Assembly (NCBI GenBank): GCA_903837175.1
Contig: CAILTR010000101.1
Location: 1-57,358 of the forward strand
Direction: 5' to 3'
Length of the DNA: 57,358 nucleotides
DNA from: an uncultured bacterium
Lineage (GTDB): Bacteria > Patescibacteriota > Minisyncoccia > Moranbacterales > GWC2-37-73
Below are positions 1-57,358 of the stretch, one piece after another. Numbering within the stretch: position 1 is the stretch's first letter; each line of letters starts with the position of its first letter. The notes under the pieces were generated by a model. It saw nothing but the letters and a program-made list of their open reading frames with translations, was not told the origin of the DNA and did no database searches. The position numbers were made by a program, and so were the translations under genes.

Positions 1-47
1 ACATTCTCATTACTTAATAACTCCTTGATTTCCTCTTTTGTGAACAT
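1..47 (-). CDS. N-terminal fragment of an unidentified gene continuing past the left edge
   Basis: ATG at 47 with GGAGA 6 nt upstream; reads MFTKEEIKELLSNENV; too short to assign. Confidence 0.3.
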   Translation of the reverse strand, partial: MFTKEEIKELLSNEN

Positions 48-78
48 TTTTTTCTCCATGTAGTTGTTTGTTAATTAA

Positions 79-648
79 TTACATTCTAGCAGATAACAAA
101 AAGTAGACACTTTCGTGTCTACTTTTTGGGGTACAGTTCATTGAAATACCTTTTTCTCCACCTCGCTCTAATAAAAAAACTTTTTTTGTAGTCCACGTGA
201 CATGCATATTACCAAGGGCTATATCCTGGATCTGTGCTTCATTGCCCGTCACCCCAAAGAGTAGAGCTTCATTAAGATTTGTTCCTTGAAGGTTTGCGTT
301 TGAAAAGGAGCTACCAGTAAAGATTGCGTTGCTTAAGTCCGCACCTGCTAAATTGGCGCCATTAAAATTGGCCAAAATAGTCGCCTTGAACAGAACCGCA
401 CTCCCGAACTGGGCACATTCGAAAGAGGCGTCGGTGGCGGTTATTTTCGCAAGGATTGCCTTATCGAATCTGGCAAAATTGCCATTAACCCCAGTGAAAT
501 TTGACTCGCAGAAATTTATTCCTGTTAAATCCTTGCTTGACAGATCAAATCCACGAAGATTTGTTTTTGATAAATCTACTTGAAGCTTTCTTTTGTTATT
601 CCACTTTTCAGATTTCAAATTATGAAGTAGCCAAAAATTTTTAAACAT
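79..648 (-). CDS. pentapeptide-repeat protein
   Basis: 189-aa ORF with tandem pentapeptide repeats (NLRGFDLSSKDLTGINFCESNFTG ... ANLAGADLSNAIFTGSSFSNANLQGTNLNEA); GGAGA SD; last codons run through a terminator hairpin. Confidence 0.8.
   Translation of the reverse strand: MFKNFWLLHNLKSEKWNNKRKLQVDLSKTNLRGFDLSSKDLTGINFCESNFTGVNGNFARFDKAILAKITATDASFECAQFGSAVLFKATILANFNGANLAGADLSNAIFTGSSFSNANLQGTNLNEALLFGVTGNEAQIQDIALGNMHVTWTTKKVFLLERGGEKGISMNCTPKSRHESVYFLLSARM
98..127 (-). terminator. intrinsic terminator hairpin
   Basis: AAAAAGTAGACAC-TTTC-GTGTCTACTTTTT. Confidence 0.6.
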
Positions 649-728
649 GGTAGTATCTCCATTTTTGTTAATAAAACTACTGTATTTATTACATATAGGC
701 TTAAAAAGTCAATAGTAAGTGGCGAAGG

Positions 729-757
729 TTGACATTTTGAGGCTTTCTTGCTATATT
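729..757 (+). promoter_or_regulatory. sigma70-like promoter upstream of typA
   Basis: TTGACA-17 nt-TATATT. Confidence 0.55.
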
Positions 758-778
758 TCAAAGGCTTTAGATGGTTTT

Positions 779-799
779 GCTGCCCGGTGGCAGTTTTTT
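779..799 (+). terminator. terminator-like hairpin inside the typA leader
   Basis: CTGCC-CGGT-GGCAG followed by TTTTTT, between promoter 729-757 and ATG 891. Confidence 0.4.
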
Positions 800-840
800 A
801 TTTATATTATGAATTTTTATAAGGTTTGTTGGTTTATAAG

Positions 841-885
841 AAATTACTTTATAAACTTTAAGAACTTTATAAACTTTACGAACTA
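841..885 (+). repeat. CTTTATAAA-type 5' leader words (before typA)
   Basis: ACTTTATAAACTTTAAGAACTTTATAAACTTTACGAAC ends 6 nt before the typA ATG. Confidence 0.8.
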
Positions 886-890
886 ACACT

Positions 891-2678
891 ATGGAAATTC
901 GAAACATTGCAATCATCGCTCATGTGGATCATGGCAAAACAACTTTGACTGATGCGATTATGCGTCAAACTGGCATGGTGGAAGAAGGAGTTAGTATGGA
1001 TAATAACGCTCTAGAACAAGAGCGTGGAATTACGATTTATGCTAAAAATACTTCGATTGATTATCGCGGAACAAAAATTAATATCGTGGACACCCCAGGT
1101 CATGCTGATTTCGGCAGTGAAGTGGAACGCGTGCTTCGAAGTATTGATAGCGTGCTGTTAGTGGTGGACGCGCAAGAAGGACCAATGCCCCAAACGCGCT
1201 TTGTATTGAAAAAATCTTTGGAGTTAGGGCTTAAACCGATTGTGGTGATTAATAAAATAGATAAGCCAGCGGCTGATCCTGACTTGGTGCAAGAACAAGT
1301 GTATGAGCTTTTTATGGATTTGGGCGCTTCTGACGAGCAACTTGATTTTACGACCGTGTACGCCATTGGTCGTCAAGGAATTGCCAAAGAACATCTAAAG
1401 GATGAATCTGATAATTTGGAACCTTTGTTGGATATGATTTTACTGAAAGTTCATGCCGCTAAAGCTGACAAGGATGCCCAACTTCGCATGCAGCCATTTA
1501 ACCTAGGTTATGATAACTTCCTAGGGCGCTTAGCGGTGGGACGCATTCATGAAGGGACGATTAAAGCTGGGGCAACTTATGTGCTGAAGAAAACTGATGG
1601 CACGCTGGAGAAATCACGCGTCACCAAACTCTATAATTTCAAAGGCACAGTTCGTGAAGAAGTCGCGGAAGCTTACGCTGGAGATATTGTGATGGTGGCT
1701 GGTTTTCCAAAAATTGATATTGGAGAAACGATTTGCGAAAGCGAAGAGCAGGAGTCTTTGCCAGCTATTACGATTGATGAGCCAACCATTTCGCTGCGCT
1801 TTTTAGTTAATGATTCGCCGTTTGCGGGACGCGAAGGAAAGTTTGTAACTAGTAAACAAATCCGCGAGCGCTTAGAGAAGGAATTGGAAGTGAACGTGGG
1901 CCTTAAAATTGATTTTTCAACTTCAGAATATTATACCGTCTTTGGTCGCGGAGAACTGCACATTGCGGTACTTTTGGAAAATATGCGTCGCGAGGGATAT
2001 GAAATGCAAGTTTCGCAACCGCACGTGATTATTAAAGACGTGGATGGCGTTAAAAGTGAACCTTTTGAAGAAGTAACGGTGGATGTGCCAAGCGAGCTGG
2101 CTGGGACAATTATTGAAACGCTGGGAAAACGAAAAGGCATTATGTCAGATATGCATGTGCACGGTAGTCAAACTCGCCTTTTGTTTGAAGCACCAACCCG
2201 CGGAATGCTTGGTTATCGCGGACAGTTTGTCGTCGATACGAAAGGTGAAGGCATTATGTCTTCTCGGGTGGTAGGTTTCCGGCCTTACGTAGGGGATATT
2301 AAAAAACGCGAAGTTGGCTCCATGATTTCAAATGGAACTGGTAAAGCGCTCGGCTTTTCGCTGGCAAACCTGCAGGATCGAGGCGTGCTGTATATTCCAG
2401 CAGCAACTGAGGTGTATGAAGGTCAAGTCATTGGAAACGTCTCTAAGGGCGAGGAAATGACCGTCAACCCCCTCAAGGGAAAACAACTGACGAACATGCG
2501 TTCTTCGGGAACAGATGATGCAATTCATTTAGTCCCACCGTTTGTGCTCTCAATTGAACGCGGGCTGGAAATTATCAATGATGACGAATATCTGGAAGTT
2601 ACTCCGCATTCTGTGCGTCTGCGCAAACAATTCTTAAAAGAAGGTGATCGCACGAAAGCTGGAAGGAAGGGGAAATAA
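891..2678 (+). CDS. typA: translational GTPase TypA/BipA
   Basis: 595 aa; G motifs AHVDHGKTT, DTPGH, NKID; full-length BipA-like architecture. Confidence 0.95.
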   Translation: MEIRNIAIIAHVDHGKTTLTDAIMRQTGMVEEGVSMDNNALEQERGITIYAKNTSIDYRGTKINIVDTPGHADFGSEVERVLRSIDSVLLVVDAQEGPMPQTRFVLKKSLELGLKPIVVINKIDKPAADPDLVQEQVYELFMDLGASDEQLDFTTVYAIGRQGIAKEHLKDESDNLEPLLDMILLKVHAAKADKDAQLRMQPFNLGYDNFLGRLAVGRIHEGTIKAGATYVLKKTDGTLEKSRVTKLYNFKGTVREEVAEAYAGDIVMVAGFPKIDIGETICESEEQESLPAITIDEPTISLRFLVNDSPFAGREGKFVTSKQIRERLEKELEVNVGLKIDFSTSEYYTVFGRGELHIAVLLENMRREGYEMQVSQPHVIIKDVDGVKSEPFEEVTVDVPSELAGTIIETLGKRKGIMSDMHVHGSQTRLLFEAPTRGMLGYRGQFVVDTKGEGIMSSRVVGFRPYVGDIKKREVGSMISNGTGKALGFSLANLQDRGVLYIPAATEVYEGQVIGNVSKGEEMTVNPLKGKQLTNMRSSGTDDAIHLVPPFVLSIERGLEIINDDEYLEVTPHSVRLRKQFLKEGDRTKAGRKGK

Positions 2679-2680
2679 TA

Positions 2681-2765
2681 AACATTGAACATAGAACATG
2701 GAGCATGGAGCATGGAACATGGAGCATAAATGCCTAATGCCTAATGCCTAATGCCTAATGCCAAA
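2681..2765 (+). repeat. stop-proximal heptamer word array (CATGGAG then AATGCCT units)
   Basis: Immediately 3' of the typA stop: (CATGGAG/CATAGAA)n then AATGCCT x4.5, period 7. Confidence 0.9.
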
Positions 2766-2853
2766 TTTCCAACTCGCCTCGATTCGAAATGTTTTTCTCA
2801 CCAATTCGAAGCGGGTGTCTAATAAAATCTAAAATTTAAAAGCTCACTATAAC

Positions 2854-2887
2854 AAAAAAATCCCGATGAAAGTCGGGATTTTTTTTG
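2854..2887 (+). terminator. typA terminator
   Basis: AAAAAAATCCCGA-TGAAAG-TCGGGATTTTTTTT. Confidence 0.8.
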
Positions 2888-3051
2888 TTGATTAAAAATA
2901 AGCTAAAGCACTTTACCAAGAATTGAAATTTTTTGGTTTTTTCTAATTATGCCGAAACTATGCGATCGTCGAGTTTTGGCATAATCTCTTTTGAATTTTT
3001 TTATTGGGAGGTTTTGAATTTAAGGGTTACGTAATGAGCTACGCAATAAAA

Positions 3052-3450
3052 TTAATTCGAAAGGTCGCGGATAGTTCTGGCGGCAAGGGTGTTGTCAGTT
3101 AGAATGCCGTGAATAACGATTTTATCACCAGGCTGGAGAGCAGAGAACTCAATATTCTGCCAAGTCTTATTAAAGAGGCGAGTTGCTTTGGTCGTGGTTA
3201 CAGTGAAGTCTTTACTGCTATAAGAGATAGTTAAGGAGTCAGTTGAAACAGAGCTAATAATGCCCGTTAGGCCTTTGCGGTGACGCTGAACCCCATTATT
3301 TTTAGGGAGCGTTTTCCCTTTTAAATTACGCTCATGGCGAAAATTTTGTCTTTCGAGCGTGTTGGCACTGGCGTCTAGGGCCATGCCGGAGGTTCCCAAC
3401 ATAAGAGCCATCCCACTGATTGCAATGGCATTGCGCATTTTATTTTTCAT
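3052..3450 (-). CDS. secreted hypothetical protein
   Basis: 132 aa; signal peptide MKNKMRNAIAISGMALMLGTSGMALDASA; AAGGA SD; no domain recognised. Confidence 0.6.
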   Translation of the reverse strand: MKNKMRNAIAISGMALMLGTSGMALDASANTLERQNFRHERNLKGKTLPKNNGVQRHRKGLTGIISSVSTDSLTISYSSKDFTVTTTKATRLFNKTWQNIEFSALQPGDKIVIHGILTDNTLAARTIRDLSN

Positions 3451-3571
3451 ATTTTCCTTATTTAAAAATTAACTGAATCAGGCGATGATTCATATTTTCT
3501 TATACGCAGGTAAAAAAGATTTCTTTTTGGTTGCCGTAGCTTGCTGGTTGTAGTAGAATTTGATTACGCTT

Positions 3572-4189
3572 ATGTTTAATTTTCAACATCATCTACAAGA
3601 TTTTGGCCCCGTGGTACACTTTATTAGAAGTGGCTCTTATTTTGGAATTTTTTTCTTAGCGATTATTGCCAGTTATGTTTTTCCGATTCCAGAAGCAGTT
3701 TTTTTACTATTGGTTGGTTACGTCGCGAAGGTAACGAGAATGAATATTTTAACCGTGGTCATATTGGCTACGGGCGGGATAATCATTGGAGATAATTTGC
3801 TGTATTGGCTTAGCTACTTTGGGAATAAATATGTAGAGAAATTTAATCATAAAATGCGTAAATATGAGCTGATTAAATATGAGCATCTAGTTACAGACAA
3901 TGTGGCTTGGTCAATTTATTTCTTAAAATTTATAGCGGGAGTACGTTTTTTAAATCCCGTTTTGCTTGGGTCGCTACGCGCATCCTGGAAAAAATTTTTT
4001 CTTCATAACGCGATTGCCTCAATTTTGCATACAGCTGGCCTAGTTCTTTTGGGCTATTATTTGCATAAAAAAATAATCCCAGTTGTCACTGGGATTGAGA
4101 TTTTAAAAAATATAATGCTTTTCTTTTCGGCTGTGATTGCCGGTTTGTTGGTTGCTGCTTTTAGAAAGAAGGTAAAAAACCAGTTTTAA
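3572..4189 (+). CDS. DedA-family membrane protein
   Basis: Multi-TM protein with DedA-like PIPEAVFLLLVGY and GVRFLNPV motifs; start could be TTG 3560 or ATG 3572. Confidence 0.8.
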   Translation: MFNFQHHLQDFGPVVHFIRSGSYFGIFFLAIIASYVFPIPEAVFLLLVGYVAKVTRMNILTVVILATGGIIIGDNLLYWLSYFGNKYVEKFNHKMRKYELIKYEHLVTDNVAWSIYFLKFIAGVRFLNPVLLGSLRASWKKFFLHNAIASILHTAGLVLLGYYLHKKIIPVVTGIEILKNIMLFFSAVIAGLLVAAFRKKVKNQF

Positions 4190-4890
4190 AAATATTTCTT
4201 TATTTTTTCAAAGTCTTCCGTAAGTTCTGGATGGCAAACTATCTCGATAGTTCCCTCTGGGAGGTTCTTAAAAAAAGTCTTAAAATCAGTAATCCAATCT
4301 AGGCTAATAAGTGATCCAGAAGAAATACAGCCATGTTTGAGGCAGGCTTTTAGATTGACTTTTCTTAAAAAATGAAGAATATAGGCGACAAGTTTATGGT
4401 GGAGCGTGAAAACACTATCGCCAAAACGAATGTAAGGGATTTGGTACTTGGCTTGCATCTTTAGCGCAACTTTAAAAAAGGGCGGAAAGAGATGAACATG
4501 TTCGTGAGAGTTTAGTCCATCTGGATTTCTTTCGAAAAGTTTGCGAAAGGCTTCAATTTGATTTTCCCAATCAAGCGTAACTTTCTTAGTAGTTAATTTC
4601 CCCGTAAGAAGTTTTAAAAGAAATTCCAAGCCTCTTTTAATGGAACCGGAATTTCTATTTTGGCTCTCTTCAAATTTATGTAAGATGTCAAGGTGAATAT
4701 CTAGTTTAACCCGACTTTTGGCTAGTTGCTGAAGATCCGTTGCGGAAATTTGCCCCAACGGCATAACTGCAACGCGGTCTATTTTTCCAAGTTCAACTAG
4801 ATATAAAATATTACGGTTTGCCCCAGAGTTGAGGCCAAAATCATCAGCCGTAATGATAAACTTGTCTCGATTTATTTCAAATGAATCCAT
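4186..4890 (-). CDS. ChbG/YdjC-family carbohydrate deacetylase
   Basis: 234 aa; N-terminal ITADDFGLNSGANRNI and HEHVH motifs typical of the YdjC family. Confidence 0.75.
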   Translation of the reverse strand: MDSFEINRDKFIITADDFGLNSGANRNILYLVELGKIDRVAVMPLGQISATDLQQLAKSRVKLDIHLDILHKFEESQNRNSGSIKRGLEFLLKLLTGKLTTKKVTLDWENQIEAFRKLFERNPDGLNSHEHVHLFPPFFKVALKMQAKYQIPYIRFGDSVFTLHHKLVAYILHFLRKVNLKACLKHGCISSGSLISLDWITDFKTFFKNLPEGTIEIVCHPELTEDFEKIKKYF

Positions 4891-5021
4891 AAGGGTTGTT
4901 TAAAATGAGTTTGAATTAAATTCTTCACATGCTATAATTTTAGCAAGCTGGTTGTATTAAAGCAATAAGCTGGACTAATTTTCGTTTCAAAATAGCTAAT
5001 TATTAGGAGAATAAGAAACCT

Positions 5022-6089
5022 ATGCAATCAAGAGATTATAACTATAACGTGTATTTTTTCTTTGTCGTTTTATTTGGGGTAAGTATCGTCGCTTACTTTA
5101 TTTTTCAACCTTTTTTCTTTGCAATTATTTTGGCTGGTGTGCTAGCTGGAGCTTTGCAGCGACCGTATAATTTTCTGGTGGAAAAAACTGGAGGACGTAA
5201 GCATTTAAGTTCGTTGCTGATTTCTTCACTCGGCATAATTATTTTTTTTGCAATTGCGGGTGGGGTTATTGGAGTGGTAGCTAAAGAGACAACTTATTTG
5301 TATCAAAGTGTTATTTCGGGTGGTAGTATTTATCAGAAATACGCTGAGCCAACAATTAACTATATAAATCAAAATCAATTCCTCCTGTCGTTAGGCTTGG
5401 AAAATGTTATCAATAAAAACACCATCGGTAACATTAGTTCGCAAGCTGGGCAGGCCGTGCTAGTGCTAGTTCAAAGAACTTACCAAGGTATCGCCGATAC
5501 AACCTTTCTTTCAATTGTAATTTTCTTTACGTTGTACTATTTCTTAATCGAGGGAAAGAGTTTAGTTTCAAAGATTATTTATCTTATCCCGCTTAAAAAT
5601 TCGCATAAAAAAATCTTAATTAAAAAATTTACCTCAATTACTAGGGCAACAGCCAGGGGGGCATTGATAATTGCGTTTATCCAGGGCTCAATTGGAATGC
5701 TACTGTTTTTAGCTTTAGGTATTCCATCTGCTTTTATTTTAGGAGTCTTTATGATGTTTTGCGCCCTAATCCCAATGTTTGGTTCTGGATTGATTTGGTT
5801 TCCAGTTGCAGTAGTAATGTTTTTAACTGGTAATGTCTGGCAGGGTTGGGTTGTATTGGGCGTTGGCGGTGGGTTAATTTCAACGATTGATAATTTCTTG
5901 CGACCCAAATTGGTTGGTAAAGAGACGCAGATGCATCCTCTGATTGTTTTCTTCGCTACTTTGGGCGGGATTGGGATTTTTGGTTTTCTGGGGCTACTGA
6001 TCGGGCCGATAATTGTCGCGCTGTTTCTTTCACTTTGGGATATTTACGCCGAAGAGTTTAAAGGACAACTCGAGAAATACAACACATAA
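5022..6089 (+). CDS. AI-2E family transporter (PerM/UPF0118)
   Basis: 355 aa polytopic protein; conserved C-terminal LRPKLVGKETQMHPLIVFFATLGG block; AGGAG SD. Confidence 0.85.
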   Translation: MQSRDYNYNVYFFFVVLFGVSIVAYFIFQPFFFAIILAGVLAGALQRPYNFLVEKTGGRKHLSSLLISSLGIIIFFAIAGGVIGVVAKETTYLYQSVISGGSIYQKYAEPTINYINQNQFLLSLGLENVINKNTIGNISSQAGQAVLVLVQRTYQGIADTTFLSIVIFFTLYYFLIEGKSLVSKIIYLIPLKNSHKKILIKKFTSITRATARGALIIAFIQGSIGMLLFLALGIPSAFILGVFMMFCALIPMFGSGLIWFPVAVVMFLTGNVWQGWVVLGVGGGLISTIDNFLRPKLVGKETQMHPLIVFFATLGGIGIFGFLGLLIGPIIVALFLSLWDIYAEEFKGQLEKYNT

Positions 6090-6152
6090 CACATAACACA
6101 TAGCACATAGCACAAAACATAAAGCATGGAGCATAGAAGATAGAACACATGA
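6081..6152 (+). repeat. stop-proximal word array (CATAACA/CATAGCA/CATGGAG units)
   Basis: Overlaps and follows the AI-2E transporter stop; same word family as 2681-2765. Confidence 0.85.
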
Positions 6153-6187
6153 TACGGGTCATACGCAATATAGAGCTTGCGGAAATT

Positions 6188-6320
6188 AAGTTAGCAATTT
6201 TTACTTCCCTTGTTTGCTTTTGGGAGCACGCTTCTTGGTCAGGAGTTATGACCAATCGCTCAGTACTCGCTGTCGCTCATAAGCCTCCCAAAAGCAAACA
6301 AGCTCGTAAAAATTAGAACC
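6188..6320 (+). repeat. structured ~130-nt intergenic repeat, copy 1
   Basis: AATTTTTAC (6196-6204) pairs GTAAAAATT (6306-6314); 17-bp helix 6210-6226/6285-6301; hairpin TTGGTCA/TGACCAA 6235-6255; TCGCTCAG tail. Confidence 0.85.
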
Positions 6321-6356
6321 ATAAATTGCGCTTGACCCCATAATGCATAATACATA

Positions 6357-7316
6357 ATGACCCTCGATTTTTATCAACAGCTTCCTCAAGTAATTAATCC
6401 CGTCGCTTTTACGATAGGATTTTTGGCTGTGCGGTGGTACTCCCTGATGTATTTGGTGGGTCTTGCAACAGTTTGGTTTTTGCTGAAGTGGCGAATAGAA
6501 AAAGGGGAAGTAGCTGAAAAATTTCAAATTTCAAACCTGCCTGCCGGTAGGCAAGGTTTCAAATTTCAAATTTCAGAAAAAAAGGGAAAGCTGGAAAACA
6601 AAAGTTGTCAAAATAGTCGTAAACTACAACTGCAGAATATAATTCTGGATTTTCTTTTGGTGGCCTTTTTTGCTGGGCTGGTGGGCGGACGGCTTGGCTA
6701 CGTTATTTTTTATAACTGGGCTTATTTTTCGCTGCATCCTTGGCAAATTATTTCGCCTTTTGATTTTGCTGGGGGTAGTTTTGTTGGCTTATATGGAATG
6801 AGTTATCACGGGGCTTTGTTTGGTGGCATTATGGGGATGTTTTTGCTAGCAAGGGCACGAAAAATTGATTTCTTAAAATGGGCTGATTTTATTGTACCGG
6901 CCCTGCCAGCGGGATACTTTTTTGGTAGAATTGGAAATTTTCTTAATGGCGAATTATTCGGCCGGGTGACAACTTCAAAAATCGGAATGTATTTTCCAGC
7001 TAGTCCAGGTGTCCTGCGTTACCCTTCCCAAATCTTAGAGGCTTGTCTAGAAGGACTTTTATTGTTTGGGATTCTTTGGCAATTAAGAAACCAAGAAAAG
7101 CTTAAAGCTGGTTCCTTGCTAGCTCTTTATTTACTCGGCTATGGCGCCGTTCGTTTTATCGGCGAGTTTCTTCGGCAGCCAGATCCCCAGTTAGGATTTG
7201 TCTTTTTAAATTTTACGCTGGGACAACTGCTTTCGGTTGCCTTAATTTCCATAGGTTGCGGTTTGCTCTTTTTTAAAAATCAAAGAAGTGCTATAATAAA
7301 AAGTGCAATTAACTAG
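6357..7316 (+). CDS. lgt: prolipoprotein diacylglyceryl transferase with an inserted repeat module
   Basis: Lgt motifs RWYSLMYLVG, GGRLGYV, GRIGNFLNGELFGR, FLRQPD; extra 19-codon KFQIS-NLPAGRQG-FKFQIS segment between TM1 and TM2. Confidence 0.9.
   Translation: MTLDFYQQLPQVINPVAFTIGFLAVRWYSLMYLVGLATVWFLLKWRIEKGEVAEKFQISNLPAGRQGFKFQISEKKGKLENKSCQNSRKLQLQNIILDFLLVAFFAGLVGGRLGYVIFYNWAYFSLHPWQIISPFDFAGGSFVGLYGMSYHGALFGGIMGMFLLARARKIDFLKWADFIVPALPAGYFFGRIGNFLNGELFGRVTTSKIGMYFPASPGVLRYPSQILEACLEGLLLFGILWQLRNQEKLKAGSLLALYLLGYGAVRFIGEFLRQPDPQLGFVFLNFTLGQLLSVALISIGCGLLFFKNQRSAIIKSAIN
6519..6575 (+). repeat. in-frame hairpin/direct-repeat module inside lgt
   Basis: AAATTTCAAATTTCAAA - CCTGCCTGCCGGTAGGCAAGG - TTTCAAATTTCAAATTTC; 57 nt = 19 codons. 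Confidence 0.8.
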
Positions 7317-7412
7317 TAGGATTGTTAAGTTACTAAAAGTTAAATTAAGTGCTTTGCAACTTAGTCGACAGACCCGTAAAAATCCTAGCCTTTTAATCGC
7401 TAAGCTCTGCCA

Positions 7413-8480
7413 ATGAATACAAAAATAAAAACACTGCGTTGTTTGGATATAAAATCCAGAACCAACATCTATAGCGCGCATATTTCAGAAGGTAGTCCAA
7501 GCTTGAAAGAAAGCGAGACTATTCTTTATTCGCGTGGGAAAAAAATTCGGACTTTTTTTACGGAAGATTCAAAACTTTACATTACGCCTAAAGAAGCCAA
7601 GTTAATTAGGTGTGGAGTTAAATTAGAGCGACGAATTGGTCAATGGGATAATCTGCAGTCGCGAATTGTACGAAACTTTATTAAATATCGACCAAGCCCA
7701 ACAAGCTACTTGCTGGAACTTTTAGATAAAAAGCTGGTCTTGATTCAGGAGCAAGCCAAAGAAGCCTCGGAAAATTTGTGGGGACAATTTTCACTGGTAC
7801 GACTCTGGAACCTTTCTATTGTGGGTTCAATTTTATTTGGAATAGTCACAATGACTTTTGTGTATAAATATCTTGGACAAGGGGTAGCAGCTTCTGACCA
7901 ATTTCAGCAAGCAGTGGCGCAAGTACAAGCGCTTGATTTACCGTCGAAGGTGGCAAGCTCAGGAGCCAGCGCTGACGATGATGGCCTAGAGAACATTGAT
8001 TTAAAAGATCCGTTATTTTTAAATCAATTAGCGGAAATAAAAAAAACTAGCGATAGCGCTACGTTGGAAAAAGAAATCTATACAATGGTAAAGGGATATC
8101 CAATTGAAAAAATGGTGCCTTATATTGCTAAGCAAGATAGAACGGTCGCGGCTTTTATGGTTGCGATTGCTAAGAAAGAAAGTAATTGGGGTAGGCGGGT
8201 GCCACTACGGGATGGCGAAGATTGTTATAATTATGTTGGATATCGAGGCCAGCGAGAGCGGATGGGGACAGGCGGGCACACTTGCTTTAATAGCCCTGAA
8301 GATGCCGTCAATACTATTGCCAAAAGAATTGCGACCCTGGTTGAGGAAAATGATAGAGATACAGCAGCTAAAATGGTCGTTTGGAAATGCGGGAGTAGTT
8401 GCGCCGCTACCGGCGGACAAGAGGCTGCAAATAAATGGATTAGCGACGTGGATATGTATTTCCAGCAGCTTAAAACTTAG
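7413..8480 (+). CDS. membrane-anchored protein with GH73-like (glucosaminidase/FlgJ-type) C-terminal domain
   Basis: 355 aa; one TM; C-terminal AIAKKESNWGRR ... CYNYVGYRG block resembles the catalytic Glu region of N-acetylglucosaminidases; paralog at 10712-11362. Confidence 0.65.
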   Translation: MNTKIKTLRCLDIKSRTNIYSAHISEGSPSLKESETILYSRGKKIRTFFTEDSKLYITPKEAKLIRCGVKLERRIGQWDNLQSRIVRNFIKYRPSPTSYLLELLDKKLVLIQEQAKEASENLWGQFSLVRLWNLSIVGSILFGIVTMTFVYKYLGQGVAASDQFQQAVAQVQALDLPSKVASSGASADDDGLENIDLKDPLFLNQLAEIKKTSDSATLEKEIYTMVKGYPIEKMVPYIAKQDRTVAAFMVAIAKKESNWGRRVPLRDGEDCYNYVGYRGQRERMGTGGHTCFNSPEDAVNTIAKRIATLVEENDRDTAAKMVVWKCGSSCAATGGQEAANKWISDVDMYFQQLKT

Positions 8481-8542
8481 CGGTCTAGAATTATAGTTCA
8501 AACTTAGTTGGCTTTTAAAAATTTAATATTTTTTCGCCAAAC

Positions 8543-8577
8543 AAAAAACTCTCAAGCGTAAAGCTAGAGAGTTTTTT
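8543..8577. terminator. bidirectional terminator between convergent genes (7413-8480 and cspA)
   Basis: AAAAAACTCTC ... GAGAGTTTTTT. Confidence 0.75.
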
Positions 8578-8595
8578 GAAAAGCAGGTGCTAAGA

Positions 8596-8793
8596 TTACG
8601 CTAGGGTAACATTAACAGCGTTCAAGCCTTTTGGAGATTCTTCTGATTCGAAAGAAACATTGTCTCCTTCTTGCAGTTGATCAAATGAAACACCAACTAA
8701 AGAATTGCTGTGGAAAAATAAGTCTTTTCCCAATTCTGGAGAGGTGATAAAGCCGAAGCCTTTGTCAGTTTTCTTTTTGATTACACCATTCAT
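8596..8793 (-). CDS. cspA: cold-shock protein
   Basis: 65 aa; RNP motifs KGFGFI and FFHSN. Confidence 0.95.
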   Translation of the reverse strand: MNGVIKKKTDKGFGFITSPELGKDLFFHSNSLVGVSFDQLQEGDNVSFESEESPKGLNAVNVTLA

Positions 8794-8875
8794 AGTTTTG
8801 AAGTGATATTTAGGTTTGTAAAATTTGAAATTATGCGGGGCTCGACGATTTTTCCAACAATATTTTCACATTGCA

Positions 8876-8904
8876 AGTTTAGCACGTAAATCAGAAAAAG
8901 TCAA
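8876..8904 (-). promoter_or_regulatory. sigma70-like promoter for cspA with ~75-nt leader
   Basis: TTGACT-17 nt-TAAACT on the minus strand. Confidence 0.55.
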
Positions 8905-9125
8905 CCAAGCAAGCTCTAAAGTCGGGTTAATTAGTTTATCTTGCTTTAGTTGAGCCAATAAGTTAAAAATAGTGCAGCCTCAAAGTAGTTAATTGTCAAA
9001 GGGTAAAGTTAAGATTTTTAGGGTGGGTAGCCTTTACAAATAGCCATTTTTAAGTTAGGATAAAAACTGCGAGTTAAAAAAGTCTCCCAGTTTAGTAGCA
9101 TATAATTTTTAGTTTTTAAGAAAAT

Positions 9126-10577
9126 ATGGCCAAAGATGACGTCGCTATCAGATTTAATAAAGTAACCTTTGAATATTCTCACGAAAAGCCGATTTTGGAT
9201 GAGGCCTCTTTTGCACTCCGTCGAGGGACAAAGATGACCCTGATGGGTCAAAACGGAGCTGGCAAGAGTACGATTTTAAATTTAATTACGGGCGAACTAA
9301 AACCAGAAGATGGCTCTATCTACGTTGATAGCGGTCTGACTATCGCCTATGCTAAGCAGGTAATCCCACGGGAGCAATTGGAGCTAACTGTGAAAGAATT
9401 TTTTGAAAAATGTTTTGACGAAAAAATCTATAATCTTGATCCGAAAATCGACGCTGTCCTAGACGCCGTGAATTTACATGCCCCGAAGGATAAAATTATC
9501 AAAGCTTTTTCCGGCGGTCAGCAAGCGCGACTTCTGATGGCTTCCGCCCTGATTCAAAATGCCGAGCTTTTGATTTTAGATGAGCCAACTAATAATTTGG
9601 ATAAAGCTGGGATTGCTCATTTGACAGCTTTCTTAATGAACTACAACAAAACTTGTATTGTAATTTCGCATGATGCCGACTTTCTAAATTCTTTTACAGA
9701 CGGCGTGCTTTATTTAGATGTCTTTACCCATAAGGTTGATCAATACTTAGGGGATTACTATGTGGTAGTAGCTGAAATTGCAGCCCGGATTGAAAAAGAA
9801 AAAATGAAAAATGCTCAGTATGAAAAAGAAATTATTGCCAATAAAGAAAAAGCTAACTTCTTTGCGAATAAAGGAGGGAAGATGAGGTTAGTAGCTCGTC
9901 GGATGCGCGATAAAGCAGCTGAAATGGAAGAAGCGAAAGTGGATGTGCGGAAAGAAGATAAAGCGATTAGAGCGTTTACGATTCCAGTCCAGGAAAATCT
10001 CGGTGGCGAGATTTTACAAATTTCTTCACTGACGGTTATTAAAAATCATGAGCCCGAGGAAAAGCAAGTTAGCGTTTCACTCAAAAAAGATACGCATCTT
10101 CTCTTGGCGGGACCAAATGGGATTGGAAAAAGTACGCTGCTTGAGTCTTTGGCGGATGGCCGGGCCAAGGGCGCAAAATACGCCGAAGGCGTGCGAATTG
10201 GTTATTATCGCCAAGATTTTTCGACGCTTAATTTTGAGGATACCGTGTATGAATCTTTAGCTGGCGCGATGCAAACTACTGACGAAGAAAAGCTGCGGAG
10301 CGTAGCCTCAGGTTTTTTAATTGACGGTAAGCTTATTAATTCAAAGATTGGTACCCTTTCAGAAGGACAAAAGGGGCTAGTAGCTTTTGCGCGTTTAGTA
10401 TTGGAGGAACCAGGCCTGTTAGTCTTAGATGAACCAACTAACCACATTAATTTTCGTCACTTGCCAATTATTGCCCAAGCCCTGAGTAAATATCAAGGCG
10501 CGATGGTTTTAGTTAGTCACGTCGCGGATTTTGTCGAGCAAGTTAGGATTGATGAAACTTTGGATTTGGAGCGATAG
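9126..10577 (+). CDS. ABC-F family ATPase
   Basis: 483 aa; two ABC cassettes (GQNGAGKST, GPNGIGKST; signatures SGGQQ, SEGQK), charged linker, no TM domain. Confidence 0.9.
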   Translation: MAKDDVAIRFNKVTFEYSHEKPILDEASFALRRGTKMTLMGQNGAGKSTILNLITGELKPEDGSIYVDSGLTIAYAKQVIPREQLELTVKEFFEKCFDEKIYNLDPKIDAVLDAVNLHAPKDKIIKAFSGGQQARLLMASALIQNAELLILDEPTNNLDKAGIAHLTAFLMNYNKTCIVISHDADFLNSFTDGVLYLDVFTHKVDQYLGDYYVVVAEIAARIEKEKMKNAQYEKEIIANKEKANFFANKGGKMRLVARRMRDKAAEMEEAKVDVRKEDKAIRAFTIPVQENLGGEILQISSLTVIKNHEPEEKQVSVSLKKDTHLLLAGPNGIGKSTLLESLADGRAKGAKYAEGVRIGYYRQDFSTLNFEDTVYESLAGAMQTTDEEKLRSVASGFLIDGKLINSKIGTLSEGQKGLVAFARLVLEEPGLLVLDEPTNHINFRHLPIIAQALSKYQGAMVLVSHVADFVEQVRIDETLDLER

Positions 10578-10663
10578 AAAACATAATTGTAAAAGTTAGC
10601 GAGGCTTATTTTCATTGACTTTTCCATCATTTAGGTGTATACTTGGTTTATAGCTAAATAGAT

Positions 10664-10702
10664 AGAGCAAAAACGGGTGAAAGCCCGTTTTTGCTCTTTT
10701 TT
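10664..10702 (+). terminator. ABC-F gene terminator
   Basis: 14-bp stem AGAGCAAAAACGGG/CCCGTTTTTGCTCT then TTTTT. Confidence 0.85.
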
Positions 10703-10711
10703 AAAACAAAC

Positions 10712-11362
10712 ATGAAAAAGCCAGTGAAGAAAAATCTTAAAAAAACCCCTAAAGCAAAGAAAACTCCTCACTTTGGCGTTTTTACTTACGGCGAAATTGA
10801 CCCAGCTAAGGGTAAATTGCTTTTACTTGTGTTGGCGATTATCTTTACGGGAACGCTAGCTGTTGTTTCAAGCATCGCCCTGTTAAAGGATAAAGAGGTT
10901 ACCCAAATTGCAGCGCCTTTTATTCGACCGCAAACGCCAATGGAAATAAGAGTCAATGCTCTTGTAGCAGGTTACCCGATTGCGGAAATGACCCCATATA
11001 TTTTTTCCAAGGATCCCAAGGTAGCCGCTTTTATGATCGCGATTGCTAAGAAGGAAAGTGCTTGGGGTAGACGAAGCCCGGTTTTGGCGGGTAGAGATTG
11101 TTATAATTATTGGGGCTTTAGACTCAAAACTGATTCTATGGGTAGTGGTGGGCATACTTGTTTTGATACTCCGCAGGAAGCAGTGGACGTCGTGGCTAGT
11201 CGCATTGACGAATTAGTTAATCAAGAAAAGCTTGATTCACCGAAGGAAATGATTGTCTGGAAATGTGGTTATGGTTGTCAGGATCTGGATAAGACGGCTT
11301 CTGAAAAAAAATGGATTAGCGATGTGGATATTTATTATAGTAAACTTAAAGGCTACTTATAA
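10712..11362 (+). CDS. membrane-anchored GH73-like domain protein (paralog of 7413-8480)
   Basis: AIAKKESAWGRR ... CYNYWGFR ... WKCGYGC ... KKWISDVDIYY aligns along the C-terminal ~130 aa of the paralog; the TTG at 10691 lies inside the upstream terminator, so ATG 10712 is preferred. Confidence 0.7.
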   Translation: MKKPVKKNLKKTPKAKKTPHFGVFTYGEIDPAKGKLLLLVLAIIFTGTLAVVSSIALLKDKEVTQIAAPFIRPQTPMEIRVNALVAGYPIAEMTPYIFSKDPKVAAFMIAIAKKESAWGRRSPVLAGRDCYNYWGFRLKTDSMGSGGHTCFDTPQEAVDVVASRIDELVNQEKLDSPKEMIVWKCGYGCQDLDKTASEKKWISDVDIYYSKLKGYL

Positions 11363-11375
11363 AGGTAGCCTTTTG
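11348..11375 (+). terminator. terminator overlapping the stop of 10712-11362
   Basis: AAAGGCTAC-loop-GTAGCCTTTT. Confidence 0.55.
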
Positions 11376-11487
11376 TTCAAACACATAAGTCCTAAAATAA
11401 TTTTATTTTTATTAGTATGGTGCGTGTAAATATTTTACCCCGCCTTTTTTTGTTTATGAACCTCGGCTTTCTTGGAAAAGAAAAATG

Positions 11488-11496
11488 TGCTATACT
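11488..11496 (+). promoter_or_regulatory. extended -10 element upstream of 11676 gene
   Basis: TGcTATACT; weak -35. Confidence 0.35.
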
Positions 11497-11527
11497 TGGA
11501 AAATGTTAATCATTAAAGAGGAAGTTC

Positions 11528-11673
11528 ACCCTGTTAAATAATTTTAAAAAATTGCTATTTTTTTAAAATTAAAATTTGAATCGAAACAAATAAAACAGGT
11601 GAGGAAGAATATAAAAATTAATTTATAAATAAACTGAACCGCTTATGGGGGTTCAAATTTTATTTAACAGGGT
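11528..11673 (+). promoter_or_regulatory. long-range 14-bp inverted repeat in the leader of the 11676 gene
   Basis: ACCCTGTTAAATAA (11528-11541) pairs TTATTTAACAGGGT (11660-11673), which ends 2 nt before the ATG. Confidence 0.5.
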
Positions 11674-11675
11674 AA

Positions 11676-12050
11676 ATGCAAAACGTTCAAGAAGTTTTTA
11701 ACCATATTAGGGAGATGAAGAAGGAGCAGAAGGATTTGAGGGATATGTATAAAGATGCCTTGGTGCAGGCTGATGAGTATGAGGAAGTAGTAGAAGAGAT
11801 TACTAAGTTACGAGAAAAGAAACAACAAATTGAAGCTAGGATTCAAGCTGAACTCGGAAGGGCTTGGGAGAAGTTCGATGATTTAAAGCGAGAAGTCGAA
11901 ACTGAGAAAGAAATGCTTAATGATATTGCCCTGACAACCTTAATGAAGGGTGAAACCGTGGAGGTCAAAGATGAATTTGATAATCCATACGAACCAACTT
12001 GGAAAGTGAATTTTAAAAAGGCCAACGGGGGGACAACGACGGGGAAATAA
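11676..12050 (+). CDS. hypothetical coiled-coil protein
   Basis: 124 aa, highly charged E/K-rich heptad-like sequence; no family recognised. Confidence 0.55.
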   Translation: MQNVQEVFNHIREMKKEQKDLRDMYKDALVQADEYEEVVEEITKLREKKQQIEARIQAELGRAWEKFDDLKREVETEKEMLNDIALTTLMKGETVEVKDEFDNPYEPTWKVNFKKANGGTTTGK

Positions 12051-12115
12051 GAAGCAAAAGGTAAGTTATAGGCGATGAAAAACATTTGCGCTTCCTATTA
12101 AGAGTCTTTATACTT

Positions 12116-12178
12116 AGTCATCAGTCATCAGTAAGCCGTCATCTTAACCTGATGACTAGTTGCTAATGACTGATGACT
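12116..12178 (+). other. long hairpin built from TCATCAG words
   Basis: 13-bp arms AGTCATCAGTCAT (12116-12128) / ATGACTGATGACT (12166-12178) with inner GTCATC/GATGAC hairpin. Confidence 0.8.
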
Positions 12179-12233
12179 TTTAATTTGTAAGAGAAATCAT
12201 TTTAAATTAATAAATTTATACCTCTAGATTATT

Positions 12234-13220
12234 ATGCTTGAAAAAGAAAATAATTTTTGGCAAAAGTTGGCGGCAGGAAACAAGCCGTTTTTTGTGTTGG
12301 CGCCGATGGCGGATGTAACAGACTATGCTCAGCGACAAATGCTGGCAAAATATGGGAAACCGGATGTGACTTTCACGGAGTTTGTGAGCGCCGATGGTTT
12401 GGTTAGCGAAAAGGGTCGAGCGGTTTTTCTGAAAGAATTACGCTTCGGAGAAAATGAACGTCCAATTGTGGCGCAGCTTTTTGGCGCTAAGCCAGAAAAT
12501 ATTAAAAAAGCCGTGGCTATCATAGCGGAGCTGGGTTTTGACGGCGTCGATCTTAATATGGGCTGTCCAGATAAGGCTGTAATCAAACAGGGAGCCGGTA
12601 GCGCCCTGATTAGAACGCCAGGGTTAGCCAGAGAGCTAATTCGCGCTGCCAAGGAAGGGGCGGGCAAAATGCCCGTTTCAGTCAAGACTCGGATTGGTTT
12701 TTCTAAAAATGAAATTGAAACATGGCTGCCGGAAATTTTAGCGGAAAAGCCAGCTGCCCTGACAGTACATTTACGGACGAAAAAGGAAATGTCCGAAGTT
12801 CCCGCGCATTGGGAATTGGCACCAAAGATAGTTGAAATGGCAAAAGAAGCTAGCGTGGTAATTATTGGCAATGGCGACGTGGTGAGTTTGGCAGATGGAA
12901 AGGAAAAAGCCAGAAAATCTGGCATGGATGGGATTATGGTTGGACGCGGAATTTTTGGCAACCCTTGGTTTTTCAATGAAGAAATTGATATCAAAAATAT
13001 TTCGCTAGCCGAAAAGTTTCGCGTAGCGATTGAGCACGCGAAATTTTTTGAAAAAGAATTAAGCTCTCAGCATATTAAAGGCTATCACGTCATGAAAAAG
13101 CATTTTAAAGCCTACGTGTCTGAGTTTGAAGGCGCTAAAGAGCTTCGCGCCAAACTGATGGAAACCGAGAAGGTCAGTGAGGCGGAGATAATATTGAAAG
13201 AATATCTTAAAAATTTGTAA
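12234..13220 (+). CDS. dus: tRNA-dihydrouridine synthase
   Basis: 328 aa; Dus motifs LAPMADVTD, DLNMGCP, TVHLRT. Confidence 0.9.
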   Translation: MLEKENNFWQKLAAGNKPFFVLAPMADVTDYAQRQMLAKYGKPDVTFTEFVSADGLVSEKGRAVFLKELRFGENERPIVAQLFGAKPENIKKAVAIIAELGFDGVDLNMGCPDKAVIKQGAGSALIRTPGLARELIRAAKEGAGKMPVSVKTRIGFSKNEIETWLPEILAEKPAALTVHLRTKKEMSEVPAHWELAPKIVEMAKEASVVIIGNGDVVSLADGKEKARKSGMDGIMVGRGIFGNPWFFNEEIDIKNISLAEKFRVAIEHAKFFEKELSSQHIKGYHVMKKHFKAYVSEFEGAKELRAKLMETEKVSEAEIILKEYLKNL

Positions 13221-13277
13221 TTTAAAATTTAAAATCAAAACAAAATAAAAAAATGTGCACATAGTATCGGTATTGTA

Positions 13278-13323
13278 CATAGCGTGTCAAATAAATGCAT
13301 ATGCATTTATTTGACACGCTATG
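13278..13323. other. 46-bp perfect palindrome between convergent dus and trmB-like genes
   Basis: CATAGCGTGTCAAATAAATGCAT/ATGCATTTATTTGACACGCTATG, no spacer. Confidence 0.9.
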
Positions 13324-13385
13324 GGAAATATAACGCAGGAATAAAGATGTTTTCTTATTGGAGGTATCTTTTTGTCGGTTCAATG

Positions 13386-13420
13386 TCTCTGACTTGAACC
13401 GTTTTTTCTTTTTAATTATT
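13386..13420 (+). terminator. intrinsic terminator downstream of dus
   Basis: CGGTTCAA-loop-TTGAACCG then TTTTTT. Confidence 0.7.
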
Positions 13421-14144
13421 GACTTAGCCACATAATTTCAAAAATGCTTTTCAAGGTATCGTAAATTTTTTTGCTTTCGATAATCAAGGCGATATTTTCG
13501 CGGTGCGCGATGATGGCAATTTTATCTTTAGAATAGAGATTGATTTCAGCTGAGAAAGTGAATTGATTTGATTTGATAATTTTCATTTGGCGTAGGTGCT
13601 TGGGGTCTTTTTCATTCATGCCGTTCATAAAAGCTGATTGGACGGCAAACATCCGCAGGGGAATTTTCTGGGCAATTCTTTTTTGCATATAATAGTCGAG
13701 GATAAAGGACTTGTCGAAGAAGTCGATCCGGTCATCGGAATACCACCCCAAGATTTCGGTGTCTTTGTATTGCAGGGTGTCTTTATAAACATCTTTGATG
13801 CCTTCGACGCCTTCAAAATAGCGAACTTTGGGTTTGCGTTCCATGGCATTGGCAATTGAAAGCAATTCCGGCATTAGTTTGCTGATGGTTTCAGTTTTTT
13901 CGCGCAGGTGTTCTTCAATTCGCAATGGGTTTTCGGCCAGATAGATGTTATGGCCTTTTCTCTTCACAAGGCTAACATAGCCTTTATTTTTCAGGGCTTC
14001 GATTTCAAGATAGACCGTCGCACGCTTGATGCCCGATTTTTGGGTGATTTTAGCAATATTGCCTTCACCCAATTCCAAAAGAGCCAGATAGACTTTGGCT
14101 TCTTTTTCGCTGAAGCCCGCCTCGATTAAATTTTGGTATAACAT
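13416..14144 (-). CDS. TrmB-family transcriptional regulator
   Basis: 242 aa; N-terminal winged HTH (GFSEKEAKVYLALLELGEGNIAKITQKSGIKRATVY) typical of TrmB. Confidence 0.85.
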   Translation of the reverse strand: MLYQNLIEAGFSEKEAKVYLALLELGEGNIAKITQKSGIKRATVYLEIEALKNKGYVSLVKRKGHNIYLAENPLRIEEHLREKTETISKLMPELLSIANAMERKPKVRYFEGVEGIKDVYKDTLQYKDTEILGWYSDDRIDFFDKSFILDYYMQKRIAQKIPLRMFAVQSAFMNGMNEKDPKHLRQMKIIKSNQFTFSAEINLYSKDKIAIIAHRENIALIIESKKIYDTLKSIFEIMWLSQ

Positions 14145-14166
14145 ATTTTTATATTTTTAGGAAACT

Positions 14167-14300
14167 AAGTTAGAAATTTTTACTTCCCTTGTTTACTTTT
14201 TAGGACACGCTCTTGGCTAGGAACTATAGCCAATCGCTCAGAATTCACTGTCGTTCATAATGGTCTAAAAAGTAAACAAGCTCGTAAAAATTCAAAGGTA
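14167..14300 (+). repeat. structured ~130-nt intergenic repeat, copy 2
   Basis: P1 14175-14183/14284-14292; helix 14189-14203/14265-14279; hairpin TTGGCTA/TAGCCAA 14213-14233; TCGCTCAGAAT tail. Confidence 0.85.
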
Positions 14301-14448
14301 TTATTTAACTAGAGACATGACTTGATTGTGACCCTTTTTTCTTAAAATGATATAAAAGCTGTTACTATTTCATTATACGCTTATTTGGCTTAAAAGTCAA
14401 CTAAATTGGTCTATTTTTAAAGTAATATAGTCAATATTGCAAATATTC

Positions 14449-14476
14449 TTGATATTATTTTTCTTTAGCCTATAAT
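14449..14476 (+). promoter_or_regulatory. sigma70-like promoter for the radical SAM gene
   Basis: TTGATA-16 nt-TATAAT, ~115-nt leader. Confidence 0.55.
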
Positions 14477-14597
14477 AACCAGTTACGATGAATGGTTCAT
14501 TGTGACAAGCTCATTGAAAATTGAATATACTATTTTTTCCTTTTGATTTTTGTGCTCTCCGGCCGGAAGCATAATCAATCAATAAAAGGAGAAAACA

Positions 14598-15725
14598 ATG
14601 AAAAACGAAACTACTAAGCATTATGGCAGGGAAATGAATATTGTCCCTGGTAAACTAATAGACATCTGGATTGCCGTTCCAGCCTATTGCAACCTGGCAT
14701 GTTCGTATTGCTACGCTTGTGGTGGTGAAGCAGTTAAGGTTGATAATATTTTAGTATGGACTGAATTTGAAAAACTTTTGGAGCAAGCTGCCTTAATGGG
14801 AGTTAAGTCGGTTGGAATTCCTGGAGCTGGCGAGCCACTGCTTCCACGTAATCGCGAGCTAACAATGAAAATCCTCACGAAGTGTAAAGAGCTGGGATTG
14901 TATGTGACCCTTTTTACAACAGGGGAATTCATTGATGAGCAAATGGCAGTTGAGCTTTCTAATTTTCCGCTTGAGATTATGCTCAAGTGCAACACGCTTA
15001 ATGCGAAAAAACAGGATCAATTTGTTTCCGATCCAAAACGTGGAAAAATCATCCATGGTTATGGCGAGAAGCGCAACCGTGCTCTTGGGTTTCTTATGGA
15101 CGCAGGCTTTAATGATAGCAAGCTTTGCCAGGAAAAGTTTGGCGAAAAAACAATTACCAGACTTTCGCTTGTGACTTCAATCATGACCAACGAGAGTGAT
15201 TTGAGTAATCTTGATGATATGGTTGAGCTTCTACGCTTTTGCAGAAAAAACAATATCCATCTTGATTGCGATGACATCTTGACCGTTGGGCGTGGGGCTG
15301 GGTGCGAACTTTGCATCGCGGAGGAAAAGTTTCGCGACAAAGTGACTGAGCTTTGCGAAATTGACCACGAAGAATTTGGTCGCGACTGGGAAGTTTCTTC
15401 TGGCTATATCGCCGGCATGGTTTGCGGCAGGTATGCTTATCATCTTTTTGTTGACCAACATGGTGATATCCATCCATGTATTGGAGCTGAGAAAGTTATT
15501 CTTGGTAACATCAAAACCATGACGCTTGAGCAGGCCTGGGAAAGTCCAGTAATGCAAATCATTCGTTCGCGCAATTATGGAGGATCTTGCGCACAGTGCC
15601 TGAATTTTAAAGAGCACAAATGCAATAGTTGCTTGGGCAGGCGGACGAAAAATCTGACGACGGAAAAAATTCTCGCCAGTGGAGAAGTTGAAACAATTGG
15701 TTGCTGGAATTGTCGTAAAGTTTAA
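14598..15725 (+). CDS. radical SAM enzyme with C-terminal SPASM-type domain
   Basis: 375 aa; CNLACSYC (CX3CX2C), GAGEPLL, C-X12-G-X4-C then CAQCLNFKEHKCNSC and CWNC; AAGGAG SD. Confidence 0.9.
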   Translation: MKNETTKHYGREMNIVPGKLIDIWIAVPAYCNLACSYCYACGGEAVKVDNILVWTEFEKLLEQAALMGVKSVGIPGAGEPLLPRNRELTMKILTKCKELGLYVTLFTTGEFIDEQMAVELSNFPLEIMLKCNTLNAKKQDQFVSDPKRGKIIHGYGEKRNRALGFLMDAGFNDSKLCQEKFGEKTITRLSLVTSIMTNESDLSNLDDMVELLRFCRKNNIHLDCDDILTVGRGAGCELCIAEEKFRDKVTELCEIDHEEFGRDWEVSSGYIAGMVCGRYAYHLFVDQHGDIHPCIGAEKVILGNIKTMTLEQAWESPVMQIIRSRNYGGSCAQCLNFKEHKCNSCLGRRTKNLTTEKILASGEVETIGCWNCRKV

Positions 15726-15741
15726 GCAATCAAAACGGTTA

Positions 15742-15777
15742 AAGGCGAGACATTGGATATGTCTCGCCTTCTTTTTT
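15742..15777 (+). terminator. radical SAM gene terminator
   Basis: 12-bp stem AAGGCGAGACAT/ATGTCTCGCCTT then CTTTTTT. Confidence 0.85.
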
Positions 15778-15850
15778 AATTTAGTAAACATGTTGTTAAA
15801 TAAAAAAGCTGTAAAGTTTAGCTAGTTCTATAAAACAAAAAGGAGATACT

Positions 15851-16471
15851 ATGAGTAAAAAATGCAAAGAAAATGGAAACAGTAATTCTATCCTGACAAA
15901 GTATGCCCGGCTTAATTACTGGAGCCAAGTTGATACTAGACCGGTTCCAGCCTGGCTGAATAAATATGAGGTTGGGAGTGGAAGTTTCTTTTACAATGGA
16001 GAGAGAATTTCCTATTCAATCATCAGCAAAGATTTTGAACCGAGGCTTCCTGGTTTCGTTGGCTTTCCAGAAGGGCACCTCTTCATTTCAGAAGAGGTGC
16101 CTAAAGATTACTGGAAATCCATGCTGATTCATGAGTGGCTGGAATTCACTCAGTTTGCCGGTCAAAAAGGTAGATGCGTGAAAGCCTTGAAGCGTGAGTT
16201 GGATTTCGCGCCTAAGGGAGACGGGCGCATGGCGTATCTAAAATACCGAGAGTTATTCTTTGAAGGACTCATTGAATTTTATCGCGACTCTAATGAGGTG
16301 AGCGATGAATTCAAATCGGAAATTCAAGGGAGCTATGAACTGTTAAGAAAACTGATAGCTCAGCTAGAGATAGAAAATCTTCCGGCTGAATGTCTTGGCG
16401 GTCATTCTCTTGCAGAATTCGACAATCTGGATGTCTTTGAAAGAAGAAAGATTATCTTGAGAGAAAAGTAA
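15851..16471 (+). CDS. hypothetical protein, no recognisable family
   Basis: 206-aa ORF with AAGGAG SD 7 nt upstream; contains LIHEWLEF segment; function unknown. Confidence 0.65.
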   Translation: MSKKCKENGNSNSILTKYARLNYWSQVDTRPVPAWLNKYEVGSGSFFYNGERISYSIISKDFEPRLPGFVGFPEGHLFISEEVPKDYWKSMLIHEWLEFTQFAGQKGRCVKALKRELDFAPKGDGRMAYLKYRELFFEGLIEFYRDSNEVSDEFKSEIQGSYELLRKLIAQLEIENLPAECLGGHSLAEFDNLDVFERRKIILREK

Positions 16472-16585
16472 ACGGTCGTTAAATAAAACCCCCAAAGAGC
16501 CTGACCAGCTCTTTTTTTATTGGGCAAAATTTTTATTTAAAAATAATGTGATATAATAAAAAGGTAATTATTAACTTTAAAACTT

Positions 16586-16930
16586 ATGAAAATTATTTTG
16601 CATTGGTTTTTGCGGGCGGTGGCGGTTTTGATTACGGCGTATTTATTGCCAGGGGTTATCTTGGAAAGTTTTTTTGTAGCCCTTGTCGTAGCAGTGGTTT
16701 TAGGATTTTTTAACACAATCCTGAGACCGATTTTGGTTGTGCTGACGTTGCCAATTAATATTTTGACTTTGGGGCTCTTTACCTTTGTCATCAATGCGGT
16801 CTTGGTTTTGCTTGCTAGCAATGTAGTTCCAGGTTTCCATGTGAGTGGATTTTTGACGGCACTACTTTTCAGTGTAATTCTTTCGGTTATTAGTGGGGTG
16901 TTGAATATTTTTGAACCGAAAGAAAAATAG
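16586..16930 (+). CDS. DUF360/YvlD-type (phage holin 4_2 family) membrane protein
   Basis: 114 aa, four TM segments; GFFNTILRPIL and LGLFTFVINA motifs typical of the family. Confidence 0.7.
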   Translation: MKIILHWFLRAVAVLITAYLLPGVILESFFVALVVAVVLGFFNTILRPILVVLTLPINILTLGLFTFVINAVLVLLASNVVPGFHVSGFLTALLFSVILSVISGVLNIFEPKEK

Positions 16931-17276
16931 ATTATAGATGTTAGAGCTTAGATTTTAGAATCACTACGGATTACGAATTTTTAAGAGTCCACAAATCTAC
17001 AAAAATTGAGGGCTAACTTTTCTTTTTAGGAAAGAAAAGTTACAAAAGAAAATCGCACCTGATGAAGATACTGTGGCAAAAACTTCGTTCCTCGCTAAAA
17101 TTCCCGCTGCACTTTTTCTGCTGAAAAAGCTCGCTGAAAATTTTTTAACGCTCATCACTTGTTTTTTGCCTACGTACTTCATATGGTGCAGAAAGAATGC
17201 AAAATGCAAATACAAAAAAGCACATTGTGTGATGGCTTAGGAGAAAACTGAATATGTAAAATACGCAACAAACAAA

Positions 17277-17308
17277 GTTACTAGCTACTTGTTACTAGTT
17301 ACTAATAA
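17277..17308 (-). repeat. AGTAACTAGTAAC-type 3' trailer (after obg)
   Basis: Sense strand reads TTATTAGTAACTAGTAACAAGTAGCTAGTAAC directly after the obg stop. Confidence 0.8.
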
Positions 17309-18271
17309 TTATTTTTCCTTATCGAGTTCATTCAAAAGCTCTTTGATTTTTTGTAGTTGATCCCAATTGTGGATGGAAATTGGAAAGACATTTTTGCTGA
17401 GTTTTTTGGCTTTGGTGAGAATTTTTTTGAGCTGGCTTTCGCTGACTGTGTCGGAGCGTGAGATGAGGATGTATTGCGGTTTTTCAAGCAGGGCGGGGTT
17501 ATAGGCCTCGAGTTCAGCGCGGATAGTCTTATAATCAGCCATAATATCTTCGCTATCAGCGGCTAGAAAATGGAAAAGAATCTTAGTGCGTTCAACGTGT
17601 TTAAGAAATTTAATTCCAAGTCCCTTACCTTCGGAGGCGCCTTCGATTAACCCTGGGATATCAGCTAAAATTAAACCATAGTAAACACCTAAGTTTGGTT
17701 CTAGGGTTGTAAATTGATAGTTAGCGACTTTAACGCTGGCATTAGTAAGTTCATTAAGTAAACTGGATTTACCAAGGTTCGGCAAGCCTACAAAGCCGAT
17801 GTCGGCAATCATTTTAAGCTGCAAATGCAGGCTGGCGTGCTCGCCTTTTTTCCCGAATTCAAATTCTTTTGGGGTTGTATTTTTAGCCGAGCGGAAGAGG
17901 AAGTTTCCGCGCCCACCGCGGCCACCTTTAACGGCTAAAACTCTTTCGCCAACCTTAGTAATTTCAATGGCTTGTTTATTCTCAGTATTGGTAATAACGG
18001 TGCCGACTGGTAATTTAATAATTAAATCTTTACCATCTGGACCATCGCAAAATTGACCCTTGCCTTCGCGGCCATCTTCGGCAAAAAGTTGTTTTTTAAA
18101 ACGGAATTGGTTAAAAGCGTTAAGATCTGAAACACCTTCAAAATAGACGCTGGCGCCTTTGCCACCACTTCCACCAGCTGGCCCAAGGCTCATCAGGTTC
18201 TTATTAAAGCCTGCGCAACCTTTACCGCCGTCTCCAGCTGAGATTTCAATTTTGACATCATCTAATAGCAT
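17309..18271 (-). CDS. obg: GTPase Obg/CgtA
   Basis: 320 aa; Gly-rich Obg fold (GGKGCAGF, GGSGGKG, GGRGGRGN) plus G domain GLPNLGKSS, DIPGLIEGA. Confidence 0.95.
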   Translation of the reverse strand: MLLDDVKIEISAGDGGKGCAGFNKNLMSLGPAGGSGGKGASVYFEGVSDLNAFNQFRFKKQLFAEDGREGKGQFCDGPDGKDLIIKLPVGTVITNTENKQAIEITKVGERVLAVKGGRGGRGNFLFRSAKNTTPKEFEFGKKGEHASLHLQLKMIADIGFVGLPNLGKSSLLNELTNASVKVANYQFTTLEPNLGVYYGLILADIPGLIEGASEGKGLGIKFLKHVERTKILFHFLAADSEDIMADYKTIRAELEAYNPALLEKPQYILISRSDTVSESQLKKILTKAKKLSKNVFPISIHNWDQLQKIKELLNELDKEK

Positions 18272-18306
18272 AGCTTTTAGCTTCGTTAGCTTTTAGGTTA
18301 TTAGTT
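18272..18306 (+). repeat. AGCTTTTAGCTTCGTTAGC-type word block
   Basis: AGCTTTTAGCTTCGTTAGCTTTTAGG between the divergent obg and oxidoreductase genes. Confidence 0.75.
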
Positions 18307-18402
18307 TAAACATTGATACTAATAATGCAGTATAGCCTGGAAGATGGAAAAGAGCAAGGGTTGGGGTTGCTAGAAAAAAGAAAGTGTGTCATGATGAGGT
18401 TT

Positions 18403-19698
18403 ATGAAAAAAATAATTGCAGAACAATTTGACGTATTAGTCATTGGCGGGGGACCGGCGGGACTCATGGCGGCTGGAAGGGCTGCCCAGAAGGGCGCACG
18501 GGTGGCCTTAGTGGAGAAAAATGATCGCTATGGTGTTAAACTCCTGATGACTGGTAATGGTCGCTGTAACCTTACCCAAGAGGCTGAAGATACAGTGGAG
18601 TTAGTAAAAGTCTACCGAAATGGTAGGTTTTTACTCAATGCTTTTAAACGCATGAGCCCAACTAATTTACGAGATTTTTTTCGTAGTCGGGGTGTGGAAA
18701 CAAAAGTGGAAAAAAATGGCAAAGTTTTTCCGGTCAGTGATCAAGGTAAAGACGTGCTAGACGCCCTTTATCAATATTGTCGAAAAAATATGGTAACCTT
18801 TTTTAACACGGAAGAAGTTGTTGACATCGAATTTGAAGAGAATGACCCCAATGAAATTGTCGCTTCGCGAATTTCACGGGGTAAAATAAGCAAAGTCGTC
18901 ACTAGGAAAAAAGAAATTTCGGCGGAGAAATATGTTCTAGCGACGGGCGGAAAATCTTATCCGCAGACTGGCTCAACTGGTAAAGCTTTTGCTTGGTTGG
19001 AGAAGTTAGGGCATAGCGTAATTGAGCCCTTGCCAAGTCTGGTGCCGATTATGATTGCCGAGCAAGCCATTAAGGATGCTCAGGGTCTAACTGCCCATAA
19101 TGTTTCGATAACAGCTATGCAAGCTGGCAAAAAAATTGTGACTGAAAATGGCGATTTGATGTTTGCTCACTTCGGACTGAGTGGCCCATTAGCGCTTAAT
19201 CTCAGTTGCAAGTTGCGAGAGGTTTTTGAAAAAGGAGAACTTAAACTTTTCTTAGATTTAAAGCCGGAGCTTTCTTTTGAGCAGGTTGATGAAATTATTC
19301 GTAAGGATTTTGAAGATAACGCGCATAAAAATTTAAGTAATTGTCTGAAGGATTTTGCTAGCCCAAAAATGTTGGCTTTAATTTTTACGCTGGCCGGCTT
19401 AGATACCCATAAACACGCTGGTAATCTCAGCAAGCAAGATCGGCTGAAAATAGTAACACTTTTTAAAAAGATGGAAATGACTGTGGAAGAACTTTTCGGT
19501 TTTGAAAAGGCGATGGTTACTAGGGGCGGAGTTTCGGTTAAGGAAATTGATTCAAAAACAATGCAATCGAAAATTATTGAGAACCTTTATTTCGCTGGGG
19601 AAATTATCGATGTCGATGGTCCAACTGGGGGATATAACTTGCAAGTCTGCTGGGCAACTGGCTATGTGGCTGGCGAAAGTGCCACTAAAGATCGCTAA
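18403..19698 (+). CDS. HI0933/YhiN-family NAD(P)/FAD-dependent oxidoreductase
   Basis: FDVLVIGGGPAGLMAA dinucleotide fold; C-terminal GEIIDVDGPTGGYNLQ motif; ATG 18403 preferred over the upstream TTG 18313. Confidence 0.85.
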   Translation: MKKIIAEQFDVLVIGGGPAGLMAAGRAAQKGARVALVEKNDRYGVKLLMTGNGRCNLTQEAEDTVELVKVYRNGRFLLNAFKRMSPTNLRDFFRSRGVETKVEKNGKVFPVSDQGKDVLDALYQYCRKNMVTFFNTEEVVDIEFEENDPNEIVASRISRGKISKVVTRKKEISAEKYVLATGGKSYPQTGSTGKAFAWLEKLGHSVIEPLPSLVPIMIAEQAIKDAQGLTAHNVSITAMQAGKKIVTENGDLMFAHFGLSGPLALNLSCKLREVFEKGELKLFLDLKPELSFEQVDEIIRKDFEDNAHKNLSNCLKDFASPKMLALIFTLAGLDTHKHAGNLSKQDRLKIVTLFKKMEMTVEELFGFEKAMVTRGGVSVKEIDSKTMQSKIIENLYFAGEIIDVDGPTGGYNLQVCWATGYVAGESATKDR

Positions 19699-19729
19699 GT
19701 TATTTTGAGTAATAACACTTTTCAAATTT

Positions 19730-19762
19730 AAAAAAGACTTTCCGGAAAGAAAGTCTTTTTTG
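19730..19762. terminator. bidirectional terminator between convergent genes
   Basis: AAAAAGACTTTC-loop-GAAAGTCTTTTTT. Confidence 0.8.
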
Positions 19763-19799
19763 TTTTGCTAAATGTCTATAAAATTTGGCTGGCACTTTT

Positions 19800-20684
19800 T
19801 CATTTTTTAAGTTTCATGTGAGTCAGATAGATTCGTTCAAGACGTGAGGGGTGGTAAGCTTTAGTGTAAAATGAAGAAATTGAAATTGGAGCAGTGCTGT
19901 TAATGGAAAATAAATTAATTGGTTTTTTGCGAAGAGAAAAATGCTGAATTGCGAAATGAAAATAAGTGGCAAGTATTTCGTAACAAAAGAAGATAAAGAC
20001 AAGCCATAGCATTAACGTATACAGAAAGCCAAAGAGTGGAGTGGGAAAAACTTGCTCTGTTGAGTTGAAAAAAGTTTTTTCTAGGGTGCTAAGACTTGCG
20101 GAAAAAATTTGTTGGGTTTTTTGCAGGAAAGTTGAACTGGTTAGGGGCGTTTCTTTCTTCGTGGTCGAGACTCCCGCAATTGTTTTTTCAATTGGAACTG
20201 GCGCTACTTTGGCCCCAAACTCTTGAACGGTAATGATTGTCTGGGTTCCGTTAATTTTCCCTGTGATAACAGCAACTCCAATTTCCTTATACTTTGGATT
20301 TAAGATATTTTTTTTATGGCTTTCACTTTGCATAAAAGCTTCATGTTGAACTTTGGCGTCAGTAAAATTAATGGCTAAATTTTCGCCGGCAAAAGAATAA
20401 TCATAACCGCTTTGCCCGATCCATTGCCAAGGTGTAACCCCACTGGGTGAGACATGGGCAAAATAATTATGCAGGACCATGTCATTGGCTTTTTCCAGGG
20501 CAGCCTTGGAAAGATCGGCATTGATTTCAAGTGGCTGGATATCAAGCTTGGCCCTTTCATCGTTCACTAATGCTATAACAGTTTTGGGATCAAGGGTTGT
20601 TGCTTGGGAAGAATGAAAAGGCACCAGTAGGGTTAAGGCTACTAGGCTTGAAAGGAATAGGTTGGAGAGCCATTTTTTAGACAT
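19800..20684 (-). CDS. CAP/SCP (YkwD-like) domain protein with C-terminal TM segment
   Basis: CAP motifs ERAKL ... YFAHVSPSG ... GENLA ... SESHKKNIL; signal peptide; start ATG 20684 (a GTG at 20711 lies in a hairpin). Confidence 0.8.
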   Translation of the reverse strand: MSKKWLSNLFLSSLVALTLLVPFHSSQATTLDPKTVIALVNDERAKLDIQPLEINADLSKAALEKANDMVLHNYFAHVSPSGVTPWQWIGQSGYDYSFAGENLAINFTDAKVQHEAFMQSESHKKNILNPKYKEIGVAVITGKINGTQTIITVQEFGAKVAPVPIEKTIAGVSTTKKETPLTSSTFLQKTQQIFSASLSTLEKTFFNSTEQVFPTPLFGFLYTLMLWLVFIFFCYEILATYFHFAIQHFSLRKKPINLFSINSTAPISISSFYTKAYHPSRLERIYLTHMKLKK

Positions 20685-20731
20685 ATTAGAAAAAGAAAAA
20701 GGGCGTTTCACCCGAGTGAAACGCCCTTTTA
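20685..20731 (-). terminator. terminator-like hairpin in the leader of the CAP-domain gene
   Basis: Minus strand AAGGGCGTTTCAC-TCGG-GTGAAACGCCCTT then TTTCTTTTTCT, ending ~10 nt before ATG 20684. Confidence 0.55.
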
Positions 20732-20757
20732 AGACATTTATAAGTTAATTATATACC

Positions 20758-20786
20758 TATTTTGGCTAAAAGTCAAGGTTTTCAGG
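20758..20786 (-). promoter_or_regulatory. near-consensus promoter upstream of the CAP-domain gene
   Basis: TTGACT-17 nt-TATAAT on the minus strand. Confidence 0.6.
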
Positions 20787-20855
20787 TTTCATTAACTCTA
20801 AAATAGTTAACTCAAAGTAGCACTTGAGAATTAAGGCGCGTTCTGGCGAAAGTTA

Positions 20856-20864
20856 TGGTATAAT
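20856..20864 (+). promoter_or_regulatory. extended -10 element upstream of the S8 protease gene
   Basis: TGgTATAAT. Confidence 0.4.
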
Positions 20865-20981
20865 AAATTTAAGTAGAAAGTGCTTCATATCAAAATTAAT
20901 TTTAGAAATAAAATTTGTTAATTGCATAAATTATTTATAATTTAGCTGATAGTGTTTAATAAAAAATAAAATAAAAAAGTG

Positions 20982-23900
20982 ATGCAAAAAAAATCTTTTT
21001 ATCGGAAAGCGCAGACTGTTTTTTTATTATTAGCGATGCTAGCTCCAAATTTAGGTCAGGTTAACTTGGTGGCAAGAGCGCAAGCGACGCCTGACCCACA
21101 ACCACAGGTAGATCTTCAAGACAAAGCAACGGCCGTAAAAAATATTAAAGCTAATGCTCCAGATGTGATTGAACCCATAGTTGGTAAAAATTATGTGCCA
21201 GGCGAATTAATTGTAAAGTTTAAAGATAATATTAATCTTTCTGAGACAACGGGAAAAGTTGAAGTTGCTAATTTTGCTAAAGATAAAAATTTAAGCAGGC
21301 AAAAAGATTTCCAGCAGTACAATAGTTCCTTATTGAAACTTAAAGATTCAAAAACAAGTCTCAATAGTAAAATCGTGGAACTTCGTAGCAATCCTAATGT
21401 TGAATCTGTGCAGCCTAATTATCAATATAATTCACTTTCAACAAATCTAAATTCAATCAATGATACTGGGAAGGCTAATCAATGGGGCCTTTATAATAAT
21501 GGAAGTACGGTGGTTCTGGATGGGCAAACTATTACTAAAACTGCCGGAGCTGATATTGATGCTGCTGGAGCGTGGGGTGCAACTGGGGGTGAGAATAATT
21601 CAGTTATTGTAGCGGTGATTGATTCTGGGGTTGCCTATAACCAACCTGACTTGGTGGCGAATATGTGGCATGCTTCGGCTGGAAGTTGTTTTGATCAGAC
21701 TGGGGCAGTGATGGCTATTGATGGAATTCCAATTGCTTGTGATTACGGTTATGATTTTGAAAATAATGACGGTGATCCTTCGCCGGTTAATTCTTCGCTT
21801 GGCGCTGCTGAAGCTTCGCACGGAACGGTTATTGCTGGTATTATCGGAGCATCTCAGAATAATGCTAAGGGGATTGCTGGGGTAGCTAAAAATGTTAAAA
21901 TCATGGCCTTGCGAAGCAGATTAACTACCTCAAATATTATTGCTGCTATTAGCTTTGCAAAATATAATGGGGCTAAAGTGATTAACGCTAGTTGGGGTAA
22001 TCATTCGCAAGATGAAGCGTTGCTACTTGCGATTGCTGATTTTAATGGTTTGTTTGTGGCGTCTGCTGGTAATGATGCTAATAATAATGATGCTAATCCA
22101 GCCTATCCTTGCGCTTATTCTGTTTTTCAATCAAATGTGATTTGTGTGGCGGCTGTTGATGAAAATGGCAGCTTGGCAAGTTTCTCAAACTACGGTGCTT
22201 CCACCGTTGATATTGGCGCGCCAGGCACTAATATTTATAGCCCTCTGGCAACAACGACAGTGGCTTTGCAGGATTTTAGCTCAGTGACTCCGCCAGCTTT
22301 TCCAACTGGATTTTCTGGTGGCGCTGGTAGTGGGACGGCAGCTGTTTCTGGTAATAACGTGCTTTTTGGGGATTCGGAGCGCTCGCCTTATAGCGATAAT
22401 GCAAATTATTTAATTAAATCAAATGAAATAGATTTAAGTAGTCTACAGGAAACAGATTTACCAAGTCTGGATTTTTTAGCTACCTGTGATACAGCGTATA
22501 GTACTGGTGATTATTTGGATTATGGCGCCTTTCATGTCAGTAGCGATAATTCAGCTTATGATACTCTCTTTGTTGGCTCGACCCCAGTAGTTTTTGATGA
22601 GGAAGTTCTTGACTACATGTATGGTGATAGCGATCCAATAGGGAGTGCTACTTATCGCTTTACCGATATACCTCTTGAAAGTCAGTATTTAACCTCGACT
22701 TTTCACTATGGTTATCAATGGGTAACAGATGATACAGATAATAACTATGCAGGTTGCTCGATAGATGATGTCACGATTAAAAAGATTACCAATGGTTCTG
22801 GAGATGGTACCAATAATAATAACTATGCTTATGTAAGTGGTACTTCGATGGCAACGCCTTTTGTAACTGGGGTTGCGGCGCTAGCCTGGAGTTATAACGG
22901 CAATTTGTCAGCAGCGAGCGTAAAGCAAATTATTGATAGTAATGGTACGGCCAATACGAGCTTAAATGGAAAAACAATTTCCGGAAAAATGCTCAATGCT
23001 AATAGCGTGCTTAGCTATTTAAGTTCAGTTAAGAAAATAACTGGCTTTGAATTTGGTTTTTCGGGATACACTAGTAATGTCACGGGAACAATTAATGAAG
23101 CGGCGCACACCATTAAAGTGATCGTGCCTTATTCTCATAGAAGCGAAATAACTGCGTTAGCTCCAGTTATAAATTTGGAAGGCGCCTCAGTTAGTCCAGC
23201 CAACGGGGTGGTGCAAGATTTTACGAATCCAATGAGCTATACCGTAACTGCCGCTGATGGTGGCACTCAGAATTATACGGTTACCGTAACAACGGGGCCT
23301 GCAATTTCAAGTTTTAGTTTGCCAGGAGCGACAATGGAAAAAACATATATAGATTCAGATGGCAGTGAACGACTCGTGCTCGCGGTTACGCGGGGAACTG
23401 ATTTATCTTCGCTTGTACCGACAGTGACCGTTGTAAATGGTGGCAGCGGGACTATCCTTTCTCCAATAGCGGGAGAGGCTCAAGATTTTAGTGATTCTAT
23501 TTTAAATCCAGTCGCTTATCTTTTAACCAGGGATAATGGCGATGGAACCTTTGATCAGCAAAATTATAAAATTACAGTTTTGGAAGCTCCGGGAATTTCA
23601 GCTTTTTCATTCTCTGGAGTAACTTCTGCACTAATAAGTAGTACTTTTGACTCAAGTGGGGATGGGCACGCTGCTCTAGTTGTTCCTGCTAGTGTGAGTC
23701 TTACTAGCTTGATGCCAAAGATTGAATTTGATAGTTCTGGGCAGTGGGCTGGTACTTCAATTTCTCCAAATACTGGCGTGGTAACCGATTTCACTACTCC
23801 AGTTAAATATACCTTAACTTGGAATGAAACTACTACAGGAACTGTTATTACTCAGAATTACTATGTTAGTGTGACCCAGACTGCTGATTCCTTCCCTGAT

Positions 23901-24446
23901 TCAAGCGTTGCCTTTAGTGGCAAAAGTTCCTCAGTAAATAAAAAATCCTCTACTAGCGAAAAAGTAAAAATTAATTTTAAAAATGCCGAAAATGCCGTAG
24001 CTTACATGGTTTCAACTAAATCTAGTTTTGCGGGTGCTACTTGGAAGACAATGGCAGGTGGGGTAACTGTGAAGTTAAAAAAGAAGAGTGGTAAGCAGAA
24101 TTTTTACATTAAATTCAAAGACATTAATGGTTTTGAATCGCCAGTCGAGAAAAAAACAGTGGAGTATATCAGCCCAGATCGGGTAATTAAAAATTCAAAA
24201 AATACTATTGCGCGGGGCGATGTGCTAATACAATCAGGAAAAGCTTTTTCAAAAAACAGTAAGGTTGCCCTTTATTTTTCTAAAGCTGGTGGCGGTTACT
24301 ACCCACCAAGCGAAAAACAAACAGATAGTAAAGGTGCCTTCTCGGTATCTTTTAAGGCCATGAAAGCCAAAGGAAAATACCAATGGTATGCGCTGGATTT
24401 AAAAACCGGTAAAAAAAGTAAAATTATTAAGTATGAGATTAAGTAA
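20982..24446 (+). CDS. large secreted subtilisin-like (S8) serine protease with inserted domain and tandem Ig-like repeats
   Basis: Catalytic triad contexts VAVIDSGV, HGTVIAG, GTSMATP; signal peptide; ~197-aa insertion before the Ser motif; three ~90-aa repeats at 23035-23880. Confidence 0.9.
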   Translation: MQKKSFYRKAQTVFLLLAMLAPNLGQVNLVARAQATPDPQPQVDLQDKATAVKNIKANAPDVIEPIVGKNYVPGELIVKFKDNINLSETTGKVEVANFAKDKNLSRQKDFQQYNSSLLKLKDSKTSLNSKIVELRSNPNVESVQPNYQYNSLSTNLNSINDTGKANQWGLYNNGSTVVLDGQTITKTAGADIDAAGAWGATGGENNSVIVAVIDSGVAYNQPDLVANMWHASAGSCFDQTGAVMAIDGIPIACDYGYDFENNDGDPSPVNSSLGAAEASHGTVIAGIIGASQNNAKGIAGVAKNVKIMALRSRLTTSNIIAAISFAKYNGAKVINASWGNHSQDEALLLAIADFNGLFVASAGNDANNNDANPAYPCAYSVFQSNVICVAAVDENGSLASFSNYGASTVDIGAPGTNIYSPLATTTVALQDFSSVTPPAFPTGFSGGAGSGTAAVSGNNVLFGDSERSPYSDNANYLIKSNEIDLSSLQETDLPSLDFLATCDTAYSTGDYLDYGAFHVSSDNSAYDTLFVGSTPVVFDEEVLDYMYGDSDPIGSATYRFTDIPLESQYLTSTFHYGYQWVTDDTDNNYAGCSIDDVTIKKITNGSGDGTNNNNYAYVSGTSMATPFVTGVAALAWSYNGNLSAASVKQIIDSNGTANTSLNGKTISGKMLNANSVLSYLSSVKKITGFEFGFSGYTSNVTGTINEAAHTIKVIVPYSHRSEITALAPVINLEGASVSPANGVVQDFTNPMSYTVTAADGGTQNYTVTVTTGPAISSFSLPGATMEKTYIDSDGSERLVLAVTRGTDLSSLVPTVTVVNGGSGTILSPIAGEAQDFSDSILNPVAYLLTRDNGDGTFDQQNYKITVLEAPGISAFSFSGVTSALISSTFDSSGDGHAALVVPASVSLTSLMPKIEFDSSGQWAGTSISPNTGVVTDFTTPVKYTLTWNETTTGTVITQNYYVSVTQTADSFPDSSVAFSGKSSSVNKKSSTSEKVKINFKNAENAVAYMVSTKSSFAGATWKTMAGGVTVKLKKKSGKQNFYIKFKDINGFESPVEKKTVEYISPDRVIKNSKNTIARGDVLIQSGKAFSKNSKVALYFSKAGGGYYPPSEKQTDSKGAFSVSFKAMKAKGKYQWYALDLKTGKKSKIIKYEIK

Positions 24447-24460
24447 AAATATCTAGCTAA

Positions 24461-24494
24461 AAATCAAAAACTGCCAGAGGGCAGTTTTTGATTT
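24461..24494 (+). terminator. S8 protease gene terminator
   Basis: AAATCAAAAACTGCC-AGAG-GGCAGTTTTTGATTT. Confidence 0.8.
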
Positions 24495-24543
24495 CTGGTT
24501 AAATTTTTGCTAAGATTGTAGAAGAGCCATAATTAGAAGATTT

Positions 24544-25227
24544 ATGAAAAAAAGTTGTATTATTTTCGTTGCCGTAATGTTTTTTGGTTTTACCCAAACC
24601 TTACTGGCACAGGCTAATCAAACAGTTGATGTTAATCTTCAATTTGAGCAAGATGCCACTAACGTGACTGAAGCTGAGAATTCTAACTCTTCAAATGATA
24701 CAGCCCAAACTGGCTCAGATGTTATTAGGGTTTACGGGGCCGATGAAAGTGGGCAAGAAGCGGGAACACCTGAAGCAGTTACTGAGGCGACTGCCAATAC
24801 AGGTGATGCAATTAAAGAAGTGCAATATTATTTATGGGGAGACCCAGCTGAGAATATGCTGATTCTGGCTCAGCAAGAAGGTATTTATAATAAGGAGCTC
24901 GAGAATTTAGCTAAGCAGCAGGCAATTAATGACAGTAGTTTGCAGGATGCTAAAGCAGGAATTGAAGAAAGAAGTAGCCTGCTAAATTTTATAATAGGAC
25001 CTGATTTTAAGAATTTGAAACTTATAAATAAAGTGATAAATCAAAATGCTGAGGTCATTACTAACTTGAAAGAAATTACTGAAAAAATGGATAATACTAA
25101 GGTGAGGAAAGAAACTCTTGACCAGTTGGAAATTTTAAAAAAAAATAATCAAGCAACTCAAGATTATGTCACGGAGAAAAGTCGCCAGTTTAGTTTGTTT
25201 GGTTGGCTGGTGAGATTTTTTAATTAA
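24544..25227 (+). CDS. secreted hypothetical protein
   Basis: 227 aa; signal peptide MKKSCIIFVAVMFFGFTQTLLAQA; acidic then coiled-coil-like region. Confidence 0.6.
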   Translation: MKKSCIIFVAVMFFGFTQTLLAQANQTVDVNLQFEQDATNVTEAENSNSSNDTAQTGSDVIRVYGADESGQEAGTPEAVTEATANTGDAIKEVQYYLWGDPAENMLILAQQEGIYNKELENLAKQQAINDSSLQDAKAGIEERSSLLNFIIGPDFKNLKLINKVINQNAEVITNLKEITEKMDNTKVRKETLDQLEILKKNNQATQDYVTEKSRQFSLFGWLVRFFN

Positions 25228-25299
25228 AGGCTGTATCGTTTGCGGGTTATTAGTTGGTTATAATTAAATTGAGCTTTAATTTTTTTAAAAAATAAATTT

Positions 25300-26085
25300 A
25301 TGCAAGAGGAAACAAAATTAAACTTAGTGCGTTTTTTGGAACCAAAATTTGCGGTGGCGGTTATTGTAGTCCTAGCTGTCACGGCCATTGCGATCGTTTC
25401 GATTTTGCGAGAGAAAATTGTAAGTGACCAACAAAACCAAGTTTCAATTACGGGCCAGGGAAAAGTTAGTTATCAGCCGGATATTGCAACAGTTACACTT
25501 GGGGTTCAAATTGATAGAGCGCAAACGGCGGATTTAGCTTTGCAACAGCTGAATGAAAAAGTTTCGAAGATAATTTCTTCGCTGGACGCGTTGGGGATTA
25601 AAAAAGAGGATATTCAAACTCAAGCTTACACCTTAAATCCTCAATATGATTACAAGGATAATGTTTCTACGGTTGCTGGTTATGGCGCTAATCAGAAGTT
25701 AACTATTAAAGTTCCGGATATTATCAATAAGCCAGAGGTTGTTGGTCAGGTAGTAGCGCAAGCTGGTTCGGTGCAAGCCAATCAAGTTCAAGGCATTGAG
25801 TTTACAGTCTCAAACGTGAATGATTTAAAACAGCAAGCGAGACTGTTGGCAATTGCTGATGCTAAAACAAAATCAGCTGGGCTGGCGCAGGCAGCTGGAG
25901 TTAAGTTGGGTAAGGTTTTAAATTGGTATGATAATTTGCTGCAGTCTCCAGATTTGACTAATTCAAATAATCTGGGGTATGGTGGTTCAGACGTTGCGAT
26001 GGCAAAGTCGGCTGCTCCACCGCAAGTTCCTGGGGGTACGCAAGACATTATTGTTGAAGTAGGACTGACTTATGAGGTGAAATAG
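25300..26085 (+). CDS. SIMPL/DUF541 domain protein
   Basis: 261 aa; one TM then ITGQGKVSYQPDIATVTLGV ... typical of the SIMPL (26-kDa periplasmic immunogenic protein) family. Confidence 0.8.
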   Translation: MQEETKLNLVRFLEPKFAVAVIVVLAVTAIAIVSILREKIVSDQQNQVSITGQGKVSYQPDIATVTLGVQIDRAQTADLALQQLNEKVSKIISSLDALGIKKEDIQTQAYTLNPQYDYKDNVSTVAGYGANQKLTIKVPDIINKPEVVGQVVAQAGSVQANQVQGIEFTVSNVNDLKQQARLLAIADAKTKSAGLAQAAGVKLGKVLNWYDNLLQSPDLTNSNNLGYGGSDVAMAKSAAPPQVPGGTQDIIVEVGLTYEVK

Positions 26086-26160
26086 GATAAGATGGAACAT
26101 GGAACATGAAACATGGAACAAAAATTTTTAATGGCTAATTTATAATGCCTAATGAAATGC
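26086..26160 (+). repeat. stop-proximal word array (CATGGAA units, AATGCCTAAT)
   Basis: Immediately 3' of the SIMPL gene stop; same word family as 2681-2765. Confidence 0.85.
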
Positions 26161-26370
26161 GGAAGAAATAAAATAGAAATAGATTAGAGCTGGGATAGAA
26201 ATAATTAGTTTGTAATAAGTAATTTATTAAACAATATGCTTTTAGTTTATCCAAAAAAGTTTTTGGCTGGCGTGGAGCCAGATGATGAAGATGAGGATGA
26301 AGATGGGAGCGATTTCGGTTGCTAATAAAACGGACTATGGTCATGTAGGAATTATAGTCTTTAGAAATTA

Positions 26371-26500
26371 ATTTAGAAATTTTTACTTCGCTTATTTACT
26401 TTTTAGCGCCCGCGCTTGACCGAAAACAATGGTCAAATGCTTAGCTTGCTGTCGCTCGCATGGCCTAAAAAGCAAACAAGCTCGTAAAAATTGTGAGGTA
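26371..26500 (+). repeat. structured ~130-nt intergenic repeat, copy 3 (more degenerate)
   Basis: P1 26378-26386/26484-26492; hairpin TTGACC/GGTCAA 26416-26436; two A-C mismatches in the long helix; terminator follows at 26555-26586. Confidence 0.8.
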
Positions 26501-26554
26501 ATTTTGGGCTGAAAATGTAGATTGCGAATGACCTTTAGTAAAGTTTTGAATTTA

Positions 26555-26586
26555 AAAAAGCTTGCCAATTTGGCAGGCTTTTTTTG
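26555..26586 (+). terminator. terminator downstream of repeat copy 3
   Basis: AAAAAGCTTGCC-AATTT-GGCAGGCTTTTTTT. Confidence 0.65.
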
Positions 26587-26708
26587 TTGAAATAAATTGC
26601 AAGGGCTATGCGTAGAAATTTAAAGATACCCTTGGGGGGTATATTAAAAATCCTAAATCCTAATTTCTAATTTCTAATTAATTAATAATTTATTAAAAAA
26701 ACAAAGTT

Positions 26709-27953
26709 ATGCTAAAAAACAATGATGCATTTGCTAGTGCGTTGAGCCAACTTGAACAAGTGCAGAAGTTAATTAAAATTGATAAAAATATTTTTGCTCA
26801 ATTGCAAGCTCCGCAAAGAATTTTAGAAGTTTCGATTCCAGTTAAAATGGACAATGGCAAAATCCAGGTTTTTACTGGTTATCGCAGTCAATTTAACGAT
26901 GCGCGCGGGCCCTTTAAAGGTGGAATTAGATTTCATCAGGACGTTAATGTCTCAGAGATTAAAGCTCTAAGCGCGTGGATGACTTGGAAAACTGCGGTGG
27001 TGGATATTCCTTTGGGCGGTGGGAAGGGTGGCGTAATTGTTGATCCGAAAAAATTGTCTCAAGGCGAGCTGGAAAGATTATCACGCGGATATTTGCAAGC
27101 GATTTATAAATTTGTGGGACCTAACTTGGATGTGCCAGCACCGGATGTTTATACTGATCCTAAGATTATGGGCTGGATGCTGGATGAATATGAAAAAATT
27201 TCCGGCATTCATCAACCTGGTGTAATTACGGGTAAACCACTCTCAATTGGGGGTAGTCAAACTCGGGGATATTCCACCGCTCAAGGAGCTTTTTATGTTT
27301 TGCGTGAGGCAGCTAAAAAAGTTGGCCTAAATAAAAATGCTACGGTGGCAATTGAAGGTTTCGGAAATGCGGGAGCGCATTTGGCGGAAATTTTACAAAA
27401 AAATGGTTATCGGATTGTGGCGCTGAGTGATTCAAAAGGTACGATTGTGAATTATATGGGGTTGGACGTTTTGCAAGTAAAAAAGCACAAGGAAAAAACT
27501 GGTAGCGTGCTTGGCTATGTAGGGGCTGAGAAAACCAAAAACCTGCACATTCTGGCGCAAATGGTTGATATTCTCGTGCCTTCGGCTTTGGAAAATTCAA
27601 TCACCGCCGACAACGTAAAAAATATTAAAGCAAAATTAATTATCGAAGTAGCTAATGGCCCAACTACACCAGAAGCGGATGCAGTTTTAGCTAAACGAAA
27701 TATCATGGTTGTGCCTGACATTCTGGCCAATGCTGGTGGGGTTGTGGTAAGCTATCTAGAGCAAGTTCAAAATGCCTATGGCTATTACTGGAGTGAACAG
27801 AAAGTTTTGAAAAAATTAGAAGCTATTATGATAACTTCTTTTAACTGTGTTTGGCAAGAGAAAATGAAACATCATACGACGGTGCGCATGGGAGCTTATG
27901 CTTTAGCGGTAGAGCGCGTAGCTCAGGCGATGAAAGATCGGGGTAGAAATTAA
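26709..27953 (+). CDS. gdh: glutamate dehydrogenase (Glu/Leu/Phe/Val dehydrogenase family)
   Basis: 414 aa; catalytic GGGKGG loop context (PLGGGKGGV), GFGNAGAH Rossmann motif. Confidence 0.93.
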   Translation: MLKNNDAFASALSQLEQVQKLIKIDKNIFAQLQAPQRILEVSIPVKMDNGKIQVFTGYRSQFNDARGPFKGGIRFHQDVNVSEIKALSAWMTWKTAVVDIPLGGGKGGVIVDPKKLSQGELERLSRGYLQAIYKFVGPNLDVPAPDVYTDPKIMGWMLDEYEKISGIHQPGVITGKPLSIGGSQTRGYSTAQGAFYVLREAAKKVGLNKNATVAIEGFGNAGAHLAEILQKNGYRIVALSDSKGTIVNYMGLDVLQVKKHKEKTGSVLGYVGAEKTKNLHILAQMVDILVPSALENSITADNVKNIKAKLIIEVANGPTTPEADAVLAKRNIMVVPDILANAGGVVVSYLEQVQNAYGYYWSEQKVLKKLEAIMITSFNCVWQEKMKHHTTVRMGAYALAVERVAQAMKDRGRN

Positions 27954-27986
27954 ATAAAAAAGCTAAGTTGGTGTACTATAGGATAT

Positions 27987-30149
27987 ATGGGAAAAAAGCT
28001 CCAAAAATCAAGCAAGCACTATTGCTGGCAGGCTGTATTGGGATTTTCAGATGCTGTTTTATTCTTGGCTTTTGTGGGGGTTGGTTTTCTCGCTTGGCTT
28101 TATTATTCCGCTACTCCAGCTGCAAATCAGTTAGTTTTGCGCAAGATTCAGCAAACCTCAGTAATTTACGATAGAAGTGGGGAGCACGTTTTATATCGAC
28201 TTTATGGTGAACAAAATCGCAAAATAATTTTACACGATGAAATTCCGGATATTGTTCGCAAGGCCACTATTGCTACGGAAGATAGTAATTTTTATCATCA
28301 TTTTGGAATCGATCCATTTGCGATTCTACGTGCGCTAAAGGTTAATATTGCAAATAATTCTTTTCGGCAAGGCGCTTCAACAATTACCCAGCAATTAGCT
28401 AGAAGTGCCTTTTTAACCAGGGAGCAAACAATTCGGCGTAAAATTTTAGAAGTCGTTTTTGCTTTGAAGATAGAACGCAATTATACAAAGGAGCAAATTC
28501 TAGATCAATATTTAAACGAAGTTCCTTATGGCGCAAATGCTTATGGGATTGAGGTGGCTAGTCAAATATATTTCGGAAAAGAAGCTAAAGAATTAACTTT
28601 GGACGAAGCTGCACTTTTAGCAGCGTTGCCAAAGGCACCCTCTTTTTATTCGCCTTATGGAGAGCATCACAGCGAACTTGTGCTTAGACAAAAGGACATT
28701 TTGCTTAAAATGAGCCAGCTTAAACTTATTACGCAAGCTGAAATGGAGGAAGCTTTAAGGGTTGATACTTTTGCAAAAATAAAACCCTTTGTTCAGCCGA
28801 TTGAGGCGCCACATTTCGTTTTTTATGTTTTAGGCCAGTTAGAGGAAAAATATGGCCGGGATTTTTTGCGCAGTGGCGGACTGGCTATTTATACTTCCCT
28901 GAATTGGGAAATGCAACAAACTGCCCAGGAAGTCGTGAGCAGTGGGGCTCAGCGTAATTTGGTTCGCGGTGCAACTAACGCAGCGCTAGTGGCGCTTGAT
29001 CCCAAGGATGGTAATATTTTAGCAATGGTGGGCAGTAAGAATTATTTTGATCCAACAATTGATGGTCAAGTTAACGTGGCGCTTAGTCTTCGTCAGCCAG
29101 GTTCTTCTTTTAAGCCTTTTGCGTATGCACATGCTTTTGAGCTTGGCTATCAGCCAGAAACAAAAATTTTAGATGCTCAAACTAATTTTGGACCAGATGG
29201 TAGCGGGAAGGATTATGTACCGCGAAATTACGATGGAAAATTTCATGGCCTACTGACGATGCGCGAAACGCTTTCTCAGTCGCTCAATATTCCCGCAGTC
29301 AAGACGCTGTATCTAGCTAGTATTGATGGCACTCTCGAGCTGGCGCATCGGATGGGAATTACGACGCTCAATGATCGCAAGCGTTATGGACTTTCCTTGG
29401 TGCTGGGTGGCGGAGAAGTTAAGTTACTAGATATGACGAGCGCCTTTTCAGTTTTTGCTACCGAGGGTATCAGAAATCCAGCGCAAAGCGTCCTGAAAAT
29501 TACTGATTATTCAGGTAACATAATTGAGCAGGCCCAGCTTAATCCTGAGCAAGTTTTAGATGTCCAAGTGGCTCGAAAAATAAACTCCATTCTGTCGGAC
29601 AATAAAGCGAGAACTCCAATTTTTGGACCGAGAAGTTCACTTATTCTTGATGACGGTCGCTTGGTAGCTGCTAAAACTGGCACAACTCAGGAATTTCGCG
29701 ATGCTTGGACAATTGGGTATACGCCTTCACTAGTCGTTGGCGTTTGGGCAGGCAATAATGATAATCATCCAATGAAAGCTGGGGCAGATGGGGTTTTTGT
29801 CGCTGCGCCAATTTGGAAGGATTATATGCAAAAAGTTTTAGTGGGCTTACCGAAAGAAACGTTTATTGCTTACGATGTTCAAAATAATTCAAAGGTTGAT
29901 CAGGTAGCGGGAATGTTGGCAAAAGTTACTTATTATAATGAGAAAACTGGTAAGAAAATTTCAGCGAAAAAAGCCAGTCAAATAGATCAAGCAAAAGTTA
30001 GACAAAAAATTGAATATATTCCACTTGATAAATCTATTGAAAAGTCTGTAAAAAATACTTTCAGTATCGCGATGCCTGCGCCAACGGATCCAATGTATTT
30101 ACGGTGGAATAATGCTTCGTTTCCAATTTTGAAAAAAGAAGTGAAATAG
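27987..30149 (+). CDS. class A penicillin-binding protein (transglycosylase/transpeptidase)
   Basis: 720 aa; GT51 motifs ATEDSNFYHH, GASTITQQ, RKILE; transpeptidase SSFKP, SLN, KTGT. Confidence 0.92.
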   Translation: MGKKLQKSSKHYCWQAVLGFSDAVLFLAFVGVGFLAWLYYSATPAANQLVLRKIQQTSVIYDRSGEHVLYRLYGEQNRKIILHDEIPDIVRKATIATEDSNFYHHFGIDPFAILRALKVNIANNSFRQGASTITQQLARSAFLTREQTIRRKILEVVFALKIERNYTKEQILDQYLNEVPYGANAYGIEVASQIYFGKEAKELTLDEAALLAALPKAPSFYSPYGEHHSELVLRQKDILLKMSQLKLITQAEMEEALRVDTFAKIKPFVQPIEAPHFVFYVLGQLEEKYGRDFLRSGGLAIYTSLNWEMQQTAQEVVSSGAQRNLVRGATNAALVALDPKDGNILAMVGSKNYFDPTIDGQVNVALSLRQPGSSFKPFAYAHAFELGYQPETKILDAQTNFGPDGSGKDYVPRNYDGKFHGLLTMRETLSQSLNIPAVKTLYLASIDGTLELAHRMGITTLNDRKRYGLSLVLGGGEVKLLDMTSAFSVFATEGIRNPAQSVLKITDYSGNIIEQAQLNPEQVLDVQVARKINSILSDNKARTPIFGPRSSLILDDGRLVAAKTGTTQEFRDAWTIGYTPSLVVGVWAGNNDNHPMKAGADGVFVAAPIWKDYMQKVLVGLPKETFIAYDVQNNSKVDQVAGMLAKVTYYNEKTGKKISAKKASQIDQAKVRQKIEYIPLDKSIEKSVKNTFSIAMPAPTDPMYLRWNNASFPILKKEVK

Positions 30150-30185
30150 TTTTTACGGAGTATATGTAATACGAAATAAACTTAG

Positions 30186-30252
30186 TTGGTGGTAGATAAG
30201 CATTGGAGGTCGAGCCTCCATTAGGGAGGCTCGACCTCCTTGCAACCACCAG
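30186..30252 (+). other. nested GC-rich palindrome downstream of the PBP gene
   Basis: 15-bp stem GGAGGTCGAGCCTCC/GGAGGCTCGACCTCC (30205-30239) inside outer TGGTGGT/ACCACCA pairing. Confidence 0.8.
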
Positions 30253-30292
30253 TAATTTAATTGATTCAGTATAAGTTATGTTTTCAGAAACT

Positions 30293-30424
30293 AAGTCAGA
30301 AATTTTTACTTTGCTTGTTTACTTTTTAGAGACCGCGTTTGACCAAAAGACAATGGTCAAAAGCTTAGCACTCTGTTACTTATATGGCCTAAAAAGCAAA
30401 AAAGCTCGTAAAAATTCAGAGGTA
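30293..30424 (+). repeat. structured ~130-nt intergenic repeat, copy 4 (more degenerate)
   Basis: P1 30301-30309/30408-30416; hairpin TTGACCA/TGGTCAA 30339-30360; helix TTTTTAG/CTAAAAA conserved. Confidence 0.8.
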
Positions 30425-30503
30425 ACCTTTAGCTAGAACTAGGAATTGCGTATGGCTTGTTTTTTGTTTGTCGAGTTGAGTATTTTTATGGTAGGGTTAA
30501 AAG

Positions 30504-31289
30504 ATGAAAAAGAGAAATATTATTATTTTCATTGTTCTTGCTATCGTTGCCGTTGGGGTTTATTTCGGTTTGCAAAAAAAACGGCAAGTAATAATCAGTA
30601 ACCAAGAGGCAATAGGCAATGAGCAAGAGACAGAAAGCAATAGCCAAAAGACAATAGAGAATATTCAGGAGACAGTAAACAGCGAACAAAAAGCAGACGG
30701 CAACAATCAAGCTGCAGTAGCTGATAGACAAAAGACAAGAGATAGTAAGGGGGAGGTAGAGATAAAGTCATCAGTCATCAACGATCAGCCATCAAGCCTG
30801 GATGCGGAGAAAAAAAGTTCCAGTGCTGGGAAAATTGTGCAGAGCTTGGTTAGTTGGGGATTTCAAAAAGCAACTGGGCGCAAGATCGATACGCTCATTG
30901 TGCATACTTCCTATAACGCTTTGGGCGGAGATGAATTTGATAAGGATCAGGTAATGCAAGAATGGAAAGACGCGGGCGTGGCGCCTCATTATATGATTGC
31001 GCGCGATGGCACGATTTATCAACTCGTGGCTGATCAAAATATTGCTTGGCACGCCGGAGTGGCCAAAATGCCGGACGGGCGCACGGACGTCAATTCTTTT
31101 TCAATCGGTATTGAAGTCATTAATACTAAGGAGGAAAAATTTTCTAGCGCTCAATATGATGCATTAAATCGCCTCATTGGCGATCTCAAGCAAAAATATT
31201 CCATCAAATATATTCTCGGTCATGGTGAAATCGCCCCCGGACGCAAGACAGATCCCTGGGGAATAGCTTGGAGCAAAATTAGTCGTTAG
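30504..31289 (+). CDS. N-acetylmuramoyl-L-alanine amidase (Amidase_2/PGRP type) with low-complexity N-terminal linker
   Basis: C-terminal IVHTSY ... APHYMIARDGTIYQ ... AWHAG ... GHGEIAPGRKTDP; N-terminal TM plus Q/E/N-rich repeats. Confidence 0.85.
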   Translation: MKKRNIIIFIVLAIVAVGVYFGLQKKRQVIISNQEAIGNEQETESNSQKTIENIQETVNSEQKADGNNQAAVADRQKTRDSKGEVEIKSSVINDQPSSLDAEKKSSSAGKIVQSLVSWGFQKATGRKIDTLIVHTSYNALGGDEFDKDQVMQEWKDAGVAPHYMIARDGTIYQLVADQNIAWHAGVAKMPDGRTDVNSFSIGIEVINTKEEKFSSAQYDALNRLIGDLKQKYSIKYILGHGEIAPGRKTDPWGIAWSKISR

Positions 31290-31431
31290 CTTTAAATCAA
31301 TTGTGTATTTGATTATGGCGCTATGATTTTAGTAAACACCCAAATTTTTAATTTTGAAGTTTGAATTTTTAATTAAATTTTTAATGTTAAAATGTTTTAA
31401 AAATTAAGTTATTTATTAATTTGATATTGAT

Positions 31432-31465
31432 TTCAAATTTCAAATTTCAAATTTTAAATTAAAAA
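31432..31465 (+). repeat. TTTCAAA word array
   Basis: GATTTCAAATTTCAAATTTCAAATTTTAAATT upstream of 31477; the same word flanks the lgt insert. Confidence 0.8.
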
Positions 31466-31476
31466 TTGCAACGATT

Positions 31477-31743
31477 ATGTTGTTAGAAATTTCTCTCGAT
31501 GGCAACGATATTAAGCTAACTTTAAAAAACGGTCGTAAGACGGTTGATGTTTTTGCATGGAACGACGAGTACACCTTAAGTGAAAAACTGTTGCCTAACA
31601 TCGATGGCTTGCTTAAGAAAAACAAAGTCTCAAAAAAACAAATCGAAAAAGTGACAACCAAAATTACCAAGACTTCGGGCGTGACTAGCATCCGGATTGT
31701 TCAGACAGTCGCTAAGGCTTGGAATGTCGCAAGCAGATTTTAG
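31477..31743 (+). CDS. small protein, possibly a minimal TsaB-like fragment
   Basis: 88 aa; LLPNIDGLLKKNKVSKKQIEKV ... TSGVTSIRIVQTVAKAWN loosely resembles the N-terminal half of TsaB/YeaZ. Confidence 0.4.
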   Translation: MLLEISLDGNDIKLTLKNGRKTVDVFAWNDEYTLSEKLLPNIDGLLKKNKVSKKQIEKVTTKITKTSGVTSIRIVQTVAKAWNVASRF

Positions 31744-31836
31744 ATTTTAGATTCTAGATTTTAAAAAAAAGGCTGAAAAGCTGGACCTGGGAATATAGAA
31801 GCTTTTAAATCAGAGCTAGGTATATCCTAAGAATAA

Positions 31837-31845
31837 TGGTATAAT
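31837..31845 (+). promoter_or_regulatory. extended -10 element upstream of 31889 gene
   Basis: TGgTATAAT. Confidence 0.4.
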
Positions 31846-31888
31846 TTTTATAGTTGAAACTTCTTCATAATTTTTTAAAATAAAAAAC

Positions 31889-32254
31889 ATGCCAGTAAAA
31901 ACTAAGACCAAAACTAAAGTTAGTGTGAAAGCAAAACCTAAAAAAGTAGTAAGATCAATTGCTAGTCTCAAAACAAATCATGGTGATTGGAAAAATTTAG
32001 TGCAGGGTTTTGTGGAAAATGTTTTCGAACGCCTTAGCGAAAATGTTTCCCAAAAAGTTCACGCTTGGGTAAAGGTCTTAAAACTCCGAACGGCCGGTTT
32101 TATTTTAGTTGTATTGGGAGCGTTTTATTTATTGATTGGAGTTTCGGTTTATTTAAATTCAGTGCTGGGTCTTATTCTGCCAGGACTTGGCTATGTGACA
32201 GTTGGAGTTTTAGCAATTTTAGTTGGTTCTCTTTTAGGAAAAAGTAAAGTTTAA
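31889..32254 (+). CDS. YqjE/DUF1469-like (holin 3_6 family) membrane protein
   Basis: 121 aa; basic N-terminus and two C-terminal TM helices; adjacent to a DUF883-like gene as in yqjD-yqjE loci. Confidence 0.5.
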   Translation: MPVKTKTKTKVSVKAKPKKVVRSIASLKTNHGDWKNLVQGFVENVFERLSENVSQKVHAWVKVLKLRTAGFILVVLGAFYLLIGVSVYLNSVLGLILPGLGYVTVGVLAILVGSLLGKSKV

Positions 32255-32400
32255 TTAGATAAATCACTAATCAGCCGCGAATTGATTCGCGAATATTCAC
32301 TAATAATATGGGAATTAATTCACCAACAAGCGTGAATTATAAATTCAAAGTATTAGGGAATATTCGAGAAAAATTAGGGTTTGATTCGGGATAAAAACAC
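32255..32400 (+). repeat. CACTAAT/TCGCGAAT/ATTCGAG-type leader (before the DUF883-like gene)
   Basis: AAATCACTAATCAG..CGCGAATTGATTCGCGAATATTCACTAATAAT ... GAATATTCGAG ... GATTCGGG in the sense orientation of the downstream gene. Confidence 0.7.
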
Positions 32401-32401
32401 T

Positions 32402-32647
32402 ATGAACAAAAAACAAGTTAAAAGAGCAGCCGTAAGGACAGTTAATAAAGCAAAGGAAACAGGCGCCGAGCTTGAAAAGATCGCAAGAAGAGAATATGCG
32501 AAAATTAAAAAGCAAATGGACGCGACTGCTAAAAAAGTAGAAGGGTTCGTGAAAAAAAATCCTGAGAAAGCCGCGGCTATTTCCGCTGGGATTGGTCTAG
32601 CCCTCGGGACGATTGCAGGAATTTTGGCTTCAAAGAAAAAGAAATAA
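32402..32647 (+). CDS. YqjD/ElaB-like (DUF883) tail-anchored protein
   Basis: 81 aa from ATG 32402; charged helical region then C-terminal TM AAAISAGIGLALGTIAGILASKKKK. Confidence 0.5.
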   Translation: MNKKQVKRAAVRTVNKAKETGAELEKIARREYAKIKKQMDATAKKVEGFVKKNPEKAAAISAGIGLALGTIAGILASKKKK

Positions 32648-32686
32648 GTCAGTTAGTAACTAGTAATCAGTAACTAGTAACCAGCA
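32648..32686 (+). repeat. AGTAACTAGTAAC-type 3' trailer (after the DUF883-like gene)
   Basis: TAACTAGTAATCAGTAACTAGTAACCAGCAAAT directly after the stop; near-identical to 41921-41956. Confidence 0.85.
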
Positions 32687-32695
32687 AATAGAGAA

Positions 32696-32722
32696 AGGCA
32701 GGGAGAAATCCTTGCTTTTTTT
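32696..32722 (+). terminator. terminator after the DUF883-like gene
   Basis: GCAGGGA-GAAA-TCCTTGC then TTTTTTT. Confidence 0.8.
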
Positions 32723-32815
32723 GTATCCCAAATTTTTGTTTCTTCTCTTAATTTATCTTGTCGCTACTTTGGAGGGATTTTTAATTATAACTTGAAAATT
32801 ATTTTTGACTGGTTG

Positions 32816-32934
32816 GGCTCAGATTCTTCGACTGCGTTGTTTTTTCTTTGGCGACAAAACAACTTCGCTCAGAATGACACATAGTGGGGGGATTTCAAAC
32901 AATACAGTAATCTAACAATATAACAATCTGAGCC
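32816..32934 (+). repeat. possible diverged relative of the structured repeat
   Basis: Outer 10-bp stem GGCTCAGATT/AATCTGAGCC (32816-32825/32925-32934); inner hairpin GTTGTTTT/AAAACAAC followed by TTCGCTCAGAATGAC. Confidence 0.35.
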
Positions 32935-32949
32935 AAATTCTGGCTTCTG

Positions 32950-32978
32950 TTGACACTTTTTTAGCCTTGTGTTAAGCT
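32950..32978 (+). promoter_or_regulatory. promoter for the rpoBC operon with ~225-nt leader
   Basis: TTGACA-17 nt-TAAGCT with TGt extension. Confidence 0.5.
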
Positions 32979-33211
32979 GGAAACATATTCAAGAACTAGG
33001 ACTGAAATTCCTTTCTTTTTTGCATTTTTTGGGGGTGGAAAAAGTGCATAATCTTCGTCTGTTCTAGAGCTATAAAAGGCTTTAGAAAAGGCATAATTCT
33101 CAAAGGAGAATGAAAGTGAAAAAATACAAGCGAGCGAATTAAATAGCCTTAATTTAAAACTCATTTCGGCTCTTTGTTTTTGGTTACAATTCCAAAAAAT
33201 AAGGAGAACTG

Positions 33212-36200
33212 ATGAGCGTTGTTTTTATGGTCAATGAAAAGAAAGCCCTCAAAGTGAAGGACTCTTATGGAGCGTCTTCATCGTTGAGTCGAAGAAAGTT
33301 TTTCAGAAAGCAGACAGTAGTTTCACTCCCAAACCTGATCGAGGGTCAAATTGACGCTTATCAATGGTTTTTGAAAAAAGGTCTGCGAGAACTGTTTGAT
33401 GAAATCAATCCGATTAATGATTTTACGGGTAAGGATTTAGAGCTTTCACTCACTGACTATTATTTAGACGAACCAAAGACTTCAGAGCTTACAGCTAAAA
33501 GCAAAAATATTTCCTTTGAAGCGCCACTGCGAGCTAAGGCGCGCTTAGTGATTAAGAAAACTGGTGAAATTAAAGAGCAAGAAATTTATTTGGGAGACTT
33601 CCCAGTAATGACTGAGCGAGGAACTTTTGTGATTAACGGGGTGGAACGCGTGGTCGTTTCTCAGCTGATTCGTTCTTCAGGAGTATTCTTTACGATGGAA
33701 TATCAAAAAGGCAAGAAGCTCTTTGGCGCTAAACTGATTCCTAATCGCGGAGCTTGGATTGAAATTGATACTGATTTGACTGGCGTACTGAACGTTCGCA
33801 TTGACCGCAAACGAAAAATCCCCGTAACTTCCTTGTTGCGTGCTTTTGGCATGCAGAAAGATGAAGAAATCTTAGCGGCTTTCGATGGCGCTGATAATGG
33901 CGAAGTTCATTTTATTAATGAAACCTTAGTTAAAGATATTACGAAAAATCAAGGTGAAGGTTATAAGGAAATTTATAAAAGAATTCGTCCCGGCGATTTA
34001 GCTACCGAAGAAAATGCTAAACAATTAGTTAATGGCATGTTTTTCAATTTTGAAAAATATGATTTTGGAAGCGTGGGACGTTATCGCTTAAATCAACGTT
34101 TGATGGTTGAACGTGAGGATAATGAGGAAAATAGGGTTCTTCGGATGGACGACCTGCTGCTGATTATTAAGGAAATTATCCGGCTTAATAATACGCCAAA
34201 CGCCATGGCTGATGATATTGATCATCTCGGAAATCGTCGCGTGAGAGGCGTGGGCGAATTAGTTCAAAATAAATTACGCATCGGAATGTCACGCATGGCT
34301 CGCAATATCAAAGATCGCATGAGTACTTGCGATGTTGAAACGGTAGTGCCAGGACAATTGATTAACTCTCGACCGGTGGCAGCTGCGATTAAGGAATTTT
34401 TCTCAAGTTCGCAACTTTCTCAGTTTATGGATCAAGTTAATCCCTTGGCTGAGTTGGAACATAAACGTCGTCTTTCAGCGATGGGACCAGGAGGTCTAAC
34501 TAGGGAACGCGCTGGGTTTGAAGTTCGCGATGTGCATCATTCGCATTATGGCCGAATTTGTCCGATTGAGACTCCAGAAGGTCCAAACATTGGGTTGGTA
34601 GGTCACATGGCTTCTTACGCTCGAATTAATGATTTCGGCTTTTTAGAGACGCCTTATATTCGGATCGAAAAAGAAGTTCCAGCCACGCCAGAGGCGCTGG
34701 TAAATAGAATTTTAAATGAAGATATTGCTGGGGTTGGAAAAATCTGGGATAAAATTGACGAAGAGCTAGCTAAAAAAATTATTAAAGCGGGTAAAAAAAC
34801 CGTTCAGATCAAACCGCATATCTCCAATGAAATTGCGTATGTTAACGCAACTGTCGAAGATCGCCAGATTATTACCCATGCTCGCGTAGCAACCGATGAA
34901 AATCGTAACATTGTAGATAAGATGGTTGAAGCTCGCGTAAAAGGACATCCAGAAATGATTGAAGCGGAAAGAGTTGATTTAATCGATGTTTCAGCTAAAC
35001 AATGTATTTCGATTGCAACTTCGCTGATTCCATTTTTGGAACACGATGATGCTAATCGAGCGCTCATGGGTTCAAACATGCAACGTCAAGCTGTGCCTTG
35101 TATCGTGCCGCAAGCACCGTTTGTGGGAACTGGAATCGAAGATAAAGCCGCGGCTGATTCAGGTCAGGTTGTTTTGGCTGCTAATGATGGCGAAATAATT
35201 GAAGTTGACGCTAGTCACATTGTCGTGAAGGAAAGCGCTCCGGTTGGAACGAAAAAAGATAGCTTTAAACGAGAATATCGTTTGCAAAGTTTCGTTAAAT
35301 CAAATGCTTTTACAAGCATGAGTCAAATTCCGCGCGTGGTAAAAGGCGAGCTGGTTAAAAAAGGACAATTGCTAGCTGATGGGGCTGCAACTGAATATGG
35401 CGAATTAGCCTTAGGTCAAAATCCACTAGTAGCCTTTATTCCCTGGGATGGTTATAACTTTGAAGATGCGATTATTTTATCTGAAAGACTGCTGCGAGAA
35501 GATTGGTACAGTTCAATTCACATCGAAGATTTCTCAATTGATATTCGCGATACGAAGCTTGGGCCGGAAGTGGTCACGCGGGATATTCCAAATATTGGTG
35601 AGGAACGTTTGAAAAATTTGGATGAAACGGGAATTATTCGCATTGGCGCTGAAATTTCTTCCGGGGATATTTTGATTGGAAAAATTACGCCAAAAGGTGA
35701 AGGCGATTTAACGCCAGAAGAAAGACTGCTCCGCGCAATCTTTGGTGAAAAATCCAAAGATGTGAAAGACTCTTCTCTTTATTTGCCACATGGTGAACAT
35801 GGAAAAGTGGTGGACATCAAAATCCTTTCCCGCGAACAGGGTGATAAGCTTTCAACTGGGGTGATTAAACAAATTCAAGTTTCAATTGCGCAGCTTCGAA
35901 AAGTTTCTGTAGGAGATAAATTAGCCGGACGCCATGGAAACAAGGGGGTAATTTCCCGCATTGCGCCAGTGGAAGATATGCCATATTTACCAGATGGTAC
36001 GCCAGTGGATGTCATTTTAAATCCTTTGGGGGTGGCATCTCGTATGAATATTGGTCAAATTTTGGAAACTCATCTTGGTTGGGCTGCTTTGAAGTTAGGT
36101 TATAAAGCCGCAACCCCAGCTTTGGATGGAATGACTGAAGAAGACATTAAAATCGAACTTAGAAAAGCCGGCTTGCCAGAGAGCGGAAAAATTCGTTTGA

Positions 36201-36667
36201 TTGATGGAAAGACGGGAGAAGCTTTCGATAATGAAACGACGGTGGGTGTAATGTATGTTATGAAGCTAAACCATTTAGTGGAAGACAAGTTGCACATGCG
36301 TTCAATCGGACCATACTCCTTGATTACTCAGCAACCTTTGGGAGGAAAAGCGCAGTTCGGTGGTCAGCGTTTTGGAGAAATGGAAGTGTGGGCCTTGGAA
36401 GGATATGGGGCAGCTTATACTTTGCAAGAAATGCTTACCATTAAATCAGATGATGTGCTCGGACGCTCAAAAGCTTACGAATCTATTATTAAAGGCGAAA
36501 AAATCAAGAGTCCAAATATTCCTGCTTCATTCCACGTCCTCGTGAATGAACTTAAGGGACTATGTTTGGATGTCGAACTCGTTGATTCAAAGATGAAAGA
36601 AGATGATGGTTTAGATGATGAACTCGGGGGTTACGATAAACCTGAGGAAGATATTGATCAAATCTAA
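33212..36667 (+). CDS. rpoB: DNA-directed RNA polymerase beta subunit
   Basis: 1151 aa; full-length RpoB with conserved blocks (GNRRVR, RLSAMGPGGL, GRHGNKGV, GGQRFGEME); AAGGAG SD. Confidence 0.97.
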   Translation: MSVVFMVNEKKALKVKDSYGASSSLSRRKFFRKQTVVSLPNLIEGQIDAYQWFLKKGLRELFDEINPINDFTGKDLELSLTDYYLDEPKTSELTAKSKNISFEAPLRAKARLVIKKTGEIKEQEIYLGDFPVMTERGTFVINGVERVVVSQLIRSSGVFFTMEYQKGKKLFGAKLIPNRGAWIEIDTDLTGVLNVRIDRKRKIPVTSLLRAFGMQKDEEILAAFDGADNGEVHFINETLVKDITKNQGEGYKEIYKRIRPGDLATEENAKQLVNGMFFNFEKYDFGSVGRYRLNQRLMVEREDNEENRVLRMDDLLLIIKEIIRLNNTPNAMADDIDHLGNRRVRGVGELVQNKLRIGMSRMARNIKDRMSTCDVETVVPGQLINSRPVAAAIKEFFSSSQLSQFMDQVNPLAELEHKRRLSAMGPGGLTRERAGFEVRDVHHSHYGRICPIETPEGPNIGLVGHMASYARINDFGFLETPYIRIEKEVPATPEALVNRILNEDIAGVGKIWDKIDEELAKKIIKAGKKTVQIKPHISNEIAYVNATVEDRQIITHARVATDENRNIVDKMVEARVKGHPEMIEAERVDLIDVSAKQCISIATSLIPFLEHDDANRALMGSNMQRQAVPCIVPQAPFVGTGIEDKAAADSGQVVLAANDGEIIEVDASHIVVKESAPVGTKKDSFKREYRLQSFVKSNAFTSMSQIPRVVKGELVKKGQLLADGAATEYGELALGQNPLVAFIPWDGYNFEDAIILSERLLREDWYSSIHIEDFSIDIRDTKLGPEVVTRDIPNIGEERLKNLDETGIIRIGAEISSGDILIGKITPKGEGDLTPEERLLRAIFGEKSKDVKDSSLYLPHGEHGKVVDIKILSREQGDKLSTGVIKQIQVSIAQLRKVSVGDKLAGRHGNKGVISRIAPVEDMPYLPDGTPVDVILNPLGVASRMNIGQILETHLGWAALKLGYKAATPALDGMTEEDIKIELRKAGLPESGKIRLIDGKTGEAFDNETTVGVMYVMKLNHLVEDKLHMRSIGPYSLITQQPLGGKAQFGGQRFGEMEVWALEGYGAAYTLQEMLTIKSDDVLGRSKAYESIIKGEKIKSPNIPASFHVLVNELKGLCLDVELVDSKMKEDDGLDDELGGYDKPEEDIDQI

Positions 36668-36683
36668 TCATTAAACTTTTGTA

Positions 36684-36725
36684 ACCTACCTGCCGGCAGG
36701 CAGGCCTGTCTGCCGGCAGGTAGGT
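36684..36725 (+). other. GC-rich 16-bp-stem hairpin between rpoB and rpoC
   Basis: ACCTACCTGCCGGCAG-GCAGGCCTGT-CTGCCGGCAGGTAGGT; each arm contains the self-complementary CTGCCGGCAG; no T-run. Confidence 0.85.
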
Positions 36726-36747
36726 AAACTTCTTATAAAAAAATATT

Positions 36748-40320
<3,573 letters not shown>

Positions 40321-40366
40321 CTAGCTAACTAGCTTTTAGCTTCGCTAGCTTCGTTAGCTTTTAGGG
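40321..40366 (+). repeat. AGCTTTTAGCTTCGTTAGC-type 3' trailer (after rpoC)
   Basis: CTAGCTAACTAGCTTTTAGCTTCGCTAGCTTCGTTAGCTTTTAGG directly after the rpoC stop. Confidence 0.8.
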
Positions 40367-40390
40367 AAATGCAAAAAGCTAATAGGTTTA

Positions 40391-40447
40391 TCCCGTGAAA
40401 TTGTTTTGCCAGCGCAAAACACCTGCCCCGGCAGGATTTCACTGGGA
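40391..40447 (+). other. 57-nt fully paired three-way junction in the rpoC 3' region
   Basis: P1 40391-40401/40436-40447 (11 bp, one bulge), P2 40402-40421 (8 bp), P3 40422-40435 (5 bp), no junction nucleotides. Confidence 0.7.
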
Positions 40448-40458
40448 GTATGGAACAA

Positions 40459-40489
40459 GAAACGTCTCACTTTGGTGGGGCGTTTTTTG
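40459..40489 (+). terminator. rpoBC operon terminator
   Basis: AACGTCTCAC-TTTG-GTGGGGCGTT then TTTTT. Confidence 0.8.
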
Positions 40490-40637
40490 TAGTTTTTTGC
40501 TTTTCAGGAGCCATAAAAACAGCTTATCCACAGCCTCCCCTTGCAGTGATAATAAAGGAGTGATAGAATAGGAGTAAGAAAGTCATAAGGTTGAAAATTG
40601 TAAGGTTTTAAAGTGGATTTTTTAATTTTTTAAAAAG

Positions 40638-41186
40638 ATGAAAACAAAAGAAATTAAAAAAGAAAATTCAATTGTTCCCCAGGAAATAATTGAGCAAAAG
40701 ATTTATTTGATTCGGGGCAAAAAAGTTATGCTTGATAAGGATTTGGCTGTGCTGTATGGAGTGGAAACTAAAACCTTAAAAAGAGCAGTTAGGCGAAATA
40801 TTGAAAGATTCCCAGAGGATTTTATGTTTCAATTGGGCATTGAGGAAACTAAAATTCTAAGGTACCAATTTGGCACCTTAGAAAAAGGTCAATATGCTAA
40901 GTATTTGCCTTTTGCATTTACTGAGCAGGGTGTGGCGATGTTAGCTGGAGTATTGAAAAGCAAGAGAGCGATTGAGGTTAATGTGCAGATTATTCGAACT
41001 TTTGTAAAACTTCGCGAAATGATTATCAGTAATAAAGAGTTGAGAACTAGGATTGAAGAAATGGAAAGAAAATATGATAAAAGATTTAAGGCCGTGTTTG
41101 ATACGTTAAGGAATCTTTTAGAAAGCAATTTGCAAGAGAAGGAAATTGAAAAGAATGCTCCAATTGGTTTTAAAATTAAAAGATAA
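40638..41186 (+). CDS. ORF6N-domain DNA-binding protein
   Basis: 182 aa; IYLIRGKKVMLDKDLAVLYGVETKTLKRAVRRNIERFPEDFMFQL is characteristic of ORF6N (KilA-N related). Confidence 0.8.
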   Translation: MKTKEIKKENSIVPQEIIEQKIYLIRGKKVMLDKDLAVLYGVETKTLKRAVRRNIERFPEDFMFQLGIEETKILRYQFGTLEKGQYAKYLPFAFTEQGVAMLAGVLKSKRAIEVNVQIIRTFVKLREMIISNKELRTRIEEMERKYDKRFKAVFDTLRNLLESNLQEKEIEKNAPIGFKIKR

Positions 41187-41214
41187 TAAATAATTCTTAA
41201 TTTAAAATTACTTT

Positions 41215-41254
41215 TTTGTATATTTGTAAATTTGTACAGCTTTGTAATTTTGTA
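41215..41254 (+). promoter_or_regulatory. five phased TTTGTA direct repeats upstream of lexA (candidate operator/promoter region)
   Basis: TTTGTA at 41215, 41223, 41231, 41241, 41249; includes TGTA-N6-TACA around 41225-41238. Confidence 0.4.
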
Positions 41255-41260
41255 GGGGCT

Positions 41261-41920
41261 ATGAAACTAACCGCTAAACAAAATTTGATTATCAAATCTC
41301 TGCGAGAGTTGATTGATCAGAAAAAAGAAAATCCGACCAGTTATCGGTTGCAGAAATTTTTAGCAGCTAGGGGAATTAAGGATAGTATGAAGTCAGTAAT
41401 GCAAGTAGTTGAATCGTTGGAGAAAAAAGAGTTAATCACCCGCGATAAGAATCGCCAGCTTTTCCTGGTTGAAAACGAAAGCTATGGCGACGCGCAAAAT
41501 ATTTTTTCAATTCCCCTTTATGGCTTGGCTTCTTGCGGCGAGGCATTAGCTTACGCAGATGATATGGCGGATGATTTTCTCCAAATTTCAAAAAGTCTTT
41601 TTCATAAAACTGACCCAGAACATTTATTTGCGGTAAAAGCGTTAGGTGATTCGATGAATAAAGAGGGCATTGATGATGGCGATTATGTTATCTTTGAAAA
41701 AGCTCAGGCGCAGGCTGAGTTTGAAGGTAAAATTGTTGTGGCGGTAATTAACGGGATGGCGACTATTAAACGCTATAAGAATATGGGTAAGGGCATCGTG
41801 GGTCTTTTCCCTCATTCGACCAATGAAACTCATCATCCAATTTATATCTCTGAGGCAGACGTAATTTTTGTGGCTGGAATCTTTAAGAAAGTTTTACCAG
41901 TCAAGTTTGTGAGCTTGTAG
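41261..41920 (+). CDS. lexA: LexA-type repressor (S24 peptidase)
   Basis: N-terminal winged HTH; C-terminal S24 motifs GDSMN (Ser) and ATIKRY (Lys); ATG 41261 preferred over TTG 41216. Confidence 0.85.
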   Translation: MKLTAKQNLIIKSLRELIDQKKENPTSYRLQKFLAARGIKDSMKSVMQVVESLEKKELITRDKNRQLFLVENESYGDAQNIFSIPLYGLASCGEALAYADDMADDFLQISKSLFHKTDPEHLFAVKALGDSMNKEGIDDGDYVIFEKAQAQAEFEGKIVVAVINGMATIKRYKNMGKGIVGLFPHSTNETHHPIYISEADVIFVAGIFKKVLPVKFVSL

Positions 41921-41956
41921 GTTAATAACTAGTAATCAGCAACTGGTAACTAGCAA
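41921..41956 (+). repeat. AGTAACTAGTAAC-type 3' trailer (after lexA)
   Basis: TAACTAGTAATCAGCAACTGGTAACTAGCAAAT directly after the lexA stop. Confidence 0.85.
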
Positions 41957-41988
41957 ATGGGAGGATAAGTTTTAAAATATTTACTGAT

Positions 41989-42303
41989 ATGTTTATTTTA
42001 TTGCTAAAAATATTATTGGGGCTTGTTGGCGGGATTTACGTTTCCGGTCTCTTGACTATCTGGCAATATGAAAATAAAAAAGCGAAGGTCTATCGCCTGG
42101 TTTTAGCGCGGATTGGAACTTTGAAGAAGCTAGGCTTGAGTATGGCAACGAGGCACGCTAAAACGTTTAAGCTTAAACAGGATTATCGTCAATGGGTGGA
42201 GCTGATTGAGCAGCGGCAACAATTTATTTTTGAAAAGGTGTTATTTTTGAAAAAAGGTACCTTAAAAATTGAACATGAACAAAGCAGTTGTTGGCAGGTT
42301 TAG
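41989..42303 (+). CDS. hypothetical small membrane protein
   Basis: 104 aa; one N-terminal TM, basic remainder; GGGAGG upstream. Confidence 0.45.
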   Translation: MFILLLKILLGLVGGIYVSGLLTIWQYENKKAKVYRLVLARIGTLKKLGLSMATRHAKTFKLKQDYRQWVELIEQRQQFIFEKVLFLKKGTLKIEHEQSSCWQV

Positions 42304-42539
42304 TTTTGCTGATAAAGGTCATCCGCTTAGCTTGGTTAAAATTATAAAGCGGAAGGATCTTTGTTAATTTGCTAGCTGGAAGGGATAAGATGTGTTAAAA
42401 TAGGTGCGAAGTGGCTTAAACTGTGGAAGGTTGAGTTATTGAAAAATGAGCCAGCTTTAAGCTAAACTAACTATCTATCTATTATTAGCGCTAGCTGAAA
42501 TTTTTATGACCCTGGGTCATTTAATCTTCGGCACTATCT

Positions 42540-44909
42540 ATGGGAAAAAATAAAAAAAAGCAGCAAGAGTCAGCTAAAGAGCAGTCAGCAATTGTTAGTG
42601 GTGATGTTAAACGTGGGGTGGTGGCCATTTTTCTTTTCTTGTTGGCAATTTTGTTTGTATTGGGTTTTTTGTCTGAGGCCAAAATGGTGGAGGCTGGAAT
42701 TTTGGGAAAGTTTTTAAATTCACTGGCGGGCTGGATGTTCGGAGTTGGAAAATATCTTGCTCCGATTGTGCTGATTGCGGGTGGAGTGATTTTACTTTTT
42801 CGGAAGGAAACTTTATTCTATGTTTCTAAATTAATTGGTCTAACCGTTGCCTTTATGAGCACCTTGGGAATTATCCACATCCTGGCTTATGATGTGGATA
42901 AGATGTTGAAAGTTGCTAAAGCGGGAAATGGAGGTGGTTTTATTGGTTATGGACTGGCTTTTATTTTTTTAAAATTAGCTGGCAGGGCTGGTGGGGCGAT
43001 TATTTTAATAGCGCTTATATTGGTTGGGATTACGGTGGCTTTCAATTTTTCGATCGTGCAGTTTTTTAAGAAATTTATTCGAGAAAAAGTGGAGCATCAA
43101 AAAGAAGAAGCTGAGGATGATTCTGCTGATGACGAAAGTGAAATTGAAAATGGAGAGGAGCAACAGTTGTTGGAAGTTGAGGATGTAAAACTTTCTCAAA
43201 AAACTGAATTTGTGCAAGATCCTAATGCCGAAACTGAAAAACCAGATCCAATGGCGGAGATCCTTAAAAAAGCAGTTGCCTGGAAACCCAAGGATGAAAA
43301 AAAGAAAAGTAAGAAAAAGGAACAAGGTCAGGATGAGCAGTTAGAATGGGAACTTCCGCCGATTTCGCTGCTGGATTGCTTGATTGAAAAAGCGCAAGGG
43401 GGCGATGTCGAAAAAAACGCTAAAATTATTCAAGATACTTTGCTGACCTTTGGGGTGGAAGTTGAGTTGGGCGAAATTAAAACTGGACCAACGGTGACTC
43501 AATATAGTTTTCGGCCAGCAGTGGGAGTTAAACTCAGCCGGATTACGACGCTGAGTAATGAATTAGCCCTGCGCTTGGCGGCTCGTCAAGTTCGGATTGA
43601 GGCTCCAATTCCAGGCCGATCTTTAGTCGGGATTGAAGTGCCAAATAAGAAAAATGCCACAATCAGGCTACCAGAACTTTTGCAAGCGCTCGAATTTGAA
43701 AATAGAAAAACAAATTTACTCTTGGCGTTGGGTAAGGATGTGAGTGGTAATTATATCTTTGGAAATCTAAAGAAGATGCCTCATTTGTTGATTGCTGGTT
43801 CAACGGGTAGCGGAAAAAGTGTTTGTGTCAATGCCTTGATTTTGTCGATGCTGTATCAGAATTCTCCTGAGGATTTAAAGTTAATTTTAGTTGATCCTAA
43901 GCGAGTAGAGCTAACTCCCTATAATGGCATTCCTCACTTACTAACGGATGTGATTGTGGAAAATGGAAAAGTACTTAGCGCACTGAAATGGGCAATTGGC
44001 GAAATGGAGCGTCGTTATAAGATATTGCAGAAGGTTGGTTCAAAAGATATTTCTTCTTTTAATAAGAAGGCTGAAGGTGGTGAAATGTTTAAAAATATCA
44101 ATACGGAGACTGGGGAAATTACCGAAGAGCCAGTAGAAAAAATTCCTTACATTGTGATTGTGATTGATGAGTTAGCAGACTTGATGGCTTCGCATGGCAA
44201 GGAAGTAGAGGGAGCGATTATTCGCTTGGCTCAAATGGCTCGCGCAGTTGGCATCCACCTTATTTTAAGCACGCAAAAGCCGATTGTGACAGTTATTACT
44301 AGTTTAATTAAATCAAATATTCCAACGCGAATTGCTTTTAGAGTACCCTCGCTAATGGATTCACGCACAATTCTGGATGCTAGTGGCGCGGAGAAGTTGC
44401 TTGGTAATGGGGATATGCTTTTCTCAGCAGCGGAAGCAGTTGATTTGCGTCGAGTTCAGGGAGTTTTTGTTTCTGAAGAAGAAGTTAAACGAGTGGTTGA
44501 TTTTATCAAAAATCAAAAGTTTGAGAAAATTGAAGATAGCTTAGAAGGAGAAATCGAAGTTAGCGAAACCAAAACTAATGGTAATCAAAATGGTGAAGTT
44601 AAAATTGCAAAGTATGCTGAGAAAATTGATTTTGATTCAATTGAAGCTGACGATCAAGAAGACGTTTTATATGAGGAAGCAAAAAAGCTGGTTATCCAAG
44701 CAGGTAAAGCCTCTTCCTCGCTTCTGCAAAGACGTTTGAGGATTGGTTATTCCAGGGCTGCTCGGCTAATTGATATTTTAGAGGAGCGAGGAGTGGTTGG
44801 GGCTGCTGATGGCGCAAAGCCTCGCGAAGTTTTCACTGAGGGAGAAGCTCAACCGGCCTATGAAGATTCCATGCAAGATCAAGTCGCCCGAGATAAATGG
44901 CAAATGTAG
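42540..44909 (+). CDS. ftsK: DNA translocase FtsK/SpoIIIE
   Basis: 789 aa; N-terminal TMs, acidic linker, motor domain GSTGSGKS and VIDELADL, C-terminal gamma winged helix. Confidence 0.93.
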   Translation: MGKNKKKQQESAKEQSAIVSGDVKRGVVAIFLFLLAILFVLGFLSEAKMVEAGILGKFLNSLAGWMFGVGKYLAPIVLIAGGVILLFRKETLFYVSKLIGLTVAFMSTLGIIHILAYDVDKMLKVAKAGNGGGFIGYGLAFIFLKLAGRAGGAIILIALILVGITVAFNFSIVQFFKKFIREKVEHQKEEAEDDSADDESEIENGEEQQLLEVEDVKLSQKTEFVQDPNAETEKPDPMAEILKKAVAWKPKDEKKKSKKKEQGQDEQLEWELPPISLLDCLIEKAQGGDVEKNAKIIQDTLLTFGVEVELGEIKTGPTVTQYSFRPAVGVKLSRITTLSNELALRLAARQVRIEAPIPGRSLVGIEVPNKKNATIRLPELLQALEFENRKTNLLLALGKDVSGNYIFGNLKKMPHLLIAGSTGSGKSVCVNALILSMLYQNSPEDLKLILVDPKRVELTPYNGIPHLLTDVIVENGKVLSALKWAIGEMERRYKILQKVGSKDISSFNKKAEGGEMFKNINTETGEITEEPVEKIPYIVIVIDELADLMASHGKEVEGAIIRLAQMARAVGIHLILSTQKPIVTVITSLIKSNIPTRIAFRVPSLMDSRTILDASGAEKLLGNGDMLFSAAEAVDLRRVQGVFVSEEEVKRVVDFIKNQKFEKIEDSLEGEIEVSETKTNGNQNGEVKIAKYAEKIDFDSIEADDQEDVLYEEAKKLVIQAGKASSSLLQRRLRIGYSRAARLIDILEERGVVGAADGAKPREVFTEGEAQPAYEDSMQDQVARDKWQM

Positions 44910-44918
44910 CGCCGGGTC

Positions 44919-45020
44919 TTGTATTACGTATATTGTAGAATGTATAAAGTATGAATTCATACAAAAAATACATTTTGAATTTTATACATAATACAAAATA
45001 CATTATACATAATACTATTC
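44919..45020 (+). repeat. ATACA/TGTAT word spacer with GTATGAATTCATAC palindrome
   Basis: Between ftsK and the rodZ-like gene; 14-bp perfect palindrome at 44949-44962. Confidence 0.75.
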
Positions 45021-45023
45021 AAG

Positions 45024-46019
45024 ATGGTTCAATTCACGCGTAAAAAAATTGATTCACTGACCTTGGGTGAACGAATGAAAAAGCTTAGGGATGAGCGTCG
45101 GCTTAGTCTTGGTGAGATTTCAAAAGGCACGAAAATTCAAACAAAATATTTGCAATATTTCGAAGAAGGTGAATATATGAAGTTGCCAGCAGATGTTTAT
45201 GTAAGGGGCTTTTTGCGAAGTTATGGTCTATATATGGGGGTTTCAGAAGCTAGCCTTATTAAGCAATTCGAGCGAGAAAAAGGTATTCATAAAAATATCA
45301 AGAAAATTGTCGATGAGGATAAAATTAAAAAGCCGATAAATTTTTCAATTTTTGTTATTACACCAAAAATGATTATAGTGGGAATTATTTTATTAACAGT
45401 GCTAAGTAGTTTTATCTATTTATATCTGCAGGTTAATAATTTTATTTCAACTCCGCGACTCATTATTGTTAAGCCGGCAGATGGTTTGGTGGTTGATGGT
45501 ATATCAACTCGCGTAGTAGGGATGGCTGAAAAAGATGCGCTAGTAACTATTAATGATCAACCAGTTTTGGTTAATGAAAAAGGTGAATTTAGCGAAGATA
45601 TTGGGCTCAAGGATGGTGTTAATGTAATTACAATTAAGGCTCGTAATAAATTCAACAAAGAAACAACTCAGTCAATTTCCGTTAACGCTGTTTTCCCAGC
45701 GCCTCCAATGCAGCAGCAGGAGAGTGATTCTTCGCAAGAGGCAAGTCAGCAAGTTTCCCTAGTAACTGCTGAGGTTTATGTTAGTCCTGATTCAACTTGG
45801 CTCTCAGTGGAGGCTGATGGCAACTTAGTTTATAGTGGGGCAATATCTCCAGGGACAGTTCAAAAATTTGATGCCAGAGAAAAAATTAGTATAGGTTCAG
45901 GCAAGGGTAATGAAACTTTCGTAAAAATCAATGGAAAGGATTTGGGGCGATTAACCTCAACTTCTGCTCCAGCAAAAGACATTGTTTTTGATGTAAATGG
46001 TAGGGTTTTAAATAAATAA
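45024..46019 (+). CDS. rodZ: RodZ-like cytoskeleton-associated protein (HTH, TM, DUF4115-like C-terminus)
   Basis: LGERMKKLRDERRLSLGEISKGTKIQTKYLQYFEEGEY HTH, single TM, extra beta-rich middle domain, C-terminal DUF4115-like block. Confidence 0.7.
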   Translation: MVQFTRKKIDSLTLGERMKKLRDERRLSLGEISKGTKIQTKYLQYFEEGEYMKLPADVYVRGFLRSYGLYMGVSEASLIKQFEREKGIHKNIKKIVDEDKIKKPINFSIFVITPKMIIVGIILLTVLSSFIYLYLQVNNFISTPRLIIVKPADGLVVDGISTRVVGMAEKDALVTINDQPVLVNEKGEFSEDIGLKDGVNVITIKARNKFNKETTQSISVNAVFPAPPMQQQESDSSQEASQQVSLVTAEVYVSPDSTWLSVEADGNLVYSGAISPGTVQKFDAREKISIGSGKGNETFVKINGKDLGRLTSTSAPAKDIVFDVNGRVLNK

Positions 46020-46188
46020 TAAATCATATAAACACACAAACATATAAGCATATAAACATCCTAACATATAAACATACAAACATATAAACAGGCGTGTATA
46101 AAACTAAAAGTTTTATACATAAATGATTAAATGTCTAAATGATTTCTTGTTTTAATGTCTTAATGCTTAAATGTTTAAATGAAATGGT
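46020..46188 (+). repeat. CATATAAACA and TAAATG word spacers
   Basis: CATATAAACA-like units (46024-46090) then TTAAATG-like units (46120-46185) flanking a palindrome upstream of recA. Confidence 0.8.
46095..46119 (+). promoter_or_regulatory. perfect inverted repeat upstream of recA (candidate operator or hairpin)
   Basis: TGTATAAAAC-N5-GTTTTATACA, 70 nt before the recA ATG. Confidence 0.4.
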
Positions 46189-47235
46189 ATGGCTTACGCA
46201 GCAAAAGAAAAAAAGCCTCCAAAAGAGGCAGTTGAGGAAATAAAAAATGCAGGCAAAAAAGAAATTGATAAATTAGTCGAAGATATTCAGGAGAAATTTG
46301 GGGAGGGGATGATTATGAAATTGGGCGATGTAAAAAAAGTTGACGTCGAGGCAATTCCGACCGGTTCAATCTCACTGGACATTGCTACAGGCATTGGTGG
46401 CGTACCCAGGGGTCGAATTATCGAGGTGTATGGGCCAGAAAGTTCCGGTAAAACGACTTTAACGCTACACATAGTGGCCAATGCTCAAAAGGGCGGAGGC
46501 ACGGCTGCTTTTGTTGATGCTGAACATGCGTTGGACCCAGAATATGCTCATAAGATTGGAGTGGATATTAAAAACTTATTAGTTTCTCAGCCAGATACTG
46601 GTGAGCAAGCCCTGGACATTGTAGAGTCCTTAGTGCGCAGTGGGGTGATTGATGTGATCGTGGTTGACTCGGTGGCAGCCCTGGTACCACGCGCTGAAAT
46701 TGAAGGTGAGATGGGAGATCAGCACGTTGGACGCCAAGCTCGCCTGATGTCACAAGCCCTGCGAAAATTGACCGCAATTATTGCGCGTTCCAATACGACC
46801 GTGATTTTCATTAATCAAATTCGCATGAAGATTGGGGTAATGTTTGGTAATCCGGAAACGACCACTGGTGGACAAGCGCTGAAATTTTATTCTTCAGTGC
46901 GGATTGAAGTTCGCAAAGCTGCTCAAATTAAAAAAGGTGAAGACGTAGTGGGCAATCGCGTGAAAGTTAAAATTGTAAAAAATAAAGTAGCTCCGCCATT
47001 TAAGACTGCTGAATTCGATATCATGTATAACGAAGGAATTTCCTTAGCCGGAGATCTCTTGGATGCAGGGGTAAAATTTGAAGTGGTTAAAAAATCTGGT
47101 AATTCACTTTCTTACGGCGAGATTAAGCTTGGAGCTGGTCGCGAAAGCGCAAAGGCATTCCTGCGAGAAGATAAAAAAACCGCCGACAAAATTTTTAAAG
47201 AAATTGCGGCCAAAGCAAAGATTGTGGCTTTGTAA
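46189..47235 (+). CDS. recA: recombinase RecA
   Basis: 348 aa; GPESSGKTT Walker [10 protein letters not shown]1/L2 loop regions. Confidence 0.97.
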
Positions 47236-47271
47236 AATAGCTTAAAGAGCGAGGTGAATTAGTTACACATT

Positions 47272-47311
47272 AAAAGATGATTCCTGGATATAGTTGGAGT
47301 CATCTTTTTTA
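47272..47311 (+). terminator. recA terminator (module shared with 57275-57312)
   Basis: AAAAGATGATTCC-loop-GGAGTCATCTTTTTT. Confidence 0.8.
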
Positions 47312-47327
47312 ATAACAAAAATTAGGG

Positions 47328-47356
47328 TTGACCGCTTTTATTAAATAGTGTAAAAT
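47328..47356 (+). promoter_or_regulatory. promoter of the TasA-like/SipW operon
   Basis: TTGACC-17 nt-TAAAAT with TGt extension. Confidence 0.55.
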
Positions 47357-47510
47357 AAAGTATACTTTTGATATAAGTTAGGGTGTTAATTAAATTAATT
47401 AACCAATCAACAAAAAAATTGTGCGGTTTTTTTTGTTTTATTGGGCTAAAAAATAAAAATTCAAAAATAAAAAAGTTACATCATTATTAGCGGTTATTTA
47501 TTTAAAGGTA

Positions 47511-47540
47511 AATCCACCATTTGGCGGATTCGTTTTTTTT
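47511..47540 (+). terminator. terminator-like hairpin in the TasA-like operon leader
   Basis: AATCCACC-ATTT-GGCGGATT (one mismatch) then CGTTTTTTTT, ~30 nt before the start codon. Confidence 0.4.
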
Positions 47541-47568
47541 CTTTTTAATTATTATATTTTTTATGCAT

Positions 47569-48174
47569 ATGAATAAAAAAGTTTGGTATTCAATAATTGT
47601 AATTGGGGTGGTGGCAAGTCTTGCCATTGGCGGAACTTATGCTTATTTTACTGCAACTAGAACAACCAGTGCTAATAAGTTTACTGCTGGGACCTTAGAT
47701 CTTAATGTGGCTGCAAGTACCGGGGAGCTTACTCCCTTTGTGATTGAAAATATGGGGGAGGGAACGAATATTAGTGGGACAAAGACTTGGACCATTAAAA
47801 ATACTGGGTCTTTGCCGGGACGCTTACTTTTAAATTTACAAAATGTAGTTAATTCTGAAAATGGTTGCAATGACCAAGAGAAGACTGCTGATCCGACTTG
47901 CGATACGGCTAGTAAAGAGGGTGACCTCGGCAAAGTGGTGAATCTGAAAATTAAGCTTGGTGACGTAGATAAGGTAAGTTCAACGCTGGCAGCTGACCAA
48001 CAAGCAAAGATTGGAACTGACTGGGCAGCTTTGGAACCAATCATTTTACAGCCGAGTGAACAAAAAACTGTAACTGCTTATTGGACAACTGATGAGAGTT
48101 CATACGGAAATGAAATTCAAAGTGATGCTGTTCAATTCGATATTAACTTTCGTTTAGTCCAATTAATTAAATAG
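47569..48174 (+). CDS. TasA/camelysin-like secreted subunit 1 with SipW-cognate signal peptide
   Basis: MNKKVWYSIIVIGVVASLAIGGTYAYFTATRTTSANKFTAGTLDL matches the TasA/CalY N-terminal signature; IKNTGSLPG and C-terminal QFDINFRLVQ blocks. Confidence 0.8.
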   Translation: MNKKVWYSIIVIGVVASLAIGGTYAYFTATRTTSANKFTAGTLDLNVAASTGELTPFVIENMGEGTNISGTKTWTIKNTGSLPGRLLLNLQNVVNSENGCNDQEKTADPTCDTASKEGDLGKVVNLKIKLGDVDKVSSTLAADQQAKIGTDWAALEPIILQPSEQKTVTAYWTTDESSYGNEIQSDAVQFDINFRLVQLIK

Positions 48175-48238
48175 GGGTTAGCTAGTGTAATCTTTTTTAG
48201 CGCGAGCTTCCTGCATAAATAAGCAAACAAAAGAAGGA

Positions 48239-48270
48239 AAAATAAGGCAACCCTGGCGTTGTCTTATTTT
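48239..48270 (+). terminator. intra-operon hairpin with T-run after TasA-like subunit 1
   Basis: AAATAAGGCAAC-CCTGGC-GTTGTCTTATTTT. Confidence 0.5.
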
Positions 48271-48283
48271 CATAAAAAATAAA

Positions 48284-48787
48284 ATGAAAGTGATTAAAGT
48301 TATTTTTAGTGGTTTAAAGCTTCTTATTGTACTTAGTATCTTACCGTTAGTAGTTTTTGCGATTAGTTCGCATTTTAATGAACAGAGTAATTATCGTCCC
48401 TTCTTAGTACAATCTGGTTCGATGGAGCCAGCTGTTATGACGGGAGATATTATTGTGATTCAACGTAAGGATACCTATGCGATTAATGAGGTGGTGACCT
48501 TTAGGAGTGATAATGATAAGTTGGTTACCCATCGGATCGTAGACGTGCAGCTAGGTTCGAATAAGCAGTACCTTACCAAAGGAGATGCTAATCGAACTGA
48601 GGACAAAGCTATTATTTCAGATAGTCAAATCGTAGGAAAAGTTTTTCTAGTTTTGCCAAAGCTGGGTTACTTCGTAGCCTTTGCCCAATCCCAACGAGGT
48701 TTAATTTTTCTGTTAATCATCCCAGCGGTAGTTTTAATTTTAGATGAAATTTTGAAAATCAAGAAAAATGTCAAAAACAGGGATTAG
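48284..48787 (+). CDS. SipW-type (archaeal/ER-type, S26B) signal peptidase I, copy 1
   Basis: 167 aa; boxes SGSMEP, GDIIVI, VTHRIV, TKGDANRTED; N- and C-terminal TM segments. Confidence 0.85.
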   Translation: MKVIKVIFSGLKLLIVLSILPLVVFAISSHFNEQSNYRPFLVQSGSMEPAVMTGDIIVIQRKDTYAINEVVTFRSDNDKLVTHRIVDVQLGSNKQYLTKGDANRTEDKAIISDSQIVGKVFLVLPKLGYFVAFAQSQRGLIFLLIIPAVVLILDEILKIKKNVKNRD

Positions 48788-49352
48788 GAAAGTAGCAATC
48801 TTTTTAATGCTATTTTATATTTTTTTAAATCAGACCGGGTATACGACCGCGGATATTTTTGCCGAGAGAATTGTCAGGCAAAATAAATTTTCCGCCACCA
48901 CGCTTGATTTTTCTACAAGAAACTCCTTTAATAATGCCTCCGCCAGTAGTCTTTTTCGAACTTTGGGTCTAGCGTCCGGAGGCTTTGATCTTGGAGCACT
49001 TAAATTAAAATTAGAAACTAAGGGTAAAACTAAATATCAATTGAGTTTCGAGAGAACTAACGGTGACGAGGTTTTTTGCAGTCGCTTAACAGTTAAAGTT
49101 TTAGATAGCCAACTGCATGAATTTTATCAAGGTCCGCTCGTTAAACTTGCGCTAAATGAAACGGTGGCGAACGTAGCTGATGCTCAGAACTTTATTTTTT
49201 TTATTGGACTTGACGAGCAAGCAGCCGAACTGAAAAATAAGATTTGTGAGTTTAACTTTAAATTTAAAACTTATCGTGAGAGTCCAACTGAAAAAGGGGG
49301 GATTTTTGCGCAACGCTTGATTGGTAATGTTGTTTCGAGTGGCAGTTGGTAA
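48768..49352 (+). CDS. TasA-like secreted subunit 2 (divergent)
   Basis: 194 aa; signal-anchor then TTADIFAERIVRQNKFSATTLDFS, parallel to the subunit 1 signature; overlaps peptidase 1 by 20 nt. Confidence 0.6.
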   Translation: MSKTGIRKVAIFLMLFYIFLNQTGYTTADIFAERIVRQNKFSATTLDFSTRNSFNNASASSLFRTLGLASGGFDLGALKLKLETKGKTKYQLSFERTNGDEVFCSRLTVKVLDSQLHEFYQGPLVKLALNETVANVADAQNFIFFIGLDEQAAELKNKICEFNFKFKTYRESPTEKGGIFAQRLIGNVVSSGSW

Positions 49353-49403
49353 ATTCGGGAAAAAAGCCTATACTGAATTTAGGCTTTGTAAAAAAATAAA
49401 AAT

Positions 49404-49925
49404 ATGTTACACGAGCGGATAGAAAAATATTTAAATTCTCGCTGGTATGCTTTTTTTCTGCCTTTTTATTGTATTTTTGTTATTTTGATAATTATTTTTT
49501 CGGCCGATATTCCTGGACCATTTCACAGTTTAACTAATAATATTTCAGATTCAATGGATCCAGTTATTAACCGGAATAGTTTGACTATTGTTAAAAGTGT
49601 TTCAGCGTATAAGGTGGCTGATATTATCGCTTATTATAGCTTAGTTGCTGGTCGAACTGAGCTTATTACGCATCGAATCGTTAGTATTGGCGGTAATGTT
49701 TACACCACAAAGGGTGACGCGAATGAAGTTGCTGATCGTGAGTTAGTTCCTCCAAGGCTGGTTATGGGAAAAGTGATTTTAATTATTCCCTTTCTGGGGC
49801 TATTTATTTCAATAGTGAAGAGCTTCTGGGGGACTTGGTTTTTTATTATCCTGCCAGCTCTGCTAATTATTTCTTTTGAGGGAATTCGGATTATTTTGGA
49901 GTTGGAAAAAAACAGTAGAGATTAA
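49404..49925 (+). CDS. SipW-type signal peptidase I, copy 2 (divergent)
   Basis: 173 aa; boxes SDSMDP, ITHRIV, TKGDANEVADRE; same TM topology as copy 1. Confidence 0.75.
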   Translation: MLHERIEKYLNSRWYAFFLPFYCIFVILIIIFSADIPGPFHSLTNNISDSMDPVINRNSLTIVKSVSAYKVADIIAYYSLVAGRTELITHRIVSIGGNVYTTKGDANEVADRELVPPRLVMGKVILIIPFLGLFISIVKSFWGTWFFIILPALLIISFEGIRIILELEKNSRD

Positions 49926-49947
49926 ATTTATTTAGTCTTAACATTGC

Positions 49948-49981
49948 TAAAAACCCGACCTTTAAAGGTCGGGTTTTTTTA
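49948..49981. terminator. bidirectional terminator between SipW copy 2 and efp
   Basis: AAAAACCCGACC-TTTAAA-GGTCGGGTTTTTTT. Confidence 0.85.
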
Positions 49982-49999
49982 TCTGGTATTTTCTAAGAG

Positions 50000-50030
50000 C
50001 TAATGAAGCTAAAAGCTATAAGCTAGTCTC
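50000..50030 (-). repeat. AGCTTTTAGCTTC-type 3' trailer (after efp)
   Basis: Sense strand GAGACTAGCTTATAGCTTTTAGCTTCATTAGCTC directly after the efp stop. Confidence 0.7.
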
Positions 50031-50588
50031 TTAGGCTCTGGAAACGTATTCGCCTTTCTCAGTGTTGATAATAAGTTTGTCACCTTCGTTGATGAAAAGT
50101 GGCGTAGAAACTTTTAGTCCTGTTTCCATCACCACAACTTTGCCGCCAGTGCCGGAAGTGTCGCCCTTGATTCCTGGGGGAGCTTCAACGACAGTCAGGG
50201 TTACTTTAATTGGAAGCTCAATATTAACAGGGATATCGTTAAAATTAAGTACCGTCACTTCGGTTCCTTCAAGTAAATAAAGGGGCGCGTTGCCAATGGT
50301 TTCTTTTGAAAGGGAAAACTGATCATAAGAAGCCATATCCATAAAAACAAAACCATCTTGCTCAGCGTAAAGATATTGAGCTTTTGATTTTGACATATCC
50401 GCTTCATCGGCTTTGTCGCTACCGTTGAAAGTTTTTTCCAAAACACTTCCGTTGAGCAAATTTTTAAGCTTAGTGCGAAGCACCGCTCCGGCGCGTCCGG
50501 TTTTAGAATGTTCCGCCGAGAGAACAACGTAGGGCTGGTCTTCCCAGAGAATATTTTTCCCGCATTTGATATCACTTAGTCCTAGCAT
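50031..50588 (-). CDS. efp: elongation factor P
   Basis: 185 aa; EF-P motifs (SKTGRAGAVLRTKLKN, VEAPPGIKGDT). Confidence 0.95.
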   Translation of the reverse strand: MLGLSDIKCGKNILWEDQPYVVLSAEHSKTGRAGAVLRTKLKNLLNGSVLEKTFNGSDKADEADMSKSKAQYLYAEQDGFVFMDMASYDQFSLSKETIGNAPLYLLEGTEVTVLNFNDIPVNIELPIKVTLTVVEAPPGIKGDTSGTGGKVVVMETGLKVSTPLFINEGDKLIINTEKGEYVSRA

Positions 50589-50688
50589 GAAGATTTTGTC
50601 ACTAATCGACTCGAATATTATCTCAAATATTCACGAATGATTAGAGAATATTAGCGAAAAATTAGTGATTGATTCGCGATTTAGATTC
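50589..50688 (-). repeat. CACTAAT/ATTCGTGA/ATTCGAG-type leader (before efp)
   Basis: Fills the rpsR-efp spacer; divergent member of the family seen before ssb and rpsF. Confidence 0.7.
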
Positions 50689-50895
50689 TTATTTAACGAC
50701 AAATGGTGCTAGGGCCATAACGCGAGCGCGTTTAATAGCTTGCGCGAGGGTGCGTTGATGCTTAGTGCAAGTTCCATGTCTCTTGGGAGGATAAATCTTT
50801 CCTTGAGAATTCATAAAACGACGAATTAGATAAGCATCTTTGTAATCAATCTTGTCCATCTTTTGATCACAGAAATAGCAAGTTTTCTTTTCCAT
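50689..50895 (-). CDS. rpsR: 30S ribosomal protein S18
   Basis: 68 aa; DYKDAYLIRRFMNSQGKIYPPKRHGTCTKHQR. Confidence 0.95.
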   Translation of the reverse strand: MEKKTCYFCDQKMDKIDYKDAYLIRRFMNSQGKIYPPKRHGTCTKHQRTLAQAIKRARVMALAPFVVK

Positions 50896-50902
50896 AATAA
50901 TT

Positions 50903-50948
50903 AGTTATAAAGTTTATAAAGTTTATAAAGTTATAAAGTTTATAAAGT
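50903..50948 (-). repeat. CTTTATAAA-type 5' leader words (before rpsR)
   Basis: Sense strand CTTTATAAACTTTATAACTTTATAAACTTTATAAACTTTATAAC ends 8 nt before the rpsR ATG. Confidence 0.8.
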
Positions 50949-51025
50949 GTCCAAGTGGAAATCCTTTTTATGAACTTTCCACTTTTAACTTTATGAACTT
51001 GTTTTAAAAATTATTAAAATAATTT

Positions 51026-51514
51026 TTAAAAGGGTACATCTTCGAGTCTGACTTCGTCGCTTTCCTCATCAAGGTTGATAGTTGGGATAGCTTCTTCTTG
51101 GGTTGGGGCAGTTCTATTGGCTGGAGCCACTGGTGCTTGCTGGGGCGCTGGGCGTTGATAACCTCCACCACCTTGACCGGCGCCTTGGGCGCGAGAACCC
51201 ATTTGCATGTTTTCAGCTACAATGTCGGTTACTTTTTTCTCAAGACCATCCTTACCCGTATAAGAACGGGTTTCAAGGCGTCCCTCGAAGTAAGCTTCTT
51301 GACCCTTAGTTAGGTATTGTCCAGCAATTTCAGCTAGACGTCCCCAAATAACAATGTTGTGAAATTCACTTTTCTCTTGTTTTTGGCCGGCTTTATCCAT
51401 CCAGGTTCGATTCGTTGCTAAACCAATAGTGGCAACAGTCTGCCCTGAAGTTGTTGTGCGAATTTCAGGGTCTCTTGTGAGGCGTCCAATGAGTTGAACT
51501 TTGTTTAAATTCAT
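51026..51514 (-). CDS. ssb: single-stranded DNA-binding protein
   Basis: 162 aa; OB fold, Gly/Pro/Gln-rich linker, acidic tip ending DVPF. Confidence 0.95.
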   Translation of the reverse strand: MNLNKVQLIGRLTRDPEIRTTTSGQTVATIGLATNRTWMDKAGQKQEKSEFHNIVIWGRLAEIAGQYLTKGQEAYFEGRLETRSYTGKDGLEKKVTDIVAENMQMGSRAQGAGQGGGGYQRPAPQQAPVAPANRTAPTQEEAIPTINLDEESDEVRLEDVPF

Positions 51515-51619
51515 GAGGATTGTTATCGCTAATCTTCCCGAATCAAGTCTCGAATTATCTCGAATAGATTATTCGTGATCATTAGTGAAAAAATTAGTGA
51601 CTGATTAGTGTTTATATCC
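51515..51619 (-). repeat. CACTAAT/ATTCGTGA/ATTCGAG-type leader (before ssb)
   Basis: ~75-nt block CCCGAAT..TCGAATTATCTCGAAT..ATTCGTGAT.ATTAGTGA..AAATTAGTG..GATTAGTG shared with 52232-52330. Confidence 0.85.
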
Positions 51620-52231
51620 TTAGATGTTTAGCAGTTCATCAAGTTGCTTATCAATATCTTTGGGAGTTTCCTTCATAATCTCTTTAGCGATTTCTTTTTT
51701 CTCAAGCTCTTTGACAACTTCTACTTTTTCAACTTTTGGGGTAGCGACTATTGGCTTTGGAGCCACTGCGACTGGGGTAGGCGTAGTTCGCGTTGGTTTT
51801 ACGAATTGTCTTGGAATTTCTCTTTTTTCACTTCGTTGCGGTCGGATTGCTTCTGGACGTTGAGTTTTTAGCTCTTGGGCTTTGCGACGTTCTTTAGCTC
51901 CAAGCTCAGGCAGGTCTTCAGTTTTCACAATTAAAAATCTCAAAACATCGCTAGTCAAATTCAATTTATTGTTAATAGCAGAAATTCCAAATTCTTTTTC
52001 GCCATTTTTTTCATCTGCCCAAAAATCAATGTCTTCCAATTCAAAACGACGGGTAACATAAGTTCCCTTGTTTTGGTGCTTGATTTCATAGGACAATTTT
52101 CTCTTTTCAGTTAGTTCTGGTTCAAGGAGCTTGGCTCCTTCTGCGACTAACATTGTGCTTACACCTGCTCGAATTGTTTCGAGATTTGGTTCCTGGTTTT
52201 GTCCAACGAGGTAGAACAGTTCGTACTGCAT
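51620..52231 (-). CDS. rpsF: 30S ribosomal protein S6 with long C-terminal extension
   Basis: N-terminal ~110 aa are S6-like (YELFYLV ... KRKLSYEIKHQNKGTYV); ~90-aa K/E/P/T-rich tail; rpsF-ssb-rpsR order. Confidence 0.85.
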   Translation of the reverse strand: MQYELFYLVGQNQEPNLETIRAGVSTMLVAEGAKLLEPELTEKRKLSYEIKHQNKGTYVTRRFELEDIDFWADEKNGEKEFGISAINNKLNLTSDVLRFLIVKTEDLPELGAKERRKAQELKTQRPEAIRPQRSEKREIPRQFVKPTRTTPTPVAVAPKPIVATPKVEKVEVVKELEKKEIAKEIMKETPKDIDKQLDELLNI

Positions 52232-52330
52232 GGATTGAATTCACGAATCGACCCGAATTTAGCTCGAATTATCTCGAATGAATTCGTGATTATTAGTGAG
52301 TAAATTAGTGTGGATTAGTGATTTATTTAC
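52232..52330 (-). repeat. CACTAAT/ATTCGTGA/ATTCGAG-type leader (before rpsF)
   Basis: Same ~75-nt block as the ssb leader; TCACGAAT (52241-52248) can pair with ATTCGTGA (52283-52290). Confidence 0.85.
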
Positions 52331-52331
52331 A

Positions 52332-52434
52332 TAAAAAGAGCCACCAAGCAAGAAAAATCCTGCTTCTAGTGGAAGCTTTCCAGCCTATCCACTTTTGGCT
52401 TAGTGGCGGGCTAAATTTGGACTTTCTTAGTTGT
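52332..52434 (-). ncRNA. candidate ~100-nt structured leader or small RNA upstream of rpsF
   Basis: Starts after promoter 52441-52469; closing stem GCCAC.AAGC/GCTT.GTGGC (52340-52349/52398-52407) encloses two hairpins (one with a GGAA loop), then a T-run. Confidence 0.3.
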
Positions 52435-52440
52435 ATTAAG

Positions 52441-52469
52441 AGTGTAGCAGATATTTACTCAGCAGTCAA
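52441..52469 (-). promoter_or_regulatory. promoter upstream of the rpsF operon leader
   Basis: TTGACT-17 nt-TACACT on the minus strand. Confidence 0.5.
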
Positions 52470-52514
52470 TGCTTTCTAAACCGTTTGTGTTTTAATCTCG
52501 AATTTTTTTAAAAA

Positions 52515-52543
52515 TTGACATTTTTATTCTTTATTACTAAGAT
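52515..52543 (+). promoter_or_regulatory. promoter of the PpnP-like gene
   Basis: TTGACA-17 nt-TAAGAT. Confidence 0.55.
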
Positions 52544-52590
52544 ACTAGAGCCTTGTAATAGTACATTAACCTTAGACTGGAGTTGATACT

Positions 52591-52890
52591 ATGGAAATAG
52601 TTCATGCAGGAATAATTATACCGAAAGTTTATGCTGAAAAAAGAATGCGTAGCTTTCAATTCTTAAACAGCTATGGGCAAAAAGAAGCTATTGGTGTGAT
52701 AATGCCATACTGTTATGATTTAGGCTTAGCAACTAGTAAAAGAACAATACTGATAACAAGTGGAGCGTTGACCGATAGTGTAAGCAAGTATGTTTATACG
52801 CCAGATGGTGCACCTTTGATTTTTAAGGCGGGTGAACACATTATTTTTGAATGTAGCAAGCCAGTCACTTACCGTTGTTTGTATGGGTAG
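52591..52890 (+). CDS. ppnP: PpnP/DUF1255-like small cupin (pyrimidine/purine nucleoside phosphorylase family)
   Basis: 99 aa; IGVIM ... ITSGAL ... KAGEHIIFECSKPVTYRCLY parallels E. coli YaiE/PpnP (recalled from memory); own promoter and terminator. Confidence 0.5.
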   Translation: MEIVHAGIIIPKVYAEKRMRSFQFLNSYGQKEAIGVIMPYCYDLGLATSKRTILITSGALTDSVSKYVYTPDGAPLIFKAGEHIIFECSKPVTYRCLYG

Positions 52891-52917
52891 ATAACACTCT
52901 CCCTAGTACATTTTTAT

Positions 52918-52953
52918 CATCCGATACGACCTTGGGTTGCATCGGATGTTTTT
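52918..52953 (+). terminator. terminator of the PpnP-like gene
   Basis: CATCCGAT-loop-ATCGGATG then TTTTT. Confidence 0.75.
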
Positions 52954-52997
52954 ATAAATAGTAACATTTGATAAAATAAGTATAGAAAAATATTTTT

Positions 52998-54956
52998 ATG
53001 CAATTTGAAATAATTTCAAGTCATAATCCAGCGGGCGACCAACCACGGGCGATTGCAGATTTGGTGGATGGTCTGAAAGGTCGAGAGAAATTTCAGACGC
53101 TTTTGGGCGTGACCGGGAGTGGAAAAACTTTTACGATTGCTAATGTGATTGCCCAAGTTCAAAAGCCTACCTTAGTAATGGCCCCGAATAAAACTTTGGC
53201 TGCCCAACTCGTGCAGGAATTTCGAACTTTTTTCCCGAAAAATGCGGTAGAATATTTTGTTTCTTATTATGATTATTACCAGCCAGAAGCCTATATCGCC
53301 TCCACGGATACTTTTATTGAAAAAGAAACTCAGATTAACGAGGAAATTGATCGTTTGAGGCATGCGGCTACGAGCGCGCTTCTCTCGCGACGGGACGTAA
53401 TTATCGTGGCTTCGGTTTCTTGTATTTATGGTTTGGGCTCTCCTGATTATTATCGTGAAGGTACGGTTGAAGTTGAGGTTGGGAAAAAAATGAAGCGCGA
53501 GGAAATTATGCAGGGGATGGTGAATATGCAATATCAACGTAGTGACGTCTTGGCGCGAGGAAAATTTCGAGTCACAGGCGACACGCTTGAGGTGATGACG
53601 CCTGGGCGAGAAGTGATTGTCAGGATTGAACTCGGTGGCGGTGAAGTAAAAAAAATAGTTGAATTTGATTTTTTGACAGGGGAAAAATTGGCTGAGTTGG
53701 AGCGAACCTTAATTTTTCCAGCTAAACATTTTGTCGTTCCGCAAATGGTCATGGAAGAAGCGTTGGGCGAAATTCAGGCTGAGATGGAGGCGCGGGTAAA
53801 AGATTTGAAAAAGGATAATAAATTGATTGAGGCAGAAAGAATTTTTCGTCGGACTCGTCAGGACTTAGAGATGATGCGGGAAGTTGGTTTTTGCAATGGG
53901 ATTGAAAATTATTCTAGATTTCTGACGGCGCGTAAAGATGGTGAAGCGCCGTATACCCTAATCGATTATTTCCCGAAGGATTTTTTAATGGTGGTGGATG
54001 AGTCGCATGTGACGATTCCACAAGTTCGAGCGATGTACGCTGGCGATCAAGCTAGGAAAACAGCGCTGATTGAAAATGGTTTTCGTTTGCCGAGCGCGCT
54101 AGATAATCGTCCGCTGAAGTTTGAAGAATTTGAAGCTAGGATTAATCAAATGATTTTTACCTCGGCTACGCCGTCAGTTTATGAAAAAGAGCATTCCACT
54201 AAAATTACTCAGCAGATTATTCGTCCAACTGGACTGCTTGATCCACAATTAGAAATCAAACCCGCGCAAGGACAAGTAAAAGATGTTTTTCGAGAGATTG
54301 AAAAAGTAGTTATCAATAAGGAACGGGTTTTAATTACCACTCTGACGAAAAAGATGGTCGAGGATTTGTCTGAGTTTTTAAAGGAGCAAGGTATCGCGAC
54401 GGAATATTTACATTCTGACGTGGACACTTTGGACCGCGTGCGAATTTTGGAAGGTTTGCGACGAGGTGATTTTGATGTGTTGGTGGGAGTCAATCTTTTG
54501 CGCGAAGGTTTGGATTTGCCAGAAGTTTCTTTGGTGGCGATTATGGATGCTGACAAAGAAGGCTTTTTGCGAAGTGAAACCTCACTAATCCAAACAATTG
54601 GACGCGCCGCGCGAAATATTAGCGGACGCGTGATTATGTACGCTGATAAGTTGACTGGCTCAATGACCAGGGCAATTGATGAAACGAATCGTCGCCGCGA
54701 AATTCAAGCTGCTTATAATAAAAAGCATGGTATCACTCCGCAGACAATCAAAAAAAATATTAAATCAATCGTCGATCACGAAATCAACCCATTGCCAACG
54801 CCGGATTTTGCCAAATTGGAATCACTGGAAGATATCGCCGGGTATATTAAAATGAAAGAGAAAGAAATGAAAGACGCTGCCCGAGGCCTTCAATTCGAAA
54901 AGGCCGCCCTCATTCGCGATGAGATTTCGCAGCTGCGGAAAATTCAAATGCGGTGA
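52998..54956 (+). CDS. uvrB: excinuclease ABC subunit B
   Basis: 652 aa; GVTGSGKTF Walker A, DESH box, helicase motifs, C-terminal UVR domain. Confidence 0.97.
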
Positions 54957-55055
54957 AAGCGTGGAGCGCAAAACGCATAACGTGAAATGTGAAGAGGGGA
55001 GTGCGAAAAAATACAATTTTAAAAGTTGATTGCAAAAAGTCGCATATGCAAGAAT

Positions 55056-55083
55056 TTGCAATGCCTTTTGGTATTTGTAGAAT
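55056..55083 (+). promoter_or_regulatory. orphan promoter-like element with no downstream ORF
   Basis: TTGCAA-16 nt-TAGAAT followed by palindrome 55087-55112. Confidence 0.4.
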
Positions 55084-55086
55084 CTT

Positions 55087-55112
55087 ATTACAATATTTCA
55101 GTATATTGTAAT
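55087..55112. promoter_or_regulatory. 10-bp-arm palindrome just downstream of the orphan promoter
   Basis: ATTACAATAT-TTCAGT-ATATTGTAAT. Confidence 0.5.
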
Positions 55113-55261
55113 TCTACCTTTCGACCATATATGGAAGAATTTTTTTGATAAGAAAAAGAGCGGGTGGCGCTAGGGTGGTGGGAAGTGAAGTCAAAGGGAA
55201 ATAAGAAAATAAAAAAAGACTCAGGGAGATGAGTCAAATTTGGGGGAAAGGGAAGAAATGA

Positions 55262-55292
55262 AAAAATCCAAAGATAATTTTCTTGGATTTTA
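55262..55292 (-). terminator. terminator of the 48-aa ORF unit
   Basis: Minus strand ATCCAAG-AAAATTAT-CTTTGGAT then TTTTTTC. Confidence 0.55.
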
Positions 55293-55368
55293 ATAAGTTT
55301 TAGTGCTGGCAGCCAGTTCCCGGGTTCTTTCTGGAGAATAAGGGTCTGGCTGTAAGCACAAAAGAGTT

Positions 55369-55515
55369 TCAGACAATCACTGCCGTAATTGCTGGCTCAG
55401 CATCGTCAGGCGGAGCACTTTCTGCAACGTCTTCCACTTCTGGATACAATGGTGCAGTTTCAAGCTCAAACAGGTACTCCTGGACTTTTTTGGAATAGGA
55501 AACATGTGTATGCAT
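55369..55515 (-). CDS. candidate 48-aa acidic small protein
   Basis: ATG 55515 with AAGGTG 5 nt upstream; MHTHVSYSKKVQEYLFELETAPLYPEVEDVAESAPPDDAEPAITAVIV; framed by promoter 55613-55641 and terminator 55262-55292. Confidence 0.35.
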   Translation of the reverse strand: MHTHVSYSKKVQEYLFELETAPLYPEVEDVAESAPPDDAEPAITAVIV

Positions 55516-55579
55516 AAGTCACCTTTTTGAAAATGTGCTGAAATGATTATTTATTTGGAAATTCGAACCAAATAAGTTT

Positions 55580-55611
55580 TTATTATCAAGTAATTTAGTA
55601 CTTGATAATAA
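55580..55611. promoter_or_regulatory. 13-bp-arm palindrome overlapping the predicted start site of the small-ORF transcript
   Basis: TTATTATCAAGTA-ATTTAG-TACTTGATAATAA. Confidence 0.6.
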
Positions 55612-55612
55612 A

Positions 55613-55641
55613 AAGATACTCGTTTCGGTTTTTTTTGTCAA
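55613..55641 (-). promoter_or_regulatory. promoter of the 48-aa ORF unit
   Basis: TTGACA-17 nt-TATCTT on the minus strand; 13-bp-arm palindrome 55580-55611 overlaps the predicted start site. Confidence 0.5.
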
Positions 55642-56030
55642 CTGCCTGAAGCTTAAGAAAATAAATAAATTAGGTGAAGCTTGTGTTGGTTCCTTTAGAT
55701 TTAAATTTGCAACTTAAATTTCAAGGTTAGCAGGCGAAAAAGGATTGTTAGAGAGATAAAAGTGCCTATTTATTAAGGGTGCTTGGGTTAATTTGTTTCT
55801 CTGCGAGAATTAGCAAATGCAAGCGAACGTAGCGTGTACTGGTCTGTCTGAAAAGCTAAATTTAAAAAATTTTTTCCAATCCTACCTGTTCCCCCTTTCC
55901 CGGAAGAGGGAGGAATAAAAAAAGCGTGTAAATTTTTTAGCTTGCGTTATTTTGCGGGGACGTGTAAAATACGGAAAGTGCTTGAGAAAGCATTGATTTG
56001 TTTAAAATATAATTAGTAATAAAAATAATT

Positions 56031-57095
56031 ATGGAGTTAGAAAAAAAAGAAGAAGTAGTCGTTGCTCCCTTAGAGACAAAGGAATCAGATGTGAAAGTAC
56101 TAGAAAAAAAAGAGGCAGAAGTTTCTACGGAAAAAAAGAGTAAAAAATGGGAGTGCAAATTAGGAAAAATTTGCAAGGGAAATAAAGCTACCGTTTTAGC
56201 GGTATTGGTTTTGATTTTATTGGTAGTGGGGAGTTTTGCTTTTGCGAGATATTATAAAAAAAATAATGTCGGACCAGAAGTTGTAAAAGCGAAAATTGAA
56301 GCTTTGATTAAGGAAAATGGCGGCACAGTAAAGGAAGTGGTTGTGGATGGAGATTTATATAAAGTGACAATCACGATTAGTGGTCAAGACCAACCTGTTT
56401 ACGTTAGTAAGGACGGAACAAGACTAATTCAAGGGGTGATTACTTTTGCAGAAATTGAAAAGCAAAAGGAAGCCGCTAAGAAACAAGCTGTGGAAAGTAG
56501 TAAACCAGCTCCAAAAACTGAAAAACCACAAGTTGATTTATACGTCATGGCTTTTTGCCCTTATGGAAATAAAGCTGAAGATACGATGAAACCTGTTTAT
56601 GAGTTACTAAAAAACAAGGTGGATTTTAATTTCCATTATATTGTAAACGTTAGCGGAAGCGACGTGCAGTCTTTGCATGGACCAACGGAAGTTACGCAGG
56701 ATGAACGAGAGGCTTGCGTACTCCGAGATTCTGGAAAGGATAAATGGTTTGCTTTTGCTACTTACGTTAATGATAAGTGCGGTAGCGATGGTGCTTGTTG
56801 GGAGGCTGGCGCAAAAAGCCTAGGCTTAAATGCGGCTAAAATTACCGCTTGTGTAGCTAAAGATGGCTTAGCTTTAATGAAGACAAATGCGGATGTTTCA
56901 ACCAAGGCTAATGCTACCGGTTCTCCAACCTTAATGATTAACGGCGCTAGTTCACAGTCAGTTTATCAATATGGAAAAGCAGAAGCTTATAAGCAAGCAA
57001 TTTGCGATTCTTTTAACACTGCTCCAACTGAATGTGCTAAGGTCTTAGCTGACCAAGCAGCTGCAAGTTCAGCGCAGGGCGGAAGTTGTAACTAG
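56031..57095 (+). CDS. membrane-anchored DsbA/thioredoxin-like protein with degenerate CPYG motif
   Basis: 354 aa; TM anchor; Trx-like region VMAFCPYGNKAED ... GSPTLMING (cis-Pro loop); several C-terminal Cys pairs. Confidence 0.7.
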   Translation: MELEKKEEVVVAPLETKESDVKVLEKKEAEVSTEKKSKKWECKLGKICKGNKATVLAVLVLILLVVGSFAFARYYKKNNVGPEVVKAKIEALIKENGGTVKEVVVDGDLYKVTITISGQDQPVYVSKDGTRLIQGVITFAEIEKQKEAAKKQAVESSKPAPKTEKPQVDLYVMAFCPYGNKAEDTMKPVYELLKNKVDFNFHYIVNVSGSDVQSLHGPTEVTQDEREACVLRDSGKDKWFAFATYVNDKCGSDGACWEAGAKSLGLNAAKITACVAKDGLALMKTNADVSTKANATGSPTLMINGASSQSVYQYGKAEAYKQAICDSFNTAPTECAKVLADQAAASSAQGGSCN

Positions 57096-57274
57096 TTTTT
57101 TCTTTTAACCATATTAACCATATTGCGGGGAGTGGAAAATAAGAGACTAGACATCGTCCTGGATTGCTTCGTTCGTCTGCTGACGAACTCGCAAAGACAG
57201 CCGATAAAAAGAGAAGCTTACTGATCTGTACCCTCTAAAGTAGACACGAAACAAAAAACTAGCTAGCGCAAACT

Positions 57275-57312
57275 AAAAGATGATTTCTGTATTCAACGGG
57301 AGTCATCTTTTT
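57275..57312 (+). terminator. terminator of the DsbA-like gene (module shared with 47272-47311)
   Basis: AAAAGATGATTTC-loop-GGGAGTCATCTTTTT. Confidence 0.75.
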
Positions 57313-57358
57313 GTGTTCCCATTGATACCTTTCATGATTGTAGTATTTCACATATTCC

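Follow-up and report, generated by a model that had tools for sequence, protein, structure and literature searches.

Four intergenic repeats of a Moranbacteria-like CPR genome as probable fossil copies of a foldback MITE with an ISL3/ISAon1-type transposase partner

Four similar repeats lie in the spacers of the stretch of DNA that was analysed (57,358 nt; the window), and they raise the question of whether such a family represents a structured RNA or mobile DNA. The sequence-only reading had left both possibilities, describing a candidate ncRNA or a MITE/REP-like family. Our comparison with related genomes suggests, with a probability of about 0.88, that the four repeats represent fossil copies of a foldback MITE of ~200 bp from Moranbacteria-like CPR bacteria, the transposase partner of which would be of the ISL3/ISAon1 type.

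All four copies were recovered on the + strand at the positions at which they had been reported, with 82% mean column identity in the alignment. A de novo repeat search of the window grouped them into one family (D1), and the 25-mer AGAAATTTTTACTTCCCTTGTTTAC from the 5′ arm was found four times in the window at ≤3 mismatches compared with 0.00 expected; with four copies in 57 kb, the density is about one every 14 kb. Gene positions and Pfam searches of the neighbours confirmed that all copies are intergenic and adjoin unrelated genes, namely an AI-2E transporter gene and lgt (copy 1), a divergent TrmB-like gene on the − strand and a radical SAM/SPASM gene (copy 2), a SIMPL/DUF541 gene and a Glu/Leu dehydrogenase gene (copy 3), and a class A PBP gene and an Amidase_2 gene (copy 4). 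Indels of 1–2 nt and compensatory stems argue against coding by the repeat.

The extent of ~130 nt proposed before was found to hold for a core region, not for the unit itself, since conservation continues for ~35 nt outward on each side to terminal inverted repeats. The full element is ~200 bp with terminal inverted repeats of ~26 bp (GGGTCATACGCAA.../...TTGCGTATGACCC; consensus GGGTCATACGCAA(A/T)(T/A)TA(T/G)GGTTC), and in a flank-inclusive alignment of 39 copies the homology was limited by GGGTCATACGCAAATTATGGTTC... on the left and ...GAACCATAAATTGCGTATGACCC on the right, which pair with each other. Copy 1 spans 6156–6338 (+ strand, 183 bp; nhmmer model positions 4–204 and alignment), with a core at 6190–6321, previously given as 6188–6320, that comprises the long helix and two hairpins (covariance model [CM] score 140 bits, E = 2.7e-30; fold z-score −6.5). 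It carries a ~17-nt deletion in the right arm, and the same deletion is present in its ortholog L029 (Ja1_bin-0683). Copy 2 spans 14135–14335 (+ strand, 201 bp; alignment and nhmmer) with a core at 14169–14299 (14167–14300 in the sequence-only reading; CM 159 bits, supported by folding); its left terminal repeat is decayed (GGTATAACATAT... compared to GGGTCATACGCAA...), the right end reads ...TTGATTGTGACCC, and its ortholog L011 (MJ110830A_bin-153) shows 91% identity. Copy 3 spans 26338–26534 (+ strand, 197 bp; nhmmer and alignment) with a core at 26372–26499 (CM); mutations have altered both terminal repeats (TGGTCATGTAGG... and ...GCGAATGACCT), and the ortholog L005 (Ja1_bin-0683) shows 94% identity. 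Copy 4 spans 30262–30458 (+ strand, 197 bp; nhmmer 144 bits, model positions 13–202) with a core at 30295–30423 that has the lowest CM score in the main family (110.6 bits). It is the most decayed of the four, with an unrecognisable left terminal repeat and mismatches in the stems.

The family was found to be widely represented in related genomes. A core scan of one genome per species (pattern AATTTTTACTT-N(90-120)-GCTCGTAAAAATT) yielded 36 loci, of which 35 came from six genome bins, i.e., five lake bins and one labelled Candidatus Moraniibacteriota (Patescibacteria/Parcubacteria group); such core-keyed sampling is biased towards copies with intact cores. Parts of the window showed 78–89% DNA identity to contigs of these bins, which places the window in the same lineage. 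A search by nhmmer with the full-length model detected 46 places, and overall at least 59 copies in 51 loci were found, distributed over at least six genome-bin species and lake and groundwater metagenome contigs. A metagenome scan based on the terminal repeats only gave 16 loci, which included the main family and divergent subfamilies (L040; L041/L042/L046/L048) with a different core sequence but the same core architecture. One groundwater metagenome element (L044, 731–934) has the same terminal repeats around an unrelated GC-rich core that also forms a foldback (DNA fold z-score −5.2); thus, the same group of insertion sequences (IS) would mobilise more than one MITE family, and the 130-nt core is dispensable for carrying these terminal repeats. 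Remnants consisting of the core only were found as well (L001, L007:2947, and L020:1499).

Inspection of the flanks, which had been proposed as a check, detected 8-bp AT-rich target-site duplications in copies from the related genomes, the best in the window matching at 6 of 8 positions. Among the 33 copies with both ends present, eight had perfect duplications (8/8) in strict register and 16 had matches at ≥6/8, compared with 0% and 3.4%, respectively, when each left flank was paired with the right flanks of other copies. The eight perfect octamers were ATAATTTA, CTTATCAA, TTTATATG, AATCTTTT, TAAATCTC, CATAAATT, AATTTTAT, and TTTTTATA. Comparison of orthologous spacers revealed both filled and empty states: the L007 copy is absent in L010, and the copy at L008:4517 is absent in L021. 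Furthermore, the spacer upstream of one gene (window ~52990) is free of the element in the window but was filled independently in L006 and in L015, and in L030 the spacer of window copy 1 was hit separately by a young insertion, the duplication of which is a different one. No exact empty site with a single octamer was recovered in these between-species spacer comparisons, since the compared genomes belong to different species and their spacers align poorly.

Roughly half of the copies lack a duplication. In three contigs from other samples (L047, L052, and L053), the left and right flanks belong to two different insertions, as judged against L010, L014, and L017: L047 combines the left flank of L014 with the right flank of L017, and L053 the left flank of L017 with the right flank of L010. 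Recombination between copies or mis-joining by the assembler at the 200-bp repeat would account for this, and such chimeric flank combinations may explain the copies without duplications.

The ends of the MITE were also found on complete insertion sequences. LJ_bin-4100, a bin with at least nine MITE copies, contains contig L036, on which a 1.42-kb insertion sequence (1795–3213) is bounded by the termini of the MITE, and its ORF pieces match PF01610 (DDE_Tnp_ISL3; E = 5e-12 and 2e-21). This IS is flanked by a perfect 8-bp duplication read off the sequence (CAAAAAAG at 1787–1794 and 3214–3221), so that both MITEs and IS carry AT-rich 8-bp duplications, as is expected of an ISL3/ISAon1-derived family. 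Intact relatives with the same termini were found in L037 (2452–3893) and L038 (~606–1989), and the L038 protein (P0005) matched the NCBIfam models of the ISAon1 family (NF049917, 1e-134; NF049916, 9e-16). Homologues of the transposase number in the thousands, some of them named from Falkowbacteria and Howlettbacteria. The L036 IS, the sole copy found within a MITE-bearing genome, has an in-frame TAG. We considered the split transposase of L036 to be a frameshifted pseudogene and rejected this, because the NCBIfam layout of the ISAon1 family consists of separate upstream and downstream ORFs; the split frame in L036 and L037 is therefore normal, and the only lesion of L036 is the TAG.

In the partner IS, the DDE ORF is shifted to the +1 frame with respect to the N-terminal ORF, and the overlap (L036 2190–2280, L037 2860–2960, L038 990–1030) contains GATTTTTTAAAAG. 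In L038/P0005, 31 nt are missing at the ORF overlap and a single 427-aa protein results; most database homologues correspond to the downstream ORF alone (289–328 aa). The two parts may be expressed as two proteins or by recoding. In L036 (1597–3221), a MITE copy (1605–1786) lies beside the IS (1795–3213) and the same octamer occurs three times (CAAAAAAA, CAAAAAAG, CAAAAAAG), the CAAAAAAG beside the IS doubling as the duplication of the adjoining MITE copy; this indicates two insertions into one target by the same machinery. The sequence shared by MITE and IS is limited to ~26–28 nt at each end. A derivation of the core from IS-internal sequence was considered and rejected, since only these ends align and the CM finds no core within L036–L038.

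A Y1/RAYT-like transposase had been suggested as the enzyme to look for, and the repeats would then be REP/BIME-like units moved by a Y1 (RAYT/IS200-like) transposase acting on single-stranded DNA hairpins. The repeats do resemble REP/BIME sequences in being intergenic, palindromic and multi-copy, they form hairpins and are all on the same strand in the window, and their orientation correlates with GC skew (32 versus 12). However, where skew and gene direction conflict it is gene direction that the orientation tracks: next to genes on the negative-skew strand, copies still follow the gene (5 versus 1). REPs are units of 20–40 nt that are handled by a Y1 enzyme without target duplication, and to our knowledge neither IS200/IS605 nor REP systems make target duplications. 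In contrast, the unit found here is ~200 bp, has 8-bp duplications, and ends in 26-bp inverted repeats identical to those of an IS encoding a DDE transposase (PF01610), which makes both a REP-like nature and a Y1 partner very improbable. One locus, L025, carries a solo left element end (3018–3076; model positions 4–62) followed by a 120-aa ORF (3133–3495) containing ...FQGRFKS...YLLYLSAYI..., which by eye resembles Y1/IS200-like transposases. As a RAYT/Y1 lead this ORF was rejected, because it gave no Pfam or NCBIfam domain match.

The window copies themselves appear to be old and decayed, since three of them are common to sister species, their ends and duplications are degraded, and the 57-kb window was found to hold no gene for a transposase. 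Copy 1 is flanked by a decayed duplication (CATGATAC at 6148–6155 and CATAATGC at 6339–6346, 6/8 matching), the flanks of copy 2 show no recognisable target duplication, and a target duplication is absent from the flanks of copy 3. With 6/8 as the best duplication and two copies without a recognisable left terminal repeat, the MITE status of the window copies rests on younger homologues elsewhere. Copies 1, 2, and 3 have orthologs at the same position in sister species, as would also be seen if the family consisted of non-mobile small RNA genes or regulatory sites kept in place by vertical descent. This is hardly tenable in view of the terminal repeats, the duplications, the filled and empty spacers, the independent insertions into the same spacer, the IS with the same ends, and the unrelated genes that the copies adjoin. 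The family thus consists of short, non-coding, dispersed elements with terminal inverted repeats, a duplication of fixed length, ends shared with an IS, and presence/absence polymorphism, as is characteristic of MITEs, and the MITE reading proposed from the window is borne out by the terminal repeats, the 8-bp duplications, the filled versus empty spacers and the matching autonomous IS, an outcome that the sequence-only reading had set down as speaking for a plain MITE and against a functional RNA. The MITE family itself is an ordinary kind of mobile DNA, an ISL3/ISAon1-type foldback MITE.

A second question concerns the core, the base pairing of which had suggested an ncRNA. Folding of the copies confirmed the paired ends (AATTTTTAC with GTAAAAATT; in copy 2, + strand, 14175–14183 with 14284–14292), a long continuous helix of 16–18 bp (6209–6226/6285–6302 in copy 1; 14188–14203/14265–14280 in copy 2, + strand) and an internal hairpin (HP1 in copy 2, + strand, 14213–14233, TTGGCTA-GGAACTA-TAGCCAA), with fold z-scores of −2.4 to −6.5 for the window copies. 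The compensatory variants that had been described are present both in the hairpin (TTGGTCA/TGACCAA, TTGGCTA/TAGCCAA, TTGACC./.GGTCAA) and in the long helix (TTTTGGG/CCCAAAA, GTTTGC/GCAAAC), and conserved loop and junction motifs of the core were CTGTCG (in copy 2 near 14250, + strand), CTCAG, and TGGYC. The compensatory changes were robust when more copies were added. A covariance model of the core covered 59 sense-strand copies, with no further copy in the window, and among the 52 distinct sequences 96.2% of cells were paired; double changes were found at 16 of 33 pairs compared with 7.4±1.6 in shuffled alignments (reached in 0 of 500) and 2–6 in slid controls. All five core helices contributed to the covariation, and the compensatory pairs span subfamilies of only ~65% sequence identity. 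Full elements were predicted to fold as a single foldback with the same architecture (z-score −8.5 for L030 and −12.5 for the divergent L041). Paired variation in the terminal-repeat helix is expected from recognition by the transposase; the five-helix covariation, the conserved motifs and the orientation bias described below exceed what terminal-repeat transposition alone requires.

One explanation is that the core functions as a structured RNA module, either one that the MITE carries or one exapted from it. The co-transcribed + strand would then fold into a three-way junction with an effect in cis, for example on how the mRNA is processed, stabilised or terminated, or on expression of the transposase. 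Both the covariation and the orientation bias would be explained in this way, and the compensatory pairs in all five helices, the architecture shared by L030 and L041, the conserved motifs, and the core-only remnants are in favour of such a module; the sampling, however, favours intact cores. Conservation of orthologous copies speaks on both sides: copies 3 and 1 were in the top 2.4% and top 13% of local windows, respectively, on a mosaic background of identity, but copy 2 was only as conserved as its own flanks and the intergenic DNA adjoining copy 3 was equally conserved.

Wobble pairs were compared between the strands. A first count of 223 G-T versus 81 A-C cells seemed to favour the + strand; this count was confounded by + strand folding, GC skew and a single consensus G-T pair. 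With that pair left out, the CM alignment gave 25 G-T versus 38 A-C cells, which is no G-U excess for RNA from the + strand, and the − strand was no cleaner. Covariation of the generic structured-RNA kind was thus present, though the wobble test gives no RNA-specific signature. The exact complement of the other arm has taken the place of the internal loop TTCC/CTC in L007:2947, in L020:1499, and in the L040 subfamily. One and the same multi-nucleotide block variant separates the members of two orthologous pairs, L026/L032 and window copy 2/L011, which points to exchange between copies. Such palindrome-correcting conversion and mosaic exchange can produce covariation without selection on an RNA. 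With no G·U excess and with copies corrected towards a perfect palindrome, the constraint on the core looks to be at the DNA level and not on a strand-specific RNA.

Database and signal searches were in line with this. No Rfam match at gathering thresholds was found in the whole window, a search of two copies against Rfam 15 with E-values up to 10 gave chance-level scores only (best 22 bits compared with a gathering score of 57), and ARAGORN detected no tRNA or tmRNA in the window. Promoter and terminator consensus scans around the four copies found no shared site in or next to the element. The terminator at ~26555–26586 that had been taken as a sign of a discrete transcript lies outside copy 3, and the scan calls it on the − strand only (26575–26563), with a + strand hairpin followed by a T run also seen by eye; it therefore does not speak for a discrete transcript. 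This hairpin has A and T runs on either side (AAAAAAGCTTGCCAATTTGGCAGGCTTTTTTT), lies 20 nt beyond copy 3 and is conserved in L005; it looks like a bidirectional terminator, with the MITE located between it and the upstream gene.

The orientation of the copies was biased. Between co-directional flanking genes, 24 copies were in the same orientation as the genes and seven in the opposite one (p = 0.003), and the preference was retained on the negative-skew strand as given above. Symmetric terminal repeats should impose no orientation, and the scans gave no shared promoter or terminator consensus that would explain the bias; it points to a cost or benefit of transcribing the element that depends on its orientation. 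It is in keeping with an RNA module, and a core acting in the sense orientation of the neighbour genes, for instance by processing, stabilising or terminating the mRNA or by regulating ISAon1-type transposition in cis, would be one way to account for it; in that case, tiny-genome CPR bacteria would distribute a functional RNA element by transposition. Considering the wobble counts, the possible origin of the covariation in conversion, the lack of an Rfam match or of a shared promoter or terminator consensus, and the unrelated neighbour genes, we regard such a function, and the RNA module as a whole, as unlikely. Of the ncRNA candidate, the compensatory changes are thus real and the RNA signature is absent, and the ncRNA reading is unproven rather than refuted.

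The preferred reading of a foldback MITE would work as follows. A transposase supplied in trans would bind the terminal repeats and insert the element into AT-rich octamers of intergenic spacers. The 130-nt "structured RNA" would be the part of the element that is not derived from the IS. It has the form of a long, imperfect palindrome, which closes a junction bearing two small hairpins. The pairing of this core would most likely be kept at the DNA level, either by foldback- or hairpin-templated correction together with exchange between copies, or because source copies are selected to form a foldback in which the two ends meet; the pairing is less likely to stem from a host RNA gene. The excess of co-oriented copies would then arise because insertions in the opposite orientation, once made, are selected against in co-transcribed spacers.

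The closest published analogue is the ISL3-associated MITE of Microcystis aeruginosa, an element of 187 nt with ISL3-matching repeats and 8-nt direct repeats, such 8-nt repeats having been reported for ISL3 elements in the same study (PMC11448079). Both MITEs are short and non-coding, fold into stem-loops, have 8-nt repeats and have ends that match an ISL3-family IS in the same genome. They differ in host phylum, and their sequences and terminal repeats are unrelated, the Microcystis element starting with GGCTCTTCG... and the CPR element with GGGTCATACGCAA...; moreover, the CPR partner belongs to the ISAon1 family with its two-ORF transposase. The IS of L036, L037, and L038/P0005 resemble that family in matching its models, in the layout of upstream and downstream ORFs and, in L036, in an 8-bp duplication, whereas the 130-nt core of the MITE has no detectable counterpart inside these IS. 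By general background, ERIC/IRU and Correia/NEMIS elements are foldback MITEs of Proteobacteria that form whole-element hairpins of 100–200 nt in intergenic regions and are co-transcribed with their neighbours, and the CPR MITE is alike in these respects. It has no sequence relation to them, and its partner IS is identified. Correia elements make TA duplications. ERIC and Correia elements are reported to have orientation-dependent effects on mRNA fate, and by analogy similar effects are a plausible reason for the orientation bias of the CPR MITE. Our literature search found no description of this MITE family, nor of MITEs or ISAon1/ISL3 elements in CPR bacteria.

Other repeats and conserved stretches were observed in the window. 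Period-7 tandem arrays were found at 2681–2766, 6081–6126, 17276–17304, 26092–26153, 26660–26679, 31343–31471, 31735–31763, 32654–32684, 44984–45015, and 47447–47474; they fill intergenic spacers with heptamer units that include AACATGG, AATGCCT, AACACAT, ATGGAAC, and ATTTCAA. Heptamer arrays also occur in related loci (TCATTCGAG repeats in L021; CATAATA repeats beside copy 1 and in L029), and they look like a genome-wide trait of the lineage. A second, unrelated repeat of ~50 nt (ATTAGGGAATATTCGAGAAAAATTAGGGTTTGATTCGGGAT...; families D5 and D10) is present in three same-strand copies of 70–85% identity (32352–32404, 40681–40730, and 50640–50692). Two pairs of similar G+C-rich hairpins followed by T runs (families D8 and D9; 780–826/24471–24517 and 47266–47309/57269–57312) have the sequences CTGCC.G.GGCAGTTTTT and AAAAGATGA...TCATCTTTTT, and are probably related intrinsic terminators. 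The 300-nt stretch at 8595–8895 is 100% identical to the sister species locus L029 (Ja1_bin-0683) on a background of ~83%, within an identity profile that is mosaic overall. It was considered as a possible RNA and rejected: it gave no Rfam match and comprises a 65-aa cold-shock protein gene (8596–8793, − strand; KGFGFI motif read from the translation) with its upstream leader.

Recognition of the family prevents the repeat from being annotated as a new RNA gene and spurious ORFs from being called across it, and the foldback covariation without an RNA wobble signature is a caution that palindromic mobile DNA alone can yield covariation. Repeats of 200 bp exceed short reads and can therefore break or mis-join metagenome bins; the copies also mark recombination sites and are usable as insertion-polymorphism markers between close CPR populations. 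These results document an active-looking ISAon1/ISL3-type IS/MITE pair in Moranbacteria-like CPR genomes, and the orientation bias of its copies opens a testable route to the effects that such insertions have on expression in compact genomes.

Follow-up and report, generated by a model that had tools for sequence, protein, structure and literature searches.

A conserved cassette of a TasA-family protein, a TapA-like second subunit and two SipW-like signal peptidases in Patescibacteria: a candidate fibre-assembly operon

[quoted passage not shown] Residues 28-47 of TasA constitute its donor strand and linker. The accessory protein TapA, which is of low abundance, combines an Ig fold and a disulfide with a flexible N-terminal stretch that is homologous to the donor strand of TasA, and its gene overlaps sipW (Boehning et al. 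2022, PMC9674648; Roske et al. 2023, PMC10151520). The locus in Bacillus cereus, sipW-tasA(calY1)-bc_1280-calY2, has two secreted proteins with SipW-type N-termini (the clear full-length paralogues CalY and TasA), a single peptidase, and the chaperone-like factor BC1280/CapP. Filaments of the TasA superfamily are also made by archaea, i.e., the AbpA/AbpB bundling pili (Wang et al. 2022, PMC9245690), AbpX (bioRxiv 10.64898/2026.01.04.697558) and the Sulfolobus threads. These have jelly-roll or Ig-like subunits joined by donor-strand complementation and often an adjacent TIGR02228-type peptidase (absent as a dedicated enzyme from the AbpA locus). They also have accessory subunits that are minor components, tips or anchors, and for some of these the distal beta-domains have been suggested to be adhesins. 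Chaperone-usher pili (Fim, Pap, CFA/I) share the principle of donor-strand exchange and have a minor subunit as tip or adhesin; in the classical pap and fim operons, a stem-loop downstream of the gene for the major pilin leads to its excess expression.

The window analysed here is a stretch of 57,358 nucleotides from an uncultured member of the Patescibacteriota. It contains four co-directional ORFs at 47569-49925 on the forward strand (Table 1), in the order subunit/peptidase/subunit/peptidase (S1-P1-S2-P2), between recA (46189-47235) and the convergent efp (50031-50588), both identified by Pfam. S1 starts at the same ATG (47569) as its homologues (MNKKVWYS...), P1 begins 109 nt 3' of S1, and the P1 and S2 ORFs overlap by 20 nt. 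The four ORFs, their overlap and the flanking genes agree with an earlier note on this DNA, which had read the four genes as a candidate fibre-assembly operon of TasA-type subunits and SipW-type peptidases; that reading held up to profile, fold, catalytic-residue and synteny checks. The S1-P1-S2-P2 order is shared by at least 18 of the 24 species-level genomes of Patescibacteria (GTDB loci), the P1/S2 overlap is kept in 21 of 25 loci, and S1 adjoins the SipW-type peptidase P1 wherever both genes are in view. The surrounding genes are unrelated from locus to locus, and the four genes are conserved as a cassette found in different genomic contexts.

Table 1. Positions of the genes, protein segments and regulatory features of the cassette within the window.
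Feature	Position	Strand	Remarks
recA intrinsic terminator	47272-47311	+	dG -17.4 kcal/mol, z -4.0, followed by a T-run
Candidate sigma-70-type promoter, TTGACC-17-TAAAAT	47328-47356	+	10/12 match; putative function
Leader hairpin and T-run	47511-47540	+	dG -7.6, z -1.3; 23/200 shuffles fold equally well
S1 (subunit 1)	47569-48174	+	201 aa
S1 SipW-type signal peptide, aa 1-25	47569-47643	+	predicted cleavage after G-T-Y-A
S1 predicted N-terminal donor strand and linker, aa 26-45	47644-47703	+	YFTATRTTSANKFTAGTLDL
Stem-loop 3' of S1, U-rich 3' arm	48239-48270	+	dG -13.2 kcal/mol, z -3.4
P1 (peptidase 1)	48284-48787	+	167 aa
S2 (subunit 2)	48768-49352	+	194 aa
S2 predicted mature N-terminus, aa 29-48	48852-48911	+	DIFAERIVRQNKFSATTLDF; donor-strand-like, after invariant T-x-A cleavage motif
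Small hairpin in S2-P2 spacer	49363-49387	+	dG -9.4, z -2.5; minor, lineage-specific
P2 (peptidase 2)	49404-49925	+	173 aa
Strong intrinsic terminator between convergent P2 and efp	49948-49981	.	dG -20 kcal/mol, z -5.3; 0/200 shuffles fold equally well

S1 is a bona fide TasA/PF12389-family protein with a SipW-type signal peptide. It matches PF12389 (TasA/Peptidase_M73) at 43.9 bits (E 3.1e-11; Pfam gathering cut-off 22.5) over residues 2-141, corresponding to positions 3-136 of the 196 in the profile, i.e., to the N-terminal two thirds only, and TIGR04088 (SipW-type signal peptide) at 37.5 bits over residues 9-43 (cut-off 19). The best 120 of its 331 homologues are 59-97% identical, and those with a named source are from Patescibacteria. 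The hydrophobic segment comprises residues 4-25, with T23 and A25 conserved at 90% or more, and the cleavage position is predicted by analogy with TasA. The segment that follows (residues 26-45; invariant residues A29, F38, G41, T42 and D44) matches the TasA donor strand and linker in position. The AF2 monomer model is a confidently folded beta-sandwich (pLDDT 88.5), for which the top Foldseek match in the PDB is the TasA fibre (8AUR; E 4.7e-5, with a modest TM of 0.50), the only match with E at or below 1e-3. Behind it rank 7UEG (archaeal bundling pili), 7PNB (the Sulfolobus thread) and pilins of the chaperone-usher class; every one of these structures is a donor-strand filament. With a mature length of approximately 175 residues, S1 is shorter than Bacillus subtilis TasA, and it has a conserved disulfide-type loop (C100, C111). 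The conserved N-terminal strand and the fold neighbours suggest that S1 polymerises by N-terminal donor-strand exchange, most likely as the major, abundant subunit.

The second subunit is a different case. The S2 protein of the window has no match in Pfam or NCBIfam, including PF12389 and TIGR04088, and within its family (576 representatives) PF12389 is matched by 2 of 67 members and TIGR04088 by 1 of 67. The SipW-cognate signature that the earlier note saw in both subunits is therefore confirmed by a family model for S1, while for S2 it comes from profile-profile comparison, in which the S1 and S2 families align at the signal peptide and the first mature strand (E 5e-5). Residues 26-45 of S1 and the mature N-terminus of S2 can be aligned without gaps, with 9 of 20 residues identical. 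Using hhalign, the match between the S1 family and a broader S2 alignment spans 156 columns if the N-terminal region is kept (probability 95.8%, E 7e-9) and still reaches 87.9% (E 3e-6) from the cleavage site onward, but the bodies alone, with the first 45-48 residues removed, give 1.8% (E 0.028), which is no better than a reversed control. At the level of sequence profiles, the common part is thus demonstrably the N-terminal module only, i.e., the signal peptide, the T-x-A site and the donor-strand-like segment; the proposal of a duplicated subunit stands for this module and has no profile support for the bodies. Since only the module is demonstrably shared and the body is not detectably TasA-like, S2 resembles TapA, or a minor or tip subunit, more than a second copy of S1.

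The N-terminal region is also the most conserved part of the S2 family (T26, A28, D29, A32, R34 and N39 are invariant), and residues 26-47 are the sole stretch with pLDDT below 50 in the AF2 monomer model (overall pLDDT 81). The remainder is modelled as an Ig-like beta-sandwich with an invariant cysteine pair (C104, C160) that exceeds S1 by two strands, one of them added at the C-terminus; going by strand counts in the secondary-structure output, the S2 sandwich would already be complete. Its fold matches are generic Ig-like, pilin, adhesin and PapD-like sandwiches with TM values of at most 0.44; CfaE and FimH of the chaperone-usher systems are among them, the archaeal bundling pilus 7UEG is at rank 28, and TasA is absent among the 50 matches listed. 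Searches of S2 profiles against all PDB chain sequences, assumed to include the TapA chains (6HQC and the structure of Roske et al.), returned neither TapA nor TasA at E values up to 10. In sister lineages, the same slot is occupied by long S2 relatives with LTD, fn3, Big_13 or CBM96 tails, and these tails point to a role as adhesin or anchor; 4 of 10 long relatives exceed the PF12389 cut-off, over the N-terminal 80-100 residues only, and two are fusions with the peptidase.

Both peptidases belong to the archaeal/ER type of signal peptidase I (TIGR02228; 100.9 bits for P1 and 68 bits for P2, cut-off 51.85) and are below the cut-off of the bacterial-type model TIGR02227 (29 versus 47). They also miss the cut-off of the SipW equivalog NF046067 (113.4 and 64.3 bits versus 190), and judged by these scores they are SipW-like in type and context rather than SipW orthologues. 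The motif boxes that the earlier note had pointed out are in place, with SGSMEP at residues 44-49, THRIV at 82-86 and KGDAN at 99-103 of P1, and SDSMDP at 48-53, THRIV at 89-93 and KGDAN at 103-107 of P2. P1 aligns with human SEC11A/C over SGSMEP, HR and KGDxN, and its residues S46, H83, D101 and D107 are invariant in all 25 orthologues; the catalytic set in both enzymes is Ser-His(-Asp) rather than a Ser-Lys dyad (MEROPS type S26B). The Ser, His and Asp boxes of P2 are intact here and lost in 3 of 23 P2 orthologues (L015, L019 and L021), and the P2 gene is absent from loci L004/L012, L010 and L017. The enzymes are membrane-bound, with two or three hydrophobic segments (two in P1). P1 and P2 share 33% identity, and P2 has an orthogroup of its own whose genes always lie downstream of S2. 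By this comparison the two are ancient paralogues with separately conserved orthogroups, rather than products of a recent tandem duplication.

The recA terminator marks the upstream boundary of the cassette, which is therefore its own transcription unit. The hairpin of this terminator coincides with a sub-threshold Rfam sRNA match. The candidate promoter is present as previously described and is the top sigma-70-like match in the region, where such matches overall are not above chance (9 found versus 14.3 expected); its hexamers and spacing are kept in the two loci L030 and L031 (S2 88% and 77% identical), while the surrounding spacer has diverged. The terminator-like hairpin proposed in the leader did not hold up. 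It is weak and missing from the more distant of these relatives (L031), no riboswitch or leader family was found in the leader, and the hairpin is probably not functional. By contrast, the hairpin after S1 is real, and 18 of 20 loci have a strong hairpin between S1 and P1 (z < -2; median z -4.5), which is conserved by position and differs in sequence from locus to locus. The hairpin lies between S1 and the closely spaced genes P1, S2 and P2, and its U-tract is interrupted; as a partial terminator or 3' mRNA stabiliser it would give an excess of S1 over the downstream genes. The S2-P2 spacer, which also holds a small hairpin here, is short (median 8 nt) or overlapping in most other loci. The strong terminator reported after P2 is likewise confirmed and, given its flanking A and T tracts, could be bidirectional.

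Compared with tapA-sipW-tasA, the cassette shares the PF12389 major subunit, the dedicated peptidase and an accessory gene that overlaps a peptidase gene (S2 with P1). The layout is nevertheless different, as had been noted, with the order major-peptidase-accessory-peptidase instead of accessory-peptidase-major and two peptidase paralogues instead of one, and the stoichiometry is apparently set by the internal hairpin. S2 has TapA-type hallmarks in its donor-strand-like N-terminus, which mimics that of the major subunit, its modelled Ig-like sandwich with a cysteine pair and its conserved overlap with P1; low abundance and a role in nucleation are predicted. There is no detectable sequence similarity to TapA, and on present profiles S2 is an analogue of TapA outside the TapA family. 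A TapA-like starter or a minor/tip subunit is a more fitting description of S2 than a duplicated major subunit. The cassette has no counterpart of BC1280/CapP from Bacillus cereus. With respect to the archaeal filaments, the nearby peptidase of the TIGR02228 type is a common feature, but the AbpX peptidase has approximately 10 TM helices, and two peptidase paralogues are reported for none of these systems. Chaperone-usher pili are an analogy only, with no evolutionary relationship: the cassette encodes no usher and no periplasmic chaperone, and the envelope and the secretion route differ.

We consider it probable that the operon of this tiny-genome (CPR) bacterium secretes and assembles a TasA-type surface fibre from abundant S1 and a rare starter or tip subunit S2, with two dedicated signal peptidases. 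In an alternative that we regard as unlikely, S2 would co-polymerise with S1 along the fibre as another structural subunit, as CalY does with TasA in Bacillus cereus, and each peptidase would serve the adjacent subunit. The alternation of subunit and peptidase genes, the common donor-strand-like N-terminus, the long hhalign alignment that includes it and the PF12389 matches of some long S2 relatives all fit such a co-polymer. However, the dissimilar bodies and the additional strands of S2 do not, and S2 is encoded behind the putative attenuating hairpin and would be translationally coupled to a low-abundance peptidase. Moreover, S2 keeps its cleavage site (YT[DTS]A-D[IL]FAER) where P2 is absent or dead, and sister lineages place an adhesin-tailed S2 in the same slot.

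It is also quite unlikely that S1 and S2 are secreted or surface proteins that form no fibres, e.g., a monomeric matrix protein or adhesin, and that P1 and P2 are just the general signal peptidases of a reduced genome, linked by chance to abundant substrates. A stable monomeric form is known for TasA too, and P1 and P2 could be general signal peptidases of the cell; yet they travel with S1 and S2 into unrelated genomic contexts, and peptidase-S2 fusions exist. Against monomers also speak the best fold matches of S1, all donor-strand filaments, and an N-terminal strand more conserved than any other part of S2 and among the most conserved parts of S1, as fits an intermolecular interface. Two further readings derive from database names. 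The Pfam family of S1 is called Peptidase_M73 ("Camelysin metallo-endopeptidase"), but a camelysin-type metalloprotease (MEROPS M73) is very improbable: S1 contains no histidine, making HExxH or any other His-based zinc site impossible, and the solved family members that it matches are structural fibre subunits. The automatic JGI name of several homologues, [quoted passage not shown], would make S1 a peptide precursor, which is hardly credible for a confidently folded beta-sandwich domain of 175 residues in a cassette that has no modification enzymes.

For the fibre-assembly reading, we propose that one promoter would drive the whole operon and that the hairpin after S1 would terminate or 3'-stabilise most transcripts, so that S1 would greatly outnumber P1, S2 and P2. 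S1 and S2 would be exported by Sec and cleaved after T-x-A by a SipW-type peptidase; P1 may suffice for this, since S2 keeps its site in lineages without active P2. Cleavage would free the N-terminal strand, and S1 would polymerise head-to-tail by donor-strand exchange, as TasA does. S2, which would carry a near-identical strand in front of an Ig-like sandwich of another kind, already complete and with an extra C-terminal strand and conserved cysteine pair, would donate this first strand and so nucleate, and possibly anchor or cap, the fibre, as TapA does in Bacillus. P2 may be an auxiliary paralogue, serving either as another processing enzyme or as a docking partner in the membrane.

The earlier note knew of no characterisation of such a layout in a reduced genome of this type. 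TasA in Patescibacteria is already known, as the phylum is among those listed for PF12389 by Wang et al. 2022 (PMC9245690) and NCBI labels Patescibacteria homologues of S1 "TasA family protein"; an experimental or operon-level description of the cassette was not found in the literature. The locus is a widely conserved variation on the known TasA-type system and not a new kind of machine, and its biological role is likely to lie in cell-cell or cell-host adhesion, or in a matrix.

The cassette between recA and efp consists of exactly the four co-directional ORFs that the earlier note had described, coding for subunit 1 (S1), peptidase 1 (P1), subunit 2 (S2) and peptidase 2 (P2), and the subunit and peptidase motifs quoted there lie where it had placed them. 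Upstream of the cassette are recA and, immediately before it, a gene for a RodZ-like protein; efp, rpsR, ssb and rpsF follow downstream on the opposite strand. The RodZ-like protein (HTH_25 plus RodZ_C) has an inserted Glucodextran_B-type beta-domain, an architecture shared with L031, a related locus in which S2 is 77% identical. Pfam recognises the ribosomal protein S6 of the window on residues 2 to 66 only; the remainder is a long Lys/Glu/Pro-rich C-terminal extension, the length of which is kept (204 residues) in L031 and in L030, a relative with an 88% identical S2. We found no second copies of the cassette genes in the window, and no tRNA or rRNA genes in its 57 kb. GC content is approximately 35% to 44%. 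Over positions 1 to 57358, no 1-kb bin departs from a positive GC skew, and the plus strand carries most long ORFs, which suggests a leading-strand gene bias with the window lying entirely on one replichore.

Features of the cassette and its surroundings, with positions in the window
Feature	Position	Strand	Description
RodZ-like gene	45024-46019	+	
recA terminator	47272-47311		dG -17.4, z -4.0
Candidate promoter	47328-47356		TTGACC-17-TAAAAT, 10/12 consensus match
Leader hairpin	47511-47540		z -1.3, not counted as a feature
S1	47569-48174	+	201-aa ORF
S1 acidic loop	47884-47901		S1 residues 96-111
S1 C-terminus	48160-48174		...RLVQLIK
Hairpin 3' of S1	48239-48270		dG -13.2, z -3.4
P1	48284-48787	+	167-aa ORF
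S2	48768-49352	+	194-aa ORF, 20-nt overlap with P1
P2	49404-49925	+	173-aa ORF
Final terminator	49948-49981		dG -20, z -5.3
Ribosomal protein S6	51620-52231	-	203 aa

Because recA has its own strong terminator, the cassette is a separate transcription unit. Its proposed promoter is present and is the best match nearby. Since matches to the promoter consensus are not enriched over shuffled sequences, our support for it comes from a conservation footprint: the two hexamers persist at the same 17-nt distance in the 88% and 77% relatives, while the remaining spacer has diverged. The hairpin after S1 and the final terminator likewise hold up, both folding better than shuffles. By contrast, the terminator-like hairpin proposed for the leader does not stand out from shuffles and is missing from the 77% relative, and we rejected it as an attenuator. 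Three real hairpins escaped a consensus terminator scan, probably owing to pairing between their A and U tracts, and were folded directly instead. Rfam gave no match in the whole window at the gathering threshold and no riboswitch or leader RNA in the leader region at a permissive one, where the sole match was a sub-threshold sRNA on the recA terminator.

Profile searches confirm S1 as a TasA-type subunit with a SipW-cognate signal peptide, with 43.9 bits for PF12389 (cut-off 22.5) and 37.5 bits for TIGR04088 (cut-off 19). There are 331 homologues, several of them already named "TasA family protein" by NCBI, and the best 120 of these are 59% to 97% identical to S1, which is very high for a surface protein of CPR bacteria (Patescibacteria). 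Against PDB sequences the S1 profile gives chance matches only, and TasA is out of reach by sequence. The AF2 model of S1 is confident (pLDDT 88.5), and its only PDB match at E <=1e-3 is the TasA fibre 8AUR (E 4.7e-5, TM 0.50), supporting the predicted TasA-like fold; below it rank archaeal bundling pili, the Sulfolobus thread and chaperone-usher pilins, every one a donor-strand filament. S1 does not contain a single histidine, so that the name "camelysin metalloprotease" is inapplicable and a metalloprotease reading can be rejected. C100 and C111 are invariant in the S1 family alignment and belong to an invariant acidic loop (ENGCNDQEK...C) that has no counterpart in S2. This loop could bind a metal, perhaps calcium, or be stapled by a disulfide, as reported for AbpX-clade members of the TasA superfamily (bioRxiv 10.64898/2026.01.04.697558). 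Most homologues extend the C-terminus of S1 with a conserved NGxxPxN tail; given that the 97% identical homologue P0060 is also 201 residues long, the shorter C-terminus is a trait of this lineage and no artefact of assembly. In one related locus (L024, 2790-3410), S1 is divided over two ORFs of 102 and 101 residues, which could reflect a pseudogene or a sequencing frameshift.

Both peptidases belong to the archaeal/ER-type class of signal peptidase I, as had been proposed from their motifs: P1 scores 100.9 bits and P2 68 bits against TIGR02228 (cut-off 51.85), and neither reaches the cut-off of the bacterial-type model or of the Bacillus SipW equivalog. P1 can be aligned to human SEC11A/C across SGSMEP, HR and KGDxN. 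The two enzymes are 33% identical and form separate orthogroups, P1-type genes being found always between S1 and S2 and P2-type genes always downstream of S2; the duplication is therefore old. The expected catalytic Ser and His are retained on alignment in P1, where Ser, His, Asp and Asp are kept in 25 out of 25 orthologues, and in P2 of the window; most lineages keep the catalytic residues of P2 as well. All three are lost in P2 of L015, L019 and L021, and the P2 gene is absent from L004/L012, L010 and L017. In L015 (4458-5787) and L019 (538-1867), the P2 lacking Ser, His and Asp is followed at once by an extra S1-like (TasA-family) gene of 275 residues, the cassette being elaborated there in a different way.

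S2 matches no Pfam or NCBIfam model, and its homologues, which form a family of 576 representatives at 50% clustering, are all annotated as "hypothetical". The best-conserved segment lies directly C-terminal to the hydrophobic stretch and reads Y-T-(D/T/S)-A, then, after the predicted cut, D-I-F-A-E-R-x-V-x-x-N-K-F-S-A-x-T-L-D-F; it aligns without gaps to G-T-Y-A and Y-F-T-A-T-R-T-T-S-A-N-K-F-T-A-G-T-L-D-L of S1. This segment (residues 26 to 47) is also the only disordered part of the S2 model (AF2 monomer, pLDDT 81), the remainder being a ten-strand beta-sandwich with two invariant cysteines. Fold matches are to generic Ig-like sandwiches, i.e., PapD-like domains, the CfaE, FimH and CupB6 tip adhesins and PAD4 N-domains, with TM <=0.44 throughout and archaeal bundling pili (7UEG) at rank 28; TasA is not among the 50 matches listed. 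S2 profiles against PDB sequences gave chance matches only, leaving TasA and TapA unreachable by sequence.

The earlier note regarded S2 as a second, duplicated TasA-like subunit, and this can be shown for the N-terminus but not for the body of the protein. A narrow S2 alignment matches the S1 family over 42 N-terminal columns only (E 5e-5), and a wider one over 156 columns (probability 95.8%, E 7e-9). From the cleavage site onward, the probability is 87.9%, and with the first 45 to 48 residues removed from both families it collapses to 1.8%, equal to the reversed control. In addition, 4 of 10 long S2 relatives pass PF12389 within their first 80 to 100 residues. The N-terminal modules of S1 and S2 are thus homologous, and we have withdrawn the description of S2 as a remote full-length paralogue, since the body signal is not independent once the N-termini are trimmed.

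Conservation of the block is evident: loci containing S2 occur in at least 24 GTDB species representatives, a lower bound given that the scan used exact patterns. The order S1-P1-S2-P2 is found in 18 of the 24, P2 is missing in 3, and the other 3 are either truncated at the end of a contig or rearranged. Flanks differ wholly between lineages, with recA/efp in the window and its close relatives and Peptidase_M23/HTH, TrmB/LytR or IleRS/CAP elsewhere; the four genes therefore behave as a cassette. The named S1 homologues and related-locus records belong to the Patescibacteria group, with names including Woese-, Levy-, Roizman- and Gottesmanbacteria, Moraniibacteriota, Paceibacterota, Nealsonbacteria and Saccharibacteria. 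Many of the cassette loci (L011, L013, L015, L020, L023, L024 and L026-L029) are in third-party (TPA) assembly records titled "uncultured Gammaproteobacteria bacterium", which are probably mislabelled MAGs. Internal spacing is conserved too. The S1-P1 spacer (median 68 nt) folds far better than shuffles in 18/20 loci (median z -4.5) via hairpins of unrelated sequence, usually with an A-rich 5' and a U-rich 3' arm; P1 and S2 overlap in 21/25 loci, the overlap being exactly 20 nt in 15 of them; and most loci have S2 and P2 either overlapping or separated by a few bases. Other lineages have, in the position of S2, proteins of 400 to 1166 residues in which the S2 domain is followed by LTD, fn3, Big_13 or CBM96 domains, and L032 has a TasA-like gene, a peptidase and a 692-residue S2-LTD protein, in that order. 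Two representatives, P0310 (646 aa) and P0329 (1166 aa), combine an N-terminal SipW-type peptidase domain, the S2 domain and LTD/fn3 tails in single proteins; in view of the usual 20-nt overlap, they could be either true fusions or frameshift artefacts.

In Bacillus, the TasA donor strand comprises residues 28 to 38, and TapA, an Ig fold with a C92-C188 disulfide, has an N-terminus that is homologous to this strand and nucleates assembly; tapA and sipW overlap, and the TasA:TapA ratio is approximately 100 to 1 (PMC9674648; PMC10151520). For the cassette itself, family membership, intact catalytic residues, gene order, the conserved internal hairpin and the common N-terminal module are established. 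By analogy with the Bacillus precedent, partial termination or stabilisation at the hairpin 3' of S1 would raise S1 expression above that of P1-S2-P2, both subunits would be cleaved after T-x-A, and S1 would polymerise by donor-strand exchange, with S2 supplying the first strand and perhaps anchoring or capping the fibre.

The role of P2 admits several readings, as it may be a redundant enzyme, a specialised enzyme or a non-catalytic partner. A dedicated, necessary S2 peptidase is the weakened option: S2 keeps its cleavage/donor motif in lineages that lack P2 or have an inactive one, so P1 probably suffices for both substrates. What bears on a specialised P2 is the residue after the predicted cut, Asp in S2 and Tyr in S1. 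In keeping with a non-catalytic role, some lineages retain a P2 in which none of the three catalytic residues is left, and adhesin-tailed S2 variants and peptidase-S2 fusions exist. In its most elaborate form, which we consider unlikely, P2 would serve as a docking platform in the membrane for S2, binding its conserved C-terminal strand or tail, and would in this way nucleate and anchor a TasA-type fibre on the CPR surface, the fibre being a conserved appendage for host-cell attachment distinct from type IV pili.

The closest known system is tapA-sipW-tasA, from which the cassette differs in gene order, in having two old peptidase paralogues, and in its cryptic initiator-like S2 without detectable TapA homology. 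Archaeal TasA-superfamily loci are also alike, in that a TIGR02228 peptidase and minor or tip subunits often accompany the subunit. We found no paper on the operon, on P2 or on the S2 family; regarding operon-level description in CPR, our search returned only a one-line listing of Patescibacteria among the phyla with PF12389 (Wang et al. 2022; PMC9245690). That listing, together with the existing NCBI names of S1 homologues, means that the system is not unknown in such genomes. The principle of a TasA subunit, a SipW-type peptidase and an initiator acting by donor-strand exchange is already established.

CPR bacteria are ultra-small, most are thought to live as episymbionts, and the structures by which they attach are commonly taken to be type IV pili. 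The cassette suggests that this group has a second and simpler kind of surface fibre, because the four-gene block is compact and mobile between genomic contexts, because S1 is unusually well conserved among its best 120 homologues, with names spanning several CPR candidate phyla, and because the S2 slot can bear adhesin domains. The "hypothetical" S2 family, with hundreds of members, gains a proposed function and a family context. Finally, the cassette is a naturally occurring example of one operon encoding two paralogous ER-type signal peptidases, and such paired peptidases could help to explain what part, apart from cleavage, SipW-type enzymes play in fibre assembly.
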